From Anthoceros angustus (taxonomy: Eukaryota; Plantae; Anthocerotophyta), in NCBI GenBank assembly GCA_010909165.1, contig VJWM01000003.1, positions 186,001 through 250,000 of the forward strand: DNA of 64,000 bases. Reading direction: 5' to 3'. Numbering within the stretch: position 1 is the stretch's first letter; every line of letters begins with the position of its first letter. Shown piece by piece: positions 1 to 64,000 of the stretch. The notes beneath the pieces are model-generated. The model saw only the letters and a list, made by a program, of their open reading frames with translations, ran no database searches and was not told where the DNA came from. A program made the translations under genes and the position numbers.

Positions 1-12884: not shown

Positions 12885-14399
12885 CTCGTGTCCAGACTTC
12901 CGGATTATGTCAGTTTGTCTTGTAAGAAAAGGTGAAAGTTCTCCTGTCGGCCGGGAGTGTCTCTCGGTGCTAAACTGACTCACATCGGATTTCTAGTTAC
13001 TACTGGGCAGACCAATTTAGAATTCTTATTTAGCTACAATGTGTACAGGTCACGTCATCAACAGAGCCAGCAAGGTTACATTTCTTGGGAACAGATGGTT
13101 GGTATGTGACCCACGGCTTGTACAGAACTTGGTCACCATGGAAGAGAATCGTCCAGCCTTGTAGCGGGTGATCCTCGATCCACCAGTACGGACAAGTAGA
13201 TCCAGATGCTGCTGAGGACTGCTACATCTAGAACAGCACAAGAGGCAAAAAAGGATGATCCAGACGAGCACCCTTACGCATGGGTCAGAGACTATCAAAT
13301 GCAGGATCTGTACCCCCGTCTTCCGTAGCTACTGGTGAGCAGGGATTTAAAATTTGGGGGGCTCCACGAATTCGTAGCCATGGAAGCAGTTTAAAGTTGT
13401 GGATGCAGTGTGCCCTGGAGTGGTGTCCTGTGCCGACATCCTTACCTTGGCCACCCGCGACCTCGTCTGGCTCGTAAGCTGAATTCCTGTCTTGCATTCA
13501 TCGCTTTGCAATAGGAAGCCTTTGAATAACATCTGCTAACTGCAAGCAAGTGCTGTTCTGGACAACCTGCGTGCACGGTGCATGCATCATCTCTTCCTTC
13601 TCTTTCTGAGAGCTCTGCAGTTCGCCATCTGATGAGAATCACGTACACAAGCAACCCTGAAGGATACTTTCTGAAAAGCGAAAGAAGTGGCTACTGAGGG
13701 ATGAGGAATTCTGTAAAGCAGCTCTGAGAAATTTCACAGTCAACCTGCGGGGCGGAATGCTCGAATGGCCACCTAAACGTTTGGCACCCGCACGTATATT
13801 CTCTGATGGACTCTGAGTCCGGTGAATATATTTTCAATCCTATAACGGTGGACTGTCAAACAGATCGATCACAGAAGCAACTGCTGCAGGCAAGACCTTC
13901 AGGATTCATGAACACAATGATGAAGGCCGGCTGGTAGGGAGCGTTGTGTGTCCATGAAGGCATACTAGCTAGAGAGGTGAAGAAGTGATATTGCAGGCAA
14001 ATCTCGACATCTGGATTCAGCAATTGGTGCAGCATCTGGAGGGAGAGCATGACAACCGGATGTGGCCCGCGCTGTGTGTGCTAGTCCTAGCAGCGCTACA
14101 AAAACGGTCCATGGTTGAGCTCAACCCTGGAAACTCATTCCAAGCTTGAGCACATCCAGACCAGACTTCACTGCATTGCTACCTACTTCAAGCAAGCCCA
14201 GATCGTGGAGCATTCCTGATGGCCTCGGACATCTGAATCTCGCCCTCTCTAGATCAACAAGATTGTTTTGAAAACCCAAGTACGATCTTCGCAACATACA
14301 CATGTGTGTGCCCTGAGATCAAAAGATATCACCTACGACCCATCACAGAACGCAGCACAAACCTGTAGGAAGAAGGTGGAATTCCATCTTTACATCATC

Positions 14400-14980
14400 A
14401 GTAGTTAGTCTATGCGATTTCAAGCACCACCGTGTTTTGAATTTCCTTTGTTCTTGTTTGGTGATTCCAGAAGCCGTTGGCGGTTCTCCTGTTTGGTCGA
14501 AGGCGGACGACCGGTTGAGTAGTATCTGGTTGGTTTTGTGGTGGTGCCAGAGCAGGAGGCCTGCCAGTCAAGCTCGGCAAGCGCAACCGATTGTTCACAC
14601 ACCGATTACCGTCAAACCATAGCATCTGCAAGCGCAACCATAGCAAGGCGAGACTGTAGTGTGTGTGCCTACAGACGTAGGCTGTGTCCTTTGTACGGTA
14701 AGAAGCTGTATCGTGTAAGTTCCTAAGCACCACACCCTTGTGTATAACCTATCTTGTCCACGATTAGAACTAGTTTTGTGGGTTTCATCCACTGAACAGG
14801 GTTGCATTACTAAGACTTGACCAAAGGACTGAACTGCTTGTGCAGGACGATGAGAAGTCTATCTTCCCTAACGTCTAAGAGGCCCAAAGTCACTACGCTA
14901 AGGTGCATACCTCATTGTGTTCTAAATGTGGACAGTATAGAGGGGAGCAGTGTTCAGTCCTGCACGGCAGTGTGATTAGA
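14400..14980 (+). mobile_element. Degenerate LTR-retrotransposon (copia-like) remnant: LTR 3' end, short internal piece, PPT, LTR start
   Basis: ACTGAACA at 14791..14798 and its inverted match TGTTCAGT at 14951..14958. The latter is preceded by purine tract AGAGGGGAG. A DLTKGL-like copia tail lies at 14814..14831. Confidence 0.4.
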
Positions 14981-14983
14981 TGA

Positions 14984-15714
14984 TTAGATGTTTTGATTAG
15001 GATGAACAAACTCATACAGACTTAAGGCTGCCAAGTGCTGAAAATGTTTTGCTTTTGCTAGCCCTTTTGTAAAGATGTCTGCTTCGTTGTCATGTGTGCT
15101 CACGTATTCCACTTTGATCGTCCCCATCTCAGCCACATCCCTAATATAGTGGTGATAGAGTTCGATATGCTTTGTTCTAGCATGGAATCTTGGATTGGAT
15201 ACTAGAGCAATCGCACTCATATTATCACAAAACAACTTGGCAGGTCCTAATTGTGTCTGCTGTACAGATTCCAGGAATTGCCTTTGCCACTCACCTTCTT
15301 TGCAAGCATCAATATATAAGTGCCTTATACTCCACTTCTGTGGAGGAGAGCGCAAGTGAAGTCTGCTTCTTGCAGCTCCAACTGATAACACCATCTGCTA
15401 GTATGAAGAAGTATGCCGAGAGGCTCCTTCTAGTGTCAGAGTCTAAGGCCCAGTCAGCATCCGCGAAGGAGGTTAGTACTTGATGTGTATTCCAAGCCAT
15501 TGGAGATAGTGCCTTTCAAATATCGAAAGATGCATTTAACTGCTGCCCAATGGGCTCTACTTGGCTGCTGCACGAACTGTGAAACCATACTCACAGAGTA
15601 GCTGATATCTGGACAAGTCCAGTTAGCCAGGAAGATAAGATTACCCACAGCCTCAGCATAAGGTACGGCAATCATATCCTGCTTCTCTTGTGAAGTTTGT
15701 GGGGATAGAGCTAC
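14984..15714 (-). mobile_element. Ty1/copia RT C-terminus + RNase H, frameshifted pseudogene
   Basis: VPYAEAVGNLIFLANWTCPDISYSVS, FADADWALDSDTRRS, SWSCKKQTSLALSSTEVEY and CDNMSAIALVSNPRFHARTKHIE...ADIFTKGL, spread over three frames. Confidence 0.95.
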
Positions 15715-16548
15715 AAACATGATAATTTTTGAAGGGGGGGAATATAGTAACCCCCTTCAGTCGAGACAGCACCCCCTTGTCACGATGTACACCCTTCCTA
15801 CAACAACATATCTGCCCTACTTTGATAATGCACACACCCTTTCTGAGCCCATACCTTTGATAAAAGACGCACTTTCAAGTCTACACTCCAGAACTAGAGC
15901 ACAATAGAGTGTGGGCCCGTCTGTGTTTTTGTAGAATGCAGAGAGAGGGCTGCCATTTTCATATGTTTATTACAACCGAAAACTTTTACTTTCAAGTGGT
16001 GGAACACAATGAAAACAATCTCGTATTAGCGAGAGTCTTATTTCAGTGGTCGTGAGAACATTTCAACAAACAACTGCTAAAGGAGGAAGTGGTCATCAGT
16101 ATCGACAATAGTCATTCAAGAGTGCGGCGGCGACTCGCCCATGCCCATGCCGATCGAGTCAAAGACCACCACCAAATTCCGAAGGCGGTCCATACCCTCT
16201 GCGTCAAAGCTGTCATTCTCCTCCAATGCTTGCTCGTATTCATTAGTATAATTCTTGGGTTGAGCTTCGAACGGTGTCGACTGCCACACAACATTTAGGG
16301 TTTGCTGACCCTCATCCAAAAGCTCGCCTATCGTGGTCTTCAACCTTCTAGAACTCAATGCAACCACTTGGGCTTTAAGGCAATGCCAGCGTCCTTAAAA
16401 TGAACAAAATTGGTTGCCCATGCGCCCATGCGCCCATGCAAGCATCCTTAAAATCAACAAAGTTGAGTTACTTAGAAGGTGTAGGTTTTGAACTTACAAG
16501 ACTTTTGAGCCGCTAAATATTTATTTTCTTAAAGACGGCCTATGAGAG

Positions 16549-16810
16549 GGCGCCGGTCGGCCGGCGCCCATGGGCAGGGTGTGCTAAGGGGAAGGCGCCG
16601 GCCGCGCCCATGGGCAGTGTGCTAAGGGAGGCGCCGGCCGCCCATAGGCAAGGCGTGTTGGGGTGGGGTGCCGTGGCCGCGCCCATGGGCAGTGTGCTAA
16701 GGGAGGCGCCGGCCGCGCCCATGAGCAAGGCATGCCGGGAGGCGCCGGGCGCCTCCCTAGCTCCACCCATGCACGACGGTTGGTGCTAAGAGAGGGCGCC
16801 ACCATGGGTT
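16549..16810. repeat. GC-rich ~36-bp tandem repeat (GGCGCCGGCCGCGCCCATGGGCAGTGTGCTAAGGGA)
   Basis: About 5-6 degenerate units containing palindromic GGCGCC and CCCATGGG cores. Confidence 0.85.
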
Positions 16811-17523
16811 CATTCCTCCGCCCTCTCTTCCACCAAACCACTCCCTTTTATGCCTTCCAACCTGGGTGTAGAGTCCGGAGAGCATACTTCTTAATCCGCC
16901 GAGGGTCTACCACCCAGCTGCCGTCCTTTTCCCAAGGGTTCCGCCTCGTTGCTGCTCTCATCTCCAAACAAGGCACCTAGGCTCCATGTTGCCGCATTCT
17001 CCCCCAGCCCTTCTTCTCTTCCGACTCCCTCTGACTCCTCTGGTAGCCCTACTGCTTCAGGCGACTGGTGCACCACGTCACGGCCTTTAGGAGCTTCGCG
17101 TGGTAGTAGGCAAAATTTGAGTCCACCTGCTGGATGGCTTCTTCTCCTTGGGCCCGTAGGACCTGGTATTCCCGCCTCCACTGGTGCTCCGACAGTCGGG
17201 CGTGTTCTTCTGCTCGCTGGGCCATCTCATCCCTTAATCCTATCAATTGGGCTTGGGCGGCATCTCGAGAGGCCGTTAGGGACCAGCGACGTGGAATGCC
17301 CCACTAGCATATGTCAGCATAACTCTGACATCCGGTCAGGGCACACATATAATGCATGCGCCGCCCGGGCACCTGATTCCTGACGAGTGCCCAAATCATA
17401 CAATTCACGAGCCGGCCGTACGAAAGGAGGTACAAACCCTTAACCCACCATGGGGAGGTGACGTGTGGACACACGGGAGCACATGCCTTGAAAGGACAGC
17501 GAGATGGCGTGGGAAGCCCTTCC

Positions 17524-18608
17524 GAGGACGGATCCGAGGTCCGGCCTCCAGTGGCGGAGGGACCCATTGGTGCCCAAAAGGGCAGACCCAAGGACGATTC
17601 TCCATTTCGCCCACTCATCACCAGAGTTCAATCCTTCGTCATCACTTGGTCCAGCATCTCCAGCATTTTCATCACTATCTTCAGCGGCACTTTGACTCGC
17701 AGGCTATATGAAGCCGCGCAACTCGCAGAGCTTATCCCTTATCGCTTTTTTGTCCACCGCATACACATGTTTCCGCGCGTTCAACACAAACCCATAATAC
17801 AAGATGGTTGTTTCATTCACAAACACCTCCTGTATGTTTTTTGGGTAATGGACCTTATTCCCTTTTTCCTGATCGACTGCATGGGTTAGCACTCTGACGG
17901 ACTATGTATTCCTACACATATCTCCCTTCGTACGCATCTGTGTGCTCGGTCCGATACCAGAGAATAAGAAAGTGAGGTCGTGGTGCATCTAGCTTCACGT
18001 CAATGACTCTCCCCAATCCAGAATGGCCTATTATGCATGTCCATAGTGCACTGCCACAAACATCCTCTTCCGGATTTCCATTATGTCTCCATTTATCCAC
18101 GCCATTTTTACTGTTGCCTTCCGGCATTTTGATATGCCCCCAAGTACATATCACGCTGTGGGAGGTCCCTCAATAATGCCTCATCCAGCAAAGCTTCATC
18201 CGCCACTTGAAGTGGTCAGGCTGTATGATCCACTTCTGCATGTGAAAACCACTTCCAAGGAAGCTGTAGCACTAGCCCAATGTTATTCTCCACAATGATA
18301 GCAATCTCCTCTTGGTCCACCCAAAAGGCGTCCCACCACTTGTACTCTTCAACAGTCACCTATGGACGCAAATCTTTTAACCCTTCCTGCAAATGGGCCA
18401 CACCTTCCGTCGGTGATAGGATACATGCCGTTCCCTTCTTGTCCCCCCCCTAGCTTCACCCGCAGGCACCGTAGGATGGTGCTAAGGGATCCGCCCCCAA
18501 GATGTGAGAATGGACCCAGTTGTCCGGCCTCCGGAGTTGAGGACGGATCCAGAGGTCCGGCCTCCAGAGTGGCGGAGGGACCCATTGGTGCCCAAAGGAC
18601 AGACCCAA
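17524..18608. repeat. ~70-bp dispersed direct repeat (17524..17591 and 18539..18608)
   Basis: GAGGACGGATCC(A)GAGGTCCGGCCTCCAG(A)GTGGCGGAGGGACCCATTGGTGCCCAAA is present twice. Confidence 0.9.
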
Positions 18609-18699
18609 AAGCCTCAGGGCGAACAGACTTCGGTCCCTTCCGAGGACGGACTAGGAGATCACGGGACCAGCGGGGGGCATGAAACTCGGCGGTTGTCGG

Positions 18700-19734
18700 C
18701 CTGACACAGGAAGACCGGTGGTGATAGCTTATTAGGCACCTCCGGTGAGGCCCACCAGGCGGGAACCTGCCGCACGGTCGAGGATAATCAGTGGGCGCCT
18801 CGGGCGCTAGGGTTAGCTTGGGCGCCAGGGGAGTCACCGAGTCAACAAGAGCCTTGTCATAGACGTAGGTAGCTACGTGTAAGGATTCGGCGTCCCTCGC
18901 GCGTGTACAAGTACCTGGCAGTAGGGTCAGTCTTTGGGGTTGTAATAAAGGCACTACCTGAGAAGCAGTATAAGAGGCGGGTTGCTGCTCCCATAATGCG
19001 ATTTTCCTTTTAGGGTTGATACCGTGTTGTGTATACTGACTCCTGTGAGCCGAGTGCTAATATGAGGCCTGAGTCACCGAGCCGGCGAACTACTTCGGAG
19101 AGGTCTATCTAGGTTCTAGTGATGAACCCCCTAACGCGTGTAAGTGATTGCAGGTGCTGAGGAACCACGACCCTTGCTCCTCAATTAAGGGCGGGACGCG
19201 GGTGACAAGCGTAATGGAGCGGACAAGAGAAGCTGGACGGCCAGCGAGGGTGTGTAGAGCCCGGACCGGCCGAACCGCGCGGATGAAACGCGAAGGTGCT
19301 GCAACTCGGCCTTCAACGGAGCGCACGACCACAACATGAAGGACCGTTGAGTGCAAGCACGAGCAACGAGAGAGGAGTAGAAGGGAAGAGCCCGGACGGG
19401 GGTGAATACGAGGACGTGTACGAGTCCTTAAACGTTCGGCCATACCGGGTAATGGAACATAAAGGAAGGTGAGCGGAGGGTACAAGGTAGGAGATCCAGC
19501 GGTGGCGCTGAGCAACGATAGCGACCGGACTAGTGGGATCGCAAGAACGGTGAGGTCCACCACCCACCCTCGCAACCAAGGGGGTCCGGTGGTAAAGATC
19601 GGGTTGCGATAGTAGCCTAGATTAATTAGGGACCCAGGGTAGGTAAATAGTAAGTAAACGGAGCGAACCATTTCCTTGGGATCGAACCCCATACTACACG
19701 ATTCGGGATTAGTGTGCGCCCGGCTGGTCCGTCA
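18700..19734 (+). mobile_element. LTR-like sequence (Gypsy Athila/Tat-like), boundaries uncertain
   Basis: TATA-like TATAAGAG near 18969. The 3' end ...CCTTGGGATCGAACCCCATACTAC...GTGTGCGCCC...GTCA resembles Athila-type LTR ends. No TSD was found. Confidence 0.4.
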
Positions 19735-19910
19735 GTGAAAGTTCGTCCACACCTGCAATTCTACCTTGATATTCAGATTCTGCGGAATAGGGATTGGGGC
19801 ACGATTACTCTTCATCAGACAAAATACATCAAAGAGATACTAAAAAAGTTTAACCTGGATGGTGCCCATTTTGTAGCCACACCCTCAGCAGTGGGGGAGA
19901 AACTCAGTGT
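19735..19910 (+). mobile_element. Ty1/copia RT fragment (N-terminal partner of 14984..15714)
   Basis: FYLDIQILRNRDWGTITLHQTKYIKEILKKFNLDGAHFVATPSAVGEKLS. Confidence 0.9.
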
Positions 19911-20340
19911 AAACATCATAACTTTTGAAGGGGGTGAATAATCTCGAAGGGGGTTTTCCGTAAATAATCTCAAGGGGTTTTGATGGGTCAGAAAGCTTTT
20001 AAGGCATTCCGGAAACATCTCTGAAAAAAAGGGTGTCACCCACTAAAGTTCCTACTTTCCATCCAGCAATGTTTCTGTCGAATGGTGGTCGCAAACTCGA
20101 ACCTATGGGATTAATGCAAAGTAGGAACGGTAAGGAAGACCGTTCCTTCCGGGAAGGGACGACTGTAAATTCAGTTTTGGGAGGCCACTGAACCTCTATC
20201 GTATTTCTAGGCCAGGCGTATCATGGACGTTTTTTTTGACATCGTAAAAGTGACCCTTTAGTAATAGTGGAAGGGCTCCCAGGTATGCGAGAGTCCCTCT
20301 TGATTCTTAGGAACGGGCCTAAGTAGCCAGCGCCCCTGTT
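19911..20340 (+). mobile_element. Second end of the TIR element with subterminal AAGGGG(G)T repeats
   Basis: AAACATCATAACTTTTGAAGGGGGTGAATA at 19911..19940, followed by AATCTCGAAGGGGGTTTT and AATCTCAAGGGGTTTT. The inner boundary is approximate. Confidence 0.55.
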
Positions 20341-21509
20341 CTAGCACATGTTTCATGGTTTAACTAACCTTGTCTTGACTAGAGTTTGGCTAACTATGAT
20401 GAGTTGACCATAGGTTAGTCACTCACTCTAACTAACCTAATCTTCTAGCTAGCTGCCCTCATGCTTGTGGCTACCATCTATGCCGCCACGGGCCTCTGGC
20501 CAAAGATCAGCTGGCTCAGTGCAGTGTCCCTGCGATTGACTGTGTCCTTCACGGTTAAAGCTTGCATCAATCCGCTGTGACAGCCTTATTTTCAACACTC
20601 TTGGTTCCAAATAGAATCTTATTTTCATAGAGACACTTTTGATTGTTTTTTCAAAGAGACATTTTGGAAAAAGAGTCTCTTGCACATAACCACTTTGGTA
20701 CATGGCCGCTCTTGGTAAGGGTGCCAAAGCGGACACCTTATCATGTGTGATGAGATAAGACATTCGTACAGGATGCGCCAATATATTCTTATACATGCCT
20801 AGGTGAATATTCAGGTGGATTGGTTTTGATTGAATATTTAGTTTTCACTAATGCTCAGGTGCCATGGATCCTCCATTCCGACCAGAAATCCATGCCAAGA
20901 AGGTCCCTTTTGGAGCTGATGAAGGGGGACTGAGGAATCGCCCCATCGCCACTGCCCTGCTTTTCTGCTAGCGTCCATGTGCTTGGTGTGCTTGGATGTT
21001 CCTGGAGTTTCCTTGCTGCTGATTTTTTGTCTCATCACAGTCATGAGGTCTATAGGTTATGGTGTGTGTTTCATGTTTCTTAAACAGCATGATTGTACAC
21101 ACTCCACACTTGCTTTGGATGATGTATTTGTGGTATAATGTTCCATGACTAACCTGGATGAACTCATGCGCGATACATACAATGTGTTCTTTTAAAGGCT
21201 TTTTTGGTGACTTCCAAAGATGGTGGTTGCCACTTCTTGGCTAGTTACTTCTTAGTCTTTGTTCTGAACTCCTGTTGATTTTACATGCAATGTATTTCAT
21301 TTGCCCATCCACGATCACTTGCAGCTAGTTACCCCTGAATCTCGGGGCACCATAAAAAGTTTGAGCTGATTCCACCGAGTCATGCAAATCCTCAAACGGG
21401 GCACTTGGCAAGTCACTGTGGCTTGTATATATGCACATATACACATACATACGTATGTCACCTGAAAAGGATCGTGAAGCGCCAGCTGGACTTCGGCGGC
21501 GCGATCTCA

Positions 21510-24500
21510 CTACGAAGCGGTGGCGAGGGCGCGAGGCGATCTGAATCCCTGCTCAGCATCCTCTGCTGCGGCTTGCGCGGCTTCGAGCTCCTTGATCAGA
21601 TTGACGAGCAGCTGTTTGGTGGAGGAACTTTTGCTGCTGAGCAACTTCACCAGGTCCTGGGCTGCGGTGCTTGAGGCGCGGAGTTTGACGAGGGGTTTGA
21701 GCACGTTGGCCATCTGCAGCGAGCGGCACACCGATTTCGGATCCCGTGCTTGCTGCACGCAGTAGGTGAGGAGCTGCGCAGCCACCAGGCCATCCTTGTT
21801 GCCGAAATCCAGGGCCTGCGCTAGGGCTGGGAAGACGGGGGAAGTGCTGCTGACAATCTTGTCCCAGACTTTCTTGCGGGCAGAGCTGGGAATGATGGCC
21901 GGCTCTGTGAGGGAGAGCAGGATATTTAGGGCGTAGAACTTGAACTTGGAGTACTCTGCCGTCCTCTGCAGCACGGCGAGCACCAGATCCAGGCCGTCTT
22001 CCTTGAGCAACAAACGCTCCCTGCCGTTGCACTCCGGGGTCATGAACACTTCTAGGGCAACCACGGCGAAGTCTCTCGTCTCAGGAAGGGAGGTAGGGTT
22101 TCCCAAGACCTGCAGCAACGGCGTCACGGCTTCCTGCTGGCTCGAGCACATCACTCCCCTGAAGTCTGGAGAGTCTTGGCTCAGGTTATGCACGATGCGG
22201 ACGGCTGTGGTGGCGCTGGGATGTGATGGCGTCTGCAGTAGCTTGAGGAGGAGGTCGGGGAAGTAGTTTTCTGACAGCATGTCGGAGATGCATTTTGGAG
22301 GCAGGTCGTTGCTGCGGGAAACATGCCAGATGATCTCCAGCACCAGCTCCTGTAGCCTCCCTTCATTTCTGCAGAGGTCCTTTAGGTCAGGGATTTTGTG
22401 AGCCAAAGCCTGTGCAGCGCCGGCGTCGGGAGCTACCGCCTTGAGAGCCTCCATGGCCTGGACGCACAGGCACTTCTTCCCGACGTCCAGCAAAACATCT
22501 ACGTAACTGTCCTCTTGAGATGATTTTGAGGACAGAATATCCTTTCTGCAGGCATCGTCCAAGGATGCAAGCTTTGCCAGGCCCCGAGCTGCTGCCTCTG
22601 CTGCAGCGGGGTTTGATTCGCAACGTTTGACGATGTCCAAGAGAACTTTGATGGCCCCGTTCGTGGGTTTCACCACGCTTCGGCCTGTGTGAGGTTCGTC
22701 GCACAGCCTCAGAAATGCTTTCACCATGGCCAAATCCTTGGTGCTGGGTAACTTAAGTGCCATGGCTCTGACCCCTTCATCCAAGAGGGAGTCGCCTTGT
22801 GAGCAGGACACGTCGCTGGTGAGGAGCGCTGCCAGGGCAGTCCATATTGCTGGTGAGTGGATCCCTCCTGCCAGGGCGTTCTGGAAGAGTACTTGCCCTT
22901 GTGCCTGAATCACATACTGGTGACACTCCGGGTAGGTGCACAGAAGGGCCAAGCTTTCACACACCACTTTCAGTGATGGCCAGTCCAATGAATTCAGAGT
23001 GACCTGCACCAGCTCCTTCAGGACGTTCACACCAGAGTCTGAGGATTGCGGTCGGACAATCCAGTACACGGCCACCTCCACTGACCTGCAGATGAAGTGA
23101 GCCAGGGCTTCGGCTGCTTTGAATTTCTCTCTGTTCTCTACCGATGACAGAACATCACCCAGGTGGCTCATGCACCTGATCGTCAGGTCTTCAGCCTCTT
23201 CCCCACTGAAAATCATGCTCATGAGTCCACCTGCTGCGACCCTCCCTTCATCCGCCCTGCTGTCCTCCTGGACCTTGAAGAGCTCAACAAGTTTCTCCAG
23301 AGAAAGCCCTTCGGTCAGGCGTTGCTTCATATCGTCATTCGCAGTAGCAGGTTCGTCGGGTTTCTGTGTATTTGATGACCCTACTGTGCCATAGTCTCTT
23401 GCCTTCGATACTAGTCTCTCCAGCACGATGGCAGAATGCATTCTGCACGAAGGCTCCTGATTGCTCTGGACTATCGAGCACAGGGCGGTCACACCATCTG
23501 CTTTCACAAGCTGGGTTTGCCACTCGCTTTGCCACTCGTTCTGAGACATTGTAATATGAAGCATGATGTTCAACGTCACCATCCTGGCTTGGCTGGAGGC
23601 TCGTTTCCCCAGCAGAACATTCAACAGGCTTGCTGCAGAACCTTCATCTGGCTTCAAGGCCCAGACACAGACACCATGGGTGAAGAGGAATCTCACCAGA
23701 AGGATGGCATCGTCTAGCCCTTCAGACGGCTCGACTTTCCCTGTTGCTGCTGAGCTGATCAGTTCCAAGAGACTCCGGACAAAATTTTCAGCTTCCAACT
23801 TGGAACGCAGCAAAGGTTTTCCCCACACCTCCGCATCCGCATCCCCGCCTTTGCGCGTTGTCTCATCCGATATGCGAAGGAGAAGTTTCACAACTGCGTC
23901 CTTCCCAGCTTCTTCACAGCTCGCAAATCTTGAGATCAGGTTGGACACCTGCACCAAATGATGGACCACTTTCCCACATGACCCCAACAACGACGCCATC
24001 GCTACCACGGACTCCTCGAAGGCTATCCCCCGACTCACAAGCTTCGCAAGAGTCCCGATCAGCATTTCATTGCTAACCATGCTGGAATCATCCGTACTGT
24101 AAGCGACGTCTGCCAGACGGGAAAGACCCTTCCACCCGATGTACTTGCTCCCGATTGCAGATCCGGACTGGCCCGCCACAGCCAGACGGAAGAAGGCAGT
24201 GACCAAGCCAGCGAGTGACGTCCTGGCAAGGTAGAGACATTTCTCCGAACCATGGATGACATTGAACACCACCCTAGCTGCGAGGAGTCCCGAATTGTCC
24301 ATTCCCCCTGAGGCTCCTGCCATGTGAGCAACAAGTGCCTGCAACCGGTCAGCCTTGAGGAAATGAGGCCACACCGTACTCAGCTCCTCCACCGAAAGGC
24401 TGCACCCACTGGGATCAGCAGCCTCTGTCAGAGCCTCCAGAATCTGCAATGTGGGCTCCACCGTTATAGCACAGGTTGTCGACTCTGCGAACTCCAGTAT

Positions 24501-26304
24501 TGCATCCACCAGCCCCTCTGCAGCCAATATATTCCTCCGCCCCTGCAGAGACTGGGAGTGATACTGCAAGTCCAAGGAGCCGGCAACTTCGTGACCAGAC
24601 TGGAACTCCTTTGCAGCTTCTGCAAATGTCGTAGCTGCTCTCAGCGTTCCATGTCCTTTCGCAGGCACGCTGCAGGAATACCAGCAAAGAAGTCTGAGGA
24701 GGACGATTGAAGCAACTCAAACCTTGCAGCCAGGCAACTCCCAGGGAACACACCTCAGGAGGAGCTGCTCGATACTTCTGTTTGGTATGAAAGGTTGTTG
24801 CACGTCGATGAGCAACCGTGTGGCAGGGCACTCCTGCTTTCCCGTCTCTTCCCACCACCGCCGTATGCATTCCCGGCAGTACGTGAAGCCAGACGGCAGG
24901 ATCACGGGGTCCTTGAATACATCAGTGCATATAGTGCACTGCAAATCCTTCGAGTGCCTGATGCTGATGGCCGCCTTCAGGCACATTGGGCACTGCATCA
25001 CGTCCTTGGGGTTGCAAGTAGGGCAACTTTTCTTCTCCAGCTCCCCCAGGGCCATCAGAAGCTGCTGAAACAGCTCGTCGATAATTGCTTGCTGGGACTG
25101 AGGATCTACTTGTTTGGCGTGAATCTTCGACTCTGAGGCATCGTTTAGCCCCTGTAGATGTAAAGACAAGAGCAGCTTCAATATGTGCAGTTCGAGGAGC
25201 GGGCATCCAGCAAAGGCTTCAGCCCCTTTCCAGGCGTCAGTACAGCAAGCAAGTGAACCTACATGTCCTACAAACCTGCAAATCTGTCGTCACGGACTCG
25301 ATTCCCACACCCAAGTGGTTAGCCAACACCTCCAGCGCGGAATGTGCAGATCGGCTGCTACCCGGCCAACCTTGTTCATGGCGTCTGACTTCTAAAATCT
25401 GCAACAAAAGCAAATTTTAAACAACTGCCAGGTTGAGTCTTTAATTCTTTGCAGGAGAGGACTGAATCAAGTCACATGCTAAACACTTCAACCTTCTCCT
25501 CTAAATCCTTCTCCATTCAAGTCACATGCACAAGTAATCAACCTTCTCCTCCAAACCCTTCCGCCGTTCTGTGGCCTCAACCGATTCGCGCTTCAACTCC
25601 TTTGCGAGGTCCGTCAGGCGGGTCGCAGTGTCCTTCACGAGTTCCCTGGTACTTATGCTGATCCCTACATTTGTCTGCCAGAAAGATGAAGAAAAAACAA
25701 GGTGCAATGGTCGTTCAACCTCATACTTCTGCAGCAGTATATCTTTTCGCTGTCATGACAATCCAGGACTTTTGAAAGCCGGGTAGAAGAAAATTTGCAC
25801 CGACCAGGGTTACAAACTGGAGACACTCTTGGATGTCCGCAGACACCTTGGCCAAATCGTCGTTCATGGACGAGGCCTTAAAGAACAGCTTCAGCTTATT
25901 CCCCTTGATCCTGCCGAAATCCCGCAGGACCCTGAGAAAGCAGCAACAAGAACTTTAATGTTACAAAGCATCGTACCCAATTACGAACACGCCTTTGAAC
26001 ACACAAGGCTAGGAACAATGTGTGGTACTCATCAATTCAACACGAAAGCCAAAGACTTTGAAGAACATCTTGCTTCATACGTTTTAGCCCTTCCCAGAGC
26101 GTCCTTGAGTTGCATGAACCCCTTCTTGTCATTCTCCGTGAAGGCGTGATCCGCCTTAGCCTGCTCCAGGACTTCGTTCAGGAGAGGCTGAAGGGCGTCA
26201 ACACGTTTGCCCAGAGTCCCGCACCTTTCGTTCACCCCTGCAGCAGCCTGGACAAGCGCCGCGATATCTCGCACGAGGCCCAAACAGCTTGTAACACTGT
26301 CCAT
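21510..26304 (-). CDS. U-box/ARM-repeat E3 ubiquitin ligase (PUB) with N-terminal helical UND/MLKL-like domain, multi-exon
   Basis: N-terminal exon MDSVTSCLGLVRDIA...LGKRVDALQPLLNEV, a coiled-coil exon at 25522..25707, U-box DLQCTICTDVFKDPVILPSGFTYCRECIRRW...CPATR...PNRSI, then an intron near 24670..24745 into a 1052-aa ARM-like exon. Confidence 0.85.
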
Positions 26305-27715
26305 GGCTACGGCTATGACTTGTACAACTCCTGCCATCCACCAAGATGCCAACTCTGAAAGAGTCCCGGGACATCATCATCTTCTACTAGCAGTGAAACC
26401 AACATCCTAATCCACGTACTCTGACAAATCTACACCAGGAATATCCTTATCGCAGCTTATCCTGGCCTCTTCCCTTGTTCTGCACAAAGAGGTGGAGAAG
26501 CAGCTAGCGGATGTCAGATCTGGATGAAGCTTCGAACACACTTGTTCAAATACAAACTCTGTCCGGACAACAGATTTGCAAACAACAAATTTGCCTTGAG
26601 CCATATACCTCGCCAGAGCCTGGCAACAAGAGCTCTTTGCAGGCCCTCCCACACCTCGGCACTGCATGGCACCAGACAGCACACAGTCCTAGTCAGGCCC
26701 CACAAGAGGCTACAAACCTCATCACAAGCTTCCCGACCATCCATTGAGACACACCTGGCTGGAAGCTTCATCTCAGATGCCATGATCTTCCGCGCCCAGA
26801 TCCTGCCTGCTCCAGAGTCCGACCAGCTGGGAGACTAAGCCCCTGCTAATGCGAGCTACTACCACCCAACACCACAGGCCTGCTATCTAACGGCACCACA
26901 AACATGTTGCCCCAAATCTTCAACCTTCATTGCGATCCTAAATCTTCAATCCAGCAGCATGCTGCCCCAATATTCAATATTCAATCTGTATGAGAATGAT
27001 TGCTGCAGCTGGTTCGCCTCCCCGACTGGCCTCATCGCTGCAGTCTTCAGCAGCAGTCTCCACCCGCCTACGAAACAAGAGATGCAGCCCACATCTGGAA
27101 TTTGGAGCCATTTCAGGGCTTCGACAATGGGCAGGTTGAACAGCAGCCTCACAGGCTGTGGTGAGCAAGTTGCTCAGTGCGGAAGCGTCTTGAGCACACA
27201 TAAGGAAGCCCACTATTTCAGGAAAGAGGAAGTGACGGAGAAATAATATGGGATCTGCTTTGCACAAGCTTTTGACGAGGCTCCAGTGCTAATCTAAACA
27301 CCCCGAATGCTTGCACGCTCAGACAAGGCCACATTTTCGGGGCCCTTTCCTTCGCATTGGTATCCCAGAACGCAGCGGACTGGGTCCCGGTTTACCCGTC
27401 GACAGACTTGACCCACTGTCCCCTTCCGACCGCGACAGCTGATAAAGTACTGCGCAACTACGCATGTACATGTTGACTCTCACATTTGTATGTACATACA
27501 GTAGTACATATGTAAGTACATGTGTAAGACGATAAAGATACATATGTATGCACAAATGCACTAGGCTATGTATTTTATTAGGACAGATGGAGTGACATGT
27601 AGGGCTATTTATCTTCATCTGGTTAGTCATTAGGTAGATAATAAAATATATTTATTTTTAAAATATAAAAATATATTATTTTGCAAATAAAACTCATTTT
27701 AGAGGAACATCTTGA

Positions 27716-30700
27716 TTATATTTCAGATCCTAAGTTCACGATCTCTCTCAAAGCTCTCCTTATTGGTTTTTGGAGCTTCGTTTTTTGGCTTGTGAGAATT
27801 GTGTTTGCATTTGTAGGAGTTGATGTCTGCGATGAAGTCGAATCAGCTTTAACATTTGGAAGAACATGTAGAAGAGGAGGCAAGCCGGGAAGAAGAGGTA
27901 TGTTCGGACGAGGAAGTGCGTTGGAGCTTGGAGGTACATTGATATTGAGACTAGGAGGTGCACTTGGCAGAGGAGGTGCACTAGGAAGCTGAAAAGGTAA
28001 ACTTGGAAGAGGAGATAGATTAGGAAGCGGAGGTAGACTAGAAAGAGGAGGAGCACTTGAAAGAGGAGGCAGATTAGGAAGAAGAGGAGGTAGACTAGGA
28101 AGAGGAGGTAGACTAGGAAGAGGAGGTAGACTAGGAAGAGGAGGTAGACTAGAAAGAGGAGGGTGGTTTGGACGAGGAGGGAGGTTTGGAAGAGGAGGTA
28201 GACCTGAAAGAGGTGGCAAACTAGAAAGAGGAGGTAGGTTTGGAAGCCGAGGTAAATTAGAAAGGGGGGGTAGGCTTGGAAGGGGAGGTAGGCTAGGGAG
28301 TGGAGGAAGACTACCACGAGGAGGTAGAGTAGAAAGAGGCGGTAGCGGAGGAAGAGGACCCGATACACTAGGGAGAGGAGGTAAACTAGCTGGGAGAGGA
28401 GGCAAAATAAAATTTGGTGGCAATGTCAAAGATGATGGTAATGGTGATAAAGGTGATAAGGAAAAAAGAGGCGGGAGGGATGGAAGAGGTGGCAAGCTAG
28501 GTGAAGACGTTCTATTCGGTAAGCCCACATCTCGCAATGGAGGTAGCAATTTTGGAAAAGTAGGTGGGAAGATTGATGAAAGTGGAGGAGTTGGAAGAAT
28601 TGAAGGGAGTAGCGGTGTCCCACAAAAGAGTTTACTATTATTTCTAGTCAGACTATGTATGCATTGTGGATCAAAAGTATGAGATAAAAGTTTGCGACTT
28701 ATTTTTTGTCGATTAGGAGGGAGATGGGGTAATGGGGGGAAAGGAATAGGAAAATGAGATGGCAAAGGAGGAAGTGGAAAAGGAAGTGAGAAAGGAGGTA
28801 AAGGTGGAAGGAAAAATGGCGGCTTATGTGGAGTGTTTGGTGGTGATGTGGATGGTGCTATGGGAATGTGAGGTAACGGAGACAAACTTGGAAGTGGAGG
28901 CAAGGAAGGTAGTGGAGGTGTGACCGGGAGTGGAGGTAAGGAAGGTAGAGGAGGTGCGATCGGAAGTGGAGGCAAAGACGGTAGAGGAGTTGCCACCGGA
29001 AGTGGAGGCAAAGAAGGTAGAGGTGGTGCAACCGGAAGTGGACGCAAAGAGGGTAGAGGAGGTGCAACCGGAAGTGGAGGCAAAGAAGGCAGAGGTGTTA
29101 GAGCTGGAAGTGGAGGAGGTATTAAGACTGGAAGTGGAGGCAAGGAAGGAAGGGGCGGTGCGGTCGGAAGTGGTGGCAAGGAGGGAAGCGGCGGCGCGAC
29201 TGGAAGTGGAGGCAGGGACGGAAGCGGCGGCGGGACTGGAAGTGGAGGCAAGGACGGAAGCGGGGGTACTTCGATCGAAAGCGGAGGCAAGGACAGAGGC
29301 GGGGTCGAGGAAGAAAGCGGGGGTGCGACCGGAAGTGGTGGCGCGACCCGAAGAGGGGGCGCGACCGGAAGGGGAGGCAAGGACGGAAGCGGAGGTGCGA
29401 CCGGCAGGGGTGGCAAGGACGGCAGCGGGGGTGCGACCGGAAGGGGAGGCAAGGAGGGTAGCGGGGGTGCGACCGGTAGGGGTGGCAAGGATGGAATCGG
29501 GGGTGCAACCGGCAGGGGAGGCAAGGACGGAAGCGGGGGTGCGACCGGGAGGGGTGGCAAGGATGGAAGCGGGGGTGCGACCGGTAGGGGTGGCAAGGAT
29601 GGAAGCGGGGGTGCGACCGGTAGGGGTGGCAAGGATGGAAGCGGGGGTGCGTCCGGCGCAACCGGAAGCGGGGGCGCAACCGGAAGTGGAGGCAAGGATG
29701 GAAGCGGGGGCGCGACCGGAAGTGGAGGCAAGGATGGAAGCGGGGGCGCGACCGGAAGTGGAAGCAAGGATGGAAGCGGAGGTAAGGACGGAAGTGGAGG
29801 CAAGGATGGAAGCGGGGGTGCCGTGGACGGCACTGATGGATTTGAACTAGGGAAAGGAGGTGAAGTTGGAAGGGGTGGAGCGCTCGGTAAAGGAGGCAAA
29901 ACTGGCAAAGAGAATGGAGGCAAACCTAGTAACTTCGATTCACTTGTTGAGGATAAGGTCTTCATTTTTGGAAACGACCTTTCTGCCGTCTCCGATTTCG
30001 TTGAAGGAATTGATAAGAGATCTCGATGATGCTTACGTAGAGCACCTTGTATCGATGGTCCTGATGCCGACGTCGTGGATTGTTGGTGTAGCTTCGACAA
30101 TGCAAGAGGACTCCTGTGGGTGAAGGATCTTGGTGGTACAATAGTACAACCATTGTTCAAAGACACCTTCAAATTTCCAAAGAGGATACGACCTTTTGTC
30201 CCAGGCTGCCTTGGACTACTAGCAGGTGAGATGGAAGACTTTGGACTTGGGGCCCTTGGAGATTTGACAGGTGAACGTGAAGGACTCGGAATCCTTGGGG
30301 ATCTAGCAGGGGAACGTGAAGGACTTGGCGTACGGGGACTTTGTGCAGGTTGGTATGATGACCGTGGAGTTGAAGAAATTGGATGCGACGGTGGGCTAGT
30401 TGGACGTCTTGAGGGTGAAGGGTAAGGAGCCACAGATATAGATGGAGCTGGTACAGGTGCAATCGCAGGCCTGGACTGCCGAGGTGGCCGTTTAGGTCGT
30501 GAGGGTGAAGGAGAAGTAGTTGGAGTTGGTGCAGGTGCAAACGCAGGGCTGGGATGCCGACGTGAAGGGTAAGGAGCCACAGGTATAGATGGAGCTGGTG
30601 CAGGTGCAATCGCAGGCCTGGACTGCCGAGGTGGCCTAGTTTGAGGTCGTGAGGGTGAAGGAGAAGTACTTGGAGTTGGTGCAGGTGCAAACGAAGGGCT

Positions 30701-31768
30701 GGGATGCCGAGGTGGGCTCGTTTTAGGTCGTGAGGGTGAAGGAGAGATAGTTGGAGTTGGTGCAGGTGCAATCGCAGGGCTGGGATGCCGAGGTGGTCTC
30801 GTTTTAGGCGGTGAGGGTGAAGGGCTCGTTTTAGGCGGTGAGGAAGAAGGAGGAGTTTTAGGCGGTGAGGAAGATGGAGGAGTTTTAGGCGGTGAGGGTG
30901 AAGGACGAGTTTTAGGCGGTGAGGGTGAAGGGCTCGTTTTAGGTGGTGAGAAAGAAGGAGGAGTTTTAGGCGGTGAGGAAGATGGAGGAGTTTTAGGAGG
31001 TGAGGGTGAAGGACGAGTTTTAGGCGGTGGGGGTGAAGGAGGCGTTTTGAGCCGTGAGGGTGAAGGAGGTGGAGGGGCTACGAAAACAGGAGGGAAAGGA
31101 GGGACGCGAGGGAAGTGAGGGGGAATAAGAGGTGGAATGGGTGCTACAGGCAGGGCTGGTGCATCAGGCGGCGGGGCTGGTGCGTCAGGCGGCGGGGCTG
31201 GTGCATCAGGCGGCGGGGCTGGTGGTGTTATAATGAGAACAGGTGGTGGAAAAGGAAGACTTGCAGGAGGGACCTCAGGGATGGATGGAACAGGCGGGTC
31301 AAGAGATGGATCAGGTGGAAGGTCTGGAACACGGATCGGTATCCGAGGATAGAGATCGGAAGGATCAGAAGCAACGGACACGATTCGTTTCGAAGCCTCC
31401 TGCGATGAACCCTCCGTACTTGCCCCATGGTGGGGACGGACATAAGTATCCACAGACTCTCGTTGGCGGCTCATCTCGTCGTGGTTTGAGATTCTGCCGT
31501 TACCGGCAACGCCCCGGGACATGTAATCACCTGGTGCAACGTTATCTTCGAGTTAGCAAGGCCCTCGTAGAACTAACGTGCACGAAAAAAATCGACGAGT
31601 ATAGTGTAAACAAGCACCTTCATGCAACGTCTCATGGTCATGCGACAAGACCCGAGGTCCATTTGAGCTCCCATCAGCTGCTGCCAGCACCGCAACCGCC
31701 GTCAAGAGTGCTATCAGAAAAGCTTTTCGTACGTCCGCTCGGAGTCTGCGCGCCCCTGCCATCGTCAT
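27716..31768 (-). CDS. Secreted proline-rich (HRGP/extensin-like chimeric) cell-wall protein, ~1320 aa, two exons
   Basis: Signal-peptide exon (AFLIALLTAVAVLAAA) at about 31615..31768, then a GT-AG intron and a large exon with SPSPPKT, APAPTP, PPLPSLPPLPVA and PSLPPL repeats. Confidence 0.8.
28000..29830 (-). repeat. Coding tandem repeats (18-bp and 36-bp units) of the proline-rich gene
   Basis: 18-mer AGTCTACCTCCTCTTCCT near 28080..28160 and 36-mer CCCCTACCGGTCGCACCCCCGCTTCCATCCTTGCCA near 29340..29780. Confidence 0.9.
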
Positions 31769-32569
31769 GGTGAGCGGATTTAGACCAGATTTTTCACTGC
31801 TGCCATCCTCGGGTGGTAGACTTGACCAAGGTAGACAGTCCCATTCTGCCGTGCTCTACAAGACGTCGGTGACCTTTTCTTTCGAACAGGCCATGGCCGC
31901 GAGCTTCAACATGACAGGAGCTAGCTCGACGGTGCAAGTGGAGATGGAAAACGATGGATTTATACAGCCAGCAGAAGAAACGAGGAGAACGGAGGTGTGT
32001 TTCCATGTCACGGGGCAGACGGCAACCAACTCAGAACCTAATCTCTCGACATGAATTGCGATGTGGGTGGCCGTTTGGAAATCGTGTGAATCAGGCCGAT
32101 TTTTCCAGATTTCACTGTTGCATTCCTTCCGGTCACTACCACATACAGCGCGATCCGGGAAACGATTGATGTAACTTTCCTCTTCCTAAACTCTGGTATG
32201 TAATAACTCTGCAATTGAATGCAGTGTGGGAGCATTGGGCCTAATTTAGCGGATTACAATCTACAGTTTCCTACAGATCTAGACACGTAAGGCGCAATCA
32301 CATTGGTTGGGTTCACAGCTTGATGTTGATGCCAGATGATCCGGGCACCCTTCTCATGTTTCAGTGATGCGCTCTTGAAGTGCATCAGGCTCCCTAAACC
32401 ATGTGCGCCCAACCAGACAGAACTTCTGAACGATGGACGAGTCTTAGCTTCCTTGCCTTTGGCTCATTCGTGGCGCATGGCCCATATGGGATTGTACAAC
32501 AGATAGTGCACTCTGAGCCAAAGACACTCTAGGTTTGTCTCCAGATGCCTGCACAAGTGCATAAAAATA

Positions 32570-35500
32570 AGTCACACAGTAGCCTCTGTATCAATCTGCT
32601 GCAACTGGCCACAAGTTCTAACCCTCTCCTGGCAATAGCAAACATCAAACGTTAAGCAAGCGACAGGAAAACACGAAGAAATCTGGAAGTGTAATATTTC
32701 TCAACACCGTGGTTATAAACGTCTCACTGACAGAAAAGATGAGTACCCTTGCGACAAGTTCTTGGTAAGCACCCTCAAGGCAACGTTTCAAGTCGGCATA
32801 GGATGCAATAAGCATAGATCGCTCATCCCTACTCAACAAGATGAGCTTCTCAGACACACCTGCATCCAACTGGTTTGCCAAAACAGATTTCCATGATAAG
32901 ATTGCTGCGCAGCGCTTACCAAGAAGACAACATCCATGTTAAGACAAATTCAGTAGTCCACCTTGTTCAAGGACTCAATGACATGTCCCCAGTCAAGTAC
33001 AGGTGTACCATCATCGGTCACCTGCAAGATGCTGGAATTAGAAATATCCAAAATACCGGAATGAGTGGGGCAAAAAGCATCGGCCTCAGCTGGTGTCCAC
33101 CACGGTGTCCAAGCACCGTGTCCACCAGCTGAGCCCTCGGCACATCGTGCTTAACCGTGGCATTTACCAGAGACCTCACCTGGTGGAAAACAAAGTCACG
33201 GAACAGCTTCAGCAGATATCGATCCCCTATTTCTGACCAGTTTGGATCCATGTCATTGTCAGGACGTTCATTCATCATTCCCAGCTTTATCAAAATGCGC
33301 AGCAGCCTCCCATTTTCAGTCTCCTTGCTGAGCTCTGTCATCAGTTCGTCGTTCTGTATGTGCAGTTGCTCAATCTGCATGTCCCAGAACAGTAAAAAGC
33401 ACATCGAGGTATTATGACAGGTACTGCCACAGGCTGCACTACAATCACACAAACCAGGAATTTACCTCACTGTACGTCCGCTCAGCCAAAGCTCCGTAAA
33501 ATTGATGAATGCTAATGCCTTCCGACTTTTCTAGGGAAGATGCCAGTAGCCCCTGAGTCATTCTTACAAGCTCTTGGGAATAATGTGCTGCCATGAAGTC
33601 CAGCGAAAAATTTACAGCCGATCCACAGGCCATAGACAGAACAAGCCGCCCAAAACCTGCAAGGTCTTCTCTCTGGAGAGTTTGGAAGAACTACCACGTC
33701 AAAAAATCGAGATGATAGTAGAGAACGGAACAGTCACTGTAATTCCCAGCAAGACCTAATTCCCAAAAGGTGACAGATGCTGAGGCCAGTGAAATCCATG
33801 TCACCTGCAAGACATGAAGGTCATCAGCTGGATCGCCGTTAAGAACATCCAAAATGCCGACACCATTGACCCGCAGTCGACCCTTGCTTGGAATCAGAAT
33901 TTTTGATGGTTGCAAACCTCCAGGTCGGAAGTAAAGCCCAGCAGCATGTACTGCCCGGATAACAGTAGCTATTTGCAACATATAGCTCCAAATTTGGTCT
34001 TCACTAACCTGCCACAACTTTCTTCAATCTGTCTATAACCTGGATCAAGGACCATGCTTACATAAAAAAATCCCAACTGCGAACTGTGCAACGAGTTTCC
34101 TTTCATCTCACCGTTAAGTGCACCACTCCTCCAGGTTGTTCCTGATGGAAATGCAAAGCTTCCAGAGTGACCGCCCCAGGATAATAGTCATGCACAAAAA
34201 AGAGTGCTGTTGAATCTTCCACCTCTCGGCTGACAAATGCTTCACGGATGGCTACAATGTGTGGGTGCCGCAACAAAGGTGCCCACCTTTCCACAGCCTC
34301 TGCAGCTGCTGTGACGAGCTCAGCAGTTGGGATGACCTGCATAGCAGCATAGCAGATGTCAAATTAAACTAAGAGTGCAAATACTCACTAACTACTTCAA
34401 ATTAAGTCATTGATAGACATACACAGACAGATTGCATGCATCAGGTTCTCATGGGTGTTCTTTAAGCTGAGGGTTCAATGTGAAGTACAAACATACAAAT
34501 ATCATCATACCGCTGTGTCTCAACTGTTTCACCATCAATGGCTAAGTACATCTAACCTGGCGGCTGTCGATTCTCCTGATGGCATATGCCTGGCCATCAG
34601 ACGAGGAAACTCCCTTGAAAATCATTGTCCGTACTCCAAAGGAGGAGCTTGGACTTTCATCCTCCCTGTTCATGTCTTCCAAGGGGTATAGAGAATGAAA
34701 ACGCTGCACCATTTCAGGAAGATCTACAAGATCTTGCTCTGGATCCAGCTGAGTGTTATCAACATCGAAGTACAGTCAGCATACCAGACAAGTATAACAC
34801 AGCCAGGATGAGCAGGGGACATACAAGGAGATGGGACAACAATATTCATCCTTTTACCTGCTGAAGCATGAGACGCCCTTGCAAGACACAATAAAAGGGT
34901 ACTTGCAGATCTGTAAAGGGACCTCAATCACGACACATTAAACTCTGAAAGCCTCTACCCCTACTGCCAGCGGCTTTAGGCATTCATGATCCTGTCTATA
35001 CTGACATGATGAGGCAGCTGGTTGTTTCTGACGTGTTGGGTACAATGTCCTTTCGGACATCTGGGACGACTTCAGAGTTCCCAAGTTTCCGACTCTTGAG
35101 AGGAGGACGTCATGACTGACACCTAGTTACCCCAGCTAAGCAGACGAGACCAATCAGTGGTTATCTGACCTGTGCATGGATGAGAGCATGCCGCCGGCGA
35201 AGTTCCTCCCGTAAGTTCTCAGGCAAGAATTTGGATCCCAGCTGTGCACGTCCAACAGGCGAATGACCTCTAGCCACTCGGCCCTCTGCTCGAACTCCTG
35301 ACCCACTAAATGGCCCTGATGATGCCACATGATGAACGCTATTTATACCTTGCCCTGGACCAAGAAAATATGTGGCTCCACCATGTGTGGCAGCAGCAAC
35401 TGTGGTGATATTTGATACAGGAGACATTGACCGAAAGTATCCAGATGGTAGCCGGACAGCAGACGAGGCTCCCTGAGGTGTTTGTGGCCTCTGCTGTAGG

Positions 35501-38320
35501 ATTTGTATCTGCTGGTGGTGTGGGAGTTTCTGTAGTTGACGCTGCTGTTGCTTCAGGCCAGGTTGCGGCTGCGGTGATGCTGGTATTTGTTGAGGATGTT
35601 GATGTTGATGCTGGGAATGCAATTGCGGTTGCTGCTGCTGCTGCTGAATTGATTGCTCATTAAGAGACTGATGTTGCTGGTCTAGCTCTGAAGTTGAGCC
35701 AGCACGGTCCTTCTGTTGAGATTCCCCCGAGAACATGCTCCTTGCATCATTCGCAGCACCACCATCAGCAGGGGCACTAGCCGAAGCAGACTTCTCCTGT
35801 GTCTGTCCAAATTGCTGCTGTCCATCCAGTATCTGAGGGGACCTCAAGGAAAAGGGGGGAACCAGCTTAGACTGCTGCTGAAGGTGTGCATGATGCTGCA
35901 TATGAATCTTCTGGAACTGGTGCAGCTGCTGTTGCTGTTGCTGCTGGTGAGATCTCAATGACTGTGACTGTACACTTTGTCCAAAGCTCAGTTGGGAGGC
36001 AAAACCATTTCCCATCTGCAATCCACCAATACCATCACCCACAAGGCCCATATTTGCAAGCGCCTCTTGTGATGGCAGCAGAGGCAGCCCACCATTCCCT
36101 GTTCTAGACAAGGGGATTACAAAGGGAGGATTCGGAGGAGACATAGCTGTCATACCAAGAGCTGGGTCATCTCCATCAGGGAGGCGGAACGGTGCCATTC
36201 CTATGGGCGCATCCAAGTTAACATATGGGCTGCTTAATCCATTTCCAGACATTCCACGAGCAGCTGCAATCATGTGAACGGCAGCCTGTTGCTGCATTTG
36301 CTGCTGCAGTTGAGATAGCTGCTGACGAATCTGTAGCTGCTGTGTTGGCCCAGAGACATGCGGATGCCCCATGGGAAGGGGACGGGTCCCTCCTCCATTG
36401 AAACCCAAGACTGTCCCCATGGGAGCAGGGAATCCACCAGTCCCTCCCAGTTGCTGTTGTTTGGCCTTTGGAACGTAAGGAGCTGCACCAACAGCTGACG
36501 CCACTGCTGCTGGAACATATGGCGCAGCATTAGCATTTCCAATGCTTGAGCTGGCACTGGAACTTCCATTGACAGATGCAGAACTCACAGAGGAGTTGGT
36601 GGGTTGTGTATTCAGTCTTGCAGGAAGACTGGCAGGACAGCTTAGGCTTGGCACAGGGCTACTTCCTGAGTTGTCACTCTCTATTTCAGAAGTTCGTTGC
36701 GGTGAAATCTGAGCAGCAGCTGAAGACGGATCAACAGCAGTTGTAGGAGTTCCATTTTGAGCCTGAGTACCAGAGCCTGTACTGGTGACAGAAATAAAAG
36801 GAGCCTGAGAATTAACACTGTTCAGCAGCTTTCCTCCGCCAGGAGTGACTCCTCCCCAGGCTGATAGAGCAGCTCTTTGTGCTGCAGCAACAGCTGCTGG
36901 TACAAATGCAGGAGCTGAAACAGGGAGCCCCTTATTCCGAATACCTGCCACAGCTGGTATCCAATACAGAGAGAAAGCCTAAGAAATCACGGAACAAAGC
37001 TGAGCTAGGAGCTGGAGAGCACAGCCAGACAGCGTGCTACCAGCTGTGTGTTTAAAATCAACATAACACAACTTGATACTCAAGGGTTCTAACAAGCTGA
37101 AAGGCTAGTTTAAATTTTTTTTGGAAAACTCTTTGCACTCCTAACACGTCCAGTTTTTTGTCAAACGCCAAGTCATACCAGAGGCAGATAGAAACCCACA
37201 TGACCTGTGCACATCTAGCAGCAGTTTGAGTTCAAAGCCACTCACGGGCTGTTCCAGGAGCACCACTTGCCCGACTGGCAGAGGCAGTCCAGGTATTGGA
37301 TGTGGTTGAGCTTGAAATACCAGAGACTGTTGATGCAGGAGGTCTTTCGGTCCCCAAACAAGAGCATAGAAACATGTCAGAAAGAAACACAGCTGATAAT
37401 TTCCCATTTGAGATGCCTCCTCATGTTCATCCACGTCATTGCAGTGTGAGGACTGCATAGAACTTCTTGCTCAGTGTCCGCAGATCGGTCTCTAATAGCT
37501 AACATGCACTTCATCTTTCAAATTGCACTGCTGGAATGCATGCTGCTCCATACAACAGAAGGTGATGCATTGCTGGCCCAGGTCTCATGAAAGCCACACA
37601 AACAATTTCGAAGTTGTGTAGAACTGTTTATCAAATTCCATTCTATCCAGTAAATGCTAGCCACTTGACAGCAAAAATCACACGGAACTTACCCTGAGCG
37701 TGTTACACCAGCAATATCATGATTGTATTCGCACCCCTTGTCCTCATTCTGCATGGCATGAAAGCCAGATGATCATGTGCCAGCCATGCAACGAAATAGC
37801 AGCACAAAATCACGAGGCACAAAACTTGCTGGGGAAGTTAGTGCTGATACGCAAAAAAAATGGAAGGGAGCAGATGCCACGGTCTAACATGGCAAGAAGA
37901 ACTTGCGAGCAAACAAAGGTATCCACAGATCTCACCTTACAGTACCCTGTCAGCAAAAGCTCTTTGCATGCCTTCTCCCGCTTTGGCACTGCATGGAGAG
38001 AAAGTACAACACAAGTTAGCCGAAACCTCCATGGAGCTCAGATGTCAAGAATGTAGAATGCTGTGCGAGCTCTCTCAAATACTGCCCAACGGCCAACAGG
38101 ACTGACATACAAAAATACTCTACACAACTTCAAAAACCGTCTTCAATCAAACAAAGTGGCTGCTGTCCCCTTGCCCGCCAGATTTACAGGGAGCTTCAAG
38201 TGAGATCATTAACCTGCTCTGCCTGACGTGGCACGATCAGCAACATTGTGCGCAAAATTGCACTGATCACCGAAAAAACAGGTGCCGGATGTTGCCCAAT
38301 ACCGACAAGTGACGTTGCTG
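32570..38320 (-). CDS. PAN3: PAN2-PAN3 deadenylase subunit PAN3, multi-exon
   Basis: CCCH fingers (37719..38307), PAM2-like [10 protein letters not shown] and NANAAPYVP, a Q-rich region, pseudokinase exons ([27 protein letters not shown]) and the C-terminal knob ([19 protein letters not shown]...[27 protein letters not shown]...LSRDE). The exact start and last exon are unresolved. Confidence 0.93.
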
Positions 38321-39372
38321 TACCACACAATACCACAAGGAGGACAGAATCCTCAGACATACTGCCGGCAAGTGAGCAACATTCCGTATGCCCATTTTCA
38401 CACGACTTCCTTCATGAACAACTCTGACACGGTGACATCACCGCAATCCTAACTGCTTAAAAACGTGAAAGCCATCCTCATTCCAATGTGGTACATGTAA
38501 CAAACAACAAGGCATGCAATGAACACGACAAATTACAAATAGGCATTCACACAACCCGGCCAGCCACACACGGAAGCTGGTGAATTCAAGGAGGCCAACC
38601 TTGCGGGAAGCTTCTGATGGGGACCGCTCATTGCAGCAGTCGATGGAGGGCTGATAAAAAGTTCTCATGCCGCGCTTCTGGGTCAGTCATCCACGGTCCA
38701 CAGCACCACGTCAATGGCGGCACCCAATTGGCGACGAGTCTCCAAGCCCCTGCCACCACAGACAGCATGAGAGCGGCTGCTGCATGCTAATTAGGCGATC
38801 ACAACGAGCTGGCTGGCCGTGAGCCGCAACAGGAAGGAGAGCAGTGGCATGGACCTCCGACGCTGAGCGTGTGCGTGTGCGTATGAGTGTTGTGTTGGCT
38901 GTTGGTGTAGCGCTTGCTGCTGGCTCCGCAGCAGACACAAACGAAGAAGATGGTCCGGGCGAGAAAGGGGCCCGCAGACTGCAGCAGTGAGAGATGCGAG
39001 CACACAGTTGCAATTGGATTGCTACGCAGTCTCAGGCCTAAAGAGTCTCTCACACGTTTTACTCCCTCCCAGTAATTTTCCAACAACGTTATAGCCCTAA
39101 TGCCACTGACCCTTCCCCTATCGGCGATGACTCACATTCGTACGTTCATCTTAGATACTTGGAACAGGGTACTCCGCACATGTTTGCTTCAAATGCACCT
39201 CAACCAAAGACGCCAAATAGCAAGTGTTGTTGACAAGTCTTGCACAATACTATGTGGATGAATTCATGCAAATTTAGAGATACATAAACATGTCATAAAC
39301 TATTATTAACTTCTGTACCTACCTATCTACCTGCAACTGTTGTTTCTAAGTCTTTTGTCAATTCCTAGTTTG

Positions 39373-40293
39373 TTATGAAAATTCGTTGTTGCCTCTAAAG
39401 TGCTTGCGGACGTAGCCGGAGGACGCTGCAGCGGTCGGTATAGTGTGCTCGGAGTTGGTGTTGACGTTAAATCTGGAGAAGTGACAGTCGGATCGAAGGA
39501 GGTCCGAGACCTCATAGTCCGACGTAGTTCCATCTAGATATCCTTCACCATTAGGGGAATCCACTTGTTGCACCAGCAACAAGTCATTCCACTTTGTCTT
39601 GTAGAAGTTATTATGCTTGCGCCCCAACGAGTACATGTAAGTTTGTCCTAAGATCCCATGTACTGAGGGTGAGAACTCAACTTGCATCATTTCGATGTTA
39701 AAATGGAAATACGCGTTAGAGGCGGTACGTAGTTCAGGAAGCTCAGGCCTAATGGTTAGACGGATCTTGAGGTAAGACTTTTTGTTGGTGAAAATATAAG
39801 TGTCGTATGGTGAGAGACCATCTTTTCCGCTTCTCGTATAGCTAATGCTGTACTCACCATTTCCAATTTCGAAGGTGGATCCTAGTCGAACATGGATTAT
39901 CTCCCCGTCCACTTTGATGGTTTGAAGAAAGCTCGTGGCATGACTCAAATCTACTCCTTGGCGTGCAAACAAGGCCACTCTATGATGTCCAAAGAGAAAC
40001 CCCATTGACGTAATCCACGTCCGCATAACATTGTATCCTTGGACTAAATCATAAGTGACTCCGCCCTGCAAGTTTATATTGATTTGAATATTTGGATCCG
40101 AGATCATGCAATAACTTGAGTTTGGTTGCCCTACGAAGTCAAAATTTATACCATCCCAACCAACAAAATGAGGATCACCAAATACGCGAGGAAAGTTAGC
40201 ATCAACCAATTTAAGTGGTTGCAGGAAATATAAAGAGAAAATGATAGAAATAAACAGCATGACAAGACTTAATGTAGAACTTATGGTGGGCAT
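39373..40293 (-). CDS. Secreted Root_cap/LEA-family (VWD-like) protein, intronless
   Basis: Signal peptide MPTISSTLSLVMLFISIIF..., then GDPHFVGWDGINFDF, YCMISDPNIQIN, VHGILGQTY and YEVSDLLRSDCHFSRF. Confidence 0.85.
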   Translation of the reverse strand: MPTISSTLSLVMLFISIIFSLYFLQPLKLVDANFPRVFGDPHFVGWDGINFDFVGQPNSSYCMISDPNIQININLQGGVTYDLVQGYNVMRTWITSMGFLFGHHRVALFARQGVDLSHATSFLQTIKVDGEIIHVRLGSTFEIGNGEYSISYTRSGKDGLSPYDTYIFTNKKSYLKIRLTIRPELPELRTASNAYFHFNIEMMQVEFSPSVHGILGQTYMYSLGRKHNNFYKTKWNDLLLVQQVDSPNGEGYLDGTTSDYEVSDLLRSDCHFSRFNVNTNSEHTIPTAAASSGYVRKHFRGNNEFS

Positions 40294-40851
40294 GATCACC
40301 AAAAAGCCCCACGGGCTAAGCTTCAACAAAAAAACCTTCTAGTGTATAAATAGGGCTTCAACCAGATGAAAAAATAATGAGGTGCCATGTTTGAAACACT
40401 CAACACACCCAATATATAGGTGACACCACTAAGCACTTTAATATAATGATGTACTAAAATAGAAAAATATTACCTCTAATATAGAACTTAAAATAAATAA
40501 AAATATATAACTTACCTTTTAGTACTTTAAAATGTAGTTAAATAGCCTTTAGGTCTATCTTTAGAGGCACATCAACTTTTTTGGTGATTTCCATCCAAGA
40601 GAACACATTTCGAAGGAGAGATATATTATCTCTAGTTATATTTTTATGAGAGTAGAAGATAGAAGGGTTTACATTTTATAATGAGCCTTGTCACTTTTAT
40701 ATGATAAAAGGGTTTACATTTTACGATGAGACTTGTCACTTGGGCCATATTTTTAATCTTATACAGGGAAAAAAAAAAGGAAGACTTTACAAATTTGCAG
40801 AGTTGGGAAATTCTCATCTACAGCGAAGCGATGTGGAACAACTTGCTAGAG

Positions 40852-40896
40852 GGCCCAGGCCCAGGCCCAGGCCCAGGCCCAGGCCCAGGCCCAGGC
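40852..40896. repeat. (GGCCCA)n hexamer microsatellite, ~7.5 units
   Basis: Perfect array visible in an AT-rich intergenic region. Confidence 0.95.
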
Positions 40897-41343
40897 GGAT
40901 TGGCCCCCATGATTGTAATAGCTCGTAGTTATAATCTGGTAAATATTTAAGTAGTAAAAATTAATACTAAATTCTCATATTTAATAATTGAATTTTAAGT
41001 ACCTAATATTCAAATTTGAATAGGTAGGTACCCATGGAACTACCTAGTATATAGTCTAGATAATGTAATGGATAATAGTTAATTTTTTAATTTTTGAATA
41101 CATTTTAAAAGACATCTTCTGAAAAAACGCAACGTTTAAGAGGTGCTTGTGCTTGTGCAAAGCAAAAAACCCTATCCTTGTGCCCTTCCTAAAGAGTTGA
41201 AGAAAACCTTCTACACGTCCTATTTATCTAGGTGTTATGTCGCCCCGATACTCGCGTCTAGAATAAGTTCAAAGAGGAAAAGGGTAGAGGCTACTTCTAG
41301 GACGGGGGCGGGGGCGGTTGCTTAGAACGAAGTGGAAGCTTGG

Positions 41344-43116
41344 TTAGACCAAAACCGCAAGCATCAAGAGCAGCAAAATGAGCTTGGGGGACGGAAAGAT
41401 GGTGGCCTGGGAGGACGGGAACAGGGCGCTCAGCGGTGGGGCAGGCGACTGCAAATCGGCCAGCAGGCCGCAATAGAGCAAGTTTGCAGGTGGAAGTTTC
41501 TCATTGCCATTTACAGCCTCGGCGCCCGCCTGCCTGTCCACCACGCGCATGTACAGCTCCTGGCCCAGATACTGATTCTGCAGCAGCTGAGAGCGGATGT
41601 TCCACATTCCCGCATTGTTCAGCTCCACCTGCACCGCAGTCCAGGCGCCGGGCAGGACCTGCACCGTGGACCGTACCACTGCATTCCACTTGTTGTACTG
41701 GCTGCGCTTATCCGGGCTCCACACTCCCTGGTCGAAGCCCAGCACGAAGAAGGCGTATCCGTCCAGGTGCCATGTGTTGACGATGCTGTCGTTGTTCTGG
41801 AACACAATCTCGATGTTAGATTCATACTCGCCTTCGATGACGGACACCCCCAGCACTCCGCTCCCGGATTCATCTGGGAAGGACGGGAAGCTCCCGGGTG
41901 TGAACACGTCCGGCACCTGCTTGTAGTCTGCCAGCTTCAGAGGTGTGGATGGCGCCTGGTAGGACACACCATTCACAGCGTACCGCTGCTGGCCTGATAT
42001 CACAGGGTCGGATGCTACCATCTTGTACGTTGCGTTGATCGGGATGTTGCCATACTTGTAAGATCCCTGCGGGTTAGGCCTGGCCGCTCCTGCGCTTAGG
42101 TTCCACGTCACAGACCTGAGCTGCTCCATAGCGAACCAGAACTGGCTGATGGAATTGGAAAACTCATACTCGTAAGGGAGATCTCCGAACGCAGAGACAG
42201 TCGATCCTGCGTAATGCAGCACAGCCACGCCAGAGACATTCCATTCCGACTGATTCACAAAGCGAGGCGTCGCCACTATGTAGAAATCTGCGGGGATGGT
42301 ATAGTTGGCCTTGACCAGTACAGAGTAGGACTGGCCTACGTGTATGTCCAGCGAGGTGTAATTCTGCTGCGAAGTGTAGGAACCTTCTGTCTCTACCAGC
42401 TGCATCAGATGGCCCTGTATCATGAAATTGAGGCAGGTTGCAATACCGACGTTGGATATCCGAAGCCTGTAGGTTTCGCCTGAAGTGACCTCGACGGAGG
42501 TGAAATCTCCCCCGCTCCCGTACGGCCCCTTCCCATTGATGTGAACGCCGTCAGGGTATCCGAGAACCGAGCCACTGTCCAATTGCGCCTTGAGAGCTTT
42601 GTGGCCAGCAGTATACCAGTCCCCGATCAAAATGAAGTAGTCTCCTGCAGGTGCGGGGAAGGGCAACGCAATTGTTGCGCGGTTGTTGACGATGATACCT
42701 CCAAAGCCTCCCGCTGCTTTCTGAAAAGAAGTTGTCGGGAAGTAGTAGAAGCTCCCGATCTGGTCCTTCATCTGGAACTGGTACGTCCAGTTGGTCTGAG
42801 GTTGGATAGGACAATTGGTGCCGAGGACGCCATCCTGCCACGAGTTCTTGCGCATCTGGATGCCGTCGAAAGTCACCAGAAACGGCTCGTCCAGCGTGTT
42901 GATGATGTTGATCTGCAAGTTGTGGTTGGTAGTGGTGTTGATCACCGGGCCTGGGAACTCCCCGTTGATAGCAATTACCTGCTGCGGGACTCCAAGCACC
43001 GTGGCTGTGATGTAGGAAACATTCCAAAGCAAAACGTCTGTAGGATCCCCTCCACTAACGCGTTCCAGCACGGTGCACAGCAACACCAGCAGAGCCGCAA
43101 CCACTTTTCTCCCCAT
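41344..43116 (-). CDS. SKS: SKU5-similar (SKS) multicopper-oxidase-like protein, probable GPI anchor, intronless
   Basis: Signal peptide, VPQQVIAINGEFPGP, RKNSWQDGV, KDQIGSFYYFP, ARPNPQGSY, WHLDGYAFFV, NAGMWNIRSQ and a hydrophobic C-terminus. The Cu-ligand histidines are largely replaced, as in the SKS family. Confidence 0.93.
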   Translation of the reverse strand: MGRKVVAALLVLLCTVLERVSGGDPTDVLLWNVSYITATVLGVPQQVIAINGEFPGPVINTTTNHNLQINIINTLDEPFLVTFDGIQMRKNSWQDGVLGTNCPIQPQTNWTYQFQMKDQIGSFYYFPTTSFQKAAGGFGGIIVNNRATIALPFPAPAGDYFILIGDWYTAGHKALKAQLDSGSVLGYPDGVHINGKGPYGSGGDFTSVEVTSGETYRLRISNVGIATCLNFMIQGHLMQLVETEGSYTSQQNYTSLDIHVGQSYSVLVKANYTIPADFYIVATPRFVNQSEWNVSGVAVLHYAGSTVSAFGDLPYEYEFSNSISQFWFAMEQLRSVTWNLSAGAARPNPQGSYKYGNIPINATYKMVASDPVISGQQRYAVNGVSYQAPSTPLKLADYKQVPDVFTPGSFPSFPDESGSGVLGVSVIEGEYESNIEIVFQNNDSIVNTWHLDGYAFFVLGFDQGVWSPDKRSQYNKWNAVVRSTVQVLPGAWTAVQVELNNAGMWNIRSQLLQNQYLGQELYMRVVDRQAGAEAVNGNEKLPPANLLYCGLLADLQSPAPPLSALFPSSQATIFPSPKLILLLLMLAVLV

Positions 43117-44111
43117 GCTTTTCCGCTCTCAATTGAACAACAGCAAGGCCAGCAAATTGCACCTGTTGCCACAAGAACTCGCACACGCTCAAGGAAATGC
43201 TTCTCCTACTTCTGGAACAAGGAGAGTCCGGGACCGCCGCTCCGAGGCCTGGCAAAGAGCCTCTTCATTCCTTCTTTAGCTTCCATTCCTCGGCTAGCTC
43301 CTCAGAACCAAGCCCCGGCAACAGAAAACACACAGTCTGCAGCACTGCCGAGCTCAAAGAAGCAAAGAAGGCACATTCGCGACCACAGCTTCAAGCAAGA
43401 AACGCAGCGCAGGCAGCTGAAGCACAAGCAGAAACAGCAGAAGCAGCAACAGCAGCACAGTCGAGGCAGAAGGAGGGAATTCAAGAACACAAAATGCACC
43501 CTACCCGCGCCTGGGGTACGGCCAATTGCAAGCTGGCTGCGCCCTCACCGCGTTTATGGCAGCTCGCCAGTGATTTCGTGTCTGTGAGAGATAGCCGTTC
43601 CCCGCTCGCTCACGGCGAGCCATTGCGGCGGCTCCCGCTCTCATTACACGACCGGCTGATGGCTGCCAATCCCTCCTGGCTTGTCGGACTGTCAGCACCT
43701 GTCACCGGTCGCCAGTTGCCAACCAGTCGAAACCCTAAACTTTATTAGCCTTCGCTTCTCCTCTTGCCTGCATGTGGCCATGTGGCATATGCGCATGCTT
43801 GCACGAATTTCGACGAAGGAGAAACTGAGATTCTCCTTACATTCCATCATGTTGCTCTCACGCTGGCTCACAACTTACATGGAGTTCTAGAACTCTTCAC
43901 GACTGTGTATGACATGTTCGGTCGGAATCTGGGTGGCTTAGCTGTTTGATGCAGCTCAGCTCCAGCATTGGATCATGTTGTGAGAGCTGGTGTTGATGTG
44001 TTTATCAAAGCAGTTCATTCGAGGTTGTCACGGATGGCGATGGCAACCTTGTGTGATGGAAGGGATTGAATCCTGGTTGATCTTTGCTTCAAGCTTATCG
44101 TGTCAGCGAGG

Positions 44112-45383
44112 ATGAATTCGTTCGTGTTTCTCTGGTGCACGTTGCTGGCATTGGTTTGGAGCAGAAGGGAAGCAGCGAGGCTGCCTTTTCTGCTTAGGGA
44201 AGGGGAGGAGGTATGGGATTCTGCAGTATGGGGCCAGCAGATGCGTGTCGGGAGGCTGCGCTTGGACAATGGACTGGCTCGGACTCCCCCGATGGGATGG
44301 AACAGCTGGAACCACTTCGGGTGTAAGATTGATGGAGCCATGGTGAAGGAGACAGCAGATGCCCTCGTTGCTTCGGGCCTCGCAGAGCTCGGGTATGTGT
44401 ATCTCAACGTGGACGACTGCTGGGCTGCGTGGGAGCGGGGCTCGCATGGAGAGCTTGTGGCTCGGCCGGATACATTTCCGTCCGGGATGAAGGCGCTTGC
44501 GGACTACGCTCACGGGCTGGGGCTCAAGCTCGGGATCTACTCTGATGCCGGGTTCTACACCTGCCAGCGGCAGCCAGGGTCTCTAGGGTTTGAGGAGCAG
44601 GATGCCGCACTGTTTGCTTCCTGGGAGATCGACTATCTGAAGTACGACAACTGCTATACTGACGGCAGCAAGCCCGAAGTGCGGTACCCAGTGATGCGGG
44701 ATGCTTTGAACAAGACGGGCCGGCCCATTCTCTTCTCCATGTGCGAGTGGGGTGTGGATGACCCGGCGGAGTGGGCGGAGGGTGTGGGGAACACTTGGAG
44801 GACTACCGGGGACATCGAGGACCGGTGGGACAGCATGGTGGACATCGCTCACCAGAACGACCGCTGGGCTGCGTTTGCAGGGCCTGGAGGGTGGAATGAT
44901 CCGGACATGCTAGAGGTAGGGAATGGGGGAATGAGCTTGGAGGAGTACAGGTCGCACTTCAGCCTGTGGGCAATGATGAAGGCGCCCCTGCTAATAGGGG
45001 GGGATCTGAGAAACATGAGCGGCGAGTACCTGGAAATTCTGAGCAACAGGGAAGTGATAGCTGTGAACCAGGATCCTCTAGGGCTGCAGGGACGTAGGGT
45101 GAGCCTGCAAAATGAGACGGGGCTGGAGGTGTGGGCAGGGCCTCTCTCTCAGGGCCAGGTGGCAGTTTTGCTCTGGAATCGAAGCCTGCTGCCTGCTGCC
45201 ATGAGTGTCTCGTGGCAGGACCTGGGAATCGAGCTGCACTGCCAGTCCGCTGTGGTTCGGGATTTGTGGGAGCATAGGGACATGGCATCTGACGACTTGC
45301 CCCTCATCCAGGCACATGTGGTAAGTCATGGAGTGAAGATGTACACTGTGAGTCCCATCTGGCACAGGGCGCCATCCATCTGA
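44112..45383 (+). CDS. AGAL: Alpha-galactosidase (GH27), secreted, intronless
   Basis: LDNGLARTPPMGWNSWN, LNVDDCW, GLKLGIYSDAG, IDYLKYDNC, WRTTGDI, GGWNDPDMLEVG and VIAVNQDPLG; ATG at 44112. Confidence 0.95.
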   Translation: MNSFVFLWCTLLALVWSRREAARLPFLLREGEEVWDSAVWGQQMRVGRLRLDNGLARTPPMGWNSWNHFGCKIDGAMVKETADALVASGLAELGYVYLNVDDCWAAWERGSHGELVARPDTFPSGMKALADYAHGLGLKLGIYSDAGFYTCQRQPGSLGFEEQDAALFASWEIDYLKYDNCYTDGSKPEVRYPVMRDALNKTGRPILFSMCEWGVDDPAEWAEGVGNTWRTTGDIEDRWDSMVDIAHQNDRWAAFAGPGGWNDPDMLEVGNGGMSLEEYRSHFSLWAMMKAPLLIGGDLRNMSGEYLEILSNREVIAVNQDPLGLQGRRVSLQNETGLEVWAGPLSQGQVAVLLWNRSLLPAAMSVSWQDLGIELHCQSAVVRDLWEHRDMASDDLPLIQAHVVSHGVKMYTVSPIWHRAPSI

Positions 45384-45829
45384 CCAATGAAGGTTGAGCT
45401 CTTGCGTTTTGATGCTGTAGACTAGCAGCCAAAGTGCCCGCAGGAAAGGCAAAATCTTGTGGTGAGCTTGGTCGAGCCTCTCTCTATTGAATTAAATTGA
45501 ATTAAATGAGATAAATGTTATAATAATAATGACAAAATCAGCAGTGTTTTACACCACACTAAGTCACCACCAAGTCACAATGCTGACATTGACGTTGTGC
45601 ACTTTAGGCATGTCACACAGCAGGAGCCCAGGACAAGCAGCGACGACAAGGACGGCAAGGCTGGTTTCTTGATCTACGTATGGAAAAGCTGGAAGATTTA
45701 GATCTACCCTAAATCCTAATCAAATCTATTTAAATCCTCGTAAAAGGTGGAACTATAGCCTGGAACGGGCATCATATAAGAAGAAGAAGACGAATTTTAT
45801 TTAAGTCCACTAAGGACAGATTTCCGTCA

Positions 45830-46060
45830 TGGGACTTGGTACTTAACAACTTGTACCATGGTATGCTTAAGCTACTTGCACCAAAGGCATCCATTCCCTT
45901 TAGGCACCCCATCTAAGTACCGATCCAAGCGCAGGATGCTTAATAATCACGTTCTTATAAATGTGTGCCCATTTGGCCTAAGCCATTTAGACATAGGCTG
46001 TACGCTGAAATGCTCTGTCTCCTACCTGAAACCGGGGTTCACTGGAAGACACATCTCATG
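45830..46060 (-). mobile_element. Degraded Ty3/gypsy integrase C-terminal remnant
   Basis: The minus frame reads FQVGDRAFQRTAYV*MA*AKWAHIYK, resembling the F.VGD...KL.AKW.GPY region, with in-frame stops. Confidence 0.45.
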
Positions 46061-46389
46061 AGGGGCCTTCAGGCCAAGAAGAGGATACCGAGGACTGTCA
46101 AAAATGCAATCACTGCACACATAACTGATGATGATGTTTCTACAAAGAGAAGAGTTGGAAGCAACCAGCGCTAATCCGTTACACTCCTCATAGCACACCA
46201 TGTGGTTGTAGGTGTGCTTGGTGTCGATTTGTGGGCAGAGTGGACTGATAGAAATATTCCCGCCTATTTCAGTTGCATTAGCCTGGAAATAGAACTAGAA
46301 TGAGGAATTCGTTTAATGAGCTCTTCTTTCACAGCAAATGTGGGACTTTGGGGTACTAGTACGGGTCAGTAATCCTGAAAAGTCCTGAA

Positions 46390-46449
46390 AGGACGAAGCG
46401 TCTCATGGGTGTGTTTTGAGGACGAAGCGTCTCATGGGTGTGTTTTGAG
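46390..46449. repeat. 29-bp tandem duplication
   Basis: AGGACGAAGCGTCTCATGGGTGTGTTTTG x2, perfect. Confidence 0.95.
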
Positions 46450-46892
46450 CTCTTTGATTTCGTTGGCACCAATTGAAGAGGGACCTTTTAGTAAATATGC
46501 CGGGGACTGTAATGACCATGCTCATTTTTGGAACATAAAATGATAGAGCTCTTCTTTCACAGTACCCATGAACATCTTGGCAATGCCATGAACATCCTCA
46601 CAAAAAAATCACATCAATTGGAGGTCAGGAGCATGCCCATCCAAATTTACAATTCGACAATTCGACTATTCACACTAAGGCCCTAACGCCCTTCACATGT
46701 AGTCTGGCCTTGGTTCAAGGCATCTTTCAGGAATCCTACCTCCATGCCTATTGTTGGGCATAGAGATAGGTGTCCGTTTTTTGTGTTCTAAAAATCTAGA
46801 TGTCCCCCTCAACTGCAGGCACATATGATCTAAGGTTCGAGATGAAGAATCAAAGTTAAAAAAATCCCACACCTCAAAACGCACCAACAATC

Positions 46893-46971
46893 ACTCATTT
46901 TGAGTAGGTTCATCCTTTAGGGGTGAACCCCTAAAAGACCAAAGCGACTCAAAATGCGACTCATTTTGAGT
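46893..46971. repeat. Nested inverted repeat / hairpin
   Basis: CATTTTGAGT (46896) pairs with ACTCAAAATG (46947), and TTTAGGGG (46916) with CCCCTAAA (46928). Confidence 0.8.
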
Positions 46972-47296
46972 GTGCTATCGGGCCTTTTATTTTGTTGGCA
47001 CCCATTGAAAAGGGAACTTTGAGCAAAGGTGCCAGGCACGGTAAGCACCATGATCATTTTTGGATACATCTTATTCCTAGTAATAAGTAAGAAGGGAACA
47101 TTTTACAAAGATTCTGTATAATGGAGAGGTAGATAATTCTATCACCTTTAGGTAGTTTAAAGAGCCCATCTTGTGTTTAGAAAATCAGAACATTGGAAAG
47201 AAAAAATATGCTCGCCCGCATAGCATAGCCATGGAAGCCCCACGCCACATCGAGATTGCTAGAAGATGCATCATTGGCCTCATTTTTTTCCCACCG

Positions 47297-47435
47297 GATG
47301 AGAGGGTGGAACTAATCATGATGAGAGGGTGGAACTACTCATGATGAAAAGGAGGAACCAATCATGATGAGAGGGTGAAACTAATCATGATGAGAGGGTG
47401 GAACTAATCATGATGAGAGGGTGGAACTAATCATG
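47297..47435. repeat. 23-bp minisatellite, 6 copies
   Basis: Unit ATGATGAGAGGGTGGAACTAATC. Confidence 0.95.
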
Positions 47436-49029
47436 TTGGTAACTATGCAAGTGAGAATAGAGGCATCAAATATTTATTCAATTAGTTATGCATAAATACG
47501 GCTAAATCACCCGAAAAGCATGAATAAGGCCTCGTCCTCCTGCGGTTGAGGGTTGTAGAACACAATTTTGTGTTGCATCCGTCCATCAGTTAACCCCATA
47601 ATGGTCACACAAATCGAATTGCGACTTTTGAGAGGGTAGTTTTTAATGAATTAGTTTTTAAAATATTTTTAAATTACATTTGGGATAGTCTTATCAATAA
47701 TTTTATATAAATAATATTTTTAATCATTAATACATTGAAGAATCAACAAAACCTTAAACCATAGAAACTTTTGTCTTGCTTAGAGTTTCTATCCATTATT
47801 GGTCAGCCTTTTAAAGTATTTTTCGCTAGTCTTTTTAAGAGAATTTAAATACGCATACTGAACATATGCATAACAGCTTTTTCTCCAAAATCATAATTTT
47901 CGTTCCAAAACTCACAAATTTCTTTGAGGTTTTTCAAAAGTTTCTAACATGGTATGAGCATCATTTTTCCATCTTATTTGTGTTACTTTACTTTCCACAT
48001 TTTATTTGGGGAGCTCTTTTTTAGGTCTTTCTTTATTCCTTCTGCATATTTTTTTTTTACATAAAGTTATGTAAAAAAAGAGATGGAAAATCCCATCCAA
48101 CTCAAGATGAAGGGGTGTTCAACCAAGGTGGACTAGCCCCTGTCATCGCCCATGTTGAAACTACCTACCACTCCGAGAATGTCGTGGTCCATATAAGAAA
48201 GGGCCAAACACAAACATGTACTTCGGCACTCAAAAAGAGGTCTGAATCTGCAAAACTAAAACCAAATGTAAACATTGTTTTATCATAAAGTAAAAATGGG
48301 ATCAACTAATATTATTAAAATTTATTAAAATTTTATAATAATTTTCATATTTAAGGCACGAATTTTCAAATAGCCAAGGGTCCAAATGAGCTAAAAATCT
48401 GATGTCCTAGGTATGCCCCTAATGAAATACGTTCCTGCAGGCACGATAAAGCTATTTCTGAATAGAAGGAAACATACCCAATACTGGCAAGCAGCCTGAC
48501 ATTGGACAAATCACTCCTCAAACCAAAGTGCCCCTTATGCCCTTCATGAAGAGAATGAGCTGCTCATTACAATATAATTTTTTAAGCGGGTTAATATACA
48601 AACCAACTTATGGCTAAAGTAAATCCTTTTCCAAGATTCCCGACAGTAACTAAAGCAAGGTTTACCCAACATCAGAGAGCCAACAGTTGGGCATTTGTTG
48701 GCACACTTTGCGATTTTTGGCATAGGACTAAAGTGGCCTGTCCATGCATGGGCCGCAAGGTGCCAGCATGCCGGCGCCTCGATGTGCTGATGAAATCATA
48801 TGAAGACTTCACTATATATCTAGTCATCAAAAATGCGTTATAGCATACACTGTAAGTTTGAAGTGAGTCATGGCTGCGACATGTGCGTGACTTTTACAGG
48901 AAACACCACATCTGATTTAACACAAGGAGTAACCAATCACAGTTTAATCTTGTCCATCATCTATACCTGTATGTGATTAAGGAGGGCATTGAGCAGACAC
49001 ACTGTCCACGACAACATCCACATTTCTAA

Positions 49030-49340
49030 GTCGGGCTATCTTCGGAGGTCTCCGTGAAGTCGTCATTGTCCCACATGGTATGCTCAGAGTCGGAGACGTC
49101 TTCAATATGGACTTCTTTGTTTTGGTCTATTCGCCAGATCGCGTCTACCGTCTGCTGGCCCTCGTCGAGCATCTCTCTTGGGTTCTTGTCTTTCCTTCTT
49201 CTAGTTCCTAATAAAACGACCTGGGCCTATGACACATCTTTCTCATACAAGCTCACCTCCTTCGCCTAAAATTGTGCGGGACCGCGGCGGTGAGGCTCGT
49301 GAGTTAGCTCTTCCTCAGCATTAGGGAGAACTTCATAGCC
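49030..49340 (-). pseudogene. Pseudogenised ORF homologous to the 16116..16367 TE ORF
   Basis: ...AQF*AKEVSLYEKDVS*AQVVLLGTRRRKDKNPREMLDEGQQTVDAIWRIDQNKEVHIEDVSDSEH with two in-frame stops. Confidence 0.7.
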
Positions 49341-49811
49341 ATAGGGCTGCCAAGTCTAGTGTCATGCTCCAATTCACACACAGCCACAACGATGGGGAGG
49401 TAAAGTATACTTTGGAGGTGGCCAACGTTGCATGAGTGTCTGCGTTTGATTCAACACCGTGATTCTTTCCTTATGATCTGCTTCTGCATGGAAACAAACA
49501 GTATACGGCACAAGAGGTTCCCATTTTCAAACGTTCAAATAAGATTAGGTGGGATTGGGGGCGAGGGGGGAGGTGGTGATTCGGTCATAATGACAGCCAT
49601 TAGAAAATAAGGTCACACAACGGATCCTACGGTCTAGGTTGTCAAACCCTAGGGGCAACTAATCATAGGTTTACTAACCTAGGGTTAGTGCAGGTGAGTT
49701 TATTTAATCACGTTTGGTTCAAATCTAGGGTTTAAACATACCGTCTACACCCTCCATGTGCAGACTTGTGAGTTTAGGGTTTTGCCAAGCAAATTCGAGC
49801 TTGTGGACGTG

Positions 49812-49929
49812 GTCTGGGTATGTGCGAGCATCTCTGAACGAGTTTGTGGGTGCAGTCTGGGTGTGTGCGAGCATCTCTGAACGAGTTTGTGGGCGCGGTC
49901 TGGGTGTGTGCGAGAATCTATGAACGAGT
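49812..49929. repeat. 43-bp tandem repeat, ~2.7 copies
   Basis: Unit GTCTGGGT(A/G)TGTGCGAGCATCTCTGAACGAGTTTGTGGG(T/C)GC(A/G). Confidence 0.9.
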
Positions 49930-51203
49930 CTGCTGAGATCAGTCAGTGGGCGAGCGATGTTGGGTGGTCGCCTCATGAGGTGAATTTGAGGTAATCTTAG
50001 TGTGGGAGGAAAATCCCGGGGCGTCCTAGATTCACCCTATAAATCAGCTGAAATAGTAGATAGGATAAATAGCTTAGGATGGTTAAATAGGATAAATACC
50101 CATTTATGATATCACAAGAGAAAAGAAACGCAACTAACCCCAACTAACCCACGTAGAAACTCGAAATCCAATGTCTTGAATAGCGAAAATAAGAAACAGG
50201 TAGTTTAACGAGGGTAGTGTGGCCTTCTTGACCTATACCCTGTATTTGTACCCAATCGCAAAAGCAAACAAGGCTGTCCATTTTCCCGTAAAGCTGAGAC
50301 CCGAACTGACGCAATGTCGTAGCAACATGGTGACGGGAGTCAGATTCAAATTTATCATATTAATATTCTAAATATGTGCCTAAAGACTTGCTCAAAACTT
50401 TACCTACCTTAATTGTATTAGCTAGGGTGCCCGCTCATGTGTTAACCTCCAGTTCCTCCCACGCAATACTGCGTGAAATAATAGATCTAATGACTTGTAG
50501 GCCAACAACAAAAGTAATTCTTTCTTCAACTAAAATCCGCGAACAGCAAACGTGATGTCAAGCACCAAAGGCCGGGCCCGAAGTATCCTCTCAGAGTATG
50601 AAATTGAGAATATGCTTCAGGTCTACTTTGCTTGGTCACAAAACTCCATCTACCTTACCACCCATCACTTATGACAATTGACTTCCGACCAGCCTTTGGC
50701 ACCACGTTAGTTATCCTAGGGGTGAATGAAAGAAATATAGGTTGAACTAAACTCTTTAGTCCTAGATTATCTAGACAAACTGCAACATAATCATATTATA
50801 ATAATTATATACAAAAATATTTTAAAATAACCAAGATTTATATTTATTCGTGCAAGATGGGTCGGAACAAGCTACGGTTGGGGAAATGGTCCCACTACCA
50901 ACATCTCATTAGTTAGGACTAATGAAATAGTATATTAGGGGCACTATCTAGATTAGGGCAGCCTTCATATTAAAGGCCTAAATCTCTAATTTAAGTTATT
51001 AATTAATTAATTAGAATTAAATATCTAATTAATTAATTGGTTGTAAAAGGTTATAATTACTCCAACCAAACATTCTGCCAATGCTTTGTAATCATAATAA
51101 AACACTTCAAGTAATTGTATGATTCTTATGAAGGACAAAGAGGGGCTGCCATCACTTGTAAAGATTGAACATTGAATAGGTTTGGGGAAGGAGCGCGACC
51201 TCA

Positions 51204-51393
51204 ACGAGGTCATTAGTTGTTAAAGTTAAAACCAAAGGACACCGAATCCTGCATTTGCTCCTCAAGGAAAAGGAAGGTTGCGGCAAGACGGTGCTATCAT
51301 ACGAGGTAGCTTATTGTTAAAGTTGAAGCCAAAGGATGTAGAATCTTGCATATGCTCCTCAAGGAAAAGGAATGGGCAAGACGATGCTATCAA
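51204..51393. repeat. ~97-bp imperfect tandem duplication
   Basis: ACGAGGT...TTGTTAAAGTT.AA.CCAAAGGA...TGCTCCTCAAGGAAAAGGAA...GGCAAGACG.TGCTATCA occurs twice. Confidence 0.85.
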
Positions 51394-51420
51394 ACTGTTA
51401 GAAGGCCGCCTAGCAAGGAA

Positions 51421-51537
51421 AACTTTTCCTTAAAATTAGCAACTCCAAATATATTTATCTTAATTCTCTTGTGCTGATAAACTTTTCCTTAAAATTAGCA
51501 ACTCCAAATATATTTATCTTAATTCTCTTGTGCTGAT
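51421..51537. repeat. 59-bp tandem duplication
   Basis: AACTTTTCCTTAAAATTAGCAACTCCAAATATATTTATCTTAATTCTCTTGTGCTGAT x2. Confidence 0.95.
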
Positions 51538-51759
51538 GGTTGTTATCCGCCACTCCAAATATGTCTATTTGCCATGATACCCCTCGTATGTTTCACTCCA
51601 ATTATATCTAATTTTCATACTTTTTCTAAACATACTTAAGGAAAGCTCAGACTATATCCTAAATTCCTATTTACCATAATTCCCGTAATCGGTTGCTTCT
51701 TTTGCCGATACATTGTCTCCTTGTCAGCTGCGTTTTGATCGGTTAAGTCTGCTTGCATA

Positions 51760-52030
51760 CAACAAAGTAATCCTCGATTAGAGGCTTTTTGCAACGATCC
51801 TCAACAAAGTAAAGCAATCTGATTAGAGGCTTTCTGCAACAATCCTCAACAAAGTAAAGCAATCCTTGATTAGAGGCTTTTTGCAACGATCCTCAACAAA
51901 GTAAAGTAATCCTTGATTAGAGGCTTTTTGCAACTATCCTCAATAAAGTAAAATAATCCTTGATTAGAAGCTTTTTGCAAATTTCCTCAACAAAGTAAGC
52001 CTTGATTAGAGGCTCTTTGCAAAGATCCTC
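51760..52030. repeat. ~47-bp minisatellite, 6 copies
   Basis: Consensus CAACAAAGTAAAGCAATCCTTGATTAGAGGCTTTTTGCAACGATCCT. Confidence 0.95.
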
Positions 52031-52758
52031 AGCCCTTAAAAAGCTTATCATAGACTTATACTCGGCCGCTTGACATCCCGAAGAATTTAGTAGCTCAGGT
52101 GGGTTAATCTTGGAGGTGGGTTAATCTTGGCCTAAAGTTAGAACCCTATGTCAGTAGGAGTAGATACGGGCCTACAAGACCGCGGCTTCTTTCTTACCGC
52201 TCGGCTGACCTCGCCCGTTTCGTGTACAATTTCTGCTTAGGAAATTAAACTTCTTTACTTTAGACCCAAACTCCTCACAACACTGACCTAAATTATAGCC
52301 TTGATAGATGGTTCTAGTCACCGTGGGCAAATGTAGAATGTAGGGTACTGGAGCTACCATATAAGGAGACGAAGAACTCTATTGTAGTCCACTTGGACGA
52401 TCCTTAGCGTTTCTTTCACGTCCCGTAGTTACAAGGTACAGGTGGGAGTTGAAGGGTCTGGACCAGTTGGCAACTGAATTTGCATATGTAGTCCATAACT
52501 ATGTTATTTACATCATATCAATACCTAGCGAACTCCAGCATCAGGCAGGTTCCTGGCTCGTCGCCGAGTACAGACAACTCGGAACTCCTAATCCCGAATA
52601 CTTGGCAGCTGCTTTCACATAGGTGATTAATAACATAATTATTTAGTGCTCTCCAGCATCAGATAGGTTCATAACGTTGTCACCCAAGTACAGATCACTT
52701 CATGCAAACGATTTGCTAAAAACAAGTCAAGAATGCCCTTCGACATGCCCAGAGCTCC

Positions 52759-55700
52759 TCAATCGTCATCAGTCAAATCGATGACCTCAGGAATGCTGGT
52801 GGCAGAAGAATTCCCACCAGCTGCGGTACGGATTGGCCCCCCAGCCGCAGGAGCACTTGGGCCTCTAGGTGACTGTGCACCCCACTGTTCGCCTTCCCCA
52901 AGGAACCTGGCTGGAATGTTAACATACGCACTTCTGTTAGAGCGGCCAAGCAGTACCTCAGTAGTTGCTGCAAGAGCAGAATTTGGGGAAGCTGAAATAG
53001 ACGGTGCTGAAGGGCTTCTTGTCCCGACGACTAGGCCTGCTGGCTGATTTGGAAGTCCCGAAGATGTTCTTGCAGCATGAGTTGCGGGTCCCGAGGCAGT
53101 CAGCGTCCTCCAGCTTCCAGGGGCTTGACTGGGATGCGCCACTTGGGGTGGCACAGACGATACCCCAGCTGGTGCCACCGTCCGGGTTCCCGAAACAACG
53201 TTTCTTGAAGCACAGTTGCCCAAAAATTGCAGATTCTGCCCAGAGAATGGTGACAGGCTCTCCTGTGGCTGACCTATTCGTAGAGGCAGGTTCTGGGTTC
53301 TCGACCGCGGCACAGATTGCACTGGCTGCGACGTGGGAGAGCCCTGTGGTCGTACAAGTCTGCCGTGCTGCAGTGGATTGGCCTACGGTGACAATATTAT
53401 CCACCTCAGACTTCACCAACTGAGAATTCCGTTACCAGTTTCTGCAAGGCAAGGTCCAGAGGGGCGTACCTGCGTCACAGTTGGCGTAAGGCCAGGCATA
53501 GAGCTTGGAATCCCTGATACCCCTGCGTGGCCAGGGGATGCCGTGTTTGTTATGATGGCCGGGATAAGGGTTGATGTCATGACTGGTCCAGTACCTGCCG
53601 ACAATGAAGACATGTGTCATATTTTGCACCCTCTAGGCTGACCACCTGAAAGCAAAATAGCAACCATGGAAAGGCCCGCGTAGAGATACCGAAGGAAATC
53701 CTTCCATCCTCAGGAGCAAGGGCTATGGCTGCGGGACGGGGCCTCGGATGCGAAGGTGGAACACCAACTTGCCGATCGGCAGGAGACCCATTTTGAGATT
53801 GGCCACAAGCTCGTATCTCTGCTAATTGTGCTGCACCCAAAATAAGGAATCATCAAGCCTTGCCTAAAACGCTGCACCAGAAACTCACCAATAGATGCAT
53901 CCAAGGACGCACCTGCCCTTCTCTGTGCAGACTGTGCTGACTGCTGCTCCATAAGCATCTTCCCCCGCAGCATGTCCGCGAGCTCTCTATTCATATCTAC
54001 CTTCGACATAGCGTCCTTCATCTTGTCAATCTTCCTGTTCGATCTCGCATTGTGATCTTCTATCATCTTATCATACTTGGTCTTCAAAAGAGCGGCCTCC
54101 CTTAGGTAAGACTGCCGCAGTGCAGCTTCCTGCACGACCCGAAAGACGTGTCCATTAAGACATGCCAGTTCTGGACGTCGAAACACATGTGGCAGGAATT
54201 GTCAGCAGAGTACAAGCCCTTCAAGTTTACCTGTACCGTTCCTTCAACCTCTTCATCAACCATCTTCTTCTTCAGCCTGGCTTCCTCATGGGAAAGAGGG
54301 TCTGGTGTTGTTCGCATCACTTGGGCTATGGTAGATGCAGGTGTCGCAGTAGCTTGGCGCGGCATAGGCAACATAATTGAAGGCGCGGCACCGGAAGCAA
54401 GAGCAGCTCTGGTGCTCGTGTTTAGGGCTGGAAAAGACAGCGTCGGGACCACACGTCTGCTTGTTGCCATGGCGCTCACTTGTGGGATTGCTGAGGTGTC
54501 TCCATGTACCGACGCGCTGCTTGCAGGCTGACCCCCACCACCAACTCCGTACAACACGGGCTGAGCATGGCTGGTGATCGTTCCCAACGGGGCAGCACGA
54601 GGCAGCTCCGCAGCGGATCGCAACGCCATCGGGGAGCTCTGATGTTGTGGCAACCGTGGAGCCTGAGTCGGATTACTTGCTGCACCGGCCATCACAGAGC
54701 CTGAAGGAGATTGCATGGCGCCTCCGACACTCCTAACCGCAGAAGATACGCCAGTGTTGCCGTTTTGTGCCCCAGCGCCGGATGATTGCATATGGCTCAC
54801 CCAGCTGATCCTCGAGCTCTGGCCATGACCTGTACCTGCTTCTCCTCGCTGAGTGACTGCAGGGCTGCTGGAGCCTGAGTTCTGCCCACGAAGCAGTCCT
54901 GCAACAAAACTCATCGACTGCACCCCTGATCTCCCTTGGTGAGGTGAAGAAGCTCCAGGACTTACCTGCGCAGATGAGGCCTGGCTGTTCGCTACTTGGT
55001 GTGTTGCCAGGGGAGGAAGGCCTAGAAGACTCGGCTCTGCCTGCCGTGCTGAGCTGAAAATGGATCGCTGGAGGCCTTGCACATGTGGCAACAGAGACTG
55101 TTGGACTGGGGCTGGTTGCCTGTGGACGTCAGGACGGACAATCGGCGTAGATCGTTGAGCTGCCCATCCGTTCTGCCGGAGATGTTGAAACTCTTGTTGG
55201 GCCTGTGCCAATGCATGCGCATGGGATAGTTCCTGGAGTGCCTGCTGTGAAGCGTGCTGGGCCTGCGGATGTGGCTGTTGAAACTGAAGCGACCCAAGCT
55301 GACCACGCTGTTGCTGCACCTGCTGGCCAAGCTGTTGCTGCCCCTGCAGGCCACGCTGTTGCTGCCCCTGCTGACCACGCTGTTGCTGCCCCTGCTGACC
55401 ACGCTGTTGCTGCCCCTGCTGACCACGCTGTTGCTGCCCCTGCTGACCAACCTGTTGCTGTCCCTGCTGGCCAAGCTGATGCTGTTGCCCCTGCTGTGGC
55501 TGGTGTCTCTGCTGCTGCTGCCCCTGCTGGCCAAGCTGTTGCTGTTGCCCCTGCTGTGGCTGGTGCCTCTGCGAATGACCCTGCTGCCACTGGTGGTGCC
55601 AATGCTGCTGCCCCTGCTGCGTCTGCTGTTGAACTTGTTCACCTACTTGCTGAGACTGCTGCCCCAGGAACGCCGGTTGGGTGGATGCATGTTGGGCCTG

Positions 55701-58700
55701 CCCCGACATATGGGTCTGTGAATGTTGCCCTTGGGTGTGGCCTTCAGAATTAGATTGATCGGCCCAAACGTGTAGCTGAGATTCCAAGGGGGCCTGCGAT
55801 AGAAGTTGTTGGGCCAGAGTCTGAGCTTGCTGCACATAGACCATCTGATTAGGGTGCAAACCAGCCTGCAATTGCCTTTGTTGGGTCTGAGCCAATTGCT
55901 GGGCCTCAGCCATTTGCTGCACCTGTGACAAGGCCTGGTGTTGCTGGGTCTGCACACAACCTTGGGACTGCACGAAGGCACGTCGTTGATGAGCATGAGC
56001 CTGCTGATGGTACGCCTGCTGACGGTCAGCCTGAACCTGGAGTTGTGCCTGCCAAAGACCTTCTGTCCGATGACCAGTATTTAGAGTTAGACTCTGAGAT
56101 TGCTGGTGCTGTGCCTGCTGCACAAGCCTAGCCTGCAACTCCTCGCGAACCTGCACCTGGCGAGCCCGATGGTCCTGCTGCGTGTCCTGCTGAGCCTGGT
56201 GACGAGTTGGTGAGTGCACTGTCTGAACCTGGACTTGAAAAGTTGATGCCTGGTGGAAACGAGCCTCAGCCTGCATCTGCTGGGTCGAAGCCACAAACTG
56301 ACCTGGAGTGTGCACTTGCACACGTCGCGCCTGGTCGGGTAACTGTCCCTGACACTCACACTGAGGCCCACGTGTCTGTGAGGCTTGGAGAAGGGTGTGC
56401 ACCTCTGCCAGCTCCGGTCTTTGAATCTGAGACTGGACATTTGCTCTAGGCTGTGGCTGCAAGATGTTCTGCTGTTGCCGAAGCTCAGCCACTGAGGTAA
56501 CACTCACTCCAACTGGTCCAGCATCTTGAGAAGCTGAGGGGCTACGACTTGCAGCACTCCCAGGATTCAAACCTGAAAGAGAACTAGACTGTAGACCAGT
56601 CTCTGCGGCTTGTGTTGGAGACGGAGGCAACAGTGCGAGAGGCCTTATCTTAGACCTGAGGTCGTTACGGGCAGCTTTCTGTCTTGCTAGTAGTTTGTGC
56701 CTCTCCTCCCTCTCACATTTTGTGAACTGGGAAAGTTCACAATCATACCCCTGCATCAAGATCTTCTTGTAAGATTCCCTGTGCAACTTATTAGGTAGTT
56801 TGTTGACTTCTTCCAAAGCTTCTTGATAATAGGCATCTAACTTGTTCCTTGCGTCTTGAACAGAATCTTGGAATCGCTTGTCCTCCTTTGTCTGGAGATC
56901 TATCAACTGCGTAACAGCCATTTCCTGCTTCTCAGGGGTTGCCAATTGAATTCCTTCTAGTTGGCATGGAGGACCCATAGACATTACTGCCAGCCATTCA
57001 AGTGGGCGAAGTCTCCGAAAAGGTTCTTGCCGTACTCCGCCCAGAATCTGAGTCCCCACTGGGGCAGCCTCTACAGGATGCTTATTCGTCTGGCAAGCAG
57101 GAGACTGGCACGGGGCATCCTCAGCCGTGACAAGTTGTTGACCAAGTGACGGATTTGCTGCTTCCGGCTGTTGCACCTGACTACACCCTACACAGTCGTT
57201 GGCACCCGAGTGACTAGCACCTGCTGTTCCCACTGGAGCAGCATCTACAGGATGCGGATTCGTCTGGCAAGAAGAAGGCTGGCAAGAGACAGCCCCAGCC
57301 GTCACAGGTTGTTGCCCAAGTGACAAACTAGCTGCTTCCGGTTGTTGCATCTGACTACACCCTACAGTGTCATAGGCACCCGAGTGACTAACAGCTGCTG
57401 TTGCCTTCTGCAGTTGACCTGTCTGTGCGTCCTGCTGTTCCACATTCAGACTTCCGGATTTTTCTTCAGACTGAATCATGGGGGTGATATTAGATGGCTC
57501 ACCAGGTGGACGACCTACCTGTCCCTCTTCCTCCTGCACATCAAACTTACTGCTCAGATAATGTATAGCGCAGACTTCCAGGCCAGGTACAATTGCTACC
57601 GTAGTCTAACAGAACAAGCCACAAGATTATAGAAATCTTTCATCAGACTGCGCAAACCCAAAAACACTGATAGTGGGAGAAGGTCCAAAGAAGAGAATAC
57701 CCAACATGTTGTACAACAAAGGCATTCGACCGTACAAGGGTACCACCACAGGAGTTCGCCACAGGCAAACAACACAAAATTCAAACGCGTGAGAGTGGGT
57801 GACCAGTACCTGCAAATGCCCAGACATCTCCTTCTGCTGCGGTTCGCTACCAGGAATCTGTTTTGCGTCCACAGCTGTACTTGATGATAGCAGCCCTTCT
57901 ACTGCAGCCCCGCAGTTCAGCCCCTCTCCATTACCTTCACCCTCTAGCGGATGCCCTTCCTGGCTTACCTCGATCGGCTCAGGATGAACCGTGTGTGGCA
58001 TTGAATTTCCCTCAGGCCTGACGACCAACGTGCCATGCACCACATGGTCCAGGTGAACGCTCATGTTCCTTTTCTTTTGTCCATCACCACCGTCATCCCC
58101 GACGGCTGGTAATTGACCTATCGAAGCCAACGTATCATCCCTGCACTGAACTGACTTCCTGACCATGGGCATCTTCCCAGTTCTTTGCCATTCGACATAT
58201 TCATCCTTCAACAGGACTGACCAGAATTTCTTTGCAGGCTCAATATCCTGTGTGAGAGGATCTTCCTGATGCAGGCCATACATAATTGACTGTTGACAGA
58301 CCTCGCCTTCTACTGCCCTGTTTGTCAAGATACACTTTTGCAACTCATGTTCAATTTCGTCTTCCACATGTATTTCTCTATTTTCTGCCAGAAGCAGACA
58401 AACTTTCTCTGCTGTATAAGCTATTCTGTGCTCTCTAATGAGAGAAAGATTGCCCTTCAAGATCTCAAACAACTCCCTAGCTCCCCATCTCAAAATGTGT
58501 TGGCAGAGCTTGGCACTGATTGGCTTTGTAGCAGCCACAAGCCTTTCTCTGACCGGCTTTCCCCTGACAGCTGCAAGCATCCCCTCCTCCACACTCAACC
58601 GTGTGTAAAGCCTGAATACTGCCAACTTTTTTGACTGGAGGGCGCTCTGTAATGATGTTGCAGCATCAAAAGAGGTTAAACCGGCTTGAAATATGATACC

Positions 58701-61700
58701 AATGTCCACATTTGTGAGGTGTATAACCTTGCCGCACATCGAGGCCGCAAGAAGAACAGCAAAGCAGCCCGATTCAAGTTCATTGAAACGCTGGACAGCA
58801 GCCCGATTGTCATGACAGGCAAGTGGTTTGTTAACCAGCTCGAAGGAGTCAGGCCCAAACCGCAGTCGCATATAATCCTCCAAAATTCTCATCACAGCCT
58901 GTGTAGAATTCACAAGTTAACTAAAACAAAGGATGATACAGGCAAAGCCACAATGCACCAGACTAAGTGATTCAACAAACAGAGAACTGCCCCTCAAACA
59001 ACCTTGGATGAAACCATAATCACTACTTTGCGGCGCTTTGCTTTAAGATTCATAAGCATCATGTCTAGCAGCTGAAGCTTGCCGCTAGCTTGTATGGTAT
59101 CCATCAAAAGCGATTCCTCCACCACATCTTTTCCATCCACTCTAGATGCATTTGCAGCAGAGGGGTGGGCCGAGCACTGTGAATGGACATCACATGGAAA
59201 CACGATATCAGAATCTTGGAACTAAATTTCCCGGCTCAACTGCAGCTGCTTTCCCATTCCTCAGAGACAAATGGATATACATGACAAAAGATGTGAACGA
59301 ACCCGAGATAGAGACAAATGAATCAAGACACCATGCATCCACAATCCCGAGTAGGCGATCAAATGCACGTAAAACCCCTTACAGTCAGAAGCACCTACCA
59401 GGTGAAGTTCAGTCACAATATCTTTAAATGTTGAGATTTTTTCTCCTTGTATTCGGCCATCTAGCAGTGTCAAGTAGTTCTTCAACAATGTCTCACAGTA
59501 CTGCTCCACCTGCTGGTTACTCATTTCAACCGGAACCCAGTGCTCCACCAACTGAAAGTCTGAAGAACATAACTTCTCGGATGGAGATACAATGAACTCA
59601 CTTAATAATTTCAACAAAAAATCCCTTTGCTGTTTGTCATCCAGATCTGAACACCGATGATGACAACTACTTGCCTCTGCATGCTGCAGAAAGCTCACTA
59701 TCTGCAACAGATCCTCCACTTCCTTCTGCGCACATTGCAAGAGCAATCAACTGATGAGTATGCTGCCTTCAGGTTGTATGCTTCAGACACGATGCTGCCT
59801 AGCAGACTACAACCAGGTACAACTTATCGACCCAGTATGTTGAAAACATGTCTGCACGGTTTGATCTGAAGGGGGACCTTAAGCGGCTCATGGGAAAAGA
59901 GGAGCCGAAAGTCTGTTCGGAACAGACGAAAAGAGTCCTCTGCATTTGCACCTTTCACCATTCTGTAGCCTTCATCAGCCAACAATGCCTCCCAGCTGAT
60001 GTCCCTTAGATATGAATCCTACACACAATTGTGGCCATGAGAGAGCAATGTAACTTTCATCGAAGGTAACCTGACTCGTGGACCAAGGGAAACACATCAC
60101 AAAAAAACTTCTACACACATTTTCGGAAACACAGTTCAGATGATAGAAAAGATTCTGTACCACACAAGCGATCTCAAATGTTGTGAAGACAATCTGACGT
60201 TTAGAACCTCCACCAACATAGTTGAACTCGTAGCGTTGAATAACCTCTCTAGCCAACTGGCTTCCTGTGTAGGTTACTGCATATGCTTCAGGTGCAATCC
60301 GCAATAGTTCTTTCTCCCAAGCAGGTACAGCCTTGGATGGCAAGACAATTAGAACAGGCTTGGCATTCGGGCATGCTTGGAGAAGCGACAAAACAAACGT
60401 AAGAGCCGTTCTTTCCTGAGAGGTCCAAAAAAATAAGGCATCACATCAGATTAAAAGAACTAACACCCTGTCCTCAGAAGACCACACACTATCATCACAA
60501 GCCAGAAGTTGCAATGTCGAGCACCTACAAACCTTGCAGGCATCTTGAGACAGTAAGCAGTTGGACTTCAAATTCCAGCGTGCCATAAGTTTTTCTAGCA
60601 CCTCTACTTGCTCGTAATGCCACCGTACCCCATCCCATTCTGGCTGTACAGGAAGCCTTTCAATTGGCCCAAGCCCCTTTTCAACCTGATCACAACACAG
60701 CATTAAGCTAGGAACGGAATGCAAACCAAATCAACACAACACTATACCTCATCTTGCCTTCCACCAGTGGGAGTTACCTTGTTGAACCTTAGTGCAAGGT
60801 CCTCTCCAATTTTATTTGCTAACACACCAGTATCGCTTGGTTCCCAAGTGCAACAGTCATATCCAAGACCTTTCCATTTCACCAGCCATTGGCCAGCACC
60901 GCCCCCACCCAAACCACAGACTCTCTCGTGTCTATGACTGGCCCCCCACGGTTCCTTGTGTGCAAGAAGCCGTTCTGGAACAACCCAGTCTTCATTCCAG
61001 TTGGGGCTCTATTCCAAGAGTATCATAAACACTTCAGCAGTACTTCCCAGCACTTGTTGCCCTCAAATAGAAGCTAGCTATACATCAAAACTAGTGAGGC
61101 TACTCAGTTATACACACCATTACAGGAAAGAAACGCTGTTGAGTGATACCTTGCCCTGTTCTGCTTTCCTCTTGTACGAGGAAAGCTTCTTGGGAGCTAG
61201 TTTGATGAGCTCAGCCTCTTGCACCCAGGTGTTATAGACATGGGCATAACCACTCCACTTCACAAAATATTCCTTGGTGTCACATACCAGAACCTCAACA
61301 GCAGCAGCACTCAGGTTTTCCTTTGAGCCATGCGTCTCACCATTAACTGCATTCAAGGAAGACTTTCAGATATTCCACAACCCATTTTGCAATTCCAGAA
61401 CTAAAACACAGCAAAAGATCAACCACTAACACAAAAAAAATTGTCAATCCCTGAGAAACTCAAATACACGAATGGCTCGACAACTAACACACTAACAGAT
61501 GTCAATCCATATGGAACTCAAATACAGAACTAGCTCAACCACTCAGACACTATTAACACTCGTCAATCCATCCAGAACTACAAACACATCACATCCCAGA
61601 GTTCACAACAGCAGGTTTAGCACAAACATGCTCACCCGAAACTGCTGCTGCTGCAATTTGAGATTTTGGATCTATGACTGACAGCGACCTAGCCTCCCTG

Positions 61701-64000
61701 ACCCTCCATATAGACTCCACTTCGACACCATCAAATATGTGCGCCAACAGCCTCCTCTGCTGACATTGAGGACAGTACCAATTACCTACAGGTTTCTCAG
61801 CCACCGGGGGTACAGCACAACCCAAGTGGTATGTCGTTTTGCAGCCCTTGCAGCCACAACATCTGCAAAAAGCACATGACATCACCATAGTTAAGAACCC
61901 ACACTAGCAAACATACTTCTTAGAAAAAGCGAGCATTTATGCTCAGCAAAGTTCTTGGCAAGGAGAAAGTTCATGGCAAGGAAAGAAAATTGCCAATGGG
62001 TTTCAACATACAGGAGATCACCACGCAGCCCGCACTTCTCACAGATATCGTTGTGCTCATCCACCGAGCAGAGATCCTCTGTCTCCCCAACATTCGGACC
62101 AGGACTTGAACTGGTTCCTTTTGCCTTCACTGTATCTGCATCAGTACACATTCCGGTAGCATCCACAGCCTCTAGAACTGCAGGCGTTGCAACTTCAGGA
62201 GCTTGCATGATCCGTGTGTCTTTGCAAACATCCAAGGAGCCTAACTTTGCTACTCCTTCAACGCCATTCTGAGCAGGAGAATCTTCCCGTTGTGAAGAAA
62301 CAGGTAGGCTGGAACCTGTGGGGGCACCGTTAGCTCCAGTCTCCAATAAGACAATGTTCTTATTTCTACCTCGCAACCCTTCACCTGGACTCAGTGAACC
62401 CTTTATCTGAGAGTGTGACCTCTTCTTTCCACCGGTTTGGATTGAAGGAAATTCACTATCACATAGCCTGTCATCAGGGGATCCTGCAACTCCAGCTTCC
62501 ATTCTTCTTTCAATGTCCAGGTTATGGCTTGCTCCCTGGTGCGGCTCCATGGTTGAAGGAGATGAAGATGGGCCCCCTCCATCAGCTCCAGCTTCAGACC
62601 CAAGCAAGCTAATCTGTCGGGGCGGGCCTGCAAGAGATCCAGATAAGCTAGTGCCTGTTCCCATTGCTGAACTTGGAGGTGGCCCTGCTGCCAGAGCTTG
62701 CACCTCCAGAGTCTGAACTTCTTCCGCCTTAGCCAGATGGTGGGAGGAACTCATAAATGCAGGATCTGAGCTTTGTGACGATCCCTTCACATGCGGAGCG
62801 TTCTTCTCAAGAGAGTCCTGAAGAGGATCAGCCACAAGCAGCTTTCTTCTATCTGACCGGTCACAAACATCCTTCTGAACTGATTCAAAACACGAAGTCT
62901 TCTGATGGTACATACTAGCAAGAGAGACAGCCTCCCTGTGCCCCTTGCTGCCATCCCCATCCTTGAAGCGTTCATAACCACTGACGAACAGGCACAAGCA
63001 GCTGGGAAGGGCCAAGACCAATCCAGACAAACCTTTGGTAAGAAATTCAAAACGAAAAGGCATTGCTAACACAATAGAGTGCAGAAAACAAGCTCATACT
63101 TTGCACACAAACTCCCTTCGCGGGCCCAGGGGCAATGGCAGTACCTTCTCTGCACGGCTTCATAATGATCTGATGCTCGCTTGAACCCAAAGAACTTCAC
63201 AATTTTTAGTTTTGGACCTTCTCCTTTTCTCTCAAGGAGGTCGAGCGGGACATCCGGTGGGATACACGCACGAGACATCAGAATTCCAGGCCACCACAAC
63301 TCCTCTGTTATCTGCAGAAAGACACCCGAGTCAAGTGGCAGCGAGACGCTGTACAACAGAATGTAAGCCACGCAAGGGGCAACAGGTACCTTAGCCCAGA
63401 CAACTGCACCACTTGATAACTTGCCATCCCTTTCTTTGGAAGTGATGCTTTCATCCTGCTTGCCGTGCAGCACCTTGGCTGAACGGTCAATAGGACAGAC
63501 TATTCTTGGAGCAAACCCCGGGTTTGGATCTCCTGTTGTGACCGAATCACTGCCTTGAATAACAGACTGCATGTCTTTGGTCTTTCTCACCCTCGGGTGC
63601 GGCTGGTTGGGCAAATGCCGAGCCCTTGTATAACTTTCGGACCTACCCTGAGCCTCAGCTGCATGTTCCTCCGTCTCATCACCGACATGCCTACCCCCAG
63701 CTGACCCTTCATTCCCCACCGAACATTCCACCAGATCCTCTGCACAGAGGCGCCCACTTGTCCAAGACGAAGACGAGCTTCTCTCCACACTCAAGTCTTT
63801 GTGGAGCTCCTTAGCCTCTGCCCTTCCACATTGCTTGGAATCCACATCTTCCGTGTCCTTCGGTGAGGCATCCTCCCCTCCAGACAACCACAGCCACCTC
63901 CTGCCTGCTCTACAACCGGTTGGCGTCATGCTAGACCCAACGGGTGTAGGGGACTCCTCCAGTGCACCTCTCCTTCCCTGAGGACTCTGTGAAGGAGAAG
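52759..64000 (-). CDS. MOM1: MOM1-like CHD3-derived chromatin silencing factor: PWWP - PHD - chromo - chromo - degenerate SNF2 - coiled coil - Q-rich - CMM2 - SIM; 5' end beyond window
   Basis: PHD (CEKCGLRGDLL..CKGCKTTYHLGCAVPP...WYCPQC), chromodomains (EYFVKWSGYAHVYNTW; WLVKWKGLGYDCCTWE), SNF2 remnants (SGKLQLLDMML; VFRLYTRLSVEE; ILRWGARELF; FWSVLL), CMM2-like DPLSHEEARLKK...VDMNRELADML, and C-terminal VIDLTDDD. Confidence 0.85.

Follow-up and report, generated by a model that had tools for sequence, protein, structure and literature searches.

A PWWP-like module at the predicted N-terminus of a CHD3-type pseudo-ATPase gene in Anthoceros angustus

Main finding

The PWWP-like exons on the minus strand of Anthoceros angustus contig VJWM01000003.1 are interpreted, with a probability of roughly 0.7, as the N-terminal module of one CHD subfamily II gene, which appears to be a fast-evolving, deep-branching relative of the PKR1/CHR4 and MOM clades. 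All coordinates are positions in the window, i.e. the whole 64-kb stretch of DNA that was analysed. The order proposed for the encoded protein is a PWWP-like domain, a linker of ~300 residues, a PHD finger, tandem chromodomains, a degenerate SNF2 ATPase and a long Gln-rich tail. From the PHD finger onwards this is the domain order of CHD subfamily II, as PHD, two Chromo domains, SNF2-rel_dom and the C-lobe were found on successive minus-strand exons (by Pfam, and by homology for the C-lobe). Judged from sequence, the architecture is a real variant of a known family and is not unique, because it is also present in unnamed proteins of the public databases.

Gene structure

Exon A (63390..63998) ends in GAVVWAK, corresponding to strand beta1 of the PWWP domain. 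Its frame is stop-free up to 63998, with a candidate ATG at 63929, and since it is open as far as the window end, the gene may actually start beyond the window. No zf-CW or other further domain was detected by Pfam in the 200 residues of exon A. Intron 1 (63312..63389, 78 nt) begins with GT and ends with a pyrimidine tract and CAG. Since its length is divisible by three and it contains no in-frame stop, the list of open reading frames reads straight through it. The base composition of this intron is T 0.35 and A 0.10, and the intron within the PHD finger has T 0.40; the exons have T 0.20-0.27 and A 0.26-0.28. Exon B (63145..63311) reads ITEEL-WWPG...KIVKFFG, covering beta2-beta3 and the start of the beta3-beta4 insert, and its 3' end is a strong phase-2 donor (AAG/GTAC).

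The linker exon (62012..62980) lies within a 1179-nt open frame (the 393-aa ORF), and encodes a low-complexity region followed by the first half of the PHD finger (..CEKCGLRGDLL). A GT..AG intron of 149 nt (61863..62011) separates it from the exon for the second half of the finger (61636..61862), which reads CCGCKGCKTTYHLGC..WYCPQC and was matched by Pfam PHD with an E-value of 2.8e-4. The tandem chromodomain exons follow at 61120-61356 and 60742-60912 (Pfam Chromo, E 8.9e-10 and 1.9e-7, respectively), and then the SNF2-like ATPase exons at 57627..60724, where the Pfam SNF2-rel_dom match was weak (E 0.004-0.06). The 1145-aa tail exon (54102..57539) contains a coiled-coil-like stretch and Gln-rich repeats, and no Pfam domain.

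Evidence for a single gene

The PWWP-like exons are most probably part of the gene that encodes the PHD finger, the tandem chromodomains and the SNF2-like ATPase. Such a fusion had been proposed in the sequence-only reading, and it is well supported by the coding content of the linker, by the small gap upstream of it and by the same domain order in homologues. In tblastn comparisons the end of the linker (62067-62011) aligned to residues 1206-1224 of the Diphasiastrum protein P0004, 949-972 of the Marchantia protein P0180 and 675-697 of the Logan protein P0003; in P0004 this segment lies next to the Pfam PHD domain (1214-1257). The exon from 61861 on aligned to the directly following residues, with 52-56% identity to P0004, P0180 and the Riccia protein P0012. 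The residues of P0004, P0180 and P0003 are thus contiguous across the 149-nt intron of the window (in P0004, residues 1224/1225). The PHD finger thus begins within the linker ORF, so that linker and finger are parts of one gene.

In a rival reading, exons A and B would form a separate upstream PWWP gene, ending at the stop at 63066-63068, with a CHD3-like gene starting at a linker ATG at 63063 or 62913. The unspliced PWWP frame does reach that stop after 310 open codons counted from 63998, ATG codons are present in the linker frame, and the orthologous Marchantia region was formerly annotated as two genes. However, exon B and the coding sequence of the linker are less than 250 nt apart, too little space for the 3' end of one gene plus a promoter and 5' UTR for another. 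A word search with the PWWP ORF revealed no separate small PWWP protein in the range of 171-544 aa, whereas in five homologues both domains occur in the same order in one chain. Moreover, the strong donor at 63145 can be joined in frame to acceptors at 62981 and 62915. Two genes at this position are therefore considered very unlikely. The earlier statement that the PWWP exons and the 393-aa ORF need not be separated by a stop or start codon was also upheld, several GT-AG joins preserving the frame when candidate joins were enumerated locally. As all plausible junction models stay in frame into the linker, the assignment to one gene does not depend on the exact junction.

The first half of the PWWP-like domain

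On the basis of its motifs, beta1-beta3 of the domain are taken as real, and only this first half is recognisable. After removal of the 78-nt intron, the beta1 VW.K motif, the WWP motif and the hydrophobic-FFG motif of beta3 lie in the right order and at the right spacing. Five residues separate VWAK from WWPG, as in four homologues, with cores such as VWAK-LSNGL-WWPG, VWGK-RGGRY-WWPA and VWAR-RVGGA-WWPA. The PWWP fold that had been read from the spliced sequence is thus supported for its beta1-beta3 core. Its second half, which had been read as 'W....MPF', was not confirmed and is unlikely, as the PWWP frame could be joined to MPF only through an intron of 41-47 nt.

The scores obtained for the individual pieces were modest. 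Pfam PWWP (PF00855) has a gathering score of 25.6 bits, and the pieces, scored unspliced, all remained below it: E-values were 0.19 for the 287-aa ORF, 0.064 for exon B alone and 0.013 (16.4 bits) for a 93-aa read-through piece, and the bit scores of the unspliced pieces were 12.7, 14.2 and 16.4. Apart from one weak match at chance level, PWWP was the sole Pfam family found on these pieces. A family model was built from five PWWP domains of related CHD3-type proteins and searched against 2,988 six-frame pieces covering the whole 64-kb window. The PWWP ORF ranked first of the 2,988 (14.2 bits, E 0.004), the second best piece scoring 9.8 bits, and exon B alone scored 16.6 bits. The read-through piece had no match when its sequence was searched against the PDB, and none of the pairwise matches between the PWWP pieces of the window and the PWWP domains of the homologues was significant by itself.

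With scores of 14-17 bits and Pfam E-values of 0.013-0.19, a chance resemblance in non-coding or unrelated coding sequence has to be considered. It is regarded as highly improbable, since the best of the 2,988 pieces lies exactly where the relatives carry their PWWP domain, removal of a consensus intron yields precisely the spacing of the family, and the reading frame is open over its whole 310 codons.

The second half of the domain and the junction with the linker

Strands beta4-beta5 and the C-terminal helices of the PWWP domain were not detected by any model used. The family model gave only 0.9 bits on the head of the linker exon, with a weak match to the AV..A helix (GYERF..REAVSLAS), so that the linker exon may hold the end of the domain.

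Several joins between exon B and the linker were compared. Between ~63120 and 62981 the sequence is T-rich and A-poor, i.e. intron-like, and it becomes purine-rich from 62980. The join that fits better connects the donor at 63145 with the acceptor at 62981, which would remove a candidate intron of 164 nt (62981..63144; T-rich and A-poor, with a pyrimidine tract and CAG at 62983-62981) and enter the 393-aa ORF in frame. This join places an aromatic residue nine positions past the beta4 position, as in the relatives. The alternative acceptor at 62915 gives a 230-nt intron and is also in frame.

Two further candidates were not kept as main models. A micro-exon of 51 nt (FVWIGLGPSQLLVPV, 63032-62982) had no support from any model, and its composition was intron-like (T 0.39, A 0.06). 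The MPF join of the earlier reading, with the intron end at 63066, implies an intron of 41-47 nt, far below the 78- and 149-nt introns of the gene.

As the second half of the domain could not be detected, the domain may be decayed. A decayed ancestral PWWP that is still translated, with three strands surviving and no working domain, would agree with the sub-threshold Pfam scores, with the failure of every model to find beta4-beta5 and the helices, and with the Ala that the favoured splice places at the Trp position of two relatives; the gene as a whole is also fast-evolving (end branch 1.32) and its ATPase is degenerate. On the other hand, the core VWAK-x5-WWPG...FFG is complete, with the correct spacing, and the long open exons indicate that the gene is maintained. 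The relatives vary at the same positions, and the Taxus protein has Cys in place of the beta4 Trp yet reaches an E-value of 1.7e-15. Such a relic is therefore judged rather unlikely, though a more serious competitor than a separate gene or a chance match, and an accessory PWWP-like module of the CHD subfamily II gene remains the preferred reading.

Homologues and phylogenetic position

The 428-aa exon of the ATPase C-lobe was searched against 1.84 billion representative proteins. It retrieved 271 relatives, and all those examined were CHD3-type. The best of them (P0001) was only 44% identical, indicating that the species and its close kin are absent from the protein database.

Five of the best 150 of these 271 relatives carried a significant Pfam PWWP upstream of PHD, chromo and SNF2 domains. 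These were Diphasiastrum complanatum KAJ7528419 (PWWP at 51-123, E 1.6e-11), Taxus chinensis KAH9288566 (E 1.7e-15), Riccia sorocarpa KAL3687398 (E 3.9e-15), the unnamed, transcript-derived Logan protein P0021 (E 8e-10), which is sister to a Ceratopteris sequence, and a second Diphasiastrum protein, KAJ7544078 (P0004), with zf-CW, PWWP (796-882), PHD (1214-1257) and a weak SNF2 match. The architecture had been thought unprecedented, which is contradicted by its presence in liverwort, lycophyte (two paralogues) and gymnosperm proteins. When the PWWP regions of P0039 and P0087 were used for word searches, only the queries themselves were returned, and the spread of the architecture is therefore described from the 150 representatives of the C-lobe search.

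KAJ7528419, KAH9288566, KAL3687398 and P0021 have a fully conserved ATPase and lie at the base of the CHR4/PKR1 clade, which has 100% support and in which 21 of 21 angiosperm members are without PWWP. Ceratopteris CHR4-type models begin inside the chromodomain region, and are uninformative on PWWP. The first three of these proteins (as KAJ7528419.1, KAH9288566.1 and KAL3687398.1) share with the window the core VW[AG][KR]-x5-WWP[AG], followed by PHD, tandem chromodomains and SNF2. They differ from it in their conserved SNF2 domain (255-269 bits), in having DUF1087 and in belonging to a separate, well-supported clade. In KAJ7528419 the PHD finger follows directly after the PWWP, unlike the long linker of the window gene, and two of the three proteins have a Myb/SANT-like match.

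None of the 86 proteins in the tree that bear PF25029 had a PWWP, and not even a weak PWWP was found upstream of the PHD in Marchantia Mpsnf1.4, Riccia fluitans KAL2650122, Selaginella and other MOM-type proteins.

The window gene and KAJ7544078 form long, deep branches between the CHR4 and MOM clades. The window gene falls outside the 100%-supported CHR4 clade, with a placement support of 49 and a long-branch warning; given this weak placement, a clade of the two proteins is not claimed. KAJ7544078 is the nearest full-length relative of the window gene, with 31% identity in the C-lobe, the shortest tree path and 56% identity in the PHD finger. This hypothetical protein of 2330 aa (KAJ7544078.1) resembles the window gene in its PWWP, a spacer of ~330 residues, PHD, tandem chromodomains and weak SNF2, and it likewise lacks PF25029. 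Neither its SNF2 domain nor that of Marchantia Mpsnf1.4 has GKT and RxxRxGQ. KAJ7544078 also has a DUF1087 and, some 60 residues before its PWWP, a zf-CW finger. Neither was seen in the window gene, of which the window covers the 200 residues preceding the PWWP. The PWWP of KAJ7544078 scores above the Pfam threshold (26.0 bits), in contrast to the pieces of the window.

The degenerate ATPase and the relation to MOM1

Motif II of the window ATPase is DEGY, compared with DEGH in the active relative P0039 (tblastn). In the 428-aa C-lobe exon, the arginine-finger stretch of motif VI (RAHRIGQ in P0039) is replaced or shortened, and its arginines are deleted. The ATPase thus has neither the DExH motif II nor the motif VI arginine fingers of an active SNF2 remodeler. 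P0039, a CHR4/PKR1-type protein, keeps GKT, DEGH and RAHRIGQ. These features are consistent with the earlier suggestion that the protein would act without remodelling. The Walker A of the window ATPase falls at an exon junction. DUF1087 gave no Pfam match in the window gene, where the SNF2 match itself was weak only.

MOM proteins are defined as CHDs with at least CMM1 (Pfam PF25029) (PMC9113485), and they make up the majority of the best database matches of the window. PF25029 was not matched by Pfam on the 428-aa or the 1145-aa exon, and a model built from five MOM1 domains gave no match on the minus strand between 48000 and 64000. When the tail exons were compared with solved chains in the PDB, no significant match was obtained; this includes any CMM2 structure that the PDB may contain, and the motif is short. 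The designation 'MOM1-like' was therefore dropped, the defining CMM1 being absent by both Pfam and the five-sequence model and no CMM2-like match having been found. Judged by its sequence features, the gene product should be described as a pseudo-ATPase of the CHD3 subfamily that is related to PKR1 and MOM, and not as an established orthologue of MOM1.

The MOM clade (Arabidopsis MOM1, the rice and poplar proteins, Marchantia Mpsnf1.4 and Selaginella MOMa) shares with the window gene an origin in CHD subfamily II and a long tail, and its members outside Brassicales also share PHD, chromodomains and a degenerate ATPase. It differs in its defining CMM1 (PF25029), and the CMM1-bearing proteins are without PWWP.

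Proposed function and evolution

With four modules for chromatin contact in one chain and a motor without key catalytic residues, the protein would most likely serve as a multivalent binding scaffold for chromatin and not as a motor. The PWWP would supplement the PHD and chromodomain readers by a further contact to the nucleosome or DNA and by avidity. It would be a retained accessory domain, as in the CHR4-type proteins of non-flowering plants and in one Diphasiastrum pseudo-ATPase paralogue.

The aromatic cage of PWWP domains presumably consists, going by DNMT3B, of the aromatic residue three positions before the second Trp, of that Trp, and of the aromatic residue two positions before the Gly of FFG. 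At the first of these positions, sequence reading gave Glu in the window, and G, R, K and G in P0039, P0087, P0004 and P0028, respectively. The window domain thus departs from the three-residue aromatic cage of methyl-lysine-reading PWWP domains of the DNMT3/LEDGF type. Because of the Glu at the first cage position, canonical H3K36me3 reading appears less likely than binding of DNA or the nucleosome, or of another ligand. The H3K36me reading that had been attributed to the PWWP is accordingly doubtful, the relatives having G, R or K at this position. Targeting of SUMO-dependent silencing and substitution for the reader subunits of the MOM1 complex, both put forward in the sequence-only reading, are regarded as speculative.

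As to the published record, PWWP-SNF2 proteins were reported in Chlamydomonas and Volvox only, as a volvocine-specific gain, and no SNF2 member with PWWP was found in land plants (Alvarez-Venegas and Avramova 2012, PMC3457860). These algal proteins resemble the window gene in joining PWWP to a SNF2-family protein within the green lineage. A CHD survey of 2022 does not list PWWP among plant accessory domains and leaves it unmentioned in the main text (PMC9113485). In the literature searched, including these two surveys, no description of a PWWP on a land-plant CHD3/SNF2 protein was found. The earlier statement that no MOM1 or CHD3 with a PWWP had been described thus stands for the land-plant literature (PMC3457860, PMC9113485), and fails for the protein databases. 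Contrary to the 2012 survey, the combination of PWWP and CHD3-type protein is present in several non-flowering land plants, and probably in the window gene as well.

A wider evolutionary scheme is put forward tentatively, as a possibility that is more doubtful than the assignment to one gene. In this scheme, PWWP was ancestral to the land-plant superclade of PKR1/CHR4 and MOM, was kept in CHR4-type proteins of liverworts, lycophytes, fern-like plants and gymnosperms, and was lost in angiosperms and in the CMM1-bearing MOM proteins. The window gene and KAJ7544078 might then represent an unnamed third lineage of PWWP-bearing pseudo-ATPases, single-chain reader scaffolds intermediate between a remodeler and a MOM1-type silencer. 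This leads to a testable question, namely whether the earliest PKR1/MOM proteins had a PWWP of their own and chromatin reading was transferred to partner proteins later, as in Arabidopsis. A CHD3 relative with a dead motor and many reader domains could also reveal the origin of MOM1-type silencers. The advance is modest, i.e. one domain added to a known family and here half recognisable, and its relevance lies mainly in the evolution of PKR1 and MOM.

In animals, according to PMC6143588, PWWP2A/B join HDAC complexes of the NuRD type. As described there, PWWP2A/B differ from the window gene in being a separate subunit that acts in trans and excludes the remodelling module, so that the two share no architectural homology. 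The likeness is a functional one: in both cases a PWWP reader would be brought to repressive machinery of the CHD3/4 family.

The SNF2 ATPase of the minus-strand CHD3/MOM1-related gene is encoded by exons at 57627-60724 (minus strand), and its motifs were compared with those of an active relative from Diphasiastrum. Motif II reads DEGY in place of DEGH, and the arginine-finger stretch of motif VI is both substituted and shortened compared with RAHRIGQ in the active relative. Walker A lies at an exon junction. Judged from its sequence, the ATPase looks catalytically dead.

The tail exon (54102-57539, minus strand) encodes 1145 aa, in which a coiled-coil-like stretch is followed by a long run of Gln-rich near-repeats with QQGQQQQRG-type units (about 55000-55650). 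This exon gave no Pfam domain, no match to the MOM1 domain (CMM1) and no PDB match.

In 2012 the PWWP domain was described as absent from all land-plant SNF2-family proteins (PMC3457860), a claim that is contradicted by current protein records from Riccia, Diphasiastrum and Taxus. The PWWP-CHD3 model of Taxus chinensis (KAH9288566.1) starts with a copia-type reverse-transcriptase fragment (residues 25-110; RVT_2, E 7.9e-17), which is probably an annotation chimera with an adjacent retroelement.

In the nearest full-length relative, KAJ7544078.1 of Diphasiastrum complanatum, a zf-CW finger (residues 694-737) is located shortly upstream of the PWWP. In the Anthoceros gene, the window covers no more than 200 residues ahead of the PWWP, so a corresponding zf-CW exon may lie beyond 64000.

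Older annotations of Marchantia polymorpha divide the MOM-type locus into two genes, Mp_1g07380 and Mp_1g07390 (proteins P0179-P0184), with a PHD protein of 1201 aa and a MOM1-domain protein of 1604 aa, while a newer annotation gives a single protein of 3394 aa ('Mpsnf1.4'), showing that such long genes are easily mis-split.
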